Source of the DNA: an uncultured Gemmatimonadales bacterium
GTDB taxonomy: Bacteria; Actinomycetota; Acidimicrobiia; Spongiisociales; UBA5794
Assembly (NCBI GenBank): GCA_964195945.1
Contig: CAXMRC010000037.1
Span: 3,217-67,216 of the forward strand
Direction: 5' to 3'
Length of the DNA stretch: 64,000 bases
The position numbers and the translations under genes were made by a program. Numbering within the stretch: the stretch's first letter is position 1; every line of letters starts with the position of its first letter. The notes below the pieces were generated by a model that searched no databases, was not told the DNA's origin, and saw only the letters and a list, made by a program, of their open reading frames with translations. Shown piece by piece: positions 1-64,000 of the stretch.

Positions 1-2
1 TG

Positions 3-689
3 TTCAAAACCCTCGCCGATGAACTCGGTGAGACCATCCAGGCACCCGATCTCCCCGGCCACGGTCGCACCAACATCGACCCGATCAGTATGGAGACGGC
101 TGTCGCCGCCATCGTCGAGTTGCTGCGCCAAGCGCCCAAACCACCGCTGCTGCTCGGGTACTCGCAGGGCGGACGTGTCGCCCTTCACGTGGCGCTCGAT
201 CATCCGGAACTAGTCGGAGCACTGGTTCTGATCGCGACATCTCCCGGGCTTGGCGAGCGAGCCCGCAAGCTCCGCGCCGTCGCTGATGACGGATTGGCGG
301 CACGGATCGAGCAAATCGGGACCGAGCGATTCATTGAAGAGTGGCTAGCCAATCCGTTGACAGCCACAGACAGGGTGCCAAGCGCAACCCGCGAAGCCGA
401 CCGTCAGATACGACTGGAGAATACGGCCGCGGGACTCGCCGGAGCCCTGCGCGGTATGGGACAAGCTTCGGTGCCAGAGTCGCGAGAGCGAATCGCCACT
501 CTGCCAATGCCGGTTTCCTTTATCGCCGGTCGGCGTGATACCACATTCTCAGCGCTGGCGGCTGAAATGTCTGGTTTGCGGAACGCCCGGCCGGTGCTGG
601 TGAACGGCGCTGGTCACAACGTCATCCTCGATGCACCGCAAGCGGTGGCCGCCACGGTCAGGAACCTGCTCGATCAACAAACCGGCTGA
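3..689 (+). CDS. menH: Alpha/beta hydrolase, MenH (SHCHC synthase)-like; 5' end truncated by the window
   Basis: Frame is open from nt 3 (FKTLADELGETIQAPDLPGHG) into the tracked ORF; nucleophile motif GYSQGGRVAL; C-terminal GAGHN histidine; RxxxDxxLA and ENTAAGLA segments typical of MenH. Confidence 0.7.
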   Translation, partial: FKTLADELGETIQAPDLPGHGRTNIDPISMETAVAAIVELLRQAPKPPLLLGYSQGGRVALHVALDHPELVGALVLIATSPGLGERARKLRAVADDGLAARIEQIGTERFIEEWLANPLTATDRVPSATREADRQIRLENTAAGLAGALRGMGQASVPESRERIATLPMPVSFIAGRRDTTFSALAAEMSGLRNARPVLVNGAGHNVILDAPQAVAATVRNLLDQQTG

Positions 690-1578
690 TTGCAGCAATG
701 CACTCGGCTGGCCGGTTCAGCACCGACTCGTGGAATCCTCCGACCAGCTCGACGAGTTCCGCATCAGGCAACAGCGAAGAAAGCTCATATTGGGTTTCGG
801 GGGGCACGACTTCGTCAGCAGTAGGGATGATGATCATCGCTTCCTGCGGGAGTTCGCCGACCCAAGCTCTCGAGTCAAACCGCCACACCGCAGCCCCGAT
901 TTCGTAGTAGAGATCGGCATCACGTTTGATCAGCGCCTGGTGCATCCAACGGCGGTGGTTGTCAGCCACAGCGCCGGTCCGATGCAGAACCCCGCCCGTG
1001 ACACGGGCCACCTCGTATGAACTCAAGCGAAGGCCCCCCCGAGCCAGCCAGAAGGCGATACGAGTGGGAATACGGAATTCGGCAATCGGTCGCGCCGCGG
1101 TGGCGGCCAGGATCATCGCGCCTACATGGCGCGGATGACGTCTTGCCAACTCCTGAACAACCATTCCACCCATTGAATAGCCAAGGACCGTCGCCCCCGA
1201 GATGTCGAGAACATCGAACACGCCGGCCATGTCATCGGCGAGATCAGTGATTTCGACCTGGCCCCGCACCCAGTCACTACGGCCGTGGTTTCTCAAGTCC
1301 GGCACAATCACCCGGAACTTCTTCGCCAGCGCTGGGATGACCCTGTGAAACGTCATCGCACCGTCCAGGTTCCAGCCGTGGACCAACACCAACACAGGTG
1401 CATCTTCTCGACCGACCTCACGAACGAAGAACTCGTGGGCTCCAACGATGACCGTGCGACCCGGAACCGGCAACGGATTGTCCTGCGGCAGCTTGAACCG
1501 GGGCACCAACTCTGGGCCAAAGATCCGCCAGGCAAGCCAGCCGACGACGCTGTAGCTAATCCATCTAGTTAGCCGCAC
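658..1578 (-). CDS. Alpha/beta hydrolase fold protein
   Basis: LVHGW oxyanion segment, DLRNHGRS, GYSMGG nucleophile elbow, GGFH His. Confidence 0.85.
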   Translation of the reverse strand: MRLTRWISYSVVGWLAWRIFGPELVPRFKLPQDNPLPVPGRTVIVGAHEFFVREVGREDAPVLVLVHGWNLDGAMTFHRVIPALAKKFRVIVPDLRNHGRSDWVRGQVEITDLADDMAGVFDVLDISGATVLGYSMGGMVVQELARRHPRHVGAMILAATAARPIAEFRIPTRIAFWLARGGLRLSSYEVARVTGGVLHRTGAVADNHRRWMHQALIKRDADLYYEIGAAVWRFDSRAWVGELPQEAMIIIPTADEVVPPETQYELSSLLPDAELVELVGGFHESVLNRPAECIAAISRFVDRAGS

Positions 1579-1582
1579 GTTG

Positions 1583-2038
1583 CTAGTCCTCCAGAAATCG
1601 ACGGTTCACCCCTAAGGCGTCAACCGCAAAGATGTAATCGGTGACCGGGGCGCCCCCGACAAGATGCTCGGCGATGATTCGCTCCATCGCCGCCTCGTCG
1701 ACTGAGTGATACCAAACCCCCTCGGGGTAGACCACTGCGATTGGTCCCCGCTCGCACACACGCAGACAGTCCACTTTTGATCGCAGCACCGTTCCACCCG
1801 TGGCATCCGACTCCGACGGCGGTTCGTCGAGGTCGCGTCCCCGCCATGAGGGCGGCGCCGACGACAGGCCAAGATCCTTCAGCCGTCGCTTCAGATACAC
1901 CCACACCGCCGCACCATCTTCATACGAGGAGCAACGTGGGGTTGACTGCTGCGCACACAAAAGGATGTGACGATCGAGGGCGCCGATGCCGAGCGAATCC
2001 GAGATCGCACCGAGCCGACTCTGAGCGTTGCCTTCCAT
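1583..2038 (-). CDS. Thioredoxin-like [2Fe-2S] ferredoxin
   Basis: HILLC...PRC and [21 protein letters not shown] motif; TAGCTT -10 element 6 nt before ATG. Confidence 0.85.
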
Positions 2039-2120
2039 GACCGCAAGCTAGCCCGATTCCGCACGCATCGATCCGGACCGGCTGCGTATCATCAAACAAC
2101 GACAACACAGGACCAGACGA

Positions 2121-2804
2121 GTGGACCACTTCCAACAGATATATGCCAACGAGGCGACGACCTATCACCGGCTGGTTGCTGCTGAAGACGCCAACGGCGA
2201 GTTGTCCAGGCAACTCGACAGAGTCTCTGCCTCAGCGAAATCGATTGTCGACATCGGCACCGGCACCGGCCGTCTCGCCATACCACTGTGTCAGGAGGGG
2301 AAACAGGTTCACGGAGTCGATACCGCCCAAGCAATGTTGGACGTTGCTGCTTCAAAGCTCAACGGCTGCCCCGGCCAATGGGCGCTGAGCATCGGCGACG
2401 CCAGAGAACTCCCCATCGATGACGACTGGGCAGACGTCGTCGTTGCGGGATGGGTCTACGGTCACTTCACGGAGTGGTGGCCGGAGACCTGGGAGTCGCA
2501 CCTCGATCAAGCTCTCTCCGAAATGGGCCGCGTCGTCCGGCCGGGAGGCTTCGAGGTCGTCATTGACACCCTCGGCACCGCAGCAGATGTGCCAGCCGCA
2601 CCGACGCCGGGACTCGCCGAATATCACGGCCTGCTGGAGAGCATCGGATTCGAACGCACCGTCCTCCGCACCGACTACCAATTTGCTTCAGTCGACGAGT
2701 CAATCGAACTGCTCGAATGGTTCTTCGGACTCGGCGACTGGGCACGGCGCCATAACGATGCGCTCGTCCCAGAGTTCACCGGTTGGTGGGAACGCCGCCG
2801 CTAG
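2121..2804 (+). CDS. Class I SAM-dependent methyltransferase
   Basis: VDIGTGTGR motif I, GVD acidic motif II, GDARELP. Confidence 0.9.
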   Translation: MDHFQQIYANEATTYHRLVAAEDANGELSRQLDRVSASAKSIVDIGTGTGRLAIPLCQEGKQVHGVDTAQAMLDVAASKLNGCPGQWALSIGDARELPIDDDWADVVVAGWVYGHFTEWWPETWESHLDQALSEMGRVVRPGGFEVVIDTLGTAADVPAAPTPGLAEYHGLLESIGFERTVLRTDYQFASVDESIELLEWFFGLGDWARRHNDALVPEFTGWWERRR

Positions 2805-2974
2805 CCCGAAGTGTGGCACCGGCTCCCCACCCGCCAGAACCACACTCCGGACCTGTTCCCCCATCACCACCAAACCCAGGATCCTCGGCTAGCGAAGAAC
2901 CACATTGACGGCATTGCTTCCGACTGTTCCGGAGCCACACCCACCGGCGGAATCTTAGAACAAGGGAGACCGTC

Positions 2975-2993
2975 GATGCAAGACCCTTGCATC
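2975..2993. promoter_or_regulatory. Candidate TetR operator (8-bp inverted repeat)
   Basis: GATGCAAG-acc-CTTGCATC, 35 nt upstream of the TetR gene start. Confidence 0.4.
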
Positions 2994-3027
2994 CGGTGAA
3001 GGCAATTGGACCACCTATGCTGAGGCA

Positions 3028-3669
3028 ATGACTGCCGAACAAGACCTCGATGCTGGTATTGACGCCGCGGGCCTCCGCATTTCCTCCTCGGCGCCCGCGG
3101 TGATTCGAGTGGCACGAGCATTGTTCGACCAACTCCCGTTTCGCGATGTCTCGGTGGGGATGGTCGCCCGCGCTGCCGGTGTGAACGAAGTCACGATCTA
3201 CCGGATCTTTGGTTCCAAGGACGGGCTTGCCGCCGCGTGCTGGCTCGGCAATGTCGAGGCGCTGCGCCGCGGAATCAACAGGGATCGCCACGAGCCATGG
3301 AGCCCGATCGACCGGGTCCGACGACATTTGACCCGCCTCGCTCGGATAGCCCTTAAAGACCGGGCTGTCACTTTTGCGTTGCTGCAAGCAGTCGAGGCAC
3401 AGACGGTGGAGCGTGGTTCAAAGATCGGGGCTCTTGACCCGCGGGCGTTGGTCCCCCTACCTCTGTTGCTGGAACCGCTTATCGCCGATGCCCAAGATGC
3501 CGGTCAGCTGATTGACAACTACTCAAGCATTGAACTCGCAGCTTTCCTGGGGAACTCGATGCTTATTCGGCTAATGACCAGGCCGGATGCACCCGCCGCC
3601 GAGAGCGCAGCATTCGTTCTCGATGTTGCTCTGAACGGGATCGCAACCGGTGGGCGGCACCCTGCATGA
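3028..3669 (+). CDS. TetR/AcrR family transcriptional regulator
   Basis: HTH SVGMVARAAGVNEVTIYRIFGSKDGL; TATGCT -10 at 3016-3021, 6 nt before ATG. Confidence 0.9.
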   Translation: MTAEQDLDAGIDAAGLRISSSAPAVIRVARALFDQLPFRDVSVGMVARAAGVNEVTIYRIFGSKDGLAAACWLGNVEALRRGINRDRHEPWSPIDRVRRHLTRLARIALKDRAVTFALLQAVEAQTVERGSKIGALDPRALVPLPLLLEPLIADAQDAGQLIDNYSSIELAAFLGNSMLIRLMTRPDAPAAESAAFVLDVALNGIATGGRHPA

Positions 3670-4418
3670 TGCTGCGCAGACAACGCGAGATCACCGAAGT
3701 CGCCAACGGCGTATTCCGGCTTGGAAGCAGGCACGTCAACTGGTATGTCGTGGTCGATGGTGGATCCATAACCGTCGTAGACACCGGCCTGCCTAGATAC
3801 TGGCCCCAGCTCACCCATCTTCTATCGGCAATCGGGCGCTCCCTGAGTGACATCGAGGCCGTTCTCCTAACCCATGCTCATCCCGACCACCTCGGCAACG
3901 CCGAACGACTCGCCAAGGTGGGCGGAGCAGCTGTGATGATCCACGAAGAAGATGCCCCCGCCGCAATGAGGCAGGTTCGCATTCCGCCGCCCAGGGTCTC
4001 GTTGTGGCGACCCTCGATACTTGCGTTTTCGTTGCATGGGATCCGCAACGGCCTGTTGAGGTGGCCAACCGTCGCATCGCCAAATGCGATTGGTAGCGGC
4101 ACTCACCTCGACATACCCGGGAGACCGATGGCGATTCATACGCCGGGCCACACCGTCGGCAGCACTTGCTTTGCTTTCGAGGACAGAGACGCCATCATGG
4201 TTGGCGACGCCCTGTTCAACAAGAATCCCGACACAGGGCGAGAGGACCCGATCGTTAGCTCTGCGCATTTCAGCGCAGACCACCACGCAGCTGTCACTTC
4301 GCTGTTACAAATCGAGGGTCTTGCTCATCGCACGGTGCTCTTTGGACACGGTGAGCCATCTAACCGAGGGATTCAGACCGTGGTCCGTCAGGCGCGCACC
4401 CACATCGACTCGGCCTAG
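3666..4418 (+). CDS. Metallo-beta-lactamase fold hydrolase
   Basis: THAHPDHLG, TPGHT, VGDAL, FGHG; ATGA overlap with the TetR gene. Confidence 0.92.
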   Translation: MMLRRQREITEVANGVFRLGSRHVNWYVVVDGGSITVVDTGLPRYWPQLTHLLSAIGRSLSDIEAVLLTHAHPDHLGNAERLAKVGGAAVMIHEEDAPAAMRQVRIPPPRVSLWRPSILAFSLHGIRNGLLRWPTVASPNAIGSGTHLDIPGRPMAIHTPGHTVGSTCFAFEDRDAIMVGDALFNKNPDTGREDPIVSSAHFSADHHAAVTSLLQIEGLAHRTVLFGHGEPSNRGIQTVVRQARTHIDSA

Positions 4419-4461
4419 TGGTACGTCGCACAAATAACCACCGTGTCTCTCCGTCCCACAC

Positions 4462-4558
4462 CGCCTGCCCGTCGGGCAGGTACGGCTGCGCCTTCCTCCT
4501 CAACGCAGTGCAGTGACTCCGCCCTCTGACGTCGCCTGTCCTTCGGACAGGTCGGCTG
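4462..4558. repeat. Pair of REP-like palindromes between convergent genes
   Basis: cgCCTGCCC-gtc-GGGCAGGtacggctg (4462-4488) and cgCCTGTCC-ttc-GGACAGGtcggctg (4533-4558); 7-bp stems with a compensatory C-G to T-A change. Confidence 0.55.
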
Positions 4559-4614
4559 TGCCGGATGACGCCGATGCCTCGGAGACACCCTGGCGCTATC
4601 TATGCGACACAGCA

Positions 4615-7392
4615 CTATTCGTCGGAACAAATCGACAGGATCTCGTCTCCGTACGCATCGAGTTTTGCCGGGCCGATGCCGGAGATCATGATCAGCTCCC
4701 GTTCGGTTCTTGGTCGTGCCGCGGCGATGGCATGGAGCGTCTTGTCAGTGAGGATCACGTAAGCAGGCACCGAACTGGCAACCGCGGTCTCGAGACGCCA
4801 TGTCTTGAGCTGTTCAACGAGGGTCTCGTCAACCGCAACATCCTCCAGCGGCCGCAACAATGGACCGCTTCCTGAAGGGGCAGTCACTGTCTCGCCCCAC
4901 GTCACAAGCATGGAGCTGGTACCAGAGTCGAGGGCAACGACCACACCACCTTCCTCAAATTCTTCGACAACCCCCCCATATCCACCAGCAACACGAATGC
5001 GATCTCCGACACTGGTAGCCACCCCGTCGCGGCGCCCGGCTGTCGCCACCACCTTTGGCTCCACCCGCGCTGCCTTCCCCGTCATCTCATCAAGAAAGAC
5101 CGAGGGGCGGGCCTTGTCGGCAAGCACGACCACCTGTTTGCGACCACGGGTGATCGCAACATGAAAGACCCTCCGTTCCTCCTCCCGATCCTCTGCCAGA
5201 TCGTGGGGAAACAAGCCTCGATCGGCGCCAAACACGACCACCCTGTCCCATTCCATTCCTTTGACACGATGCACCGTGCTCAGCTCAACACCATGAGGAT
5301 CATCGGTGTGATCCAGGGCGGTGCGGAGCCAGGGTTCGAAGTCTGCAAGGGCGCGATGCAATACCGCTGCCCTGCGCAGCGCGACCAGGTCGTCTGATTG
5401 CGCCGAACGGTCGGCACGACGCCTGCCCGCATCCAGGGCGACGGCAGCACCGCTGAGACCAATCTCACTCGTGATGACATCAAGCATGCCGATGCTGTCA
5501 CCAGCCTCCGCAACTTCGACCGCTCTGGCGATGTCATCGCAGAAACCGTCCCACTTGGAGGCTTGATTGCCATCCAACTTGCCACCCATCGAATAGAGAT
5601 CATCGAGCGAGACCCGGCTGCGCCGCCCGACGAGTTGACTGGTGAGACGGGTCAAGCCGCGCGCCGGACGACGAACGATCTTCATGAGATCGGAAGTTCG
5701 GATCGAGTCTGGGTTGAGCCCGATCCTGATCCAAGCCAGGGCGGCGGCCGTCACGGTACGTTCCAACACATCGCTTCCCAGCGGGGAGTGGAACGGGATC
5801 CCCGCCTCCACAAAGGCAACATGGGCGGGCAGCAAAGCTGAATTGACCCTGCACAGCACTGCAATCTCAGCGGCTGGGGTCTCGCCGAGCCACTCACCTA
5901 CTCGCACTGCACATTGCAGACCAAGTTCAGAGCCCGCCTGCCGGTCGATGGTCAGCGCGTCGTTCTGCTCGTCGTCAACGCCGGGTCTGATGACCTTGTC
6001 TACTCGACGGTCGTTGTAGCTCAGGAGGGTTGCGGCGGCTTCGACCACGCTTGGAGGGCACCGGTAGTTCACCTCGAGAGGATGTGACGCTGCGCCAGGG
6101 AATAGCTTGTCATAGTCGATGAGGAAGCCGGGGTCGGCGCCGAGGTACCCGTAGATGACCTGGTCGTCATCACCCACGCCAAACACATTGAGACCCGGTG
6201 CAGCCAGCAAACGGATCAGCAATAGGTAACTAGGGGTGAGGTCCTGGAACTCATCGACGACCATGTGCCGGCACCGGTCCTGCCATTGATAACGAAGATC
6301 GGGCATGGTCAATAGAGCTTGGATAGCTCCGTAGACCTGCTCATCGAAATCGGCTTCCCTCCTGTCCTGGATCATGCTCCGATAACGCTCGTAGACGCGA
6401 GCGAAATCAGGAACGTCATCACGAAACGCCTCCACCTCATCTGGGGGGCGGAGCCCGATCCGGACCTCACCGAGCGCTTCGATGTACGGTCCGATTACGT
6501 CCGAGTTGGGTCGGCGCGGGGCCTCGACCAAGCCGTCGAGGAGGCGCCGCTGCTCGCGCTCGTTGAGCAACGCAAGACCGCCCCTGGCTTGTCGCAGAAT
6601 CTCCCATCCCAGCGAGTGGATGGTTCGCACCTTGAGCCCCGACCGTGGCCGGAGTCGTTCTCGCATCTCGGCGGCGGCCCGGTTGTTGTAGGCCAGCGCA
6701 CAGATGATTCCGGGTTCGACGCCCCGGTCATCGATGAGGTGCCGTACCCGGGCGGTCAAGGTTCGGGTCTTCCCCGATCCGGCAGGAGCGATGATGCGGG
6801 CCGGACCGGATGCATGTGTGGCGGCGGCACGCTGGTCGGGCGCAAGATCCTGGAACGATGTCTCGACACTGGTCGGCGCTACCCGCAGCGACCCGAGCGT
6901 TACAGACTCAGCGTGGACCACGGGGTCCTCGAGTCCAGCCAAAGGACCGCGCGGACCTCCGTCCACCCACGCTTCGGTGCCATCGGCGAGGACGATGTCC
7001 ATCGTCTGCCCCGGCCGAGCACCAAGAGATACAGCCTTCCGACCCCACCACCAGATCAGCTCGCTGCTGCGATAGTCGTAGCTGTTGACCCAAACGAGGT
7101 GGTGTAATCGCTCCCTGTTGAATGCAAAGCCACGCCGCAGCCGCCATGGGTCCATTGGTGATGTCTCTGGTTTTCTCAGCACTGCGGGATCGACACTCAA
7201 CTCGATGACGATCGGCTCCCGATTCACCCAGGCGCGATGCAGCTGATCGACCAGTACTTCCATCGCCTCCCGATCGTCAATGATCTGCTGGGTGACGCTG
7301 ACGGACGCCGCCTGCTCCCACGGTTCGGGCGCGGCGTCGGCCCGGCCGACAACGACCGAACGTCCCAGTACGACAGGAGGGGGCGGGTTCAC
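4615..7392 (-). CDS. UvrD/REP-family SF1 DNA helicase with C-terminal HRDC domain
   Basis: APAGSGKT, VVDEFQD, VGDDDQ, NYRC, STVHRVKGMEW, EEERRVFHVAITR; HRDC LKTWR...VPAYVILTDKTL...ISGIGPAK. Start GTG 7392 chosen from TATGCT -10 7 nt upstream (ORF is open to 7440). Confidence 0.92.
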   Translation of the reverse strand: MNPPPPVVLGRSVVVGRADAAPEPWEQAASVSVTQQIIDDREAMEVLVDQLHRAWVNREPIVIELSVDPAVLRKPETSPMDPWRLRRGFAFNRERLHHLVWVNSYDYRSSELIWWWGRKAVSLGARPGQTMDIVLADGTEAWVDGGPRGPLAGLEDPVVHAESVTLGSLRVAPTSVETSFQDLAPDQRAAATHASGPARIIAPAGSGKTRTLTARVRHLIDDRGVEPGIICALAYNNRAAAEMRERLRPRSGLKVRTIHSLGWEILRQARGGLALLNEREQRRLLDGLVEAPRRPNSDVIGPYIEALGEVRIGLRPPDEVEAFRDDVPDFARVYERYRSMIQDRREADFDEQVYGAIQALLTMPDLRYQWQDRCRHMVVDEFQDLTPSYLLLIRLLAAPGLNVFGVGDDDQVIYGYLGADPGFLIDYDKLFPGAASHPLEVNYRCPPSVVEAAATLLSYNDRRVDKVIRPGVDDEQNDALTIDRQAGSELGLQCAVRVGEWLGETPAAEIAVLCRVNSALLPAHVAFVEAGIPFHSPLGSDVLERTVTAAALAWIRIGLNPDSIRTSDLMKIVRRPARGLTRLTSQLVGRRSRVSLDDLYSMGGKLDGNQASKWDGFCDDIARAVEVAEAGDSIGMLDVITSEIGLSGAAVALDAGRRRADRSAQSDDLVALRRAAVLHRALADFEPWLRTALDHTDDPHGVELSTVHRVKGMEWDRVVVFGADRGLFPHDLAEDREEERRVFHVAITRGRKQVVVLADKARPSVFLDEMTGKAARVEPKVVATAGRRDGVATSVGDRIRVAGGYGGVVEEFEEGGVVVALDSGTSSMLVTWGETVTAPSGSGPLLRPLEDVAVDETLVEQLKTWRLETAVASSVPAYVILTDKTLHAIAAARPRTERELIMISGIGPAKLDAYGDEILSICSDE

Positions 7393-7449
7393 GTCGCGCA
7401 GCATACGGGGGCGCTGGGACACAACCAGAAAAGGATCCAACGCGCGGCG

Positions 7450-8271
7450 TTAGCCAAGCGGCTCGATCTCAAAAACGGTTCCGCCTTCTGGATGATCGAA
7501 TCGAATCGCGGCGGTCTTTTCACTCATGTGATGAACACGTAGGAAGAGCTCGACAAACGGGTCGTCATATCCAGAGGAGCCAGCGTTGACTGCCAGCACC
7601 CCGCGCGGCACGGTGAAGCCGCCATCGGAGATGACACCTGCCAGGATGACCCCGTTGAGCGTTACCAACACCCGGTCACCGACGCTGAGTCCGGCGGCGT
7701 CGAGATGGGACTTGCGAAGCGTCGTCTTGATATTGCCAAACCCGTCGGTCCAGGCCACCAGATGTGATGGCACATCCTCGATAGTTGCCGGATCAAGCGT
7801 GTCGGTCAGCACCGAGTAGTCACCATCGACAATGGCGGCGACGTACTTGGGGAAGAAGTCCCGAGAACGGAACTGGGAACCGGCTGCGGGGCTGGCCACG
7901 TCGCGGTATTCGACGATGCGATCCTTGATGAAACTGAACGCGTACTCGGAGCAGACACTGACGACTTCGACGCCGTTGTCCAGCTTGGCGTATCGCAAAC
8001 CCCTTCCCCGATTCTCAGCGGAGACTTCATCGCGATCGCGCCGCGGTGCCGCGTTGCCAAAGATGACCATGCGATCTGATGCCTGCCCTAGCGCCAACTG
8101 TGCAGTGGCGAACCCGACCGCGATCGTATCGAGCGGCGGGGTCGAAGTCTGATGTATCGCAACCGAGCCAGGATCGACAAGCGAGGTATGGAAACGGGTC
8201 ATTATCTCGGCGAATTCGAGCCCGTCGGGGGCGTAGTCGCAGATCATGTGGAGAAGGGTTGGTCTATTCAC
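7450..8271 (-). CDS. SAM hydroxide adenosyltransferase / SAM-dependent halogenase family protein (DUF62), divergent
   Basis: N-terminal CDY, QFRSRDFFP, DGFGNIKTT and VNAGSSG...ELF segments match the family layout; TACCAT -10 at 8278-8283. Confidence 0.75.
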   Translation of the reverse strand: MNRPTLLHMICDYAPDGLEFAEIMTRFHTSLVDPGSVAIHQTSTPPLDTIAVGFATAQLALGQASDRMVIFGNAAPRRDRDEVSAENRGRGLRYAKLDNGVEVVSVCSEYAFSFIKDRIVEYRDVASPAAGSQFRSRDFFPKYVAAIVDGDYSVLTDTLDPATIEDVPSHLVAWTDGFGNIKTTLRKSHLDAAGLSVGDRVLVTLNGVILAGVISDGGFTVPRGVLAVNAGSSGYDDPFVELFLRVHHMSEKTAAIRFDHPEGGTVFEIEPLG

Positions 8272-8357
8272 GGGCCGATGGTAACCCGTGGCGAGTTGCC
8301 TGCAGCAGAGTTGCGGGTTTAGTCACCAGGGGCATGCGATCAGATCAGGCAAATGCT

Positions 8358-9410
8358 CTAGAGAACCTTGATGACACCGGACGGTCCGTCGGCGAAGTCT
8401 CGTTCCGTGATACGGCCGATGACAACGCCAAGCTCGCCTTCATCTTCGAGCGCCTGCAACAGAGCGTTGGCCAGCGGGGCTTCGATCGTCAACAACAACC
8501 CACCGCTGGTCTGTGCGTCAGCCAGGAGAAGCTGGCCAGCGCGATCGACGTCTCCAAAACGGGTATACCGTTCCGCGGACACCAGATTGCGCTCTGTGCC
8601 ACCTGGAAAAACATCGTTGGCAGCAAGCTCGGCTGCACCAGGAAGCAACGGAACCGCATCCATGTCTATCTGGGCGCTGACCTCGCTCCCCCGGATCATC
8701 TCGCCAAGATGGCCGAGCAGACCAAACCCCGTCACGTCGGTAGCTCCCGACACGCCGACCCGCCTCATAGCCCTTGCGGCCCCGGCGTTGAGCCTCGCCA
8801 TTGTCTCGACAGCCGTGTCTCGAACCGAGCTGTCGACGACACCTCGCTTGATCCCGGTTGTGATGAGCCCCGTCCCAATCGGTTTGGTCAGCACCAACAC
8901 ATCCCCAGGACGGGCACCATCGTTTCTGACGATCTCGTCCGGATGGACGACACCGGTCACCGCAAGCCCGTACTTGGGCTCGGGATCATCGATACTGTGG
9001 CCGCCCACCAATGTGCAATTGGCCTCCTCGAGCACAGCAGCGCCACCCTCGAGCACGTCACCAAGCAGATCAAACGGAAGACGGTCTCGTGGCCACCCCA
9101 CAATTTGCAGAGCAGTCAGCGGCGTGCCGCCCATTGCGTAAATATCGGAGAGGGCATTGGCCGCGGCGATCCGTCCCCAGTCGAAGGCCTCATCAACAAT
9201 CGGAGTGAAGAAGTCAACTGATTGCACAAGAGCAACATCATCAGAGATGCGATATACACCAGCGTCGTCCGATCCGGCTATGCCAACAAGGAGGTCGTCG
9301 TGCCGGACAACGGGTGAGTTGTTCACACGGCGCAGAACCTGCGCCAGCTCGTCAGGGCCGAGCTTGCAGGCTCAACCAGCCCCGTGAGTAAACGATGTCA
9401 ACCGCTCCAT
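8358..9410 (-). CDS. selD: Selenide, water dikinase (selenophosphate synthetase), selenocysteine-containing
   Basis: ATG 9410 with GGAGG SD gives MERLTSFTHGAG-UGA(9374-9372)-ACKLGPDELAQVL, in frame with the tracked ORF; motifs SDDAGVY, QSVDFFTP, NALSDIYAMG, GGHSI, DVTGFGLLGH, DAQTSGGLL. Confidence 0.95.
9329..9345 (-). promoter_or_regulatory. Bacterial SECIS-like hairpin downstream of the selD UGA
   Basis: GGCGCA-GGUUC-UGCGCC; loop starts with G about 32 nt 3' of the UGA and resembles the E. coli fdhF apical GCAGGUCUGC. Confidence 0.7.
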
Positions 9411-9554
9411 GACGCGCCTCCCTTCTATGCAAGAAACGACAGTCTACGAGCGAACTGCACTGTTGTAACCGCTCGATTTGGGCCACTGGCTCGTGGCACT
9501 AACCGACTGCGGACTACCCCATCCGAGCCGACTAGCTGTCGGGTCCTCTATCGG

Positions 9555-9638
9555 TATCATTTCGGCGACCGGGTGATTCACCACCACCCGGGTTTCCAAC
9601 AGGTCCCCTCGTCCCCCCTGGGGGGCCTGTTGCTTTTT
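9555..9638 (+). ncRNA. Candidate two-hairpin sRNA with C-rich loops, or transcription attenuator, upstream of mgtE
   Basis: TATCAT -10 (9555-9560); hairpin CCGGGTG/CACCCGG (9569-9591); hairpin CAACAGGTCCCC/GGGGGCCTGTTG (9597-9632) with a CCCCCC loop; TTTTT 9634-9638. Confidence 0.45.
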
Positions 9639-9738
9639 AGGGCAAGGATGCTCGCTGGTTGCTCCGGGGTCATGGATGACCTGGCCCCGGACCCAGTTCT
9701 TTCTACGCACCACCCTCACGCCTAGTCTTGGCGTCGTT

Positions 9739-11127
9739 ATGCGTCTTCCGTTCCGTTCCCGTCTCAGTCGCCTCAGCCATCGGCTGCGTGAATTAGCGCG
9801 CAACCGTCCAGAGGAGGCAGAGGAATACCTCGATACCCACTCAGAAGCGTGGGAGGAGATCGCTGAGACCGACCCCGGCTCGGCAGCCGACATTCTCGAA
9901 GCACTCCACGAAGAAGATGCCGCGGATCTGCTGCGAGATCTCGACGCTGACGAGGCTTCTGACGTTCTCGACGAGATGAGGGCACCGGCGGCGGCCGATG
10001 TCATCGAAGAGATGAGCACCGACAGTGCCGCGGAGCTTGTCGCTGGTATGGAGACCCACCAAGCCGTCGACCTTATGGCTGCTCTGGAAGATGATGTTCG
10101 TGAAGAGATCATCACGGCACTCGACCCCGATGTGCGTCTCGCTATCAACCAGCTCATCGTCCATCCCGACGACAGCGCGGGTGGTCTGATGACAACCGAC
10201 TACGCCTCGTTACCTATCGGTATCACGAGCGGCGAGGCTATCGAGGCGCTACGCCGCCTTCACGAAGAGATCGGCTCCAACCTCACCTACGTATATGTCG
10301 TCGATACGCAAGGCAGGATTGCCGGCGTTGCACCGTTTCGTGAGCTGGTGTTTGCCCGCCCCGGTGCCGGCCTCGATGAGATCATGCTCCACGATCCAGT
10401 GACGGTCACCGTTGACACTGATCGCGAAATAGTCGCCGAGCTCATCCAGCGCTATCACCTCATCTCGATCCCGGTGACCGACGCCCAGCAGCACCTTGTG
10501 GGCATTGTCAAGGTTGACGAGGCGATGGAAGCGGTCCAGGCCGAAGCAACCGAGGACATCGCCCAGATGGTTGGTGCCGGTCCTGAGGAGACGGTCTATA
10601 CGGAGGTATCGGTGTCGGTGCGCCGCCGTCTCCCCTGGATCACGCTCAACCTGCTGATCGGTCTTGTCCTGGCCGTCGTGATCGGCGGTTTTGAGACTCT
10701 CATCGCAGACAAGGCTGTACTGGCATCGTTCATGCCGATGGTGGCTCTGCTCGGCGGCAACTCCGGTGCGCAAAGCTTGGCAGTCGTTATCAGGGCGATG
10801 GCCGTTGGCAGCGTGCCACCGGGCCGGGCGCGCCGGGCGATCCGGCGCGAGGCAACGGTCGGCCTAATCAACGGTGTCGTGATCGCGACGCTGTCAGGGA
10901 TCCTCGGCGGAATGGTTGCCGGCGACCCTGACATCGGATTGGTCATTGGAATCGCAGTCTTCGTCAACCTGGCTGTGGCCGGCGTCGTCGGAGCATCTAT
11001 CCCGATCGTTCTCCGCCGTCTTGGTCAGGACCCCGCGCTGGCATCAAATATCTTCTTGACGACCGTGACGGACGTTGTTGGCTTCGGTGGGTTCCTTCTG
11101 ACTGCAAAGCTGGTTCTGGGTCTGTAG
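9739..11127 (+). CDS. mgtE: Magnesium transporter MgtE
   Basis: Acidic N-domain, CBS pair (SAGGLMT...YVYVVD...IPVTD), RRRLPWI, GGNSGAQS, DPALASNIFLTTVTDVVG. Confidence 0.95.
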   Translation: MRLPFRSRLSRLSHRLRELARNRPEEAEEYLDTHSEAWEEIAETDPGSAADILEALHEEDAADLLRDLDADEASDVLDEMRAPAAADVIEEMSTDSAAELVAGMETHQAVDLMAALEDDVREEIITALDPDVRLAINQLIVHPDDSAGGLMTTDYASLPIGITSGEAIEALRRLHEEIGSNLTYVYVVDTQGRIAGVAPFRELVFARPGAGLDEIMLHDPVTVTVDTDREIVAELIQRYHLISIPVTDAQQHLVGIVKVDEAMEAVQAEATEDIAQMVGAGPEETVYTEVSVSVRRRLPWITLNLLIGLVLAVVIGGFETLIADKAVLASFMPMVALLGGNSGAQSLAVVIRAMAVGSVPPGRARRAIRREATVGLINGVVIATLSGILGGMVAGDPDIGLVIGIAVFVNLAVAGVVGASIPIVLRRLGQDPALASNIFLTTVTDVVGFGGFLLTAKLVLGL

Positions 11128-11172
11128 GGACGCAGGCTTCGTGCCGTGTCCATAGGGACTCGGATCGACCGA

Positions 11173-11709
11173 CTACGAGCCCAGAATCGCAACGCCTGAG
11201 GCCTCGAGGGGCCCAACGTAGACAATGCGGAAGCCCTCTTCGAGACGGGCGATATAGAAATTGTCGAGCGCGGCTTGCTGTGCCTCGGTTGGCTCCTCAA
11301 CGAACAGGGCATCGGCAGCTGCTTGAGACTCAACGATGTGGGCTTCAAATACCGGGGCGAATTGCTCGACAAGATCCGACATGACGTTGTGGATGTCGAT
11401 GTCAGACAACGATTCGTAGGTTGTCGTGTCGAGCAACACGACAACAATGTCTCCAGACTCTGATGCTTCGCGGCTGATGATGCTGTACTGCGGGAATGAC
11501 AGTTCGGGAGTGGTCGTGGTGGTTGTCGACGTGGCAGTGGTCCCAGAAGCAGCAGACTCGGTGCCCGCTGCGGTGCCGGCGAGCGTAGTGATCGGAGCGG
11601 CAGTAGTGGTAGTGGTGCCGGCCTCGTCGAGGGCATCGTCATCGCCCGAGCACGAGGCGACGAGCGCCAGCATTGCCCCTACAACGATCACCTGCTTGAT
11701 ACTCACCAT
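11173..11709 (-). CDS. Predicted lipoprotein with Thr/Ala-rich linker, unknown function
   Basis: Signal peptide with lipobox LVAS-C followed by TTTTT-rich linkers. Confidence 0.75.
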   Translation of the reverse strand: MVSIKQVIVVGAMLALVASCSGDDDALDEAGTTTTTAAPITTLAGTAAGTESAASGTTATSTTTTTTPELSFPQYSIISREASESGDIVVVLLDTTTYESLSDIDIHNVMSDLVEQFAPVFEAHIVESQAAADALFVEEPTEAQQAALDNFYIARLEEGFRIVYVGPLEASGVAILGS

Positions 11710-11741
11710 ATAACTCTACATCGGCACGAGGAATGTAAGGG

Positions 11742-12170
11742 TTAGTTGTTCGTCAACCATGCGTCAAAGTCTATTCCTTCCATCCACCGCTCCGAATTCG
11801 CCACCGCAAAACGTTCCTTGACTTCGTGGAAGAGTTCCGCACAGGGGCTGTGATCCAGCCCGACCCGAGCGAGGTCGAGGGCGGGTCTCCAGGCTCTTGG
11901 TCCGAGGGCAATGTCAACCTTGGATCGCCAGTCATCGTGGTCGGAGACCGCGCTTGCCGAGCTTGCCCAAAATATTTGCAGTTTCTGCGCGGAGCGGAGG
12001 CTGCGCCGCACCTCGCGGATCGCTTCACGGGGAAGCTCTGCCGTCGCGACGAGCGTCTCATTTGCCCAATCTGCGAATGCCTGCTCGCCCCAGCTCTCGG
12101 GGTCGGTAACGACTGATTCATAGAGGCTGTCGATCGACCGCAGTGTGCTCAGAAAGGCCGCGCTGCTCAC
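11742..12170 (-). CDS. Hypothetical protein (about 142 aa)
   Basis: GTG at 12170 overlaps the upstream stop (GTGA); protein-like composition. The longer tracked ORF extension is a shadow of the upstream gene. Confidence 0.65.
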   Translation of the reverse strand: MSSAAFLSTLRSIDSLYESVVTDPESWGEQAFADWANETLVATAELPREAIREVRRSLRSAQKLQIFWASSASAVSDHDDWRSKVDIALGPRAWRPALDLARVGLDHSPCAELFHEVKERFAVANSERWMEGIDFDAWLTNN

Positions 12171-13000
12171 CGCACCGTCTCCTCCGCAATGAGGTCCCGG
12201 AGTCCTGCGATAAGACGCCTGGTGATCGGCCCGACCGACTTTTCTACGTCTCCGATGCGCACCACCGGTTGGATCTCTCGCAGGGTGGAAAGCGCCACAA
12301 CCTCGTCTGCGCCAACCATTCGCTCGAGAGGGAACGCGCCTTCTCTGACGGGTAGGTCGATGCGGGCGGCGACGTCGAGGACCGCCTGGCGTGTCACCGA
12401 AGCGAGAATGCCCAGGTCCAGCTCTGGTGTTTCGAATACGCCGTCGACAATCCAGGCCACGGTGTTGGTGGGACCTTCGAGAACGTTGCCACTGCGACCA
12501 ACAAGCAGGGCATCGCCATAGCCTTCGCTCTTGGCATGGAAACGTGCGGCCACGTTGGGACCGTACGAAAGTGTCTTGGCGCCGGTGAGCTCGGACGCTG
12601 CACCGTCTGGATGCCAAGGAGCCTCTACCGGAAGCAAAGTGACCGTCTCATCGACATATGCCATCGGCTCGGCGAACACGATGAACCGCGAGTCCTCCCC
12701 TGTACCGCGCTCATCGGTGCCACCAGTGACAACGACTCGAACGGTGCCGTCGCCGACCGCGGCCCGGTCGGTGACCCAGCCCTCCATGTCGACCCGAGGC
12801 GGCAGGTCGATGCCCAGCGCGGCGGCCGAGCGTTCCAGGCGGTCCAGGTGCTGGCGTTGCCGGAAGGCGACGCCTCCGTAAGACCGCAGCGACTCAAAGC
12901 AGCCAAAGCCGCGGAGCAGCGCGATGTCGAAAACCGAGATACTGGCATCGGCAGGCTCCACCTGCTCGCCATCTATCAATACATACCCAATGACGTTCAT
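12167..13000 (-). CDS. PLP-dependent class IV aminotransferase (IlvE/PabC/Dat family)
   Basis: GFGCFESLR, HLDRLERSA, AKTLSY (PLP Lys), EGPTNTV, ILASVTR; TACCCT -10 7 nt before ATG 13000. Confidence 0.92.
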   Translation of the reverse strand: MNVIGYVLIDGEQVEPADASISVFDIALLRGFGCFESLRSYGGVAFRQRQHLDRLERSAAALGIDLPPRVDMEGWVTDRAAVGDGTVRVVVTGGTDERGTGEDSRFIVFAEPMAYVDETVTLLPVEAPWHPDGAASELTGAKTLSYGPNVAARFHAKSEGYGDALLVGRSGNVLEGPTNTVAWIVDGVFETPELDLGILASVTRQAVLDVAARIDLPVREGAFPLERMVGADEVVALSTLREIQPVVRIGDVEKSVGPITRRLIAGLRDLIAEETVR

Positions 13001-13133
13001 CTGGTGGAGGGTAACCGGAGGCGGGGACAGCGGGTCCGGGAGATGGCACTTGACTGCTTGGCGGCTCGCACCTTCGCCGCGTTCCTTCGGGTAGGTTTGT
13101 CGCTGGAGTACTGATTCGGGAGGCAGCGTCGGG

Positions 13134-13532
13134 ATGAAGCGACCTCGAATGGAGTTCACAGCGGCGGTGCTCGACAGCCCGGACGCCCGCACCCTCGCTG
13201 CTTTCTACCAGCGACTATTGGGGTGGGAGATCGGGGTGGATGAGGCTGATTGGGTAGTTCTGCGCCCTGCGGATGACGGAACGCGTTTGTCGTTCCAGAC
13301 TGAATCCGAATACATCCGACCTGTATGGCCAAGTGGCCCGAGTGATCAGCAGATGATGGTTCATCTGGACATCGCCACCGACGACCTGGCCGGTGCTGTG
13401 GAATGGGCGTGCGAAGCGGGCGCCACGGTTGCGGAGTGGCAGCCGCAAGACGATGTGCGGGTCATGCTTGACCCGGCCGGACATCCGTTTTGCCTATTCG
13501 AGTGGTCGGGGTTTGGGCCGGCGGAACAGTGA
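13134..13532 (+). CDS. VOC/glyoxalase-like protein
   Basis: LAAFYQRLLGW, HLDIATDDL, MLDPAGHPFCL. Confidence 0.9.
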   Translation: MKRPRMEFTAAVLDSPDARTLAAFYQRLLGWEIGVDEADWVVLRPADDGTRLSFQTESEYIRPVWPSGPSDQQMMVHLDIATDDLAGAVEWACEAGATVAEWQPQDDVRVMLDPAGHPFCLFEWSGFGPAEQ

Positions 13533-13839
13533 GCCACACGAGGCGAACCCAGTCTAAAAGCATACGATCGACAGAACGCAAAGCCTGTCGTACCCCTTTG
13601 ATACTTTGGTGACACTTCCCCGGCAGGACGAAGATCAACCAGATCGGGCGATCCCAACGGAGAAGTCGTCTGGGCCGCCCCGGCGGAACACCGTTTGTAC
13701 CCGGTCCACGTGACCGATTGGCTGCCAATTATCTGGTTCCGATGCTCGACGATGCGTTGGTCCCCGACCACCTCAAGGACCGGGAAATCAATGACACCTC
13801 CTAGACGACCGCAGACAGCCGACGGGCGATCGTCGGGTT

Positions 13840-15543
13840 CTAGTCGTTGAAGCGATTCGTAATCGGGAGACGCCGATCTTTCCCGAAAGCCTTCTGGGTG
13901 ATTCGGACACCCGGTGCTGCCTGGCGGCGCTTGTACTCGTTGCGGTCCACCATCCGGGCGACCCGGGCCACCAGTTCACGATCAAAACCCTCCTCGACAA
14001 TCACGTCGGGGGCTTCGTCAAGCTCGATGTACCTGCGCAGGATCGCATCAAGCACCTCGTACTCGGGCAACGAGTCCGTGTCCTTCTGATCCGGTCGCAA
14101 CTCCGCAGACGGTGGCTTATCGATGATCGCCCGCGGGATCACCTCACCGTTACGGTTGCGCCACTCTGACAGCCGATACACAACCGTCTTGAACACGTCC
14201 TTGAGCACCGAATACCCACCGGCCATGTCGCCATAGAGCGTCGCATAGCCAACGGCCATCTCCGACTTGTTCCCTGCGGCAACCACCATGCCACCAAACT
14301 TGTTTGAGACCGCCATCACGATCGCACCCCGGATTCTGGCCTGCAGATTCTCCTCGGCTACGTCGAATTCGGTTCCTTCGAACACCGGTCCCAGCGCATC
14401 GAGGAAGCCACCGAAGATCGAGTCGATAGAAATCTCATCGATGCGACAACCAAGATTCGTTGCCAGCTCAATCGAGTGGTTCACCGAGCCATCGGAACTA
14501 AACCGTGTCGGCATCGTGATGCCACGCACCATATCCGGGCCCAGCGCATCAACTGCGATGGCCAACGTCAGCGCCGAGTCGATACCGCCCGAGACGCTGA
14601 CGACAACATCACGGAAACCGTTCTTGTGCACGTAGTCCCGGAGACCGGTGACCAGAGCGGTGTAGACCTCGGCGTCCGCGTCTAGACGGGGCCGGATCTC
14701 AGGGACAGGTAGCGCAACATCGGACTGGATGCGGCCATCCGACACCGAAATCAAACCACCGTCATGCTCGACCTCATCAACAGGCACATCAATCACGAAG
14801 TGCTCCTGCTCAAACTGAGCCGCGCGGTAGATCAACTCGCCATCGGCGTCAAAGACCATCGAATCGCCGTCAAACACCAGCTCGTCCTGGCCACCGACCA
14901 TGTTGAGATAAACAACAGGCACCTCCGACCGCTGCGCCTCGGCCGCCAGCAGCGCAGAACGCTCGGCGCCTTTGCCAACGTGATAGGGGGAGCCGTTGAT
15001 GTTGAGCAGCACGGCGGCGCCCGCCTCGGCCTGCAATGCCGGCGGCCCGTCGGCAGACCAGATGTCCTCGCACACAGACACACCGACAGCAATTCCGCCG
15101 ATCCCCCACAGCTTTTCCGGCACTCGACCGGCCGCAAAATAGCGGGCCTCATCAAAGACGCCATAGTTAGGCAAGAGCACCTTGTGGTAGATCCCACGGA
15201 TCGCACTATCTGCCACCACCGCCGCGGCGTTGGCGAGGCCGCGTTCCACCGAATCATCTTTGTGGCGGTCACCGTCAACACGGTCAACAAACCCGACAAC
15301 CACCGCAGTCTTCTCCGCAGCCTGGGCAATTTGGCGCAACGCCTCGATGTTCTGGTCGATGAAGGACTTGCGAAGCAACAGATCCTCAGGCGGATATCCA
15401 GTGATGGCAAGCTCAGGAAGAAGAAGCACATCGGCCTCAGCTTCCTCGGCGCGTTCCATCGCCTCGAGAATGATCCGTAGGTTGCCGTCGATATCACCGA
15501 CGACGAGATTGACCTGGGCACCAGCGATACGCAAGAAGGACAT
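13840..15543 (-). CDS. nadE: Glutamine-dependent NAD+ synthetase
   Basis: Nitrilase domain (PELAITGYPPED, HK, CEDIW) plus SGGIDS, ENLQARIR, GNKSE, GYATLYGD, PPSAELRPDQKD, EYKRRQ. Confidence 0.97.
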   Translation of the reverse strand: MSFLRIAGAQVNLVVGDIDGNLRIILEAMERAEEAEADVLLLPELAITGYPPEDLLLRKSFIDQNIEALRQIAQAAEKTAVVVGFVDRVDGDRHKDDSVERGLANAAAVVADSAIRGIYHKVLLPNYGVFDEARYFAAGRVPEKLWGIGGIAVGVSVCEDIWSADGPPALQAEAGAAVLLNINGSPYHVGKGAERSALLAAEAQRSEVPVVYLNMVGGQDELVFDGDSMVFDADGELIYRAAQFEQEHFVIDVPVDEVEHDGGLISVSDGRIQSDVALPVPEIRPRLDADAEVYTALVTGLRDYVHKNGFRDVVVSVSGGIDSALTLAIAVDALGPDMVRGITMPTRFSSDGSVNHSIELATNLGCRIDEISIDSIFGGFLDALGPVFEGTEFDVAEENLQARIRGAIVMAVSNKFGGMVVAAGNKSEMAVGYATLYGDMAGGYSVLKDVFKTVVYRLSEWRNRNGEVIPRAIIDKPPSAELRPDQKDTDSLPEYEVLDAILRRYIELDEAPDVIVEEGFDRELVARVARMVDRNEYKRRQAAPGVRITQKAFGKDRRLPITNRFND

Positions 15544-15593
15544 GACGGCAGGTTACCGCGGCGGCGAATCCCCTCCAGCCGACCCCGACGCGA

Positions 15594-16727
15594 CTACACC
15601 CCGTTGACCGTCTCGGCGATAAGCCAGTCGACCACCAGCTGCAACGCCTCGTGCTCACTTGCGCCGCCGGTCAATGCCGCGTGATAGATTTCGAGCTGAG
15701 TGTCGGCGCTGGTGCCACGTTCCACGATGGTCCTGGCATGGTTGACCTCATCTTCGCAACCCAGCATCTTGGCGTCCTTGCCAACCAGATCGATAATCTC
15801 ATCCACCAGTTGTGGATACTCGACAAGCTCACCTCGTCCGAAATCAATCAGCGACTCCGAGATCCCATATCGTTGCGCCCGCCACACGTTCTCCTCTATC
15901 AGCATTCGGCTGTAGATACGCCACCGCTGGTTCTTCACCCGGCGTCGATGCAGCATCGACAGCAAAGACACATACAAGGCCGCTATCGAGAGAGTGTCGT
16001 CGACATTGGTGCAGATATCATTGCTGCGAAGCTCGAGAGTTGGATACCGAGCGCTGGGACGTAGATCCCACCACAGCTTGGTGGCATCCTCGATGACTCC
16101 GGCATTGACTAACACCTGGACATGGCGTTGATACTCCGCCCATGTATCGAACTCGTCGGGCATGCCGGTGCGGGGCACGGCTCGAAACACCGATGTTCGG
16201 TAACTCTTCAGACCAGTTTCTCTGCCGTTCCAGAATGGGGAGGACGTCGACAGCGCCAGCATGTGCGGCACAAAGTAGAGAACCTGATTCATCAGGTCTA
16301 CCCGGGTGTCCTGGTCTTCGATACCCACATGCACATGCATACCGCAGATCAACAATCTCCGAATGACGCCGCCGAGAGCATTGGCGAGGACGTTGTAGCG
16401 AGGGGCGTCGGTGTGGGTCTGCTCATACCAGTTGGCAAAGGGATGGGTTGAGGCTGCGATCGGGGCAAGACCGAATTCGGTGCAGACATCAGCCACCGCA
16501 CGGCGGAGACGCTTGAGGTCGCCGCGGGCTTCTTGGATGTTGCTGCAGACCTTGGTGCCGATCTCGATCTGTGACCGCAGGAACTCCGGGCTCACTTGAC
16601 CTTCGAGTATCTCCTCGCATGCTGTCATGAGTCCATCGGGCAGATCTTGCACGAGCTCCCGAGTCTCGATGTCAACGATCAGGTATTCCTCTTCAATACC
16701 TATCGTGAAAGCAGGTCCCTCAACCAT
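15594..16727 (-). CDS. Carboxylate-amine ligase (GCS2/YbdK glutamate-cysteine ligase family)
   Basis: TIGIEEE, QIEIGT, CGMHVHVG, SSPFW, WWDLRP, TLELR. Confidence 0.93.
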   Translation of the reverse strand: MVEGPAFTIGIEEEYLIVDIETRELVQDLPDGLMTACEEILEGQVSPEFLRSQIEIGTKVCSNIQEARGDLKRLRRAVADVCTEFGLAPIAASTHPFANWYEQTHTDAPRYNVLANALGGVIRRLLICGMHVHVGIEDQDTRVDLMNQVLYFVPHMLALSTSSPFWNGRETGLKSYRTSVFRAVPRTGMPDEFDTWAEYQRHVQVLVNAGVIEDATKLWWDLRPSARYPTLELRSNDICTNVDDTLSIAALYVSLLSMLHRRRVKNQRWRIYSRMLIEENVWRAQRYGISESLIDFGRGELVEYPQLVDEIIDLVGKDAKMLGCEDEVNHARTIVERGTSADTQLEIYHAALTGGASEHEALQLVVDWLIAETVNGV

Positions 16728-16864
16728 TTCTTGCCACCTCTCAACGGTCCAGTGCCAAGTTAGTTGAGAGCACCGCTCGATGGAGCCAAGATTCTCAGGC
16801 AGACGGAAGATCCGTCGGTGGCACGCACCTCGCTCACACCCGCCCGCTCATCTAGTATCCCAAC

Positions 16865-18037
16865 ATGCCTGACCGAATCCCTGACCTGGCGCGCCTCGCC
16901 GCTTCAATCGCTCCGCAGATGATCGATGTGCGCCGCGACCTCCACAAGAACCCCGAAATTGGGTGGAACGAACACCGCACCACGCGCAAGGTCGCAGAGG
17001 CATTGCTCGAGTGGGACATCAAGCCTCAAATCCGCGATGGGGGAACCGGCCTCATCGCCGATATCGGCGAAGGGCAGGCCACCGTCGGTTTCCGCGCCGA
17101 TCTCGATGCGCTCCCGATCGCAGAAGAAGCCGCACCGCCATACGCATCCATAGTCCCCGGCGTGATGCATGCATGTGGCCACGACGCCCACACAGCAATC
17201 GGACTCGGCACCGCCTGGGTGCTCAAGCAGTACGGGAAGCTGCCGGGGACGGCCCGCCTGATATTTCAACCGGCTGAAGAGACCATCCCCGGTGGGGCCC
17301 AGGCAATGCGCAACGAAGGCGTCCACCGCGACCTCTCCGCAATCGCAGCTTTCCACGTCGACCCATCGCTCGAAGCTGGCAAGGTTGGCATCCGGACAGG
17401 TGGCATCACCGGAGCCTCGGATCGCTTCATTGTCAGGCTCTCCGGGCCCGGCGGCCATACCTCACGTCCGCATCAAACCGTCAACCTGCTCTATGCGGCG
17501 GGCAGAGTGATCACCGACTTGCCGCAATTAATCCGCCACACCATCGACCCGCGTGAAACTGTGCTGGTGGTGTTCGGCAGCATCCACGGCGGTTCGGCCG
17601 CCAACGTCATCCCCACTCACATCGAGTTGCAGGGAACAGTGCGCATGTTTGATCTGGACCTGTGGCGTGAGATGCCGAAGCGCTTCGAAGCCCTGGTTGC
17701 CGAAATGGTTGGGCCACTTGGTGCGACCGCTGAGATCGAGTACATCGCCGGTTCACCACCGGTGGTGAACGACGCCGGAGTGATCAACCAGGCAGAGCTT
17801 GCCGCAAAGGCAGCGCTCGGCGCCGAAAACGTAGTGCACACCCACCAGAGCCTCGGCGCAGAAGACTTTGCGTGGTTCCTCGAAGACATCCCGGGAGCAT
17901 TGATTCGTCTTGGGGCTGCGCTCCCCGATCGCAAAGTCGACCTGCACTCTGCAAGCTTCGACATAGACGAATCGGCGATCGAAACGGGAATCCTGGTCGC
18001 CAGCGCCACCATCCTGAGGCTCCTCGACCAAGCATAG
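16865..18037 (+). CDS. M20D amidohydrolase
   Basis: RRDLHKNPE, RADLDALP, MHACGHD, FQPAEE, GAEDF, LHS; TAGTAT -10 6 nt before ATG. Confidence 0.95.
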   Translation: MPDRIPDLARLAASIAPQMIDVRRDLHKNPEIGWNEHRTTRKVAEALLEWDIKPQIRDGGTGLIADIGEGQATVGFRADLDALPIAEEAAPPYASIVPGVMHACGHDAHTAIGLGTAWVLKQYGKLPGTARLIFQPAEETIPGGAQAMRNEGVHRDLSAIAAFHVDPSLEAGKVGIRTGGITGASDRFIVRLSGPGGHTSRPHQTVNLLYAAGRVITDLPQLIRHTIDPRETVLVVFGSIHGGSAANVIPTHIELQGTVRMFDLDLWREMPKRFEALVAEMVGPLGATAEIEYIAGSPPVVNDAGVINQAELAAKAALGAENVVHTHQSLGAEDFAWFLEDIPGALIRLGAALPDRKVDLHSASFDIDESAIETGILVASATILRLLDQA

Positions 18038-18161
18038 GCTCTGCCTCTGCAACAGACGCCTAGTCGCCTGTTCAACAATGCCAGTTTCAGCTCGTCGGCA
18101 TCGCTGTGACCAGTCGCTTTGTCGGGGGGACGAGCCTGCACGTCATTTGTTCAACAGTCTC

Positions 18162-18947
18162 CTAACCCCGAGCCGGCCGCCACACGCCGGCAGCCTCATC
18201 GACGACTGTGTCAAACTTGAGACCCGTCAAGATTACGCCGGCAAAACCGGCATCCTTGGCCTGGTCGGCAGCCCGAAGCGACAATTCCCATGCCCGTTCC
18301 CTGTCGATGCCGTCGACGAGTTCGGCACGAACCTCGTCGCCGACTGCCACTGTGCCGATGGACTCCATCCGCTCCACCCATTTCAAACTGAACGGCGGGA
18401 TCACCATCAAAAAGACCGGCGGATCTGCGGGATCACGCTTGAGCCGCTCCATGTTGGGAGCAACCGTGACTGGGTCCATAACAGGGCCGGTCACAAAGAA
18501 CTGAGCACCGGCGTCGACCCTGCGCCGGAACTGCCAATCCCGGAAACGTGTCGTCATCCCCACTTCGAACTCAGGGAGCTGTGTCTGCAGATCGCGTAGG
18601 TGTTCGATGATCTCGTAGTGATGAGACATGTGCTCCACCTGGGGCCGGGTATCTCCAACCACAACCAGGAATGATTTCACCCCATTTCCGAGCGCACCGC
18701 GGACCTCGCTCTCGATGGCAAGGATGTTGCGATCTCTCGTTGAAGCGACGACCGTCGGCACCACATTGGGGACATCGTGAGTGATCCGGGCCGCAAAGGC
18801 ATATGGAGAAACTCGAATCTTGCCGAATGTGTTGTCGGTGATGAGAACCCGCTCCCAGGCATGGTCAAGCATGAGATGGCGTGCGCTCGGAAGAACCGGA
18901 GGGTTCACCTCGGCAATGTTTACCCATCTGTCGTATGCAGAAAGCAT
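18162..18947 (-). CDS. Methylenetetrahydrofolate reductase-like protein (atypical)
   Basis: AEVNPP, TDN, RDRN, LVVVGD, RVDAGAQFFVT follow the MetF layout; start overlaps the metH stop (TGATG). Confidence 0.75.
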   Translation of the reverse strand: MLSAYDRWVNIAEVNPPVLPSARHLMLDHAWERVLITDNTFGKIRVSPYAFAARITHDVPNVVPTVVASTRDRNILAIESEVRGALGNGVKSFLVVVGDTRPQVEHMSHHYEIIEHLRDLQTQLPEFEVGMTTRFRDWQFRRRVDAGAQFFVTGPVMDPVTVAPNMERLKRDPADPPVFLMVIPPFSLKWVERMESIGTVAVGDEVRAELVDGIDRERAWELSLRAADQAKDAGFAGVILTGLKFDTVVDEAAGVWRPARG

Positions 18948-21900
18948 CAGGACCTCTTCGCTATGAAATATTTCGCCCGCGGGTGATGGCTGATCAACGC
19001 CGAGGTCGTTTGCTCAGGATGGAACTGGTATCCGGTGCCCTCGTTCACGGTCAAACCGATGCGGGATGCCTCCAGCAACTCGGCAACTTTCTCGTTGTCC
19101 TCCAGGTCGGGGCAAGCGGGGTAGCCCCACGAGTAGCGACCACCTCGATACTGCTGACGAAACAAACCGTGCAACGAGGGTCCGTCCTCGTCGACGAAAC
19201 CCCACTCGGTTCTGATCCGCTTGTGCCAATGTTCTGCAAGTGCCTCAGCCATCTCGACACCGATTCCGTGGAGGAAGAGGTATTCCTGGTAGGCGTCTTC
19301 TGCGAACAGATGTGCGGTCTCCTCGGAGACTTTCTCCCCCATCGTCACGATCTGGAAGGCGGCGTAATCGAGTTCGCCGGAATCAGCAGGACGGAAGAAA
19401 TCGGCGACGCAAAGCCACGGTGGCCCGGTCTGGCGCGGGAAAGAGAAACGCATTCTCTCGTCGGTACGATGCTCATCGGTCCAGATGATCAGCTCGTCGC
19501 CGTCGGCGTTCGCAGGGAAGTACCCGTAGACGACTTGTGGCGTGAGCAGATCCTTCCGGCGAACCGCGGCAAGTTGTTCCCGGAACACGCCGCGTACCCG
19601 CTGTTTGAACTCCTCGTCCGTCTCTCCCCCCTCGGGCCGGAACTGCCATTGGTTTCTGAACAGGGCGGTCTCGTTGACGCACGCCACGATGTCATCGATC
19701 GGGATTCCCTTGACCACTCTGGAGCCAAGGAATGGTGGGACAAAGATCGGGCTGTTGGTGACGACCTCGGGGCTGCGAGCAGGAGCGAGACCTGGTGCGG
19801 CTTCCTTTCTAGGCTGCCGTAGCGGCAAGCGGCGAGTCTCGACCCGGCCAAAACCAGCATGGACCTCCCCGTGGCGGCGCCGTTCTATCTGCTCCATTAC
19901 ATCGAGCCCGGCAAATGCATCCTTCCCATAAAACAGCGGACCGGGGTAGAGGCCGCGCAAGTCTTGCTCCACGTAGGCACGAGTCAACGCGGCGCCGCCA
20001 AGGACTACCGGTACTCCGCTCAACTCACGCCGCTTGAGCTGCTCCAGGTTGTCCCGCATCACCAAGGTACTCTTGACCAACAACCCGCTCATGCCAATGG
20101 CGTCTGCCTGGTGTTCGTCGAAAGCCTCGAGTATCTCGGAGATACCAACCTTTATCCCGAGATTGTGAACATCGAACCCGTTGTTGGTCAGGATGATGTC
20201 GACGAGATTCTTCCCTATGTCATGGACATCGCCGCGGACGGTTGCAAGAACAATCGAACCGCGGTGGGCGGCATCGCCCTTTTCCATCTGCGGCTCCAAG
20301 TAGGCGACTGCTCGCTTCATTGTCTCCGCGCTGCGGAGCACAAACGGCAGCTGCATCTCTCCGCTGGCGAATAGCTCACCGACCACCTTCATGCCGCTCA
20401 ACAGCGTTTCGTTGATGATGTCGAGGGGTCGGGTACCAGCCGCGACCGCTTCGGCGAGGTCATCATCGAGGCCTGGCATGTTGCCGTCGATGATCCGATG
20501 TCGAAGTCGCTCGGCTACGGGCCAGTCGCTGTGGTCGATCGCCGCAGCAGCGGCGACGGTGACTCCGGTGAACTCTTCGATTAAGCCCGTCAGGGGGTCG
20601 TAGTCGTGGTGGCCGCGGTCGTAGATGAGATCAAGACACAGTTTCCGGTGCTGGTCCTCGATCTTGTTGAGGGGCATGATCCGACCGGCGTGAATGATCG
20701 CCGCATCAAGACCAGCATCGACGCATTCGTGGAGGAACATCGAGTTCAAAACATGGCGGACCGCCGGCCTGAGCCCAAACGACACGTTCGAGATGCCGAG
20801 GACAGTGAACGTGCCTGGCAACTCCGTCTTGATCCGCTTGATCGCCTCGATTGTTGCCAGTCCATCTCGCCGTAGATCGGGGTCACCAGTGGTTAGGGGA
20901 AAGGTAAGCGGATCAAAGATGAGAGACGAGGGATCTAACCCGTAGCGGTTGACCGCCAGGTTATAGAGGCGATGGGCAACTCTCATCTTCCACTCGACGT
21001 CGCGCGCCTGTCCTTCCTCGTCGATGAGCAGGCAGATGACTGCTGCGCCGTGATCACGGGCGAGTTGGAACACCTGATCGGCACGCGCCCCGACTTCTTC
21101 CCCGTCTTCGAGGTTTGCCGAATTGAGGACCGACCGTCCTCCGATACGTTCCAAGCCGGCCCGCAACACCGCCGGCTCGGTGCTATCGAGAACCAACGGC
21201 GCGGCGACCTGCGTCGCAAACCGGCCGGCCAGCTCGTCCATATCCACGACGCCATCCCTTCCGACGTAGTCGATGCAAACATCGATGAGATGGGCAGACT
21301 CGGCGACCTGGCCCCGCGCTACCTCGAGACAGGTGTCCCAGTCTTCGGCAAGCATTGCGTCACGAAACTTCTTGGATCCGTTCGCATTGGTCCGCTCCCC
21401 GATGATGAGAAACGATGTGTCCTGGGCGAAGGGAACGAAGCTGTAGGTGGAGGCGGCACCAGCCTGAGGCTCTGGGTTCCGGGGCGCCGGGGTGAGGTCT
21501 TTGCAGCGGTCCACCACAGCTTTGAGGTGGTCGGCCGTTGTGCCGCAGCAACCACCTACAACGCTCACACCCAACTCAGTGATAAACCGGGCATGCTGAT
21601 CGGCGAGGCTCTCGGGAGACAGCCCGTAATGCATGTCTCCATCAACCACCTCAGGAAGACCAGCGTTGGGTATAGCCGCGATCGGCACTCGTGAATGTCG
21701 TGCCAGATAGCGAAGGTGCTCGCTCATCTCCTCGGGACCGGTAGCGCAATTGAGACCGATGACGTCGACTCGAAGTGGCTCAATCGCAGCCAGCGCCGCA
21801 CCAATCTCGGTCCCCGGCAACATGCGACCGGTCGTCTCGATCGTCACCTGCGCCTGAATCGGGACATTACGGCCGATCGCTTGCATCGCCTTCCGGCTTC

Positions 21901-22432
21901 CGGCGACCGCCGCTTTCAGGGTCAGCAGGTCGTACATCGTCTCGACAATCAGCAGGTCACTGCCGCCATCCAGCAGGCCGCGGGCCTGGATTTCGTAGGC
22001 ATCAGCCAACTCGGCGTAGCTGATCTGACCAAGTGAGGGAAGCTTTGTTCCCGGCCCTATCGACCCAGCAACCCACCTGGGATGGTCCGCAGTCGAGTGA
22101 TCCGCCGCCACCGATACGGCGATCTCGGCTGCTGCCTTGTTGAGTTCGTATGCGCGATCGTCGATCCCGTATTCAGCCAGCGGTATCGCAAACGCACCGA
22201 ACGTGTTGGTCTCGATGACGTCCACACCAACGACCAGGAATTCATCGTGCATCGCGGCAACGACGTCAGGCCTGGTCACATTCAGTAGCTCGTTGCAACC
22301 TTCCAGGTCGGGGCCGCCGAAATCTTCTTCGGTGAGACCGGCCCGCTGCAGAGTGGTGCCGGCAGCGCCATCAAAAATGATCACACGATCGGCGAGGGCA
22401 TGAAGGAAGCCGCTCATCTGCCGATCGTCCAT
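18947..22432 (-). CDS. metH: Cobalamin-dependent methionine synthase
   Basis: DGAAGT, GLNCATGP, GGCCGT, IGERTNANGS, B12 motif GDVHDIGKN, activation domain RYSWGYPACP. Confidence 0.98.
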   Translation of the reverse strand: MDDRQMSGFLHALADRVIIFDGAAGTTLQRAGLTEEDFGGPDLEGCNELLNVTRPDVVAAMHDEFLVVGVDVIETNTFGAFAIPLAEYGIDDRAYELNKAAAEIAVSVAADHSTADHPRWVAGSIGPGTKLPSLGQISYAELADAYEIQARGLLDGGSDLLIVETMYDLLTLKAAVAGSRKAMQAIGRNVPIQAQVTIETTGRMLPGTEIGAALAAIEPLRVDVIGLNCATGPEEMSEHLRYLARHSRVPIAAIPNAGLPEVVDGDMHYGLSPESLADQHARFITELGVSVVGGCCGTTADHLKAVVDRCKDLTPAPRNPEPQAGAASTYSFVPFAQDTSFLIIGERTNANGSKKFRDAMLAEDWDTCLEVARGQVAESAHLIDVCIDYVGRDGVVDMDELAGRFATQVAAPLVLDSTEPAVLRAGLERIGGRSVLNSANLEDGEEVGARADQVFQLARDHGAAVICLLIDEEGQARDVEWKMRVAHRLYNLAVNRYGLDPSSLIFDPLTFPLTTGDPDLRRDGLATIEAIKRIKTELPGTFTVLGISNVSFGLRPAVRHVLNSMFLHECVDAGLDAAIIHAGRIMPLNKIEDQHRKLCLDLIYDRGHHDYDPLTGLIEEFTGVTVAAAAAIDHSDWPVAERLRHRIIDGNMPGLDDDLAEAVAAGTRPLDIINETLLSGMKVVGELFASGEMQLPFVLRSAETMKRAVAYLEPQMEKGDAAHRGSIVLATVRGDVHDIGKNLVDIILTNNGFDVHNLGIKVGISEILEAFDEHQADAIGMSGLLVKSTLVMRDNLEQLKRRELSGVPVVLGGAALTRAYVEQDLRGLYPGPLFYGKDAFAGLDVMEQIERRRHGEVHAGFGRVETRRLPLRQPRKEAAPGLAPARSPEVVTNSPIFVPPFLGSRVVKGIPIDDIVACVNETALFRNQWQFRPEGGETDEEFKQRVRGVFREQLAAVRRKDLLTPQVVYGYFPANADGDELIIWTDEHRTDERMRFSFPRQTGPPWLCVADFFRPADSGELDYAAFQIVTMGEKVSEETAHLFAEDAYQEYLFLHGIGVEMAEALAEHWHKRIRTEWGFVDEDGPSLHGLFRQQYRGGRYSWGYPACPDLEDNEKVAELLEASRIGLTVNEGTGYQFHPEQTTSALISHHPRAKYFIAKRS

Positions 22433-22528
22433 CTACATCGGGATAGCTTTCGATTGCACACGAGAATCTCCTTGCGTGGTCCGTGGCCGCGCTCTTGCAA
22501 GCACCGGACGGAGATAATCCGTCGGCGA

Positions 22529-22609
22529 CTCATCGTCCAGGCATTGGCACCGTGTCCACACCGGTTGCCGCGGCTTCAAGGGGCCTGTCCCTCCACCGCT
22601 CTAGATGAG
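22529..22609 (-). ncRNA. SAM-I (S-box) riboswitch, compact form lacking P4
   Basis: CUCAUC-UAGAG-CGGUGGAGGGACAGGCCCCUUGAAGCCGC-GGCAACC...GGUGCC-AAUGCCUG-GAC-GAUGAG; P1, kink-turn P2, P3 and pseudoknot CAGG/CCUG present; about 100 nt upstream of metH. Confidence 0.93.
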
Positions 22610-22703
22610 CGCTTCAATTGGTTGTGACCGAGCAGAATAGACATGTCGGTCAGCCCTCGATGCGCCGGTGCGTCGGCGCAAGATGAGGGGTAACGTCTGT
22701 TCG

Positions 22704-23921
22704 ATGCCGCAGCAACACATAGACCTCGCCGATAAAGAGTTCATCCAAGATCCATATCCAGTACTCAGCGAGCTTCGGGAGTCAGCGCCTGTCGTCCACG
22801 ACGAGACTTCGGGCCTGTGGCTGGTGACCCGTCATGAGGACGTTCGCGCCTGCCTACGCGATCGCCGGCTTGGCCGCGTTTACGACCACGTGGCATCAGC
22901 AGACGAGGTTGGGGCGCAACCAAGGGATCCACGCTGGGCAGCATTCTGGAAGGTCGAGAAACACTCTCTGCTGGAACTCGAGCCTCCCGACCACACGCGG
23001 CTCCGCCGACTTGTATCAAAAGCATTCACCGTCAGAGCGGTCGAGGATATGCGCAAGCCGGCGCAGGGCCTCGCCGCGGACCTCTTGCGTGGTGCCATGG
23101 AGCACGACCAGATCGACCTACTTGGCGAATTCAGCCAGCCATATTCGATCGGCATCATCACCTCGCTGCTCGGCGTCCCGGCTGAGGACTACCCGCATCT
23201 GCTCGACTGGTCACATCGCATGGTCAAGATGTACGAGCTGAACACGACCGATGAACAAGCCCAGGACGCAGCCAATGCCGCCGCCAGTTTTGATAGCTAC
23301 GTACGCGGGATCATCCACTTCAATCGATCTGGTTCTCGTCGCGGGCTGATCGGAGAACTGGTCTATGCCGAAGTGGATGGCGAGCGCCTCACCGAGGAGG
23401 AGATCGTATCGACGGTCATCGTATTGCTCAACGCAGGCCACGAGGCAACCGTGAACACGATGGGCAACGGCATCACCGGTTTCATGAAGAACCGCGACGA
23501 ATGGCACAGAGTGGTTGACGGATGGGTCGCGCCCGCGGTGGCGATAGAGGAGATGCTCCGTTGGGATGCACCGTTACAACTTTTTGAGCGATGGGTGCTC
23601 GCCGACGATGTTGAGGTCGCAGGACAACGTTTCTCGTTCGGGGACAAGATCGGGATGCTGTTTGGATCGGCGAATCGAGACCCGCGTGTGTTCGACGACC
23701 CCGACCGATTCCTCGCGGATCGCCATGCGGCGAACCACATCGGATTTGGCGGTGGGACCCATCATTGTCTTGGCGCACCGCTGGCCCGTCTCGAGCTCGA
23801 TGTCGCTCTCGGCGCGCTCATCGAGATCGCCCCGGAAATGGAACTCGTTGAAGAGCCGATAAGGCAGAACGCCTTCACCATCCACGGCTACGAGTCGGTA
23901 CCCGTCAGTCTCCGGCCTTAG
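22704..23921 (+). CDS. Cytochrome P450
   Basis: EPPDHTRLR, NAGHEAT, EEMLR, FGGGTHHCLG heme Cys; TAACGT -10 7 nt before ATG 22704. Confidence 0.96.
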   Translation: MPQQHIDLADKEFIQDPYPVLSELRESAPVVHDETSGLWLVTRHEDVRACLRDRRLGRVYDHVASADEVGAQPRDPRWAAFWKVEKHSLLELEPPDHTRLRRLVSKAFTVRAVEDMRKPAQGLAADLLRGAMEHDQIDLLGEFSQPYSIGIITSLLGVPAEDYPHLLDWSHRMVKMYELNTTDEQAQDAANAAASFDSYVRGIIHFNRSGSRRGLIGELVYAEVDGERLTEEEIVSTVIVLLNAGHEATVNTMGNGITGFMKNRDEWHRVVDGWVAPAVAIEEMLRWDAPLQLFERWVLADDVEVAGQRFSFGDKIGMLFGSANRDPRVFDDPDRFLADRHAANHIGFGGGTHHCLGAPLARLELDVALGALIEIAPEMELVEEPIRQNAFTIHGYESVPVSLRP

Positions 23922-23924
23922 GGC

Positions 23925-24947
23925 CTATTCGAGTACGAGAAGGCCCTCATCCTGCAAAGCCGTGCGGAGTGTCTCTGCTTCGCCCTGCCGCACCGACACC
24001 GTGAGGACGCCGCCGCCGCCATGCGGCGCGTGCCGGAGTTGGAGATCTCGTACGTCGACTGCTGACGAACCAAAAGCCCTGCCGACACGGGCCAGCTCGC
24101 CTGGTTCATCTGCGAGAGCTACCCGAACTGCGACGGCAGGGGGTGCAAGACTGCGGCGAATCTGCTGACCGCGGGTGAGAAAAGCCTGGATGACATCGAC
24201 GTCACCATCCCGCAGCGCGGCGGCGACTCGGTCAAGACGCTGCCGGAAATCTTCGATAGCGCCGATGACGTCCTCACGATTGATCGCGAGGAGGTCGATC
24301 CAGATCGCCGGTTCCGATGCGGCAACACGAGTGAGATCGCGGAAGCTTCCCGCCGCCAGATCAAGGGCGTTCGTACGATCAGCGGCCTCGTTGACAAGCG
24401 CAGTCGCCAAAACCTGAGGCAGATGGCTGATCATCGCTACCGCCGCATCATGTTCAGCCGCCGTCATTCGGATCGGGCGGCCACCGAGCTGCTCCAGTAC
24501 AGCTTCAACTTCCACGAGGTCGGATTCTGTGGTGTTGTCGGTCACGACTACCCACGTGGCACCGCGGAATAGCGAAGGCGACGCCCCCTGGGGACCCTGC
24601 ATCTCGCGCCCGGCCATGGGGTGGGTTCCGACAAAACGGGAGGGGCCAGCAGCAGCAACAATCGCAGACTTCACTCCGGCGACATCAATAACTAGAGCAC
24701 CGGTCTCCATTGTCGAGAGCTGCTCGACAATTGCTAGGGGCGGCCCGGCCATAACGATGAGGTCGGGTTCTGACGACAGTAGTGCCTCGAACGAAGCAAC
24801 CTGATGTTGGACGGCCCCGGCAAGGTGAGCCGCCGCCAAAACATCACTGTCTGGATCCCATCCGCTCACCGTCCAACCCGCCCGGGACAACCCGAGTCCG
24901 ATGGAAGCGCCGATCAGCCCGGTGCCGGAAATCGCTAATGCTCGCAT
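23925..24947 (-). CDS. tyrA: Prephenate/arogenate dehydrogenase with C-terminal ACT domain
   Basis: GTGLIGAS, DVAGVK, HPMAGRE, HDAAVAMISHLP, GSFRDLTRVA; ACT segment DEPGELARV. Confidence 0.93.
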   Translation of the reverse strand: MRALAISGTGLIGASIGLGLSRAGWTVSGWDPDSDVLAAAHLAGAVQHQVASFEALLSSEPDLIVMAGPPLAIVEQLSTMETGALVIDVAGVKSAIVAAAGPSRFVGTHPMAGREMQGPQGASPSLFRGATWVVVTDNTTESDLVEVEAVLEQLGGRPIRMTAAEHDAAVAMISHLPQVLATALVNEAADRTNALDLAAGSFRDLTRVAASEPAIWIDLLAINREDVIGAIEDFRQRLDRVAAALRDGDVDVIQAFLTRGQQIRRSLAPPAVAVRVALADEPGELARVGRAFGSSAVDVRDLQLRHAPHGGGGVLTVSVRQGEAETLRTALQDEGLLVLE

Positions 24948-25988
24948 CTACGTGAACGAGTCCATGACGGACCGCAGGGCGCGCACCTGGTCCATTAGAT
25001 CGGCGAACTCGCCAGGAAGAATTGCCTGCGGACCATCGACAAGAGCGGTCTCGGGGGCGGGATGCACATCAACCATGAAACCGTCCGCGCCGGAAGCAAC
25101 TGCGATCCGGGTCAGCGGTGCGACAAGACTCCGCCTGCCGCCTGAATGGGAAGGGTCAACGATCACAGGCAGATGAGACAATTCTTTGAGGACCGGAACA
25201 GCGGAAATGTCGAGAGTGTTACGAGTCGCCGTCTCGAAGGTCCGAATCCCACGCTCACACATGATGACATCGTGGTTGCCTTCTTTGTAAATGTACTCCG
25301 CGGCATTGAGCCACTCCTCGATTGTTGCCGTCAGGCCCCGCTTCAGCATTACCGGCTTGTCCTGGCGACCGAGCTCCGACAGAAGTGTGAAGTTGGCCAT
25401 ATTGCGGGTGCCGACTCGAATCAGATCGGCATAGCCACTGACGAGTTCGACATCACGAGGGTCGACTGCCTCGGCCACAAACGGAAGGCCGAATTCGTCA
25501 CGGGCTTCCGCCATAAGCTCAAGTCCCTTTTCCGCTAGGCCCTGGAACGAATACGGTGACGTTCGCGGCTTAAATGCATCGCCGCGCAGAATGGTTGCGC
25601 CGGCTTTGGCGACCGCTTCGGCCGAAGCGAAAAGCTGGTCTCGAGTCTCAACAGCGCACGGGCCGGCGATGGCCACAAAATGGCCGCCACCGACGGGGAC
25701 TCCTCCGACATCGACCACAGTGTCTTCGCTTTGGAAATCGCGGCTGACGAACTTGAACGGCTTGAGAACGGGCACTGCCCGTTCGACTCCTGGGAATGCT
25801 TCCCAAGGCAGTTGCTGAATAGCGTTTCGGTCGCCGACAGCACCTATGACGGTGCGTTGTTTTCCTTCGGATACGTGTGCTTCTGCGCCTATTGCCTCAA
25901 GACGCTCGACTACGTTGGCGACATCCTCGGGAGAAGCCTCCTTCGTCATGACGATGATCAAGGATTCATCCCCTTTTGTGGATTTCAT
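24948..25988 (-). CDS. aroF: DAHP synthase class I-beta with N-terminal regulatory domain
   Basis: [42 protein letters not shown]. Confidence 0.95.
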
Positions 25989-26125
25989 AGATCTCTCCGG
26001 CGTGGTGACTGTGTGAAAGTAGCCGTATTAGCCATGGTAGGAGCCTGGGGGGCGACCCGGGCGCAGCACTCACCCGTCGGTAGCCGGCGTACCTCGACTC
26101 TCCTCTCGTTAGGCTTGACCGGTAT

Positions 26126-27073
26126 ATGCGGCGAATCCTTGTCACTGGGGCAGCTACCTGGACCGGCGGCCATCTCATCAAAGAGCTAGAAGGTCGTTCG
26201 GATGTCGAGGTATTCGCTGTGGACGAAGTCCCGGCTCGAATCGAGCTCGAGACCGATGTCCACATGTTCGAACTCGATCATCCCGAGTTCGCCCATTTCG
26301 TGATCGATATCGAACCGGATGCTGTCGTGCACCTGCAAACGGTAGATCGGTCCGCACTCCTCGGTGGCCGGCGTGCTCACGACGAAGCTGTGGTCGGGGC
26401 GCAAGCTCTCTTTGGTGCCATCAGACGATGCTCCGCAATCAAGCACGTGATCGTTAAGTCCGACATCTGTATATACGGGATGGGACCACGGAATCCTTCC
26501 GTGGTTGCTGAAGATGCCCAACTCGATGGCAATAGGAGCAGGTATGCGAAGGACCTCAGAGCAGTCGAGAGCTATGTCGTCGAGACAACGAAGTTCAGAG
26601 ACGACACCGTTTTCACGGTGCTGCGCTTTGCGCCGATTTTCGGACCGGACGTCACAAATCCGTTGAGCCGGTATCTGCGCCTGCCCCTTGTACCGACACG
26701 GCTCGGGTATGACCCGCGACTGCAACTGATCTCGGGCTCGGATGCCATAGGCGCCCTTGAACATTCTCTCGCCAACCCTGTACAAGGAATGTTCAATGTG
26801 GCGGCGCCTGGTCAGCTGTACCTTTCGCGAATTCTTCGGCTGGGAAAGAGAGTTGGCCAGCCGCTTCCCCGCGGTGCCTACAACATTGCCGTTAAGGGAA
26901 TGAGCCGCGTCGACCTTCATCTTCCTGATCACATCAAGCATCTCGTGCACCAAGGTCTTATTGTCGACACGCGGCACATGCGTGACATCCTTGGTTTCGA
27001 GCCTCGGCAGAGCTTACGCCAGACGGTCCTTTCTGGGTACGGTCTCGTTTCCCGCCGATCGGATCCGCAATGA
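26126..27073 (+). CDS. NAD-dependent epimerase/dehydratase (extended SDR)
   Basis: ILVTGAATWTG Rossmann start, LRFAPIFGP, GYDPRLQ; paired with an acyltransferase as in actinobacterial galE2-like loci. Confidence 0.85.
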   Translation: MRRILVTGAATWTGGHLIKELEGRSDVEVFAVDEVPARIELETDVHMFELDHPEFAHFVIDIEPDAVVHLQTVDRSALLGGRRAHDEAVVGAQALFGAIRRCSAIKHVIVKSDICIYGMGPRNPSVVAEDAQLDGNRSRYAKDLRAVESYVVETTKFRDDTVFTVLRFAPIFGPDVTNPLSRYLRLPLVPTRLGYDPRLQLISGSDAIGALEHSLANPVQGMFNVAAPGQLYLSRILRLGKRVGQPLPRGAYNIAVKGMSRVDLHLPDHIKHLVHQGLIVDTRHMRDILGFEPRQSLRQTVLSGYGLVSRRSDPQ

Positions 27074-28233
27074 GCGTCCCTCTTCACGAATTGACCAAGA
27101 AACAACTTCTCGATCTTGCACGCCGCGATCAGATCAGGGGCCGGTCTCGCATGACCAAAGCCGAACTGGTCGCAGCTATCGAGTCGGCCGCACCGAAGGG
27201 CTCGGCTCACGGCCCCCACAGGGTCTCATACGATGCGGCAGCCAGGCGGGCAATCCTGGCGGCACGGCTGGACTCCTTCATCGATCACAGACAATCGTGC
27301 AATTGGCGGAGCATCGAGGGACACCCTTGTGGGCTTCCGATCGTTAAGACCCGGCAACGGTGCTCGTTGCACGGCGGTATCGACAGCACCGATGTGGCCA
27401 TACCGGCAACCGGCAGACTCGGTTTCGACACCTGGCCAACGCTGCTCCGCCATGTCTGGCTGGCCTCGTATGACATCGACCCCATTGGGTTGGATCCTGT
27501 GATCGCTGAGATGACCTGGCATCTGGCCAACTATCTCTACTTCGAGTACTTCCGGGTGGAGGTCGAGGGCGTCGAGAATCTACCGACCGAGGGCGGTGCG
27601 CTGCTGGCAGCGAACCACGGCGGCGCGGCGCTGCCATACGACGCCATGATGCTGACGTTGGCCGTCACCAACGAGATGCCTATCCCCCGCCGCCCCCGCG
27701 TAATGGCCACCGAGGTCTTCAACGCAACACCGACGATCTCCCATTTGTACCGGAAAGTCGGTGGTGTCTACGCATCCCGCGCCGACGCTTCCTATTTGCT
27801 CGAAGAGGGCCATATGGTCGGTGTGTTCCCCGAGGGCGTTAGAGCGTTCCAGAAGCCTTTCTCCCAGGCCTACCAAGTACAACGGTTCGGGCGTGGCGGA
27901 TTCCTCACGATGGCAGAACGACACGGGGCACCCGTTGTCCCGGTCGCGATCGTCGGCTCGGATGAGGTCCATCCTGCATTGTTCTCTTCGCAGCTTCTCG
28001 CCCGTTTCGTGAGATTGGTCTGGCCCTCGCAGCGAGTCGAAGAGATGGCCGTATACCTCAATCTGATTCCACTACCGATTCGATGGCGAGTGCGCTTCCT
28101 CGAACCGATCCAGCCAACCCATCCGGGCACGGATCCAGATCCCCTTGAAATGCTGGAGAGAACCGAAGAAATCCGCTCTCTGATCCAGACGAATCTTGGC
28201 GAAATGCTGACCAGACGCGGTTCCGCCATTTAG
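27070..28233 (+). CDS. PlsC-family (lysophospholipid) acyltransferase with N-terminal Rho-N-like and Cys/His Zn-finger-like domains
   Basis: AANHGG(AAL)PYD, VGVFPEG, FGRGGF, PVVPVAI; N-terminus LTKKQLLDLARRDQIRGRSRMTKAELVAAI; C-x9-C-x10-C-x2-HGG. Confidence 0.85.
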   Translation: MSVPLHELTKKQLLDLARRDQIRGRSRMTKAELVAAIESAAPKGSAHGPHRVSYDAAARRAILAARLDSFIDHRQSCNWRSIEGHPCGLPIVKTRQRCSLHGGIDSTDVAIPATGRLGFDTWPTLLRHVWLASYDIDPIGLDPVIAEMTWHLANYLYFEYFRVEVEGVENLPTEGGALLAANHGGAALPYDAMMLTLAVTNEMPIPRRPRVMATEVFNATPTISHLYRKVGGVYASRADASYLLEEGHMVGVFPEGVRAFQKPFSQAYQVQRFGRGGFLTMAERHGAPVVPVAIVGSDEVHPALFSSQLLARFVRLVWPSQRVEEMAVYLNLIPLPIRWRVRFLEPIQPTHPGTDPDPLEMLERTEEIRSLIQTNLGEMLTRRGSAI

Positions 28234-28269
28234 GGAATTCTCGGGAGGGCGCTAGCAGCTAGCTAACGC

Positions 28270-28307
28270 TTGCAATAGTTAGCACAGTGCGATATTGTGC
28301 TAACTAT
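28270..28307 (+). promoter_or_regulatory. Sigma70-type leaderless promoter overlapped by a 12-bp inverted-repeat operator
   Basis: TTGCAA(28270)-17 nt-TATTGT(28293), ATG at 28306; ATAGTTAGCACA-N9-TGTGCTAACTAT at 28275-28307. Confidence 0.8.
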
Positions 28308-28647
28308 GAAGCAGATCGGTGACCTCGGCCAATACATCCGACAGCAACGCGAGCGAAGCGCAATGTCGCTCCGCAAGCTTGCAGAAACCGCCGGGATCTC
28401 CAACCCATATCTAAGCCAGATCGAGCGAGGCCTCCGTAAGCCATCGGCTGAGATTCTCAAGTCGCTGGCACGGGCGCTCTCAATCTCGGCCGAGACGCTC
28501 TACGAGCGTGCAGGTCTGCTTGACGAGGTCGGAATGAGACGAGATGTCCCCGAAGCGATCGCCGTCGACGAGACACTCACCAAAACCCAAAAGGTCGCGC
28601 TGCTTGAGGTTTACAACAGCTTCATCAGCCAGGAAAACAAGGAGTAG
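28306..28647 (+). CDS. XRE-family HTH regulator (Rv0474/MLDSR-like)
   Basis: SLRKLAETAGISNPYLSQIERGLRKPSAEIL...SAETLYERAG. Confidence 0.9.
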   Translation: MKQIGDLGQYIRQQRERSAMSLRKLAETAGISNPYLSQIERGLRKPSAEILKSLARALSISAETLYERAGLLDEVGMRRDVPEAIAVDETLTKTQKVALLEVYNSFISQENKE

Positions 28648-28649
28648 CA

Positions 28650-29135
28650 ATGGATCTCAAAGCCCCCAAAGATATGGCGAAGAAGACAGCCTTTGTGGCC
28701 GTCGGCGCCCCGGTCGTAGTGGCTCGCAAGGTCAAGGACTTCGGAACCAAGATGATGTCCGATGCCCAGACCCAACTTGACTCATACGCCACAGAAGGCG
28801 AGAAGGTCACAAAGCAAATCAAGGACCGAAACGTTGTTGAGGAGCTCGAGCATCGGATGAACATCGACAAGGTCCAGGACCGCGTCGAGCAGCTCCGCGA
28901 TCAGCTCGAGAACACCCTGAGCAACTGGCGCGAGTCGTTCACCCCGGCCGCGGAAGAGGCCGCCAAGAAGACCGCAGCTGTTAAGCCGGCACCCAAGAAG
29001 ACACCCGTCACCAAGGCAGCGGCCAAGAAGGCACCCGCCAAGAAGACCGCTCCCAAGAAGGCACCTGCCGCCAAAGCGGCCGCCAAGAAGACGCCAGCGA
29101 AGAAGGCTCCGGCCAAAGTAGCTGCCAGCAAGTAA
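28650..29135 (+). CDS. HBHA/MLDS/phasin-like protein with Lys-Ala-Pro-rich tail
   Basis: N-terminal AFVAVGA, amphipathic coiled-coil middle, C-terminal PAKK/AAKK repeats; directly downstream of the XRE gene. Confidence 0.7.
   Translation: MDLKAPKDMAKKTAFVAVGAPVVVARKVKDFGTKMMSDAQTQLDSYATEGEKVTKQIKDRNVVEELEHRMNIDKVQDRVEQLRDQLENTLSNWRESFTPAAEEAAKKTAAVKPAPKKTPVTKAAAKKAPAKKTAPKKAPAAKAAAKKTPAKKAPAKVAASK
28958..29132 (+). repeat. Low-complexity (A/P)(A/P)KK coding repeats
   Basis: Repeated (g/c)ccaagaag units encoding AAKK, APKK and PAKK. Confidence 0.85.
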
Positions 29136-29218
29136 CAACAGGACTGGCCGGGAAGACAGACTTCCCAGAAGACTGACGAAGCTCTCCCTCCCTTCCTGCT
29201 TCGCTTCCCCGGCCACAA

Positions 29219-29251
29219 GAAACCCCCGGCGCCGTTGGCGCCGGGGGTTTC
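29219..29251. terminator. Bidirectional terminator hairpin between convergent genes
   Basis: Perfect 15-bp stem GAAACCCCCGGCGCC-gtt-GGCGCCGGGGGTTTC. Confidence 0.85.
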
Positions 29252-29274
29252 GTTACATCTAACGCGACGTACCG

Positions 29275-29679
29275 CTAATACGTGACGATCGTGTCGAGTT
29301 CTCCTGCATGCTCCACCCAACGCTGCACCATCGTCTCGGTCGGCAAGCGTCGCACCAACAGGCTCTTGGTGTTGATAGCCACCATCGCGATAAGCAGATT
29401 CGTCGGATTGCGACGTCGCAACTCTTTGACCGTGTCGACTCCCGCGGCTTCGAGAAGATCTGAATACTCCTCTCCAACACCACGGACTCGCATCAGGTCC
29501 GCACGGTTTACCCACTCAAGTATCAGTTTCCCGCTGATACCGGTGGACGCGGCGACATCGCGGCGACCTTTGCGTGTAGAACCCTTCTTGAGGAGCGCCT
29601 CAACAGTTCGCAGCCTCGCCTTGCGAAGGCTCGTCGCCTGCTTGTGGCCGATCCCCTCGATCGTATCGATCGAAGCCAT
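29275..29679 (-). CDS. DUF4332 (helix-hairpin-helix) protein
   Basis: IEGIG, WVNRADLMRVRGVGEEYSDLLEAAGVDTVKEL. Confidence 0.85.
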   Translation of the reverse strand: MASIDTIEGIGHKQATSLRKARLRTVEALLKKGSTRKGRRDVAASTGISGKLILEWVNRADLMRVRGVGEEYSDLLEAAGVDTVKELRRRNPTNLLIAMVAINTKSLLVRRLPTETMVQRWVEHAGELDTIVTY

Positions 29680-29837
29680 ACCCGTCCTTCCCAATCAACT
29701 CTTCAGCAGTGCGCTGGGCCCCTCAACCGCAAGACAGCACCGAGTCCAGAGACTACTGACTCTGTAGCACCGATTGCCAGACGGAATAGCCAACCCCTCG
29801 ATGGCGCGGCACTACAGCCCTTGCAGGCCTGCCTCCA

Positions 29838-30428
29838 TCAGCGACTCGATTCGACGTCAACGAGATCGTCTGCTGTCAACACACGCTTCCCGGGAAGACG
29901 ATCGAACCAGACTTCCTCAACCCAATCCGGATGGGTCGCCAAAATCTGATCGAAAACCGAGGCGCCCTCCATGCTGATGAGACGTGGCCACAACATTTCG
30001 CCGATAACAGCAGGGTGGCCGACTGCATACCGGTACTTCGGAACGACCGCCGGTTTGTGACCTTCACGATGGTTCTCGATGAGCCGGGCAACCTCATCTT
30101 TTCTGGTCCCCGGATAGTCCGCATGCGTCAGGACGACGGTGTCGTATTGATCGAGCCGATAGAGGGTGTCGATGCCGACTCGAAGTGCGGCCGCCTCCCC
30201 TTCCGTCCACTCGAGATCGATAACGATAATGGCGTCACCAAGGTCTGCCCTGTCCACGATTTCTTCGGCGTTGGGTCCCAGCACGACGATGACGGTGTCG
30301 ACCGGCCACTCGTTGACCTCGGCAACTACATGCTCGATGAGCGTCGAACCCCGGAACGGCGCCAGATGCTTGGGACCAATGAAACCTGATCCAACATCGG
30401 CGGCGAGCACCATTGCCGCGACCTTCAC
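29838..30428 (-). CDS. MobA/MocA-like NTP-transferase family protein (degenerate signature)
   Basis: VLAA...PKHL...G.TLIEHV, W.EG...LRVG, GHPAVI; GGAGG SD 7 nt before GTG. Confidence 0.75.
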   Translation of the reverse strand: MKVAAMVLAADVGSGFIGPKHLAPFRGSTLIEHVVAEVNEWPVDTVIVVLGPNAEEIVDRADLGDAIIVIDLEWTEGEAAALRVGIDTLYRLDQYDTVVLTHADYPGTRKDEVARLIENHREGHKPAVVPKYRYAVGHPAVIGEMLWPRLISMEGASVFDQILATHPDWVEEVWFDRLPGKRVLTADDLVDVESSR

Positions 30429-30513
30429 CTGCAAGCCTCCTTAGAACGAGAGGTCACGCTAGTCGTCCCCCGGCCGACTCCAGCCACATGCGGCTTACTC
30501 AGGTAGAGCCGGC

Positions 30514-31029
30514 CTACGCGCTCTTTGCGTTGCCCTTGTTCTTGCGGCTCGCTCCCCGCAACACCTTGCGTCCACTCATCCGTGCCCACCACAGATAAAC
30601 CGCCCCTGCAGTCAGCACGATCGAAGAAGCTGCCTGATACCAAGTGTCCCATTTGTACTCATGGATCGACCACGAATACAGGAAACCGATAGCTCCCATC
30701 GTGATTTGAGCAGCTCCGGCAGTCACGAATACGCCCCGCCCCTCTGGACGTGCGAGAACAGCGATGGCAGTAACGGACCACGCCAACAGGACCGCTCCGA
30801 CCCAGCGCAGTCCCCCGAGTTGGTCCGCAACGGTCGGGTCAAGGCCGATTACATCGAAGTACGCAACTGGAAAGATCACAAGCGGAAGAGCAAAGGCCAA
30901 ATTCACAAAGACATAGACAACAAGGGCAGTCGTCAGGGTTGTCGCCGGATCACGGGTCTTGCGAACCGCCTTTGCGTCGGCCACCTGTTCCTGGGGGAAT
31001 GACTCCATTGGATCCGGTTGATCGCTCAC
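30514..31029 (-). CDS. Hypothetical membrane protein (about 4 TM)
   Basis: Four hydrophobic segments, basic C-terminus; GTGA overlap with the upstream gene. Confidence 0.75.
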   Translation of the reverse strand: MSDQPDPMESFPQEQVADAKAVRKTRDPATTLTTALVVYVFVNLAFALPLVIFPVAYFDVIGLDPTVADQLGGLRWVGAVLLAWSVTAIAVLARPEGRGVFVTAGAAQITMGAIGFLYSWSIHEYKWDTWYQAASSIVLTAGAVYLWWARMSGRKVLRGASRKNKGNAKSA

Positions 31030-31502
31030 TTCTTGTCCTCCATAGTGGCCAGCATCTCCGCAACAAGCTCCTCCTGCAAGATTCCGAGATACAGCACGAG
31101 GGATACCTCCGGATCATTCTGCCGTTCCGTTGGCATCCCAGAGTCAAAAAATCCTTTGCGGGCGGCGAGAACGATCCGGGATTCGCCTAGGACCCGGGCC
31201 CAAGTCGCGGCGTCTTCGCTGGTCAAGGTGACAATTCCTGTCGCCGCGGCACTTAGACCTTCGTCGAATCTCTCTCGGTCCGCGGACCGTATCTCGACGC
31301 GCTCCTTAGCAGCGAGTCGGTCGAATTCGCGGGACGCAACAGCATCGTCTGTGTAGATCATGGGCTTGAGGCGTTGCGCAGCTGGATCGTCTTTCCCAGC
31401 ACCCGCACCCTGCAACAAGCTTCCCAGGCGGGCCAGAATCGCTACCTCGGTATCGAGAAGCTGGACCTGGATTCCCTGCGCCGTCGCGACAAACCGGCTC
31501 AT
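31026..31502 (-). CDS. DUF2017-family protein
   Basis: [10 protein letters not shown]...[25 protein letters not shown]; follows clpS with an ATGA overlap. Confidence 0.75.
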
Positions 31503-31786
31503 CTCTTCTCCACAGTGGCCCACAGACCGTGATGATGAAGCCGGAACGCGCTCATTTCGGCATGCTCTCGCGGGCCGCTGTCCACGACAGCGCGCCCATC
31601 GTTGTGGACCTGGAGCATAAGACGCGTCGCTTCCGGTTCGGCGTACCCAAAAAGGCTCCGAAAAACCCACACAACGTAGCTCATGAGGTTCACCGGGTCA
31701 TCCCAAACCACCACGTCCCATACCGGAAGGTAATCCGTGACGTCTTTGCCCTCAGGCAAGTCTATTTCGGCGGGAGCGGTCGTCAT
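31499..31786 (-). CDS. clpS: N-end rule adaptor ClpS
   Basis: [36 protein letters not shown]. Confidence 0.95.
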
Positions 31787-32007
31787 GGACTTGACTCCGC
31801 AGTGGTCTCAGCTGTTGTCATCCGCTGACCGTTTATCCAGTCCTCGAAGTCTTGTCTGGCAACACGCCACTCGCGACCGAACTTGACGGCGGGAAGCCGC
31901 CCGGAACGAAGCTGGCCGGTAACAACGAAAGCCGAGACATCCATGTACTCACAGATGTCGGCAACCGATAGCCAGTTCTTCTCGATGTCGACGGTGATCC
32001 TGTCCAT
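31783..32007 (-). CDS. Excisionase/BldC-like HTH_17 DNA-binding protein
   Basis: [13 protein letters not shown]...[17 protein letters not shown]. Confidence 0.88.
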
Positions 32008-32090
32008 AAGCCCAACAGGCTATGAGGACCAGCGCCCGCGAGCAAGCAGAGCCGATCCGTGGCTATACAACAAAGCACGCAGGACGCGAC

Positions 32091-32116
32091 AAGACCCGCC
32101 CCAAAAGGCGGGTCTT
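32091..32116. terminator. Terminator-like hairpin
   Basis: AAGACCCGCC-ccaaaa-GGCGGGTCTT, perfect 10-bp stem in an intergenic region. Confidence 0.6.
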
Positions 32117-32479
32117 ACCAAGATGAGAAACGACCGGTGGATCACCCGATACCAGGTTGCTAGTAGCGGCCGACCGTTTCAAACCTAACGCGGGGGTGGA
32201 ACGCACCTCCGCTGAAATCCTCGACAGGTTCTCCTGCAGAGCACTCTCCAGCACCCGCAACCCGTCTATCGGCATCGTCCCCAACAACTTGCGCAACATT
32301 CCCAACCGGCACAACGGGACTAGTCCCTATTCCAGTCGTGACGGTCGATCGGTGAAACACACTTGCACCGCTTTTCGCGCTCTGTGATACTCATCCGCAG
32401 CGGTCATCGCAAACGATACCGCAACAATGAGAATCGATTCGGGGGCAGAGCGGGTGGAGTGCCGGGGAGGTAGCGCAGG

Positions 32480-33427
32480 ATGATCCATTCGTCGTCCATT
32501 GAGGGTCACCACTTCTTGATGGCGCGTCGCCGCGGGTACGACCCAGCAGAGGTCGATGCCGTCATCAAGCGGCTCGTATCCACACTCCGCAAGTACGAGG
32601 ACCAAGACGAACAATTCGCCCAGTCAGCCCGCGAGTTGAATTCTCAGATCACCGACCTTGCCACCGTTCGCACCGCTCGCGACTTGGCTCTGCATGATGC
32701 TGCGGCGGCGACGGAGGAACTCCACGCCACCGCCATAGCCCAACTGGAAGAGGCTCAAGGCCGCGCCGCGGAGGGAATCGCCGAGGCCAAGGACGAAGCT
32801 GCTCAGATCGTTGCGGCGGCTCGGGCCAGCTCCAGTGAGCTTCTGTCCCGCCGCAACGCTCGCGGCGAATCGCTCATCACCGCTGCTTTGTCGGAGGTTA
32901 AATCGCTTCGCGCCACCGCCTTGCGTGAAACCAACGACTTCACAACGAACAAGAGGACTGCGGCCGCGGCCGATGTCCAATCCGCCGAGCTGGAAGCAAA
33001 CCAGATCCTTGAAGACGCCCGCCATGAAGCAGGTTCGATGCTCGGTCGAGCCCGGCGCGAACACGCGGCGCTTGAGCAGCGCATCGCGCAATTGCGCTCA
33101 GCTGTAGCTGGCATCGAAGGTCAGTTTCGGCATCTCGCAGAATCAACTCTCGAAGAGACCGAAATCGTGTCATCGATGATCGCGCTCGAGACCGACGGGA
33201 TCGAAGAGGCCCTCGAAGGGTCGCCGCCGGAGCCTGAGGTGGTGCGCCTTACTCAGCAGGGGATGACTATCGATCTCACAGATCGCCAACCCATGAAGAA
33301 GCAGGTCCCCCTCGACCAGCACTTTGTGGTCGCTCCGGGGAACACCATATATCAACGACGCGGTGGCGGCCTCCGCCGTCGGCTCGAAGAAGAAGGGGTC
33401 GACGACCTCGAAGAGTCGTCCGAGTAG
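32480..33427 (+). CDS. DivIVA-domain coiled-coil protein
   Basis: F...RRGYDPAEVD motif followed by a long Ala-rich coiled coil; GGAGG SD. Confidence 0.8.
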   Translation: MIHSSSIEGHHFLMARRRGYDPAEVDAVIKRLVSTLRKYEDQDEQFAQSARELNSQITDLATVRTARDLALHDAAAATEELHATAIAQLEEAQGRAAEGIAEAKDEAAQIVAAARASSSELLSRRNARGESLITAALSEVKSLRATALRETNDFTTNKRTAAAADVQSAELEANQILEDARHEAGSMLGRARREHAALEQRIAQLRSAVAGIEGQFRHLAESTLEETEIVSSMIALETDGIEEALEGSPPEPEVVRLTQQGMTIDLTDRQPMKKQVPLDQHFVVAPGNTIYQRRGGGLRRRLEEEGVDDLEESSE

Positions 33428-33450
33428 AGACGGACAAGTAGCCGCTGCAT

Positions 33451-33903
33451 CTAGCCCTGCGCTAAAACATTCTCCGTCGTGGGACGGGTCAGAATGAACG
33501 TTGACACCGACACTGCGATCGCGACCAAGACCACCCGAATTGCCGCAGAGTCCACCGCCACGAGGATCGAAAACCCGATGCTGACGATCACGAGACCAAC
33601 CGCATAGGCTTTGATGCGCCGTGGGATGCCGTAGCCCGCCCGGTAGGCCCTGACCATCGGGCCGAACCAGCGATGGTTGACTACCCAGTCGTACATACGC
33701 TCGTTTGACTTGAAGAAGAAATACGCCGCGAGCAGAAGGAAAACCGTGCCGGGCAGCAATGGAACGATGTATCCGGCAATGCCAAGCCCAAGAGACGCGA
33801 ATCCGAGCACCATGTAGATCGCCCGCCCCACACGGGTTGCAACGAGTTGAGCCGGCTCGGCATCAATCATCTCGATCGACAGCGGGCTGTCGTTTACGGA
33901 CAT
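33451..33903 (-). CDS. YbaN/DUF454 membrane protein
   Basis: LGIAGYIVPLLPGTVFLLLAAYFF, HRWFGP, GIPRRIK; exact start uncertain. Confidence 0.88.
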   Translation of the reverse strand: MSVNDSPLSIEMIDAEPAQLVATRVGRAIYMVLGFASLGLGIAGYIVPLLPGTVFLLLAAYFFFKSNERMYDWVVNHRWFGPMVRAYRAGYGIPRRIKAYAVGLVIVSIGFSILVAVDSAAIRVVLVAIAVSVSTFILTRPTTENVLAQG

Positions 33904-33991
33904 CGGTTGAACTACAGACATGGAAATCGAATCCCGAGGAGCTAACCAGAGGCACATTGGCCGCCACAACAACCGACATCAAGTCGGGGTG

Positions 33992-34684
33992 TCACTGGCC
34001 AACAGCACCGGTGTCGAGAGGGGCGATGCATTCCGGGTAGTTATTGCTGACCTTGTTAACGAGAGTTGCGACCGCATGCTCGGCCATCGCCTCCCGGGGA
34101 AAGATCGCCAACAACTGGTTCAGGATCTCGGTGTCCTCATTCTCTCTATCCAGCCAGTCCGCCCAAGAATCCTCAGGCATGATGACGGGCATACGATCGT
34201 GGATATCAGCCACGAGACCGTTGGGCTTGCCAGTGAGGATCGTGCAAGTGCGAATTCGATCTCCCGAATCAGGATCATCCCAAGTTGCCCAGAGACCAGC
34301 AAAGGCAAGGGGCTTGTTGTCAGCTCTATAGATGTAGTGAGGTAGCTTCCCCCTCGGGAGCCGCTGCCATTCGTAGAAACCGTCGGCAGGGATAAGACAA
34401 CGCCGCTTGACAAAGGAATCGCGGAAGGTGGGCTTCTCAGCAGCCGTCTCCGCCCGAGCGTTGATGCTGCGCGCACCGATCTTCCGATCCTTTGCCCACC
34501 ACGGGATTAACCCCCAGCGGAACGAGCCGAGCAGCCGTTCCCCATCGTGCTCCGCCACCGCATAGACCGAATCGGTAGGGGCCACGTTGTATGAAGAAGG
34601 CAGTGTGTCTGTTCTGATGGTCTCCACTTGAAAAGCATCAGCGTAGAAACCGGGGTCATGGGATTGAACGAATCGTCCGCACAT
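33992..34684 (-). CDS. SOS response-associated peptidase (SRAP/HMCES/YedK)
   Basis: MCGRF start, YNVAPT, WGLIPWW, INARAET, GFYEW, HDRMP. Confidence 0.97.
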   Translation of the reverse strand: MCGRFVQSHDPGFYADAFQVETIRTDTLPSSYNVAPTDSVYAVAEHDGERLLGSFRWGLIPWWAKDRKIGARSINARAETAAEKPTFRDSFVKRRCLIPADGFYEWQRLPRGKLPHYIYRADNKPLAFAGLWATWDDPDSGDRIRTCTILTGKPNGLVADIHDRMPVIMPEDSWADWLDRENEDTEILNQLLAIFPREAMAEHAVATLVNKVSNNYPECIAPLDTGAVGQ

Positions 34685-34768
34685 AGACCCATTGTCCCAG
34701 ACACCCAGGTTTCATGACGACGTCGTAGGAGCGATAATCATCGAGTCGACATCCCGGAAGAGCACATC

Positions 34769-36691
34769 ATCGAATCAACAATCCGCACCCTCGCAGCCAC
34801 CGCAGGCGTCCTCACAGAGTGGGTCGATGTTTGGGGCAAACCCCAACAAGTAACGGCGGATCATCTGCTCGCCGTCCTTGAGGCGCTGACTGGTCGGTCG
34901 CTTGGCTCTTCGCATGAGATCGAATCCACCCTGTCAGATCTAACGGGCGAGCCACCGATTATCGAGCCGGTCCTGGTCGCCTGGGACGGCATTCTGCCCG
35001 AGATCACCTTGGGAAGCTCTGTGGCGCCGGGCTATATCGTCACCGAGAAGGGCGATGAAATACCAGTGCGGGTCGGCGACCACACCCTCACCATCGACGG
35101 GGTCCTACCCATTGGATATCACGAGCTCCGTCTCGAAGGCGCTCGACAGAAGACCCTGGTCATAGCCGCTCCAACGCAAGCTCAGTCCGCGCCACAACGC
35201 AAGCTCGGCGTCCTTGCCCCTGTCTACGCGATGAGATCGAAACACCATGACACTGGGATCGGCAACTTCGGCCACCTCCAGCAGTTGGCCGATACCGCGC
35301 TCGTCACCGGTGTCGCGGTCGTGGGAACGCTCCCCTTGGTGGCGACCTTCCCCGATCAGCCATCGCCGTACTCACCCGCTTCCCGGCGGGCGTGGAACGA
35401 ACTATTTGTCGACATGACTGTGGCCCCCGGTTGGGTCGGCGACGTCCCAACGTCGGGGGACGGTCCGGGCTGGGTCAACTACGAAGCGGCCGGCTTGTCG
35501 ATACGAAATGTCATCGCCGATTACGCGGCTGCGACAAGCGGCGTACCTCAGATCCAAAGCAGGATCGATGATTTTGTTTCCGCGAATCCTGAGATAGCGA
35601 GATACGCAACCTTCCGCGCCATGTGCGACAGATATGGCCGCAACTGGCGCGCCTGGCCGGCTGACGCCGAACCGATGCCCGACCGCATCGACTATCACCG
35701 TACCGCCCAATGGCTCGCCGCCGACCAATTGGCCAAACTTGGGCAGCGTCTCCGCGACCGTGGCCAATACCTCTACCTGGATCTCCCTATCGGCTGCCAT
35801 CCCGATGGGTTTGATATCTGGGATCAACCTGACCTATATGCCCCGGCCAGTGTGGGAGCCCCACCCGACTCGCTATTTCTTGGAGGCCAGGATTGGGGCC
35901 TGCCCGCCACAATTCCATCCCAGTCGAGACTCGAGGGTCATCGCTCCTTTATCAAGGCGGTTCGGCACCAACTGTCGGTTGCAGGTCTCCTCCGCATCGA
36001 CCACGTAATGGGACTGCACCGCACGTGGTGGGTCCCTCATGGGCTGTCTGCTACCGACGGTGCCTATGTAATCCAGCCGACTGAAGAGATGTTCGCCATC
36101 GTCTGCCTTGAGTCGCACCGAGCTGGCTCGGCCGTTGTCGGCGAGAATCTGGGCACCGTACCCGTGGCCATCAGCGATGCGTTGCAACGGCACCAACTTC
36201 TCGGAATGAAGGTTGCCCAGGATGGTCTGAACGAGCCGAGCCGCAACGACCTGATCGCTTTGAGTACACATGACACGCCTCCGTTTGCGGCCTGGTGGCG
36301 CGGTATCGATATCGACGATGGCGAGGACCTCGGCGTCTACGCTGATGGCCGCGGCGACATCGCCAGACAACAACGCACTCGCGACATCGCAGACGTCGAA
36401 GCGACTCTCGGAAGCAAAGGGCTGGAAGACACCCGCGATGCCATCATGGATTGGATGGCAGCATCAGACGCCGCGATCGCGATTGTCAACATCGATGATC
36501 TCTGGGCGGAAGAAAGACGGCAGAACGTGCCAGGCACCGATACGCAACGACCCAACTGGAGTGCGCGCCATCGACATGCGATAGAAGAAATCACATCTAG
36601 CCCTCAGCTCCTCGCTCAGCTAGAACGGCTCAGCGAATCACGAAACACAACCGATGATGGGTTGACCGACGACGAACGGGACAATCAGTAG
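34769..36691 (+). CDS. malQ: 4-alpha-glucanotransferase (amylomaltase); start uncertain, proposed ATC at 34769
   Basis: SPYSPASR, YLDLPIG, GAPPD...QDWGLP, LRIDHVMG, GENLG, THD, NVPGT...PNW. The frame is open and MalQ-like from about 34718 but has no ATG/GTG/TTG until 35009. Confidence 0.9.
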   Translation: MESTIRTLAATAGVLTEWVDVWGKPQQVTADHLLAVLEALTGRSLGSSHEIESTLSDLTGEPPIIEPVLVAWDGILPEITLGSSVAPGYIVTEKGDEIPVRVGDHTLTIDGVLPIGYHELRLEGARQKTLVIAAPTQAQSAPQRKLGVLAPVYAMRSKHHDTGIGNFGHLQQLADTALVTGVAVVGTLPLVATFPDQPSPYSPASRRAWNELFVDMTVAPGWVGDVPTSGDGPGWVNYEAAGLSIRNVIADYAAATSGVPQIQSRIDDFVSANPEIARYATFRAMCDRYGRNWRAWPADAEPMPDRIDYHRTAQWLAADQLAKLGQRLRDRGQYLYLDLPIGCHPDGFDIWDQPDLYAPASVGAPPDSLFLGGQDWGLPATIPSQSRLEGHRSFIKAVRHQLSVAGLLRIDHVMGLHRTWWVPHGLSATDGAYVIQPTEEMFAIVCLESHRAGSAVVGENLGTVPVAISDALQRHQLLGMKVAQDGLNEPSRNDLIALSTHDTPPFAAWWRGIDIDDGEDLGVYADGRGDIARQQRTRDIADVEATLGSKGLEDTRDAIMDWMAASDAAIAIVNIDDLWAEERRQNVPGTDTQRPNWSARHRHAIEEITSSPQLLAQLERLSESRNTTDDGLTDDERDNQ

Positions 36692-36742
36692 CCTCAACAG
36701 CTATAACATCACCTCTTCCCGAGAAGAATTCAAGGACTCGAC

Positions 36743-38737
36743 GTGCAAGAAACAACCTCACGCTACGAACTCGAGAGCACATTGCTTCAGATTGCAGGCA
36801 ACTACTCGTGGACCTGGGATCTGCACGCCCGCGAATTGTTCTCCCGCATTCCCTCTCTCAATGGTGAAGCTTCCCTGCACCCCGCGGAGCGAATCAAGCT
36901 TCTCAACGAGGATGACTGGTCGGCGCTAACCAACGATGGGGACTTCACCCAGCTAGCACGAGCCGCTCACGCCAACATCCCGCCTTCACTCCACCTCAGT
37001 AACGATTCGACCGTTGCCTACTTCAGCCCCGAGTTCGGTGTCTCTGAAATGCTCCCTCAGTACTCGGGCGGACTGGGCGTACTGGCGGGAGACCACCTCA
37101 AGGCAGCGAGTGACCTACGCATGCCGTTGATTGCGGTTGGTTTGTTCTATCGCGACGGGTTCTTCCGTCAAGCTCTCGAGGATGGTCACCAGCGGGAGCG
37201 TTACGTAACCAACAATCCCCGCTTTCTGGCACTGACGGCCACACCTGCGCGAGTGGAACTTCAGCTTGCCGAGCACCTGGTCACGGCCCGGGTGTGGCAG
37301 ACGAACGTCGGCACCACCAGGCTCTTCTTGCTTGACACCGATCTGGACGTGAACCACGAGTGGGGCCGCCGTATATCCGATCGGCTGTACAGCGGTGATC
37401 GCGAGCACCGCATGCGCCAGGAAATGCTGATGGGTGTTGGTGGAGTGCGCGCCATCCGGCAGCTGGGATACGAACCGGCGAAGTTCCACCTCAACGAAGG
37501 TCACGCCGGTTTTCTTGCTCTGGAGCTGTTGGCCGAAGAGGTCGCCAAGGGTCTCACTCTCGACGAGGCCGTATCCGCGATACAAAGTCGCATTGTCTTC
37601 ACCACACATACGCCAGTCCCGGCAGGCATCGACAGGTTCGCACCCGATCTCATGCGCAAATACCTCGGAATCTGGGCTGAACAATACGGCATCGACCTCG
37701 ACGGACTTCTGCGTCTTGGCATCCTCCCCGGCGGTGACGACCACTTCAACATGGCGGCTTTCTGCGTTCGCATCGCCGGTCGGACCAACGGCGTTTCCCG
37801 ACTCCACGGCGAGGTGAGCCGGGCAATGTTCAAGGAAGTCCCGGGTGGCGCGGAGATCACGTCGGTTACCAACGGCGTCCATGCCCGCACCTGGATAGAC
37901 CCTGAGCTGCAGCACGTGTTCGACAACAAACTCGGCCAGGACTGGCACCTCCCCGGCAACGATGCATGGGATCGCGTTGCCGATGTCACTGACGATGAAA
38001 TCCGCATCGTCTTTAGAAGCGGACGCCGCCGGATGATCGACATGGCCAACCGCCAGATCGGTGAGTCAACCAACCTCGATCCGGACGTACTCACCATTGG
38101 GTTCGCCCGTCGCTTCGCCACATACAAGCGCGCTGACTTGCTGTTGTCTGACCTCGAGCGACTCACTGCTCTCATCAACGACGAGGACCGTCCGGTACAG
38201 TTCGTATTCGCCGGGAAGGCCCATCCCGCCGACGAGCCCGGCAAGGACATATTGCGCAACATCGTCAAGTTCGCAGCTGATCCGGCATCACGCGGCCGAT
38301 TCGTTTTCGTACCCGGCTACAACATGGCTGTAGCCCGCGCCATGTATGCCGGTTGCGACGTGTGGCTCAACAACCCGATCCGCCCCAGAGAGGCCTGTGG
38401 CACCAGCGGCGAAAAGGCTGCCCTCAACGGCGGGCTCAACTTCTCGATCCTCGATGGTTGGTGGGATGAAGCCTTCGATGGAGAGAACGGGTGGGCAATC
38501 CCATCCTCGGCTGCAGAGGAAACGCAACAGCGCGATCGGGAAGAAGCCAGCCATCTGTACGACGTCCTCGGCGGCGAGATTGCCCCGCTCTACTACGGCG
38601 ATAGCGGCACGAGCCCCGCGGTTGACTGGCTGGACAAGGTCCGGCACAACTGGAAGAGCCTTGGGCCGTTCGTCACCGCATCCCGCATGGTGAAGGAATA
38701 CGGGGAGCGGATCTATCAAGTGACATCGAGCACTTGA
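36743..38737 (+). CDS. glgP: Alpha-glucan phosphorylase
   Basis: YFSPEFG, YSGGLGVLAGD, HLNEGH, NGVSRLHG, FARRFATYKR, EACGTSGEK. Confidence 0.97.
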   Translation: MQETTSRYELESTLLQIAGNYSWTWDLHARELFSRIPSLNGEASLHPAERIKLLNEDDWSALTNDGDFTQLARAAHANIPPSLHLSNDSTVAYFSPEFGVSEMLPQYSGGLGVLAGDHLKAASDLRMPLIAVGLFYRDGFFRQALEDGHQRERYVTNNPRFLALTATPARVELQLAEHLVTARVWQTNVGTTRLFLLDTDLDVNHEWGRRISDRLYSGDREHRMRQEMLMGVGGVRAIRQLGYEPAKFHLNEGHAGFLALELLAEEVAKGLTLDEAVSAIQSRIVFTTHTPVPAGIDRFAPDLMRKYLGIWAEQYGIDLDGLLRLGILPGGDDHFNMAAFCVRIAGRTNGVSRLHGEVSRAMFKEVPGGAEITSVTNGVHARTWIDPELQHVFDNKLGQDWHLPGNDAWDRVADVTDDEIRIVFRSGRRRMIDMANRQIGESTNLDPDVLTIGFARRFATYKRADLLLSDLERLTALINDEDRPVQFVFAGKAHPADEPGKDILRNIVKFAADPASRGRFVFVPGYNMAVARAMYAGCDVWLNNPIRPREACGTSGEKAALNGGLNFSILDGWWDEAFDGENGWAIPSSAAEETQQRDREEASHLYDVLGGEIAPLYYGDSGTSPAVDWLDKVRHNWKSLGPFVTASRMVKEYGERIYQVTSST

Positions 38738-40842
38738 GTTCCCGCGTCTGGCCCGGCGAATCGTATCCCCTCGGGGCAACCTACGACGGGGCAGGCACTA
38801 ACTTTGCGATCTACGCCGAGAATGCTGACCGCGTCGAACTATGCCTCTTCGACGATGACAACAACGAAGCCCGTATCCGTCTCGACGAGATAACCGCATT
38901 TACACATCACGCCTATGTGGTTGATGTCGGACCAGGGCAGCGGTACGGATTCAGGGTGCACGGACCGTGGTCCCCTGCCGACGGACTCGCCTTCAACTCA
39001 GCCAAGCTACTCCTTGATCCGTACAGCAAAGCAATCGAAGGCACGGTGACGTGGTCGGATGAAGTCTTCGCCTATCAGAAGACACACCCCGACCGGATTA
39101 GCGAAACCGATAGCGCTCCCAATATGCCGCGCTCCATCGTGGTTGATCCGTCGTTCGACTGGGGAGACGACACCGCACCAGGCATCCCTCTGTACAAATC
39201 GGTGCTCTACGAGACGCACGTCAGGGGAATTTCGATGACCCACCCCGACGTTCCACCCGAGATCCGCGGGACCTACGCCGGGATGGCAAGCAAACCAATC
39301 ATCGAGCACCTGAAGGAGCTTGGCGTCTCCGCAGTCGAGCTCATGCCGGTGCACCATTTCGTCTCCGAGCATTCACTTATAGAAAACGATCTGACCAACT
39401 ACTGGGGGTATGCCTCAATCGGCTATCTCGCCCCCCACGGGGGCTATTCAGCTTCTGGAGACCGCGGCCAGCAGGTCGTCGAATTCAAGAAGATGGTCAA
39501 GGCGCTCCATGCGGCAAATATCGAGGTGATCCTCGACGTTGTCTACAACCACACATGTGAAGGCAGCATGCTCGGGCCGGCGCTGTCTTTCCGCGGCATC
39601 GATAATCAGACGTACTACCGGATAGATCCCAGCGACCGGCGTCGCTACGTCGACTACACCGGAACAGGAAACAGCCTCAACGTTCGGCATCCGGCAGTGC
39701 TCAAACTCATCATGGATAGTCTCCGCTATTGGGTAACCGAGATGCATGTTGACGGGTTCCGCTTCGATCTTGCCTCAACGCTGGCGCGAGAACTCCACGA
39801 CGTCGACAAACTCTCCTCTTTCTTCGATCTGATCCAGCAAGACCCGGTGGTCAGCCGGGTCAAGCTGATCGCCGAACCATGGGACGTCGGCGATGGCGGC
39901 TATCAGGTGGGCAACTTCCCCCCGCTGTGGTCGGAATGGAACGCAAAGTATCGAGACGGTATCCGTGACTACTGGAGAGGGACCGATTGGTCACTAGCCA
40001 ACTTCGCATTACGGTTCACCGGCTCATCCGATCTCTACGGTTTCTCGGGAAGACGCCCCCACGCAAGCATCAACTTTGTTACCGCCCACGACGGATTCAC
40101 ACTCAACGATCTGGTCTCCTACAACGACAAACACAACACTGCCAACGGTGAACAGAACCGTGACGGCGAATCACACAATCGCTCTTGGAATTCGGGGGCG
40201 GAAGGGCCCAGTAGCGACCCCGACATCACCACGATCCGGAAACGACGCCAGCGGTCCATACTGATGACGCTGTTGCTGTCACAAGGTGTCCCGATGCTGC
40301 TCGGGGGCGACGAGCTAGGACGCACTCAGGGTGGCAACAACAACGCCTATTGCCAGGACAACGAGATCTCCTGGTACGACTGGGATCGTACCGACCGGTT
40401 CTTGTTGGGGTTTACCAAAAGGCTGATAGGCATCCGCAACGACCACCCCGTGTTTCGGAGGCGCCGCTGGTTCGAAGGCAGGCCTGTCCATGGTGAGGAT
40501 GTACGCGATATCGGCTGGTACAACACCGACGGAACACCGATGTCCGATAATGACTGGAACCTCGGATACGCTCGGTCGCTCTCTGTGTTCCTCAATGGCA
40601 AGGCCATCCCAACACCGGGGCCCCAGGGCGAGCGCGTAGACGATGACAGTTTCCTCGTCCTCTTCAACGCCCACACCGAGCCGGTAACCTTCACGGTACC
40701 GCAGGACCTCGGCGATTTTGAGTGGCAAGTTATGCTTGATACATCACGGGAAATGACCTGTAGCGATCTGATCGGAGCAGCTGATGCATGGCCCGTTCAG
40801 GGATGGTCGGTTGTGCTACTGCAGCAAATCCAACAACAATGA
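38734..40842 (+). CDS. glgX: Glycogen debranching enzyme (isoamylase)
   Basis: YPLGATYDG, NYWGY, LDVVYNH, DGFRFDLAS, IAEPWD, TAHDGFTL. Confidence 0.97.
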   Translation: MSSRVWPGESYPLGATYDGAGTNFAIYAENADRVELCLFDDDNNEARIRLDEITAFTHHAYVVDVGPGQRYGFRVHGPWSPADGLAFNSAKLLLDPYSKAIEGTVTWSDEVFAYQKTHPDRISETDSAPNMPRSIVVDPSFDWGDDTAPGIPLYKSVLYETHVRGISMTHPDVPPEIRGTYAGMASKPIIEHLKELGVSAVELMPVHHFVSEHSLIENDLTNYWGYASIGYLAPHGGYSASGDRGQQVVEFKKMVKALHAANIEVILDVVYNHTCEGSMLGPALSFRGIDNQTYYRIDPSDRRRYVDYTGTGNSLNVRHPAVLKLIMDSLRYWVTEMHVDGFRFDLASTLARELHDVDKLSSFFDLIQQDPVVSRVKLIAEPWDVGDGGYQVGNFPPLWSEWNAKYRDGIRDYWRGTDWSLANFALRFTGSSDLYGFSGRRPHASINFVTAHDGFTLNDLVSYNDKHNTANGEQNRDGESHNRSWNSGAEGPSSDPDITTIRKRRQRSILMTLLLSQGVPMLLGGDELGRTQGGNNNAYCQDNEISWYDWDRTDRFLLGFTKRLIGIRNDHPVFRRRRWFEGRPVHGEDVRDIGWYNTDGTPMSDNDWNLGYARSLSVFLNGKAIPTPGPQGERVDDDSFLVLFNAHTEPVTFTVPQDLGDFEWQVMLDTSREMTCSDLIGAADAWPVQGWSVVLLQQIQQQ

Positions 40843-42248
40843 GGGTGCTGTTTGCCACCGCAGAGCTGAGTCCCTTGGCACGGGTTGGAGGGTTGGCCGA
40901 GGCCGCGGCGGGCCTGGTGGTAGCCCTGCGTACGGCCGGCATCACTGTGGACCTTATTCTCCCCGACTACAGCGAAACCGAGTTGACTGACGAAAGACCT
41001 CGGGATCTCGCAGTACCGAAGTGGGCCCGGCCGGCCACCGCACGGCGCGGCATTGCTGCCGGGGTTGGCGATGTCACCCTGGTCAGGGTCCCTGGAATGG
41101 TCCGCCCTCATCCCTACATCGACGAGAGTGGCGAAGGCTGGCCGGACAACGACATTCGGTTTTTTGCCTTCGCAGCTGCGGTTGCCAACCTCATCAAGAC
41201 AAGCACCCCAGATGTTGTGCATCTCAACGACTGGCACACCGCAGCCGCTCTAGCTTTCCTCCGCAGACGCCCCCCTGCGGTATTCACTATTCACACGCTT
41301 GGCTACCAAGGTTGGGCTGGTCCGGAATGGCTGCCGCGGATTCCGAACCACTTTTCTGCCTACGAGAGTTTCGGTGACGTCAACCCACTGGCAGGAGCGA
41401 TCCAGGTTGCGGACCGTGTCATCACCGTCAGTCCCAACTATGCAGACGAAATCCGAAGGCCCGAGTCGGGAATGGGTCTTGACCACATCCTGGCCGGGCT
41501 TGGTGATCGTCTGGTCGGTATCCGCAACGGGATTGACACTGCGATCTGGAATCCGGCAACCGACGGCATGCTGTCGGCCGGCTACAGCATCGGTGATCTC
41601 AGCGGGAAAGAGGCGTCCCGCAAAGACCTGCACCACGAGACGGGGTGGGTCGATGATGGCACCCCGCTGGTTGGCATGGTCACCCGTCTGGTTGACCAGA
41701 AAGGAATCGACCTGGCACTGGAGGCAGTTCGATATGCATCCGGTGTCCCGTATCGGTTGGTAATGCTTGGCTCGGGAGATAAGCGACTGACGGATTGGGC
41801 TCGTTGGGCTGCAGAGACTTGGTCCCCGAACGTCTTCTTCGCCGACGGATACAACGAGAACCTGGCGCACAAAATCTTCGCTGGTTCTGACCTCTTGCTC
41901 ATGCCGAGCCGCTTCGAGCCATGCGGACTGGCTCAGATGCAGGCTATGGCATACGCGACCATTCCTGTGGTGACAGATGTCGGCGGGCTTCACGACACGG
42001 TGATCGATGCGGATTCCGATCGGAAGAAGGGGACCGGGTTCCTCGCCACCACCGTCACCGTTCCAGGGGTGGTCGACGCTCTACATCGTGCTGTCCGCGC
42101 CTGGCGACACAAACAACGGCGTACCGCCATCCAAAAACGCGGGATGGGTCAAGACTGGTCTTGGCAGCGACCGGCGCAGCAACACATCGATCTCTACGAG
42201 GAAATGCTGGCGCAGTCTGCCGGCCCCGAATCTCCTAGGCGTACTTGA
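40839..42248 (+). CDS. glgA: ADP-glucose glycogen synthase (GT5)
   Basis: RVGGL (KxGGL-like), [41 protein letters not shown]; ATGA overlap with glgX. Confidence 0.93.
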
Positions 42249-43485
42249 CCTTTTGGCCCTTGCCGATGGCGATAATCCCACCTGGCGACACCACAAACTC
42301 TTCAGCATCACGTGCCGCATCGGTGCCAATCTGCCGGTTGCGCGGGATTACTACGTGTTTGTCGACGATGGAGTTACGAATCGTGGCGTTGGCACCGACA
42401 TGAACGTCGTCGAAGAGAATCGATCCCTCGACGGTGGCCCCAGGTTCAATCCTCACGTTCGGCGACAAGACCGAACCATGGACTGTTGCTCCGGTGACAA
42501 TGCATCCAGGCGACAGCATTGAGTTGGCGATGTCACCTGAGCCGTATTCACCGTGAGCGACGATCTTGGCAGGTGGCAACGTGCGGAACTGGGTAAATAC
42601 CCGCCAGTCGTCGTTATACAGGTTGAAGACCGGATGTGGGGCAACGAGATCCATGTTGGCTTCGTAATACGAATCGAGCGTCCCAACGTCTCTCCAATAA
42701 TGCCGATCGCGCGGTGTCTCGCCAGGGACCTCGTTGGTGGTGAAGTCGTACACGTGAGCCTGCCCGGAAGCGACAAGCGCAGGGATGATGTCACCGCCAA
42801 GATCCCGACCCGATTCCTTGTCCTCAGCGTCAGCGTTGAGAACATCGACAAGAACCTCGGAGCTGAAGATGTAGTTGCCCATGGATGCAAGCACCTCATC
42901 AGGGTTGTCAGCCAAACCCTTCGGATCGTCAGGCTTCTCCAGAAACGCATCGATCATCGACGAATAAGGGTTCCGCTCGATGACACCAAAAGCGCTCGCC
43001 TCGGCACGAGGCACCCGGATCGCGGCAACGGTTACGCCAGCCCCACTGTCGATGTGATGTTCCAGCATCTGCCTCGGGTCCATGCGGTAAATATGATCTG
43101 CGCCGAAAACAAAGATGTAGTCGGGGTGCTCATCGTCTATGAGATTCATATTCTGAAAAATGGCGTCTGCCGAACCCGCGAACCATTGCGGGCCGCGACG
43201 CATTTGGGCAGGAACAGAGGTGACGTAGTTGCCCAAGAATGTCGACATGCGCCATGTCGTCGACAGGTGCACATCAAGGCTGTGACTCTTGTACTGAGTG
43301 AGAACGACAATCTTGCGAAACTCACCGTTCGCCAGGTTGGAGAGCGCAAAGTCGATCAGCCGATACTGGCCACCGTACGGAACGGCTGGTTTCGCTCGCA
43401 CCGAAGTGAGCGGCAGCAATCGTGAGCCCTGCCCTCCGGCTAGAACCATGGAAAGGACCTTCGGAGTCGAAGCGCGAGTAAGCAT
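42235..43485 (-). CDS. glgC: Glucose-1-phosphate adenylyltransferase
   Basis: [45 protein letters not shown]. Confidence 0.97.
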
Positions 43486-43581
43486 GAACACATGATGCCA
43501 CATCGACCAAGAACCTCCACAAAAGCGCCGACGCCCGCATCGAGATTGCCTACCGGCCTTGCAGCACTGTAATTTGCAGTC

Positions 43582-45435
43582 ATGACGCAACGATCATTCA
43601 CAGACGACGACCGCTGGTCGTTCAACGGCGGAACCCACGCATCTCTCTACGACATCCTCGGTGCACAGGTCGACGGAACAGGGACAACGTTCCGGGTTTG
43701 GGCACCATCCGCATCACGAGTCGAAGTCGTCGGTGATTTCAACTCATGGACCGATGGTTGGGCACTAGGTCCTGATCGGTCAGGCATCTGGAGCGGACAT
43801 ATTCCTGATCTTGGACCGGGTGAGATCTACAAATACCGGATTACCCCCAGCAAAGGGCCCGCCTTCGACAAAGCCGACCCGTTTGCGTTCCGAGCCCAGG
43901 AACCCCCGCGAACCGCATCGGTCGTTTGGGACCTCGGATACGAATGGGCGGACCAAGCCTGGATGAAGACCAGGGCCAAAAACAATGCTCTCGACGCACC
44001 GATCTCAATATACGAACTTCACCTTGGTTCGTGGCGGTACGAGCCAGGCGGCTACCGCGCCATCGCCCATCAACTGGCTGAGTACGTGCTCGAGGTTGGA
44101 TTCACCCACGTCGAGCTGCTCCCTGTCATGGAACACCCCTTCTACGGGTCATGGGGTTACCAATCGACCGGGTACTTTGCGGCAACCGCCCGATATGGCA
44201 CCCCCCAAGACCTGATGTACCTCGTCGACTACCTGCATCAGAAGGGAATAGGGGTGATCCTCGACTGGGTTCCCTCGCATTTCCCGTCAGACGCCCACGG
44301 TCTTGCTGCCTTCGACGGAACCCACCTCTACGAACACAGCGATCCGCAACTCGGCTATCACCCCGATTGGGACAGCCTGATCTTCAATTACGACCGGTTC
44401 GAGGTGAGGAGCTTTCTTCTCTCCAGCGCTCTGTTCTGGCTCGACAAGTATCACGCGGACGGTATCCGGGTCGATGCGGTTGCCTCAATGCTCTACCGGG
44501 ACTACTCGCGCAAGGAGGGCGAGTGGATACCCAACGAGTTCGGGGGTCGGGAGAATCTCGGCGCTATCTCGCTGCTGCAACTCATCAACAAAGCCGCATA
44601 TGCACGCCATCCCGATATCCAGATGTACGCCGAGGAGTCCACCGCCTTCCCGATGGTGACCCACCCGACCGACGTCGGTGGTCTTGGCTTCGGCCAGAAA
44701 TGGGACATGGGCTGGATGAATGACACTTTGCGATATGTGGCAAAGGACCCCGTCCATCGTCGCCACCACCACTCGGTCCTCAGCTTTCGAATGGTTTATG
44801 CATTCAATGAGAACTTCACGTTGCCGCTGTCTCATGACGAGGTGGTACACGGCAAAGGGTCCCTGCTGAGCAAACAGCCCGGCGACCGTTGGCAACAGTT
44901 CGCCGGCCTGCGTCTGCTCTTTGGCTATCAATGGGCACAACCTGGCAAAAAACTCCTGTTCATGGGGGGCGAATTCGGTGCTGCAAGCGAATGGAACCAT
45001 GAGCAAGAGCTCGACTGGGTCGCGGCCGGCGACTCGGACAACATCGGAGTGACCAGATGGGTCTCCGATCTCAACCGTCTGTTGCAGGACAACACATCGC
45101 TTCACCAAAGAGATAACGATCCTGAGGGTTTTCGCTGGGTCGTCGGCAATGACGATGCCAACAGTGTCTACGCCTTCCTCCGGTTCGACCACAGTGGAAA
45201 ACCCCTGCTATTCGTGGCCAACTTCACCCCGGTGGTGCGGAACGACTATCGGCTCGGGCTACCGAGCGACGGCGACTGGGTCGAGGTCCTTAACGGTGAT
45301 CACCTTCGCTACGGGGGCAGCGGAATCACCAATCCCGGGAATCTCACCGCCGACTCAATACCCAGCCATGGCTTCGATCAATCAATCGCGATCACAGTGC
45401 CACCGCTCACCGGCATTTTCCTGGCCCCAGCGTAA
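43582..45435 (+). CDS. glgB: 1,4-alpha-glucan branching enzyme
   Basis: [53 protein letters not shown]; TAATTT -10 6 nt before ATG. Confidence 0.97.
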
Positions 45436-45508
45436 GAAACCTCACCCAGGGATCTAGCGAGCCAGCGGATCGTTTAGGTAGCGCCGCTCGATACCGATAA
45501 GCGACTCT

Positions 45509-46426
45509 ATGCCCTCAGCGATAGAGTTCTCTCACGTCACCAGACGGTTTGGCGACATCACAGCAGTTGACGATCTAACCCTCGAAGTGCCGGAAGGATC
45601 GATCACGGTTCTGCTCGGCCCCAACGGGGCCGGCAAGACAACCACGGTGCGTCTGGCAACCGGAGCGCTGGGTAGCGACAAAGGTGCCATAAGGGTTCTC
45701 GGTCTCGACCCGCAAACAGACGGCGACGAAGTTCGGGCGCGGTGCGCGGTCGTACCTCCAAAACCAGCGCTGTATGACAATCTGACCGGCTGGGAGAACC
45801 TCAAATTCAGCGCAGACATCTTCGCCGCCGACCACGCCGCGATCCGGCCCGCCGCAGAACGATTCGGTATCGAGCACGCTCTCGACCTCAATGTCGGTGG
45901 CTACTCCACTGGGATGAGAACACGACTCGCATTGGCCCGTGCCGTTCTCCACGATCCGGAGGTATTGCTCCTGGACGAGCCGACCGCAGGTCTCGACCCG
46001 GAATCGGCCAGGGCGGTCCTCAATCTGATTCGAGAGCTCGCGGGACGAGGGCGGACGATCGTCCTTTGTACCCATCTGCTGCACGAAGCCGAAGGTGTCG
46101 CCGACCAGGTAGTCCTCATGGGGGCAGGACACGCTCGAATCGTCGGAAGCCAGGACGATCTCGCCGACAGATTCGTGACCAATCCCGCTGTCATCATCGA
46201 TGCAGAAGATCGGAGCTCGCTGACAAGGCTCAACGAGCACCGCGATGTCGTATCCGCCGAGTGGAATGGTGCCATCCACGTACGGTTGGCCCATCTCGAT
46301 CGATTACCCGACCTTGTCGCTGATCTGGTTGGTTCAGGAGTTCGCATCACCAGGGTCGAGCCAGATAATCCGACTCTGGAGACGCTCTACTTTGAGATGC
46401 AGCGATCGCTACGGGAGGAATCATGA
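45509..46426 (+). CDS. ABC-2 type exporter ATP-binding subunit
   Basis: GPNGAGKT, YSTGM signature, LLDEPT, THLL. Confidence 0.95.
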   Translation: MPSAIEFSHVTRRFGDITAVDDLTLEVPEGSITVLLGPNGAGKTTTVRLATGALGSDKGAIRVLGLDPQTDGDEVRARCAVVPPKPALYDNLTGWENLKFSADIFAADHAAIRPAAERFGIEHALDLNVGGYSTGMRTRLALARAVLHDPEVLLLDEPTAGLDPESARAVLNLIRELAGRGRTIVLCTHLLHEAEGVADQVVLMGAGHARIVGSQDDLADRFVTNPAVIIDAEDRSSLTRLNEHRDVVSAEWNGAIHVRLAHLDRLPDLVADLVGSGVRITRVEPDNPTLETLYFEMQRSLREES

Positions 46427-47247
46427 GGTGGGACCGCATGCTCACCGTGGCCCGCATCGACCTGCGTCGTCTATTCAAGAGCAAGGATTACTGGATCCCT
46501 ATGGGGTTCCTCGCCTCGGTGTTCTTCATAGGGCTACCGTTTCTGTTGCTCACCATCGTGACATCGACAACCAGCAGTGATCTAGTCAACAAGATCGGCG
46601 AAGTCCTCCAGACGCTTCCCGGCCCGGTACAAGACAACGTTGTTGGTACAACGCCAGAAGCACGCGGGGCCTACATGCTTGCTGTATATCTGCTGGCCCC
46701 GGTGGCAATCGTGGTTCCTCTGACGATCTCCTCTGCGGTGGGCGCACACGCCATAGTCGGCGAGCGCGAACGAGGAACCGGCGAGTTTCTGGCTCACTCA
46801 CCGCTGACAGAGCGAGAAATCTTTATGGGCAAAATGCTGGCCAGCCTGGTGCCTGGATTCCTGGCGACGGCGGTCGGCTTTGCCGTCTATTCGCTCCTCG
46901 TGAACATCAAGGTCGGCCCGCTGATCGGTGGCTGGTTCTTCCCGACGGCCGGGTGGTGGATCTTGATCGTATGGGTGGTCCCTCCGTTTATCGCCCTTGC
47001 CCTTTCGGTAATCCTGTGGGTTTCTTCGAAGGTGCGCAGCACCGCCGCTGCCCAGCAAGCCGCGACGCTTGTGTCCCTGCCGGTTATATTCGCCGCCTAC
47101 GGGGTATCGAGCGGCTTGCTCATCAATCCCGTGTTGGCAGCTTTCGGTATCGGTCTCGTGGCGTGGGTCTTGGCCATCTTGGGGCTCATCACTGGATCCA
47201 GGGCACTCAGCCGTGAAAGCCTGCTCGGTTTCGGAGGTGATGGTTGA
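46423..47247 (+). CDS. ABC-2 type exporter permease
   Basis: IVGERERGTGEFL...PL...GK motif, about six TM segments; ATGA overlap. Confidence 0.9.
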   Translation: MRWDRMLTVARIDLRRLFKSKDYWIPMGFLASVFFIGLPFLLLTIVTSTTSSDLVNKIGEVLQTLPGPVQDNVVGTTPEARGAYMLAVYLLAPVAIVVPLTISSAVGAHAIVGERERGTGEFLAHSPLTEREIFMGKMLASLVPGFLATAVGFAVYSLLVNIKVGPLIGGWFFPTAGWWILIVWVVPPFIALALSVILWVSSKVRSTAAAQQAATLVSLPVIFAAYGVSSGLLINPVLAAFGIGLVAWVLAILGLITGSRALSRESLLGFGGDG

Positions 47248-48449
47248 ACAAGGCGCCACTAATCGATGATGATTCTGGTGGAAGTGCTGTCAGGATCGGC
47301 AACCTGTCTGTCCCTCGAGAGTTCGTCTGGGTTCTACTGCTGACGCTCGTCCTTGTGGTCGGTCTCAGCGTGGCTTCATCACCCTGGGCGGTCTACCGGA
47401 ACGACCCCATCGCGTTTGCGGATCGATCTCGGCCCTTCCTGGATGGTCAGTTGCCCTACATCGATTTTGAGTTCGAACACTTGCCCCTGGCGTTCATTCC
47501 GATGCTGGCATCGGCCCTTCTCGAAACAGTCCTTCCCATCCACTACACAGTCATCTTCTGGCTGCTGATGAGCGGGGTGCTGTTCGGCTGCGGCGTTGTA
47601 CTGAATCGAATTGGCCGCGAAGTCGGCGTTGCTGACGCCGCGTTGCGGTGGGTTGTCATCTCCTGGGCTGTCCTGCCGCTGCTCTCATTCAGGTTGGATG
47701 CCCTTTCGGTGCTCTTAACCCTGATTGCCCTGCTGTGCGCCATTGTTGGCAAACATCGCAAGTCGGCGTGGGCGATGGCAGGTGCCATCGCTGCAAAAGG
47801 GTGGCCAATTGTGCTCTCGGTTGTGGACTGGTGGAGAGGCGAACGACGGCGCGCGGCTGCAACCGTAGCTTTGACCACGATTGGCGTACTTGGGCTCGCC
47901 ATGTTCCCCATGTTCCGCTCCGGACGCTCGTTCTCGGGCGTCCACATCGAGACATTCACGGGTGCTCTCATCGCTCTGATTCGCACTCTGTCCGGTTCTT
48001 CCACGGAGGTGTCATTTGCAGCAGGTGCCAGCTACGTAGAGGCGGGAGTCTGGGCGTTAGTCGTGAACGTACTGATCGGCCTGAGTCTCGGCATATACGC
48101 CTTGCGTGTGCTCGGGACCCGGTTCGACTGGCGTCGTGCCATTGATCTCCTCGGAGTTCTCACGATCGCGCTGATGTTGCTCAGCCCGCTGCTGTCGGCT
48201 CAGTTTGTCATCTGGGTGACACCATTTGCAGCTCTCAGCTCCAGCTCCAGGGTTCGGATGGGGGTCGCCGCTGCAGCATTGCTGACTGGTGTATTCGTGA
48301 CATTTTGGTTCATGGAGTCGTGGTGGTGGTGGGCGGTGATCGTCGCCCGCAACGTCATCTTGTTGTGGACCGGCTGGAGTTGGGCTCAACACCTGTCATG
48401 GCCACGACCGCAGGTCAAGCTTGACGTGGCCAAAGGTGCGGCGGTGTAG
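47244..48449 (+). CDS. Multi-TM GT-C glycosyltransferase-like protein (GT87/DUF2029-like)
   Basis: PYIDFEFEHLP loop, RLDA, AKGWP, SAQFVIW; about ten TM segments. Confidence 0.65.
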   Translation: MNKAPLIDDDSGGSAVRIGNLSVPREFVWVLLLTLVLVVGLSVASSPWAVYRNDPIAFADRSRPFLDGQLPYIDFEFEHLPLAFIPMLASALLETVLPIHYTVIFWLLMSGVLFGCGVVLNRIGREVGVADAALRWVVISWAVLPLLSFRLDALSVLLTLIALLCAIVGKHRKSAWAMAGAIAAKGWPIVLSVVDWWRGERRRAAATVALTTIGVLGLAMFPMFRSGRSFSGVHIETFTGALIALIRTLSGSSTEVSFAAGASYVEAGVWALVVNVLIGLSLGIYALRVLGTRFDWRRAIDLLGVLTIALMLLSPLLSAQFVIWVTPFAALSSSSRVRMGVAAAALLTGVFVTFWFMESWWWWAVIVARNVILLWTGWSWAQHLSWPRPQVKLDVAKGAAV

Positions 48450-48505
48450 CGATGGTTGAGGAATAGACACATCTCGAGGACTCGACACTCCCGATCTTCA
48501 TCTGG

Positions 48506-48948
48506 ATCATCCCGGTGGTCGATATCACCAATCCAACCCCGGCCTTCGGCTGGCGTGGCAACGAAAGAGCTTCCTTCACTGACCGGGTGAACCCAGCTTT
48601 CTCATCATGGCTTACCGTTCTTCATCACCTATGTCTTGGAACCGGTATTCCCTTGAGCGAGGTCGTCGCACAAATATTCGAGTTCAGCTCCGAAGCAGTC
48701 ATCGAATTCGTTGATCGGGCCGATCCCATGCGCAACGCATATCCGCAAGCAGGACCACAGCCCTGGCACCCTACAACCGAGAGCTCTTCGAAGAGCGCGC
48801 CGTGGCTCACGGTGAGATTGTCACCAAGGTCGAGGTAAGCAACATTTTCACCTATCTCCGGTCTCGGAGGGAACGGATGACTATCGCCGTCGGTGTTGTA
48901 ACAGCCCCCGGGAAGACATTCCATCTAACCGTGGACTACGTCCAGTGA
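48506..48948 (+). pseudogene. 5'-truncated, frameshifted relic of a NoeA-like class I methyltransferase C-terminus
   Basis: IIPVVDITNPTPAFGW...ERASF...LHHL...IPL.EVV...VIEFVDRADPM, then a 1-nt shift at about 48731 to QRISASR...PYNRELFEE; no N-terminal SAM-binding domain. Family recognised from memory only. Confidence 0.6.
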
Positions 48949-49012
48949 GACCCGCCAGAAGGTGAAAGTCGGAGCCTGCGTCAACACTTGTGGACCGCAG
49001 TAGCAACGACCG

Positions 49013-49882
49013 TTAGTCGGCCCACTTGCGAGGACGGTCCCGGAGGCGATCGAAGCCAAGTTCATCGCATAGCTCGTGGAACGGTTGGCGCCGCGCCCCC
49101 TTCCATTCGAGATCCTCGAGGTTCTCTTTTAGTGGCACGTCACGCCGAAGTTGCGCCAGGAACCTGAAGAGAAGAGCGTCACCCATCCATCTCCGCAACG
49201 TCCCCGCAAGCTTCTCGGCGCTGCGCACCTTCACATCCCACCGTGCCGGATCGAGCGGAATGTTCTCGAGGTGCCCGTATCTCTCCAGCACCACAGAGCT
49301 GGACTTGGCCCCCCATCCCTGGAGACCCGGCAAACCGTCGGCGGCGTCACCCACCAATGCCAGGTAGTCAGGAATGGACTCCGGACGCACTCCGAATTTC
49401 TCCATGACCCCTGCCGCATCCATAAATGTCTGCCGGCGCCGGTCATATCCAACGATACGGGGATGGCCGTAACACTGGGCGAGATCTTTGTCAGGAGTGA
49501 GCACCACGACCTGTTCGACATCGTCAGCCCAACGCCACGCACCGGCGGCCAGCGCATCGTCGGCCTCGAATTCCGTCATCGACCACACGGTCACTCCCAG
49601 GGCATGGAGCGCACGCTCCGCTAGAGCGAATTGTGCCAACAGCACCTCGTCTATTCCTTCGCCACTCTTGTAGGCGGGGTAGACCTCATTGCGGAACGAA
49701 ACGATGACGCTGTCGAACGCCGCGGCAAGATGAGTCACGCCGGGCTCGCTGAGAAGAGACAAGGTCGAAGCAACGATGCCGTAAGTTGCGCCCACCTCTT
49801 GACCGGTTGGACTCGTTCGAGGCGGAGCCCCAAAGTGGGAGCGAAACAGTTCGTAGGTGCCGTCCATGAGATGCAGCTTCAT
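49013..49882 (-). CDS. Stand-alone 5'-3' (flap) exonuclease
   Basis: LMDGT, AFD, YK, EADD, DKD, LVGDAADGLPGLQGWGAKS (H3TH). Confidence 0.93.
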   Translation of the reverse strand: MKLHLMDGTYELFRSHFGAPPRTSPTGQEVGATYGIVASTLSLLSEPGVTHLAAAFDSVIVSFRNEVYPAYKSGEGIDEVLLAQFALAERALHALGVTVWSMTEFEADDALAAGAWRWADDVEQVVVLTPDKDLAQCYGHPRIVGYDRRRQTFMDAAGVMEKFGVRPESIPDYLALVGDAADGLPGLQGWGAKSSSVVLERYGHLENIPLDPARWDVKVRSAEKLAGTLRRWMGDALLFRFLAQLRRDVPLKENLEDLEWKGARRQPFHELCDELGFDRLRDRPRKWAD

Positions 49883-49958
49883 GACACGCGACGATACCCG
49901 TTTGCCGGGAAGTGAGCTTGACGCGATTTCCATAGACGAGACGTACTACCGTTTGCCC

Positions 49959-50483
49959 ATGGCTGAACGTGGTCTTTTCGGGACCGTATACGGAACCGCA
50001 CATCTTGATAGTCCGTTCTTGTCGAGCCGGTGGCGGCTGACTGACGGTGATAGTGAAGTGGCACAGTTACGCCGACTCGGCAGACTCCACATCAGCAAAG
50101 TCCTTCTACCCAACGGCGAAGAGGCGGTACTTACCCCGCACGAACAGTCGGTGGTCCTCGCCCTCGATTCCGAAGGTGGCGAGCTGGCTCGGATCACCCG
50201 TACTTCTTGGTTCGGCCGAAGCTGGGATATCACGTCAAAGAGATGGGCATACGAACTGAAGAGCGATCCTCGACCCCGCCGTTGGCAGATCATGGTTGGT
50301 GGCACGTCGGTAGCTCAAATCTCCGGTTCGCTGGTGTCCTACAACAAGGTGAACGTCGAGGCTCCCCTCGGTGTACCAATCTTGGTGGTAGCGCTGGCGT
50401 GGCATGTAGTCGCCCGACCATGGGAAGCTGCAGCGGCACCAACCACTCTGGTGGCGTCCAGCGGCGAGGAGACCATCGTATGA
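49959..50483 (+). CDS. Hypothetical protein, possibly Tubby C-terminal/LURP-one-like fold
   Basis: Repeating beta-strand pattern ending in a hydrophobic helix (PILVVALAWHVV); ATGA overlap with the ALDH gene. Confidence 0.55.
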   Translation: MAERGLFGTVYGTAHLDSPFLSSRWRLTDGDSEVAQLRRLGRLHISKVLLPNGEEAVLTPHEQSVVLALDSEGGELARITRTSWFGRSWDITSKRWAYELKSDPRPRRWQIMVGGTSVAQISGSLVSYNKVNVEAPLGVPILVVALAWHVVARPWEAAAAPTTLVASSGEETIV

Positions 50484-51973
50484 CTTCGCACGATTCACGC
50501 ACGATCTCACCGACCAGCCCGCTCACCGGGAAAGTCGCCGGCACTGTCGCAGTAACTGAGCCCGACGACGTTGCGGCAGTCGTGGCCAGTTCACGGCTGG
50601 CCTTTGCGAGTTGGGGTGCAATGAGCCACGCCGAGCGTAAGCCGTATCTGCGTGCGTTCGCCAAACATGTGTTGCGCTCCATGGACAGGATCGCCGATGT
50701 CGTCATCTCTGAAACCGGCAAGGACCGCGGTGATGTGATGGCTGAGATCAACGCGGCATTGACGGCTCTCGACTTCTTCACCCGCAAGGCTGGCAAGTTA
50801 CTGCGCGCCAAGAAGGGGAGTTCCTGGCCGTTCATCGTCACCAAGGGTTGGACCGAGTATCACCCTCTCGGCGTGGCCGGCATCATCTCGCCATGGAACT
50901 ACCCGTTCTACCTCCCGCTCCTTTCGGCGACTCAAGCGTTGAGTGCAGGGTGCACCGTTGTCATCAAGCCTTCCGAGATAACCCCCTTGTCTGGTCAGCT
51001 GATCCACGACCTCGCCACCGAGGCTGGCATCCCCGATGGTGTGGTCCAGATGATCCACGGTGACGGAGCCACCGGAGCCGCCCTCGTCGAGGCCGATGTC
51101 AACATCGTCGCCTTTACTGGTTCTCCGGCGGTCGGCAAGAAGGTCGCAGCCACCGCCGCGGAAACGCTGAAACCCATCCTTCTTGAACTGGGCGGCAAGG
51201 ATGCGCAGATCGTTCTTGAAGACGCCAATATCTCAAACGCAGCCAAGGCTGCCGTCAGCTTTGGCGTGTTCAACGCGGGGCAGATGTGCGTCGGCATCGA
51301 GCGTGTCTACGTCGTTGACGAGATCTATGACGAGTTCATGAAGGAAGCGAAGAAGGCCATTGCAAAGGTCGCTGCCGCCACAGGCGACAAGCGAGATATC
51401 GGTCCGCTGATCTCGCCGCCGCAGATAGACATCATCGAAGATCACCTGAAGGACGCGGTAGACCGGGGCGCCACCGTCCTCGCTGGGGGCACCCGGATCG
51501 AGACCGACCACGGCATCTACTTCGAGCCGACACTTGTCGAAGATGTCGACCATTCGATGACGCTGATGCGAGAAGAGACGTTCGGCCCGATTGTTCCGGT
51601 GATGCGTGTGGCGGATGAGCAGGAAGCCCTCTCGCTTGCAAATGATTCTGTTTACGGTCTTCACGGGTCGGTCTGGACCGGCAACCGCAAGCGGGGAGCC
51701 GCCGTGGCCAGCAAGATGAAGACCGGGTCGATCGCCGTGAACGACCACGTGGTCAATTTCTTTTTCCCCAGCATCAAGCTGGGCGGTATCGGCGATTCGG
51801 GTATCACCGGACAGCTCGGAGAGGAAGGGATCAAAGCCTTCTCGATTCACCGCTCTATTACCTCCGCCAGGTTTGCGCCCACGACAAAACTGTTGGGCGC
51901 CTGGCTGCCGAGACGGGTGAAGCCGAAATACTGGAAGCGTCTGGCCTACACATTGTTTGCGTGGCGACGCTGA
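50480..51973 (+). CDS. NAD(P)-dependent aldehyde dehydrogenase
   Basis: ISPWNYP, KPSE, FTGS, LELGGKD, NAGQMC, EETFGP. Confidence 0.96.
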   Translation: MTSHDSRTISPTSPLTGKVAGTVAVTEPDDVAAVVASSRLAFASWGAMSHAERKPYLRAFAKHVLRSMDRIADVVISETGKDRGDVMAEINAALTALDFFTRKAGKLLRAKKGSSWPFIVTKGWTEYHPLGVAGIISPWNYPFYLPLLSATQALSAGCTVVIKPSEITPLSGQLIHDLATEAGIPDGVVQMIHGDGATGAALVEADVNIVAFTGSPAVGKKVAATAAETLKPILLELGGKDAQIVLEDANISNAAKAAVSFGVFNAGQMCVGIERVYVVDEIYDEFMKEAKKAIAKVAAATGDKRDIGPLISPPQIDIIEDHLKDAVDRGATVLAGGTRIETDHGIYFEPTLVEDVDHSMTLMREETFGPIVPVMRVADEQEALSLANDSVYGLHGSVWTGNRKRGAAVASKMKTGSIAVNDHVVNFFFPSIKLGGIGDSGITGQLGEEGIKAFSIHRSITSARFAPTTKLLGAWLPRRVKPKYWKRLAYTLFAWRR

Positions 51974-52788
51974 AGCCTCTAGTAACCACCGAGTGGCTTG
52001 GCGATCGGCTCCATGATGAGACCGTTCGTATCGCTGATTGTCGGTTCTACCTCGCTGATCCTGCCCAGGGCCTACGGGAGTATCAGAAGGGCCATATCCC
52101 AACCGCAAAGTATTTCTCGTTGGACGATGACCTCACCGGTCAATCTGGGCCCGGCAGACACCCGCTGCCGGATCCGGCCGTGTTCGCTGAGACCTTGCGC
52201 CAATCCGGAATCGGTAATGAGCACACAGTGGTTGTTTATGACGACGGGAGCGCTACGAGCGCAGCGCGCATGTGGTGGATGCTCCGATCGCTCGGTCACC
52301 AAAATTCAGCTGTGCTGGACGGGGGATGGGCGACATGGGCATCAGAGCCACGTTCGACGACGCTGGAGATCCCCGATTGGGAACCTGCCGATCTGAGGCT
52401 GGCCGATCAGTGGTCGGCGACGGTAAACCGGGAGCAGATCATGGCTGCCGAGGACCTGTTGCTTGTCGACTCAAGAGCCGTCGCAAGGTATCGCGGAGAC
52501 GAGGAGCCCATCGATCCGGTCGCCGGACATATCCCAGGAGCGGTCAACCTCCCCTATGAAGGCAATACCGGCGAGTCCGGCACTTTTCTCTCCGCCGAGG
52601 ACCTCAAGCAGCGTTTCAACGCCATCACCTCTCGGACTTCCGCCTTCTATTGCGGGAGCGGAGTTACTGCCTGCAATAACATCCTGGCGGCTGAAGTCGC
52701 CGGCTACTCCGACATTCTTCTCTACACGGGGTCCTGGAGCGATTGGTGCACCAGCGGCGGTGACATCGCCACCTCCAAAAGCAAGTAG
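51961..52788 (+). CDS. sseA: Tandem-domain rhodanese / 3-mercaptopyruvate sulfurtransferase
   Basis: GHIP, RMWW...LDGG, DSR...RY.G, GHIPGA, CGSGVTAC, YTGSWSDW. Confidence 0.92.
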   Translation: MATLKPLVTTEWLGDRLHDETVRIADCRFYLADPAQGLREYQKGHIPTAKYFSLDDDLTGQSGPGRHPLPDPAVFAETLRQSGIGNEHTVVVYDDGSATSAARMWWMLRSLGHQNSAVLDGGWATWASEPRSTTLEIPDWEPADLRLADQWSATVNREQIMAAEDLLLVDSRAVARYRGDEEPIDPVAGHIPGAVNLPYEGNTGESGTFLSAEDLKQRFNAITSRTSAFYCGSGVTACNNILAAEVAGYSDILLYTGSWSDWCTSGGDIATSKSK

Positions 52789-53041
52789 GGCGACGATTCT
52801 CCCCCTACCGGGATCCGCCGCCCTACTTGGCATTTATGTGGAACACGACCCCCCGGTACCACCGCGTTCCCGACCAAGTGGTCGTATCGACGATATGTCG
52901 ACATGGACAGAATAGTGGTCGCGCTGGCACTTTGGGTGGTGGCACTTAAGAAAAGTTTTCGCGCTCTCGGAAAATCCGGGTCAAACGCCACCCCCTTCCG
53001 CGGCGCAATGCCAGACTGCGATTTACCGCAGAGACCGGGGT

Positions 53042-55954
53042 ATGAACTACTGCGTTGAGGTTGCCACCAAGCCGGGATTTCGGGACACGAGGACCGACGA
53101 TCTCAAGGACCAAATCGAGCTGCTGGGAATCCCCGGGGTCGATTCGGTCGATATTGCGGACCGCTATTACCTGAGCGGACCCCTCTCACCAGAGACGCTC
53201 GATCACCTCACAGCCTCACTTCTCGCCGACAGTGTGATCGAAACCGCACGCAGTTTTCCACTGGACAAAGATCACGCCGTCTCCGGTGCAGGTACCTATA
53301 CCGTGGATGTAGTCCTCCATCCGGGGGTGACCGACTCGCCGGCCGAGAGTTTGCTCGCCGGCATCGCCGAAATCGGATTGAACGGCGTAGAACAAGCAGC
53401 GACCGGCCGTCGCTACACACTGCACGGCACTGCGCTGCAACAAGAACATGTCGAACGAATCGCAGCGGAGCTGCTGGCAAACGACGTGATCCAGACCTAC
53501 TACGTCGGCGAACCGGCCCCTCCACCATTTACGGTGACCGCAACTGCGGTTCCGGCAACAAATGAGATCGTGCTGCAGGGCCTCGACCACAACCAGCTGG
53601 TTGCCCTCAGCGCTGCCAGAAGACTGAGTCTCGACGGCGACGAGATGCAAGCGATCCAGGCCTATTTCGCCCAGCAGGGGCGGCCCGCAACCGAGCTAGA
53701 ACTGGAGACTCTCGCCCAGACCTGGTCAGAGCACTGCGTCCACAAGACGTTTCGAGCCATGATCACGTACACCGGGCCACCGCCCGACGCCACCGGTCCG
53801 ATCGAGACGACAACCGTCGATTCGATTCTCGACGAACACATCCGTGCCGCCACCGAGGCGGTGGACAAGCCGTGGGTGAGGTCGGCCTTTGTTGATGACG
53901 CAGGAATCGTGGCCCTCGATGACACCACCGATCTTGCCTTCAAAGTCGAGACTCACAATCATCCCTCCGCTCTCGAGCCATTCGGTGGTGCCAATACGGG
54001 AGTTGGTGGAGTCGTCCGCGACGTGATCGGTGTCAGCGCCCGACCCATAGCTAACACCGACATACTTTGTTTTGGCCCCCAGGACACCAGCTTCGATGAA
54101 CTCCCTGAAGGCGTCCACCATCCGAAACGTATCGCCGACGGTGTAATCGCCGGGATCGAGGACTACGGGAACAAGATGGGGATCCCCACCGTGAACGGAG
54201 CCGTCATCTATGACTCCGGGTACACCGCTAACCCGTTGGTCTTCTGTGGCTGTCTTGGTGCGCTCCCCACTGGATCCCACCCAACCGCGCCGCAGCCAGA
54301 CGATCGAGTGGTCGTTCTCGGTGGGCGCACTGGCCGCGACGGTCTGCGCGGGGCGACGTTTTCCTCTATGGAGGCAGACCACACCACTAGTGACTTATCT
54401 GGCAGCGCCGTACAGATCGGCCACCCCATACACGAGAAACAGGCCCTCGAGGTGATAATCAACGCCCGCGATGAACGCCTCTACAACGCCATTACCGATT
54501 GCGGAGCCGGCGGTCTGTCCTCGAGCGTTGGTGAGATGGCCGAGGAACTGGGGGCGATCGTCCACCTGGAACGAGTACCTCTCAAGTACCCAGGCCTGGC
54601 ACCGTGGGAAATCTGGTTGAGCGAGGCCCAAGAGCGAATGGTCATAGCGGTACCGGATAAGAACCTGGAACGGCTTGCGGAGATCGCAGCGGCACTCGAC
54701 GTCGAGATGACTGTGCTCGGCAAGTTCACCGGCGACGGCATACTCCGGATCGACTACAACGGCAGCACCGTTGGCGAGATTGAGTGCGAGTTTCTCCATA
54801 ACGGTCTCCCCCGCCAACACCTAACGGCGGAGTGGCGACCGCCCGAGGTCCAAGCGCGCCGGCTCCAGCTGCCCATGGAGCCCACAACGGCGCTGCTTGC
54901 TCTACTCGCCGATCCCAACATCAGGTCTAAAGAAGACATCGTCCGTCGCTATGACCACGAGGTCCAGGGTGGAACCGTCGTCAAACCATTTGTCGGCATC
55001 GCCCAGGCGGGGCCTTCCGATGCGGCTGTTGTCACGCCCCTCGATGTGCACCGGCAGGCCGGTGTTGTTCCTGGTGCCGCCCTGGCCGTGGGTGTCAACC
55101 CGGCATACGGAACGCTCGATCCATACCGTATGGCCTGGGCCACCGTCGACGAAGCCGTGCGCAACGTTGTCGCGGTGGGTGCCGACCCGGACCGCATCTC
55201 CATCCTCGACAACTTCTCGTGGGGCAATCCTCGAATCCCTGACCGACTTGGTTCACTGGTGCGCTGCACCCAGGGTTGCTACGACGCCGCGGTCGCCTAC
55301 GGGACACCGTTCATCTCCGGAAAGGACAGCCTCAACAACGAGTACACCGGAATCGACGGACGCAAACACACCATTCCCGGCACACTCGTCATCTCATCAC
55401 TTGGCATCGTGCCCGATGTCACGAACACAGTCACCAGCGATCTCAAAGGTGTCGGCCACAGTCTTTACATCGTTGGAGCCACCGGCGACCACCTCGGTGG
55501 CTCGGCGCTTGCCGGTCTAGTTGAGTTCGAAGGGGGTTCGGCTCCTGCCCCTGTCCCTGCTGCCATTACCGGATACCGAGCGCTCCACGAAGCCATCGCC
55601 TCGGGGTTGGTAGCAGCCTGTCACGACGTTTCCGAGGGTGGGATATCCGTTTCCGCAGCCGAAATGGCAATCGGTGGAGGATGCGGTCTGACAATCTCGT
55701 TGCGGGATGTACCGGGGGATGACGACGACACGACAAAGGCGTTCAGCGAATCGCTCGGCCGCCTGCTCGTCGAGATACGACCGGAGAACACCGCCAGTTT
55801 CGAAGAGCTGATGACCGGGTACCCCACTGCAGCAATTGGCGAGACGACAGATGACGCAATGATCCAGATCAAGTCAAGCGACGGATCGCCATTCATTGTC
55901 GTCGAGGTGACCGCCGTGACCGCAGCGTGGCGCAGCGTGGGGGGGCCCCGATGA
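53042..55954 (+). CDS. purL: FGAM synthase PurL with two PurS-like N-terminal domains
   Basis: TWSEHCVHK, KVETHNHPS, GANTGVGG, GGRTGRDG, DCGAGG, SEAQERM, SGKDSL, HDVSEGG; N-terminal KPG..D and HPGVTD repeats. Confidence 0.95.
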   Translation: MNYCVEVATKPGFRDTRTDDLKDQIELLGIPGVDSVDIADRYYLSGPLSPETLDHLTASLLADSVIETARSFPLDKDHAVSGAGTYTVDVVLHPGVTDSPAESLLAGIAEIGLNGVEQAATGRRYTLHGTALQQEHVERIAAELLANDVIQTYYVGEPAPPPFTVTATAVPATNEIVLQGLDHNQLVALSAARRLSLDGDEMQAIQAYFAQQGRPATELELETLAQTWSEHCVHKTFRAMITYTGPPPDATGPIETTTVDSILDEHIRAATEAVDKPWVRSAFVDDAGIVALDDTTDLAFKVETHNHPSALEPFGGANTGVGGVVRDVIGVSARPIANTDILCFGPQDTSFDELPEGVHHPKRIADGVIAGIEDYGNKMGIPTVNGAVIYDSGYTANPLVFCGCLGALPTGSHPTAPQPDDRVVVLGGRTGRDGLRGATFSSMEADHTTSDLSGSAVQIGHPIHEKQALEVIINARDERLYNAITDCGAGGLSSSVGEMAEELGAIVHLERVPLKYPGLAPWEIWLSEAQERMVIAVPDKNLERLAEIAAALDVEMTVLGKFTGDGILRIDYNGSTVGEIECEFLHNGLPRQHLTAEWRPPEVQARRLQLPMEPTTALLALLADPNIRSKEDIVRRYDHEVQGGTVVKPFVGIAQAGPSDAAVVTPLDVHRQAGVVPGAALAVGVNPAYGTLDPYRMAWATVDEAVRNVVAVGADPDRISILDNFSWGNPRIPDRLGSLVRCTQGCYDAAVAYGTPFISGKDSLNNEYTGIDGRKHTIPGTLVISSLGIVPDVTNTVTSDLKGVGHSLYIVGATGDHLGGSALAGLVEFEGGSAPAPVPAAITGYRALHEAIASGLVAACHDVSEGGISVSAAEMAIGGGCGLTISLRDVPGDDDDTTKAFSESLGRLLVEIRPENTASFEELMTGYPTAAIGETTDDAMIQIKSSDGSPFIVVEVTAVTAAWRSVGGPR

Positions 55955-56715
55955 AACCACGCGCCATGATCATTCATGCCTCCGGAACCAACCGCGACCA
56001 CGACGTCGCCTGGGCGCTGGAACTTGCCGGAGCCCGGCCCGAGATCGTTCACATCAACGCCATCCGAGACGGCGAGTGCAGGCTGCTCGACTATCAGATG
56101 ATGGTGCTCCCCGGTGGCTTCTCCTACGGCGACGACCTCGGCGCAGGCAAACTGTGGGCGATCGCATTGCGCAACCGACTTGGCCGGGACCTGGAGAAGT
56201 TCATCGATATCGGACGCCCCGTTATCGGGATCTGTAACGGCTTCCAGGCACTTGTGAAATCCGGGCTACTGCCGTCTCTGCACGGATCATCCAACCAGCA
56301 GACCACTCTGACCCGCAACGAGTCGGGGAAATTCGAGTGCCGCTGGGTAGATCTCGAACCAAACGTCGCGGCGAACAGTTTCTGGACCAAAGACCTGAAC
56401 GAGCCCATCCACTGTCCCGTTGCCCATGGTGAGGGACGATTCGTCACCGATGGCGACACTCTCACCGCAATCGAAGACCAGGGGTTAGTCGCTCTCCGCT
56501 ACCGCATCACTGGACCAAGATATCCGTCCAATCCGAATGGCTCGGCCAACGACATCGCCGGAATCATCAATCCCGACGGCAATATTCTCGGATTGATGCC
56601 CCACCCCGAAGATCACATCGTGCCCGCGCAACACCCGGGTCGGCATCGCGGCAAGACCAACGGATCAGGTCTCCCCCTCTTTGAGAACGGAGTCGAGCAT
56701 GCATCTCTTATGTAG
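55951..56715 (+). CDS. purQ: FGAM synthase glutaminase subunit
   Basis: GTNRD, PGGFSYGD, GICNGFQ, HGEG, NPNGS, MPHPE. Confidence 0.97.
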   Translation: MKPRAMIIHASGTNRDHDVAWALELAGARPEIVHINAIRDGECRLLDYQMMVLPGGFSYGDDLGAGKLWAIALRNRLGRDLEKFIDIGRPVIGICNGFQALVKSGLLPSLHGSSNQQTTLTRNESGKFECRWVDLEPNVAANSFWTKDLNEPIHCPVAHGEGRFVTDGDTLTAIEDQGLVALRYRITGPRYPSNPNGSANDIAGIINPDGNILGLMPHPEDHIVPAQHPGRHRGKTNGSGLPLFENGVEHASLM

Positions 56716-56742
56716 CTGGGTACGAGGAGAGAGGATCTGGAC

Positions 56743-57681
56743 GTGAAAGCTGAGCACGATATTGTTGCCGCAATTCCCAACGCGCTACTCAGGACCGACC
56801 TTCCCGAGTTAGGCGAACGAATCGAAGGGAAAGTCCGCGACGTCTATCTCCAGGATGGCAAACGGGTTCTGATCACAACGGACCGGGTCTCGGCGTTCGA
56901 TCGGGTTTTGGGCGCCATTCCGTTCAAGGGACAGGTCCTCAACCAACTCAGCGCATGGTGGTTCGAGCAAGTCAGCGGGATCGTCTCCAACCACGTTCTT
57001 TCGGTTCCGGATCCGAATGTGACCATCGGGGCCGAGGCGGAAGCTCTTCCGGTTGAAGTAATAGTCCGCGGCTACATCACCGGAGTGACATCGACATCGC
57101 TGTGGACCCTCTATGAGCAGGGCATCGACCGGCCATACGGCCTCGATCTCCCCTCAGGGCTCTCCAAGAACGACCCGCTGCCAGAAGCGGTTGTCACGCC
57201 AACCACCAAAGCCACCGGCGGTGCCCACGACGAGCGCTTAACCAATGCGGAGGTGGTGGACAACGGTTTGGTAGCACCGGACCTGTGGCAGGAAGTCCAG
57301 AACACGGCACTCGCGGTGTTCGCCCACGGACAACAAGTCGCGGCCGATGCCGGCCTCGTGCTCGTCGACACGAAATACGAGTTCGGTTTGATCAACGGTC
57401 AACTCGCCCTCATCGATGAGGTTCACACGCCGGACTCCAGCCGCTATTGGATCGCTGATACCTACGCTGCGGGACAACCGCAGAACTACGACAAGGAGTT
57501 TCTCAGGCTGTGGTTCATCGAGCAGGGGTACCGGGGAGATGGTGCTGCTCCCACCATGCCGGATGGACTCGTGGCCGAGGTCGCAGCACGCTATATCGAT
57601 GCTTACGAAAGACTCACCGGTAACCCGTTCCAACCAGGGGCTCAGCCTGCGGCAGATCGAATCAGGAAGGCACTGTTGTGA
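56743..57681 (+). CDS. purC: SAICAR synthetase
   Basis: GKVRDVY, DRVSAFD, EVIVRGY, TPTTK, DTKYEFG, DEVHTPDSSR, DKE. Confidence 0.97.
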   Translation: MKAEHDIVAAIPNALLRTDLPELGERIEGKVRDVYLQDGKRVLITTDRVSAFDRVLGAIPFKGQVLNQLSAWWFEQVSGIVSNHVLSVPDPNVTIGAEAEALPVEVIVRGYITGVTSTSLWTLYEQGIDRPYGLDLPSGLSKNDPLPEAVVTPTTKATGGAHDERLTNAEVVDNGLVAPDLWQEVQNTALAVFAHGQQVAADAGLVLVDTKYEFGLINGQLALIDEVHTPDSSRYWIADTYAAGQPQNYDKEFLRLWFIEQGYRGDGAAPTMPDGLVAEVAARYIDAYERLTGNPFQPGAQPAADRIRKALL

Positions 57682-58160
57682 AACCTTTCGTCCCCATCAT
57701 TATGGGATCCAAATCGGATCTCGTTCATGGCTCCGCAATCGCGGAATCGTTACAAGCGTTCGGCATAGACAGCGAAATCCGGGTGGCCTCGGCTCACAAG
57801 GCGGCGACCTATTTGCTGGATCTGCTCGCAGAATACGAGGCTGATGGGCGGCCCAAGGTCTACATCACCGTGGCCGGCCGTTCCAATGCGCTCAGCGGCC
57901 TCGTCGATGGAAACGTCACCTCTCCGGTAATTGCCTGCCCCCCATACTCGGATCGCTTCGGTGGGGCCGACATCTTCTCCTCGCTGCGGATGCCGTCCGG
58001 TATCGCCCCATTGGTCGTTCTCGACCCCGGTGGAGCCGCCCTAGCCGCAGCCAAGATCCTTGGTCTCAGCGAGCCGGCCATTCAGCAGACGGTCGCCGCT
58101 CACCAGGCGGCGGCAACTGAAACGATCATCAACGACGACCAAGCGACCCAGGCGGAGTAG
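57678..58160 (+). CDS. purE: Class II PurE (AIR carboxylase)
   Basis: MGSKSD, SAHK, VAGRSNALSG, IACPP, SSLRMPSG; GTGA overlap with purC. Confidence 0.92.
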   Translation: MKPFVPIIMGSKSDLVHGSAIAESLQAFGIDSEIRVASAHKAATYLLDLLAEYEADGRPKVYITVAGRSNALSGLVDGNVTSPVIACPPYSDRFGGADIFSSLRMPSGIAPLVVLDPGGAALAAAKILGLSEPAIQQTVAAHQAAATETIINDDQATQAE

Positions 58161-58178
58161 CCTGCCATCGAAGCGGGA

Positions 58179-59672
58179 GTGCAACGAGTGAACGACATGT
58201 TCGCAGACGACATACTCGATCGCCCCCGTGAGGCGTGCGGTGTATTCGGCATATACGCGCCAAACACCGACGTGGCCCGCGTCTCTTTCTTCGCCCTCTA
58301 TGCCCTCCAGCACCGCGGCCAGGAGAGCGCCGGAATCGCAACGAGCGACGGCGTTTCTGCAGCCGTCCACAAAGATATGGGTCTTGTCGCCCAGGTGTTC
58401 ACCGAAGACAACCTGGCCCGTCTCGAAGGGCACCTCGCCATCGGACAAACTCGCTACTCGACCACCGGGTCATCCCACCTGCGGAATGCGCAGCCATACC
58501 TAATCGAGACGATGCATGGACCACTCGGAGTGGGACACAACGGCAACCTGACCAACGCCCCGCAACTCCGCAACAGGTTGCTGAAACGAGGTGTCGGCCT
58601 TTCCTCCTCGAGTGACAGCGAAGTAATCACACAGATGCTGGCTGCGCCGGCGCCGGATACAACGGATGCGAGCCCTGACTGGGAGTCACGGATTACCCAA
58701 TTCATCGCCGAGGCCGAAGGAGCGTACTCCCTCGTTGTGCTGACGCGGAACGCCGTATTCGGTGTTCGCGACCCCAAAGGGTTCCGCCCTCTCTGCATCG
58801 GGAAACTGGCCGACGGTGGCTACGTACTTGCTTCTGAGTCGTGTGCGCTTGGTACCGTCTCCGCCAGCTACGTGCGGGAGGTAGAGCCGGGAGAGATCGT
58901 CAGACTCGACCAGGACGGCTTGCACAGCATCTCGAGCCAGAACCGACAACCATCCTCACTTTGCGTCTTTGAGTACGTCTATTTCTCGCGACCCGATTCG
59001 GTTCTGGAGAACCAGACAATTCACCGGGTACGACAGCGGCTCGGGGAAGTCCTCGCCGCCGAAGCTCCCGCCCACGCTGATGTCGTCGTTGGGGTTCCAG
59101 ACTCCGCGACGCCTGCCGCCATCGGGTATGCCACCGCGTCTGGCATTCCCTATACCGAGGGGCTCATCAAGAACCGCTACATCGGACGCACCTTTATCGA
59201 ACCCGACGATCAGCTTCGCCGATCCGGCGTCCATCTCAAGTACAACCCGCTCGACGCCAATCTTGCAGGCAAGCGGGTCGTTCTTATCGATGATTCGATC
59301 GTGCGTGGTACAACAGCCGGACCGCTGGTGACTCTCCTCCGCGAGGGAGGTGCGGCCGAAGTCCATGTTCGTGTTTCTTCTCCCCCGGTTCGCCATCCAT
59401 GCTTCATGGGGATCGACATGGCAGCCAGCAAAGACCTGATCGGCTTCGTCAAAACAACAGAAGAAATCAGAGAGCACATCGGTGCTGATAGCCTCGCCTA
59501 TCTATCGCAAGAGGGAATGATGAGTGCTGTGACACAAGAGGCTGCCGCAGGGTCCGGCCATTGCAACGCTTGTTTCTCCGGCGAATACCCAATCAAGCTC
59601 GACAAGTTTTGGAAAGACCGTGACAAGCTCGCCTTCCATGGTGCTTGGTCCGAAGGTGGAGGAGACCAATGA
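58179..59672 (+). CDS. purF: Amidophosphoribosyltransferase
   Basis: EACGVFG, LQHRGQE, RYST, HNGN, FEYVYF, DDSIVRG, CNAC. Confidence 0.97.
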   Translation: MQRVNDMFADDILDRPREACGVFGIYAPNTDVARVSFFALYALQHRGQESAGIATSDGVSAAVHKDMGLVAQVFTEDNLARLEGHLAIGQTRYSTTGSSHLRNAQPYLIETMHGPLGVGHNGNLTNAPQLRNRLLKRGVGLSSSSDSEVITQMLAAPAPDTTDASPDWESRITQFIAEAEGAYSLVVLTRNAVFGVRDPKGFRPLCIGKLADGGYVLASESCALGTVSASYVREVEPGEIVRLDQDGLHSISSQNRQPSSLCVFEYVYFSRPDSVLENQTIHRVRQRLGEVLAAEAPAHADVVVGVPDSATPAAIGYATASGIPYTEGLIKNRYIGRTFIEPDDQLRRSGVHLKYNPLDANLAGKRVVLIDDSIVRGTTAGPLVTLLREGGAAEVHVRVSSPPVRHPCFMGIDMAASKDLIGFVKTTEEIREHIGADSLAYLSQEGMMSAVTQEAAAGSGHCNACFSGEYPIKLDKFWKDRDKLAFHGAWSEGGGDQ

Positions 59673-61996
59673 CAGCCAACGTTCTCCTTATCGGGAGTGG
59701 TGGCCGCGAGCACGCCCTGGCGTGGAAACTCGCCGAGTCACCACACGTCGCAAATGTCTTTGTTGCACCGGGCAACGGTGGGACAGCCGGGGCGGGCGGC
59801 AAGATCAAAAACATAGCAATCGCCGAATCCGCCTTCGATGATCTGATCGAATTTGCGGGAGACAACGATATTGAGCTGACGGTGGTGGGGCCGGAAGCCC
59901 CCCTTGTCGACGGGATCGTCGACTGCTTTGAACGCGCCGGGTTGCGCTGTTTTGGCCCGGTGGCAGGAGCCGCCCGTCTCGAAGGCTCGAAGCGATTCTC
60001 CAAAGAGCTCATGGATAGGGCCCGGATACCGACAGCCGCGTACCAAACCTTCACCGACCACGGTGAAGCAATCGACTACTTCAGGTCCACCGATGGCCGC
60101 GTCGTGATCAAGGCATCGGGCCTTGCTGCCGGCAAAGGCGTGATCGTCCCCAACTCCAACTCCGAAGCGGAGCAGGCGCTAAACCGGATCATGATCGAGC
60201 ACGAGTTTGGAGATGCAGGATCAGAGGTTGTCATCGAAGAACGCTTGTTCGGTCAGGAGGTATCGATCCTGGCGTTTTGTGACGGGACCACGATCGTCCC
60301 GATGCCACCTGCGCAGGATCACAAACCGCTTCTGGATAGCGACAAGGGCCCAAATACGGGAGGGATGGGGGCCTATGCCCCGACCCCGTTGATTGACGCG
60401 GCCATGATGGGCGAGTTCGTAACAGGGGTGATGGAGCCAGTTATCCGTGCCCTCGCTCTCGACGGCTATCCCTATGTCGGCATCCTCTACGCGGGACTCA
60501 TGCTCACCGACGACGGCCACAAGGTGCTCGAGTTCAATTGTCGGTTTGGCGATCCCGAGACCCAGGTTGTGCTGCCACTGCTCACGAGCGATCTCTATGA
60601 GGTTCTCAATGCGTGTATTGATGGCACACTGGGCAACATCGACGTCGGCTGGAGTGACGAGGTCGCGGCGACGGTGGTGGCGGCAGCCGAGGGATACCCA
60701 GGCCCCTCTACACCGGGACGGCGCATTACAGGTCTCGACGACGCAGCCGGCGTTCCAGGGGTGACGGTATTCCATGCGGGCACTGCCCTCGATGGCGAGT
60801 TTGTCACCGCGGGCGGTCGAGTTGTCGCCGTAACCGGTGTCCAGCCCAACCTGCCGATGGCTTTGGCGTGCGCCTATCACGGCATCGAGCACATCGAATT
60901 CGAGGGGATGCAGTATCGCAACGATATCGGGGCACGAATCGGGGAGCTACCTGAGGCGGCGGGTCGCCAGAGCCTGCTCCCCCGCAGCGCAACCTACGCA
61001 GATGCCGGTGTCGACATAGCGGCAGGATCACGCGCAGTCGCGATGATGAAACGCGATGTCTTGTCGACCTACGGACCCGAGGTCATTGCCGGGATCGGAT
61101 CGTTTGGGGGCATGTTCGATGCGTCCGGACTTGGTGCGGACGCGGTCCTCGTTGCGTCGACTGACGGAGTGGGAACAAAGACCAAGATCGCCACCCAGCT
61201 GCAGCGGTTCGACACCATCGGACACGACATCGTCAACCACTGCGTTAACGACATCCTGGTGCAGGGCGCTCGGCCTCTCTTCTTCCTCGACTACGTGGCG
61301 ACCAGCCATCTCGATCCGCGGATAGCGGCCACTGTGGTTGGAGGGATGGCCGCGGCTTGTCGTGAGGCTGGTTGCGCCTTGCTCGGCGGAGAGACGGCCG
61401 AGATGCCAGGGGTCTATGAGGAAGACGAACTCGACGTCGTCGGAACGATGATTGGTGTGGTTAGCCGGAGCCAGATCATCGACCACCGTCGGGTCGAGGT
61501 GGGAGACGCAGTCATCGGTATCCGATCGTCCGGGCTGCACACGAACGGATTCTCGCTGGCACGCAAGGTATTCGAGCTTTGGGACCTTGCAGACAGGATC
61601 GCCGCTCTGGGCGGCTCGCTCGGCAGCGCCTTGCTCGAACCACACCGCAGCTACCTCCCGCACATCATGGCCCTCCGCGATGCGGGCATCGATATCCACG
61701 CACTCGTGCATATAACTGGGGGCGGTCTTATCGAGAATCCAGCTCGAGTTCTGCCAGAAAAGACGGCATTACGTATCAACCGATCTTCGTGGGCAATCCC
61801 GCCCCTGTTCGCTCTCATCCGATCTCAGGGCAACATCATCGAACGAGAAATGTTCACGGCGTTCAACATGGGCGTCGGCATGCTGGTTGTACTTCCTGCG
61901 GCCGCGGCGACTGATGCGCTCTTGAAGCTCGGCTCCGAGGCATGGCTGATCGGTGAGATCATCCCGCGCCGCGACGAACCTGTTGAGCTGGCGTGA
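59669..61996 (+). CDS. purD-purM: Bifunctional GAR synthetase-AIR synthetase (PurD-PurM fusion)
   Basis: GSGGREHA...LEGSK...KASGLAAGKG...EFNCRFGDPE...YRNDIG, short linker, then TYADAGVDI...TDGVGTK...GGETAEMP...SSGLHTNG...FNMGVG in one frame. Confidence 0.96.
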   Translation: MTANVLLIGSGGREHALAWKLAESPHVANVFVAPGNGGTAGAGGKIKNIAIAESAFDDLIEFAGDNDIELTVVGPEAPLVDGIVDCFERAGLRCFGPVAGAARLEGSKRFSKELMDRARIPTAAYQTFTDHGEAIDYFRSTDGRVVIKASGLAAGKGVIVPNSNSEAEQALNRIMIEHEFGDAGSEVVIEERLFGQEVSILAFCDGTTIVPMPPAQDHKPLLDSDKGPNTGGMGAYAPTPLIDAAMMGEFVTGVMEPVIRALALDGYPYVGILYAGLMLTDDGHKVLEFNCRFGDPETQVVLPLLTSDLYEVLNACIDGTLGNIDVGWSDEVAATVVAAAEGYPGPSTPGRRITGLDDAAGVPGVTVFHAGTALDGEFVTAGGRVVAVTGVQPNLPMALACAYHGIEHIEFEGMQYRNDIGARIGELPEAAGRQSLLPRSATYADAGVDIAAGSRAVAMMKRDVLSTYGPEVIAGIGSFGGMFDASGLGADAVLVASTDGVGTKTKIATQLQRFDTIGHDIVNHCVNDILVQGARPLFFLDYVATSHLDPRIAATVVGGMAAACREAGCALLGGETAEMPGVYEEDELDVVGTMIGVVSRSQIIDHRRVEVGDAVIGIRSSGLHTNGFSLARKVFELWDLADRIAALGGSLGSALLEPHRSYLPHIMALRDAGIDIHALVHITGGGLIENPARVLPEKTALRINRSSWAIPPLFALIRSQGNIIEREMFTAFNMGVGMLVVLPAAAATDALLKLGSEAWLIGEIIPRRDEPVELA

Positions 61997-62577
61997 ACCG
62001 TGTTGCCGTCCTGATATCAGGCAAAGGCACCAACCTTCAGGCTCTGATTGATAGCACCGCCTCAGGCGACCTGGATGCCGAAATCTGCGTGGTGGTGTCG
62101 AGTAGTCCTGATGCGTACGGGCTCGTCAGGGCAGAGCGGGCAAACATCCCCGTTGCGGTCATCACCCCAGATGGGTTCGGCGGTGATCGCGACTCATTCG
62201 ACGCTGAGCTTGCCGCCGTCGTCGCCTCCTACCACCCAAACCTTGTCGTCCTGGCCGGCTGGATGTTGATCCTCGGTGCGAATTTCCTCGATCGCTTCTC
62301 GAACCGGGTGATCAACCTGCACCCGGCGATGCCAGGGTCCTTCCCAGGTACCAAGGCAATTGAGCGAGCTCATGCAGCCTTCCATCGCGGTGAGATCAAG
62401 CGCACCGGTGTGATGGTGCACCAGGTCATCGCCGAAGTCGATGCTGGTCCGGTTGTAGTGATGGAGCCGGTACCCATATTCCGTGGCGAATCCGTAGAAG
62501 ATCTCGAAGAGCGCGTTCACCTGGTTGAGCACAACCTGATAATTGCGGCAGTCGATCTGTTGCTAGGCGATGCCTAG
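61993..62577 (+). CDS. purN: GAR transformylase
   Basis: SGKGTNLQA, LAGWM, INLHP, GVMVH, DAGP; GTGA overlap with purD-purM. Confidence 0.96.
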   Translation: MNRVAVLISGKGTNLQALIDSTASGDLDAEICVVVSSSPDAYGLVRAERANIPVAVITPDGFGGDRDSFDAELAAVVASYHPNLVVLAGWMLILGANFLDRFSNRVINLHPAMPGSFPGTKAIERAHAAFHRGEIKRTGVMVHQVIAEVDAGPVVVMEPVPIFRGESVEDLEERVHLVEHNLIIAAVDLLLGDA

Positions 62578-64000
62578 AGCGGTTTCCGCCGCCTCCAGGT
62601 GCTGCCCCCCGCGCAGAACCGGAGCGAACAGATCACCGTATTGGCGGAGCCGGGGCCAGATGGTTGCGATAGTGAAGTCGTCTGGCCTGACCTGGCCGAT
62701 CTCATCCCACAGGATTGGGGTCGATACTGGAGCCCCGGGACGGGGCCGGACCGAGTAGACCGAGGCGATGGTTTTCCCGCCAACGTTTTGATTGTGATCG
62801 ATGAAGACCTTTGCTCCCCTTTTGGCGATGTCCCACGTCATCGTCACTGTCTCGGGATCAGCGGCAACAACCAATTGTCCGACTGTCTCGACAAAACGGC
62901 GCACTCTGACGTACTCGTAGATCGGTTCGACAGGGACATAGATATGGATTCCGGTTGCCCCGCTCGTCTTTGCATAGGAGTCGAGACCGAGCCTGTCGAG
63001 GATGACTTTGATCAGACCCGCGGTGTAGGTGACCTGCTCCCACGTCACTCCTTTTTGTGGATCGAGATCGAAGACAGCGAAGTCCGCGTATTGGTGACGC
63101 TCGGCACGGCTCAGCCACGGGTGCATCTCGATACACGCCATGTTGGCGACCCAGATCAACGACTCGACATCTGGTGCCGTGCAAAACTCGATCGTCGCAC
63201 CGCCGGGTGCGTCGCCTCGATGGCTCGAGTGAATCGGTGCTCTAACCAGCCAGTCGGGTGCGTGCGACGGACATTGCTTCTCGTAGAAGAACTCGCCCGC
63301 GGAACCGTCGGGGTATCTCGCCATCGACAACGCCCGGCCGGCCACGTGGGGAAGTAGGAGGGGGGCTATCGATGCGTAGTACTGGATCAAGTCGCCCTTG
63401 GTGTAGTCATCACCAAAGAAGGGCTTGGCCGGGTTTGAGATGCGGACGGCACGATCGAGTCCGGTGGTTCGGAAGCCGTCTCCTTCGGGCGCAATGTCGA
63501 CCGGGTCCGGGAATTCGATGGCGGCCGTGGCCAGTCGATCCACCGGGCCTGAACTTTTTTGGATCACGGATGCCGCACCGGCACGGAGATCAGCCTCGAT
63601 CAGGTCGTGGCTCTCTTGTTCCCTTGCCTCGGAGATCACGACCATGCGCAGCCCGGCCGCGGCGGCGGCCTCCCCCAGGAGGTTGGAGCGGAGCGAGCCT
63701 TTACCGTACGGGAGATGGCGGATTTCTCCATGGATACCAAATTCGTTGTCGGTGAACTGAGTATGAAGCGGGTCGATAGCCCAACCGGGAAACTCGTTAC
63801 GGAGAAAGGCGATAACAGAGAGGAACGCCTCACGGGTGGTTAGGCCACCACCGGACTTAGCGTGGACGTGAGCCCAGTCGATTACCGGCCGGACGAACGA
63901 GAACTGCTTTGCGATGATTGCGATGTCACCGAGTGAGCCGAAGGCACGATCGCTACCTGCCGTCTCGAGACCCAGTGCGACACCAAGGTGACGAACCTTT
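62563..64000 (-). CDS. Fusion of an endonuclease IV-like TIM-barrel domain and a LigD/Prim-PolC-type primase-polymerase; 5' end beyond the window
   Basis: My translation of 63999-63646 has no stop: KVRHLGVALGLETAGSDRAFGSLGD...RPVIDWAHVHAKSGG...LHTQFTDNEFGIHGEIRHLPYG, continuing into the tracked ORF (VISEAR...TKGDLIQYY...RYPDG...FDLDP...KTSGATGIH...FIDHNQN...YSVRP). Confidence 0.88.
   Translation of the reverse strand, partial: KVRHLGVALGLETAGSDRAFGSLGDIAIIAKQFSFVRPVIDWAHVHAKSGGGLTTREAFLSVIAFLRNEFPGWAIDPLHTQFTDNEFGIHGEIRHLPYGKGSLRSNLLGEAAAAAGLRMVVISEAREQESHDLIEADLRAGAASVIQKSSGPVDRLATAAIEFPDPVDIAPEGDGFRTTGLDRAVRISNPAKPFFGDDYTKGDLIQYYASIAPLLLPHVAGRALSMARYPDGSAGEFFYEKQCPSHAPDWLVRAPIHSSHRGDAPGGATIEFCTAPDVESLIWVANMACIEMHPWLSRAERHQYADFAVFDLDPQKGVTWEQVTYTAGLIKVILDRLGLDSYAKTSGATGIHIYVPVEPIYEYVRVRRFVETVGQLVVAADPETVTMTWDIAKRGAKVFIDHNQNVGGKTIASVYSVRPRPGAPVSTPILWDEIGQVRPDDFTIATIWPRLRQYGDLFAPVLRGGQHLEAAETALGIA

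Follow-up and report, generated by a model that had tools for sequence, protein, structure and literature searches.

An endonuclease IV-like barrel fused to a LigD-type primase-polymerase in Acidimicrobiia, a candidate end-cleaning and gap-filling repair enzyme

The 64,000-nt stretch of DNA analysed here (the window) comes from an uncultured marine-sediment Acidimicrobiia bacterium and carries, on its minus strand and running off the window edge, a chromosomal gene in which an endonuclease IV (EndoIV)-like TIM barrel is fused to a LigD-type AEP primase-polymerase. We consider it fairly probable that this gene encodes a genuine two-domain DNA-repair enzyme of 606 AA residues, combining the making or cleaning of DNA ends with gap filling. 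Gene integrity, domain identities, residue conservation, distribution and synteny of the fusion were established directly, as described below.

A single continuous gene

The original prediction, made from the DNA letters, had extended the gene beyond the start given in the ORF track (63645). Indeed, the minus-strand frame 62563..63999 is free of stops up to the window edge, giving 478 codons on ORF inspection, 118 of them ahead of the ATG at 63645, and all motifs quoted at the time (LETAG, IDWAHVHA, LHTQF, GEIRHL, VISEA, FDLDP, KTSGATGIH and FIDHNQN) were found in this frame. The full-length product in the protein database, P0001, has 606 AA residues and matches at 100% identity the segment that was searched, residues 1-185 of the part encoded in the window; the window therefore holds residues 129-606. 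This window-borne part, stop codon included (62563..64000, minus strand), was delimited by ORF analysis, protein match and Pfam, with the stop codon at 62563-62565 and the first 128 codons (384 nt) outside the window. At its 3′ end the fusion gene overlaps by 15 nt with the convergent purN (61993-62577). The supposed start of the ORF track is an internal ATG encoding Met247 (63643..63645, minus strand), located within the last barrel strand, five codons ahead of the metal ligand E252; Met247 is not kept in relatives, as exemplified by P0019, which has GIVVISEA at the same place.

A misassembly or frameshift joining two separate genes might be suspected, as the fusion gene is cut by the window and the two halves are found as overlapping ORFs in one relative (L088). 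However, an independent Logan contig from a marine-sediment metagenome (7395 bp, depth 30.7) covers 62400-63834 with no indel or joint, and thus crosses the domain junction. Both halves lie in one frame in 77 of the best 80 loci, taken from at least 558 GTDB species representatives that encode a relative of the N-domain, and the other three are interrupted by contig ends. More than 120 independently assembled protein clusters also display one continuous frame, and the length of the connector is conserved. The spanning contig and the one-frame loci rule out such an artefact, the probability of which we regard as negligible; the absence of a misjoin or stop between the domains, on which the original prediction depended, is borne out, and the fusion is confirmed as a real, single gene.

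The connector (residues 273-295; 63499..63567, minus strand) was defined from the AF2 model and from spacing counts. The model of both domains has a pLDDT of 90.4 and a pTM of 0.88, with low confidence in the connector only at residues 276-280, and the spacing from E252 to N317 is 62-67 residues in all 125 fusions, 103 of which have exactly 65. The reversed order, with the polymerase preceding the EndoIV-like domain, occurs in a small sister group. In the N-domain tree both orders fall in one clade (support 95/80), an unresolved trichotomy of the two orders and one stand-alone protein, so that a single origin followed by permutation is equally possible; two independent fusion events, as argued from the reversed order, are not demanded by the tree and were dropped. 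The 374-AA protein P0125 is a split or frameshifted fusion, and the stand-alone relatives P0124, P0278 and P0289 have no adjacent polymerase or ligase genes.

Domain identities and conserved residues

The barrel occupies residues 1-272 of the protein, of which the C-terminal part (residues 129-272; 63568..63999, minus strand) is encoded in the window, as judged from Pfam, alignment and conservation. With the full protein as query, Pfam detected AP_endonuc_2 (PF01261, xylose-isomerase-like TIM barrel) at residues 23-265 (E 2e-25); with the window fragment alone, Pfam and NCBIfam detected only the polymerase. The best NCBIfam matches of the N-domain are deoxyribonuclease IV models, with scores below the cut-offs of both TIGR00587 nfo (33.6 bits, cut-off 129.65) and NF002198 (34.7 bits, cut-off 244). 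On these sequence comparisons, the N-domain is a relative within the EndoIV superfamily and not an Nfo equivalog. In the PDB profile search, MJ1311 ranked first (8.6e-15), followed by M. tuberculosis EndoIV (4e-10), other EndoIVs and UVDE, with xylose-isomerase-like proteins below all EndoIV and UVDE matches; the predicted archaeal-like branch is thus supported by MJ1311 as the best match. To our knowledge, nuclease activity has never been demonstrated for MJ1311, the closest solved relative, and its structure is reportedly devoid of the EndoIV DNA groove.

The trinuclear centre of the E. coli enzyme (H69, H109, E145, D179, H182, H216, D229, H231 and E261) served as reference for the metal ligands. 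Sequence alignment placed eight of the nine, namely H63, H103, E140 (63964-63966), D169 (63877-63879), H172 (63868-63870), H207 (63763-63765), H223 (63715-63717) and E252 (63628-63630), all codons being on the minus strand and those of H63 and H103 outside the window. The column of D229 is occupied by Ile221, and an invariant glutamate, E220 (63724-63726, minus strand), stands one residue earlier, giving E-x-x-H instead of D-x-H. The Nfo-like metal-site pattern of the original prediction needs correcting at GEIRHL, the Glu of which stands one residue before the canonical Asp. Since the acidic Zn3 ligand is a Glu displaced by one position, the metal site may not be the same as in Nfo. All nine residues (H63, H103, E140, D169, H172, H207, E220, H223 and E252) are kept in 120-122 of the 122 fusion clusters, as is an EndoIV-like H-x-x-Y-F motif (121/122), and the N-domain has an extra invariant His, H174.

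The polymerase domain (residues 296-606; 62566..63498, minus strand) was assigned from Pfam, NCBIfam and structure matches. LigD_Prim-Pol (PF21686) matches residues 328-586 of the full protein with an E-value of 6e-86, and the 231.6 scored with TIGR02778 ligD_pol exceeds the cut-off of 214.7. Of TIGR02776, the polymerase part alone is matched (positions 315-583 of 587; 237.8 versus a cut-off of 373.2), and Pfam detected no ligase or PE domain in the 606-AA protein. The catalytic Asp triad, D439 (63067-63069), D441 (63061-63063) and D529 (62797-62799), and residues K472 and S474 of the NTP-binding motif K472/S474/H480 do not vary in any of the 125 fusions, and H480 is kept in 124, confirming the AEP primase-polymerase as intact. 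The 5′-phosphate pocket, formed by N317 (63433-63435), K320, K329 (63397-63399), R356 and P358, and the template wedge F366/Y367, all likewise encoded on the minus strand, align with N20, K23, K35, R63, P65 and I73/Y74 of Prim-PolC and are invariant in all 125 fusions.

The best solved matches of the polymerase domain are Prim-PolC structures 5op0/6sa0 (185 bits; Foldseek E 3e-27). Loop 3, which defines Prim-PolC, is absent: the alignment stops at Prim-PolC residue 288, after which about 20 residues remain, and the median tail beyond the aligned part is 22 AA in the 125 fusions. As Loop 3 is absent and LigC is not nearby, the domain was rejected as a Prim-PolC orthologue. The predicted LigD/Prim-PolC type can thus be kept as LigD-type, with Prim-PolC as its best solved match.

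Distribution and proposed function

The fusion is common within Acidimicrobiia and is carried by hundreds of protein clusters, under database names that are either generic or wrong, such as "DNA ligase" and "non-homologous end-joining DNA ligase". The latter is wrong because the protein has no ligase domain, and hundreds of entries are named "NHEJ DNA ligase" or "LigD" in this manner. Our literature searches found no published description of an EndoIV-polymerase fusion, in line with the original prediction, which knew of none; in databases the fusion is not rare. No relative was found in viral contigs, so a phage origin was rejected, and none of the RNA runs contains the stretch. A crude scan of ORFs for ATP-ligase motifs, together with a check of conserved clusters, revealed no ligase within 10 kb of the fusion in about 85 loci. 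Ku genes were likewise absent over this distance, and no glycosylase is a conserved neighbour in these loci. In 24 of 47 loci, the fusion gene is followed, in the same orientation, by a gene for a 5′-3′ flap exonuclease. This contradicts the earlier statement that the exonuclease is unlinked, since synteny is seen in about half of the loci.

The probable role of the fusion protein is to clean or cut DNA at damage and to fill the resulting gap within one chain, an interpretation drawn from the analysis as a whole. Most likely, the N-terminal barrel, with its multinuclear metal site and its place in the MJ1311-like branch, would make or clean a 3′-OH in damaged DNA, either by incision 5′ of an abasic site or by removal of a 3′-phosphate or 3′-sugar block. 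The LigD-type AEP polymerase may then dock on the 5′-phosphate of the downstream strand, splay the template by its Phe-Tyr wedge and fill the short gap, leaving sealing to a separate ligase encoded elsewhere. After incision at an AP site, the 5′ sugar or flap would be taken off by another enzyme, for which the syntenic 5′-3′ exonuclease is a candidate. The two activities, the way they are coupled and the pathway are all inferred; since no ligase, Ku or glycosylase gene is a conserved neighbour in the roughly 85 loci, the pathway is assigned by analogy. PF0258, a homologue of EndoIV from archaea that is listed in one table with MJ1311, possesses AP-endonuclease, 3′-5′ exonuclease and 3′-phosphatase activities (PMC2770678). 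When mycobacterial BER was reconstituted with Prim-PolC and LigC1, no other end-processing nuclease did as well as EndoIV, which also co-purifies with LigC (PMC5663958). An epistatic relation between ligD and nfo has been described for the desiccation resistance of B. subtilis spores (PMC4770248).

If the N-barrel were instead a sugar epimerase- or isomerase-like enzyme or some other phosphodiesterase, or if it had no catalytic role and served to bind DNA or as a scaffold, incision would not be coupled to synthesis by the fusion. The generic xylose-isomerase-like TIM barrel is the only Pfam match of the N-domain, one metal ligand is displaced, and the NCBIfam model for a cobamide-remodelling phosphodiesterase gives a weak match. 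Sugar epimerases are level with EndoIVs in fold-search E-values, with D-psicose and D-tagatose epimerases on top, and MJ1311 (3wqo) bears the PDB deposition title "D-tagatose 3-epimerase-like protein". We nevertheless find a barrel other than a nuclease very unlikely, as the five ligand positions present in EndoIV and absent from single-metal epimerases (H63, H103, H172 and E220/H223) are kept in 121-122 of 122 fusions, and EndoIV and UVDE stand above the isomerases in the sequence profile. TM-scores (0.76-0.78 to EndoIVs versus 0.58-0.74 to epimerases) and identity (24% to M. tuberculosis EndoIV versus 14-16% to epimerases) are on the EndoIV side as well, and the permanent attachment to a DNA polymerase, with either domain first, suggests that the barrel acts on DNA. 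The proposed EndoIV identity is thus upheld by profile ranking and TM-scores, though qualified by scores far below the Nfo cut-offs and by the tie in fold E-values.

A different partnership is conceivable for the same two domains, in which the fusion is an NHEJ end-processing enzyme, its EndoIV-like barrel replacing the PE domain of LigD as the 3′-end healing module, and acts together with Ku and an ATP-dependent ligase whose gene lies elsewhere rather than in excision or single-strand-gap repair. This would accord with the passed ligD_pol equivalog-domain cut-off, with a polymerase without Loop 3, the gap-specific element of Prim-PolC, and with profile searches in which the Methanocella NHEJ polymerase (233 bits) is about as close as Prim-PolC (239 bits). 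The TM-score is also higher to NHEJ polymerases without Loop 3 (0.87-0.89) than to Prim-PolC (0.80, normalised to Prim-PolC), and EndoIV enzymes have 3′-phosphatase and 3′-diesterase activities of the PE type (PMC2770678). On the other hand, NHEJ genes are usually clustered or fused (PMC5663958), the loci surveyed carry neither Ku nor a ligase gene within 10 kb, and the repair gene that recurs nearby codes for a flap exonuclease, as would suit the repair of nicks or gaps; we therefore regard a role in NHEJ as unlikely.

Returning to excision or single-strand-gap repair, a more far-reaching version can be formulated, which we offer as a tentative and somewhat doubtful possibility: the fusion could be the core of a self-contained Acidimicrobiia excision-repair route independent of Ku and LigD. 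In this route, a rigidly docked EndoIV-type barrel might pass the new 3′-OH straight to the AEP polymerase, the absence of Loop 3 would be explained by the nuclease domain taking over the hold on the upstream duplex, and the syntenic 5′-3′ flap exonuclease might clear the displaced 5′-dRP strand, all on the same tentative footing. If this is true, the fusion would join PolX-PHP and LigD PE-Pol as a "cut/clean-and-fill" machine, the third to have evolved independently, and substrates would be channelled between its two active sites.

The fusion is a natural "Rosetta stone", both orders joining enzymes that act in succession in the mycobacterial LigC work, and it provides independent support for the still-young idea that the work of bacterial AEP primase-polymerases extends beyond NHEJ to base-excision and single-strand-break repair. 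Being compact, the enzyme also lends itself as a model for the hand-off from end cleaning to gap filling, and it gives a hint at DNA maintenance in a class of sediment and soil bacteria that is abundant but uncultured.

Comparison with known repair systems

The same two enzyme types are found in the mycobacterial LigC set of EndoIV, Prim-PolC and LigC1 (Plocinski 2017, PMC5663958; Brissett 2020, PMC7442782), in which EndoIV cleans the 3′ end and the AEP polymerase fills a gap bounded by a 5′-phosphate. The 5′-phosphate pocket, the wedge, the Loop 2 Trp/Arg and the catalytic Asp residues are shared with Prim-PolC. However, the mycobacterial enzymes are separate proteins bridged by LigC1, whereas the two domains are covalently fused here, and the LigC gene, the operon partner of Prim-PolC, is not adjacent to the fusion. 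Prim-PolC pins the upstream duplex by Loop 3 (residues 313-333; P320, N321, K324 and R331), which is absent here, and the nuclease belongs to a divergent MJ1311-like branch rather than to mycobacterial End/Nfo (24% identity). With the EndoIV family (Nfo 1qtw, M. tuberculosis End 5zhz and T. maritima 2x7v; archaeal PF0258/PfuAPE and MJ1311 3wqo) the N-domain has in common the TIM-barrel fold and the H-x-x-Y-(L/F) motif, residues that Nfo inserts at the lesion. It differs from these enzymes in the replacement of D-x-H by E-x-x-H, the added invariant H174 and the fused polymerase, and it is a predicted nuclease only.

LigD (Pol-PE-Lig; 2iru, 2fao) has a polymerase of the same family and likewise unites an end-healing module with an AEP polymerase in one chain. 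It contains ligase and PE domains, whereas the fusion has neither and no Ku nearby, and its healing module is the PE beta-barrel, unrelated to the TIM barrel described here. The domains of PolX-PHP, the bacterial and archaeal PolX with a C-terminal PHP domain, are also non-homologous to those of the fusion (PHP versus EndoIV barrel, family X versus AEP). The activities of PolX in one chain, AP-endonuclease, 3′-phosphatase, 3′-diesterase and 3′-5′ exonuclease, have been demonstrated, as for B. subtilis PolX (PMC6616362, PMC3479172), whereas those put forward for the fusion are predicted. In PolX-PHP, too, the metal site is multinuclear and is combined with a gap-filling polymerase able to recognise the 5′-phosphate. 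Incision and filling by a single polypeptide is thus already known in principle from the precedent of PolX-PHP (PMC6616362), which, by uniting the same chemistries in one chain, is a functional analogue of the activity proposed for the fusion.

The fusion gene and its integrity

The minus-strand frame that ends at the stop codon at 62563–62565 stays open as far as the window edge, as the original prediction had noted, and comprises 478 codons, the ATG at 63645 being preceded by 118 of them. In the protein collection, the first 185 window-encoded residues matched with 100% identity P0001, a 606-aa protein encoded on a 70,450-bp contig and marked as the window's own product; the window therefore holds residues 129–606, and codons 1–128 fall outside it. 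The ATG at 63645 encodes Met247, located within the last strand of the N-terminal barrel and five codons before a metal-ligand Glu, and this residue is not conserved (Gly-Ile at the same place in the related protein P0019). The short ORF from this ATG arises only because the window cuts the gene.

Four marine-sediment metagenome runs yielded Logan contigs that match the fusion-gene stretch; one of these contigs (7395 bp, depth 30.7) spans 62400–63834, differs by six substitutions but has neither indels nor a joint, and thus crosses 63450–63700, where a check of read coverage had been proposed. The idea that the two-domain gene is an assembly artefact is excluded by this independent, continuous contig and by the presence of both domains in one frame in 77 of the best 80 GTDB representatives, the other three being cut by contig ends.

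An EndoIV-like barrel joined to a LigD-type polymerase

Pfam analysis of the full P0001 assigned AP_endonuc_2 to residues 23–265 (E 2e-25) and LigD_Prim-Pol to residues 328–586 (E 6e-86); with the window fragment alone, Pfam and NCBIfam detected the polymerase only. As a single sequence, the N-domain has M. tuberculosis EndoIV (5zhz, E 1e-8) as its closest solved relative. A profile of 12 N-domain sequences searched against solved structures matched MJ1311 (3wqo) best and over its full length (8.6e-15), followed by 5zhz (4e-10), the true EndoIVs 8axy, 2x7v, 3aal, 1xp3 and 1qtw (the last at 6e-4), and UV-damage endonucleases (6.5e-4), ahead of xylose-isomerase-like proteins (2e-3 and weaker). 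MJ1311 has been tabulated as the M. jannaschii EndoIV homologue beside P. furiosus PF0258, which was shown to act as AP endonuclease, 3'-5' exonuclease and 3'-phosphatase (Kiyonari et al., PMC2770678). The Pfam assignment and this ranking agree with the EndoIV-like N-terminus of the original prediction, but the best NCBIfam matches, both deoxyribonuclease IV models, score 34.7 and 33.6, far short of their respective curated cut-offs of 244 and 129.65.

The AlphaFold2 model, for which 39 fusion sequences were used, has a mean pLDDT of 90.4 and a pTM of 0.88, with values below 50 only at residues 276–280 and 389–394. In a fold search against the PDB (TM normalised to target), the modelled barrel matched EndoIVs and MJ1311 (E about 1e-10 to 1e-11, TM 0.76–0.78, 24% identity to 5zhz) as well as sugar epimerases (E about 1e-11, TM 0.58–0.74, 14–16% identity), so the predicted fold alone does not tell nuclease from epimerase. 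As judged from the alignment, it is the metal-ligand pattern that separates them. The EndoIV ligand positions H63, H103, E140, D169, H172, H207, H223 and E252 are kept in 120–122 of the 122 clusters with the barrel first, and the conserved positions include five that are absent from single-metal epimerases. The H-A-P-Y-F motif, the counterpart of the lesion-insertion motif H69...Y72-L73 of Nfo, is kept in 121 of 122. A non-nuclease barrel is unlikely because of this ligand pattern. The Nfo-like series E, D, H, H, E, H, E that had been read from the sequence thus aligns and is conserved, except that the canonical Asp column of D-x-H is Ile221 in P0001 and an invariant acid, E220, stands one residue earlier (E-x-x-H). 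Together with an extra invariant His, H174, this suggests that the metal site may be a modified trinuclear centre.

The polymerase scored 231.6 with TIGR02778 (cut-off 214.7), and in the fold search its model matched Prim-PolC (E 3e-27, TM 0.80), the Methanocella NHEJ polymerase (E 4e-25, TM 0.88) and the M. tuberculosis and P. aeruginosa LigD polymerases (E 1e-20 and weaker, TM 0.82–0.89). Prim-PolC structure-function residues (PMC7442782) were mapped onto P0001 by HMMER alignment: the 5'-phosphate pocket N20, K23, K35, R63 and P65 corresponds to N317, K320, K329, R356 and P358, the template wedge I73/Y74 to F366/Y367, and W219 and R224 of Loop 2 to W517 and R522, while the catalytic Asp triad is D439, D441 and D529. 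All are conserved in 124–125 of 125 fusion clusters. Loop 3, the C-terminal element (residues 313–333) that is the hallmark of Prim-PolC and holds the upstream duplex in place (PMC7442782), is absent from P0001, in which the alignment ends at Prim-PolC residue 288 with 20 residues remaining (family median, 22 aa). Profile searches placed the Methanocella enzyme (233 bits) and Prim-PolC (239 bits) equally close. The LigD/Prim-PolC-type assignment is accordingly narrowed: the sequence identifies a LigD-type polymerase, and a Prim-PolC orthologue was rejected.

Distribution and domain order

The N-terminal region is matched by 705 clusters (90% identity; protein collection). Of the best 120, nearly all have a length of about 600 aa and carry the two Pfam domains, under generic or wrong names ("TIM barrel protein", "deoxyribonuclease-4", "non-homologous end-joining DNA ligase", "bifunctional NHEJ protein LigD"). 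The architecture, unfamiliar to the original prediction, is therefore not rare. No published description of an EndoIV-like/LigD-type polymerase fusion was found in the literature. At least 558 GTDB species representatives encode an N-domain relative, the best 80 being almost all Acidimicrobiia MAGs; viral contigs contained no relative. Each of the 125 fusions has an E252-to-N317 spacing of 62–67 residues, with 103 at exactly 65, which, with the pTM of the model, suggests a constrained inter-domain geometry.

An exhaustive N-domain search of 1.84 billion representatives revealed the reversed order in P0130 (polymerase 30–281, barrel 347–581) and three further clusters, P0271–P0273, all keeping every barrel ligand. 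Loci of a different, lower-GC lineage hold such fusions (P0271 and P0130; L003/L004, 10001–11848, and L005/L006), and in L003 a separate, convergent AP_endonuc_2 gene (267 aa) lies just downstream. The N-domain tree groups fusions of both orders with one stand-alone protein in a single clade (support 95/80), to which a clade of bacterial stand-alone proteins of 340–390 aa is sister. Judging from these sequences, either a single fusion that was later permuted or two separate fusions involving close relatives may have given rise to the two orders; under either origin, the association outlived a rearrangement. P0124, a 279-aa stand-alone barrel (L087, 6001–6840), is nested within the fusions on a long branch, suggesting secondary loss of the polymerase; many ORFs of about 90–100 aa without family matches surround it. 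One relative, at L088 (131–1943), has its barrel (374 aa) and polymerase (248 aa) on two overlapping ORFs, which reflects either a decaying copy or a frameshift within the short Logan contig concerned. Two related stand-alone-clade barrels (P0284 and P0314) are fused to phosphoglucomutase domains, and a PGM gene also occurs some 3 kb away from the stand-alone barrel gene in L089 and L091.

Gene neighbourhood, proposed role and known systems

The fusion gene is convergent with purN (15-nt overlap), beyond which lies a purine operon including a fused purD-purM, a single 783-aa plus-strand ORF at 59645–61996 (GARS_N/A/C and AIRS/AIRS_C); the gene caller split the matching region of L001 into two genes. 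A 970-aa plus-strand ORF at 53042–55954 with PurS, FGAR-AT linker and PurL AIRS domains is a purS-purL fusion. At 2.4–7 kb upstream of the fusion, the closest long relative (L001) has a phage-type integrase (6453–7604) and a TrwC-type relaxase/helicase (3097–5772); the upstream flank is thus variable and may carry a mobile element.

The best-supported reading is that the fusion is a bifunctional repair enzyme, which we consider probable. The barrel would generate a clean 3'-OH, by incision 5' of an abasic site or removal of a 3'-phosphate or 3'-sugar block; the polymerase would anchor on the downstream 5'-phosphate and fill the short gap, and a separate ligase would seal the nick. EndoIV is the most effective end-processing nuclease in a reconstituted FPG-EndoIV-Prim-PolC-LigC1 pathway and co-purifies with LigC (PMC5663958), and ligD and nfo show epistasis in the desiccation resistance of B. 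subtilis spores (PMC4770248), making the nuclease-polymerase pairing plausible by analogy. The main rival, an NHEJ end-healing enzyme acting with Ku, appears rather unlikely. Across about 85 related loci of both domain orders, with up to 10 kb per side, no ORF had ATP-ligase motifs, and ligase, Ku or glycosylase genes formed no conserved cluster; recurrent neighbours are rhodanese, ABC-transporter, aldehyde dehydrogenase and stand-alone 5'-3' (flap) exonuclease genes. This exonuclease, which had been regarded as not linked to the fusion, is indeed 12.6 kb downstream in the window (49013–49933, same minus strand), behind rhodanese, aldehyde dehydrogenase and the inserted pur operon, but of the 47 loci that extend at least 5 kb past the fusion, 24 have it downstream in the same orientation and none has it upstream. 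In these loci the two genes are 25 bp (as measured by BLAST match) to 6 kb apart, and in L035 the exonuclease ORF (3152–4018) begins 9 nt past the fusion stop codon. The arrangement may be synteny inherited within one class and is therefore a lead, not evidence.

With Prim-PolC, the fusion shares the 5'-phosphate pocket, wedge, Loop 2 and Asp triad but not Loop 3. It is a new domain architecture made from two known families, for which a functional analogue is already known: PolX-PHP resembles the proposed role of the fusion while being built from unrelated folds (PMC6616362).
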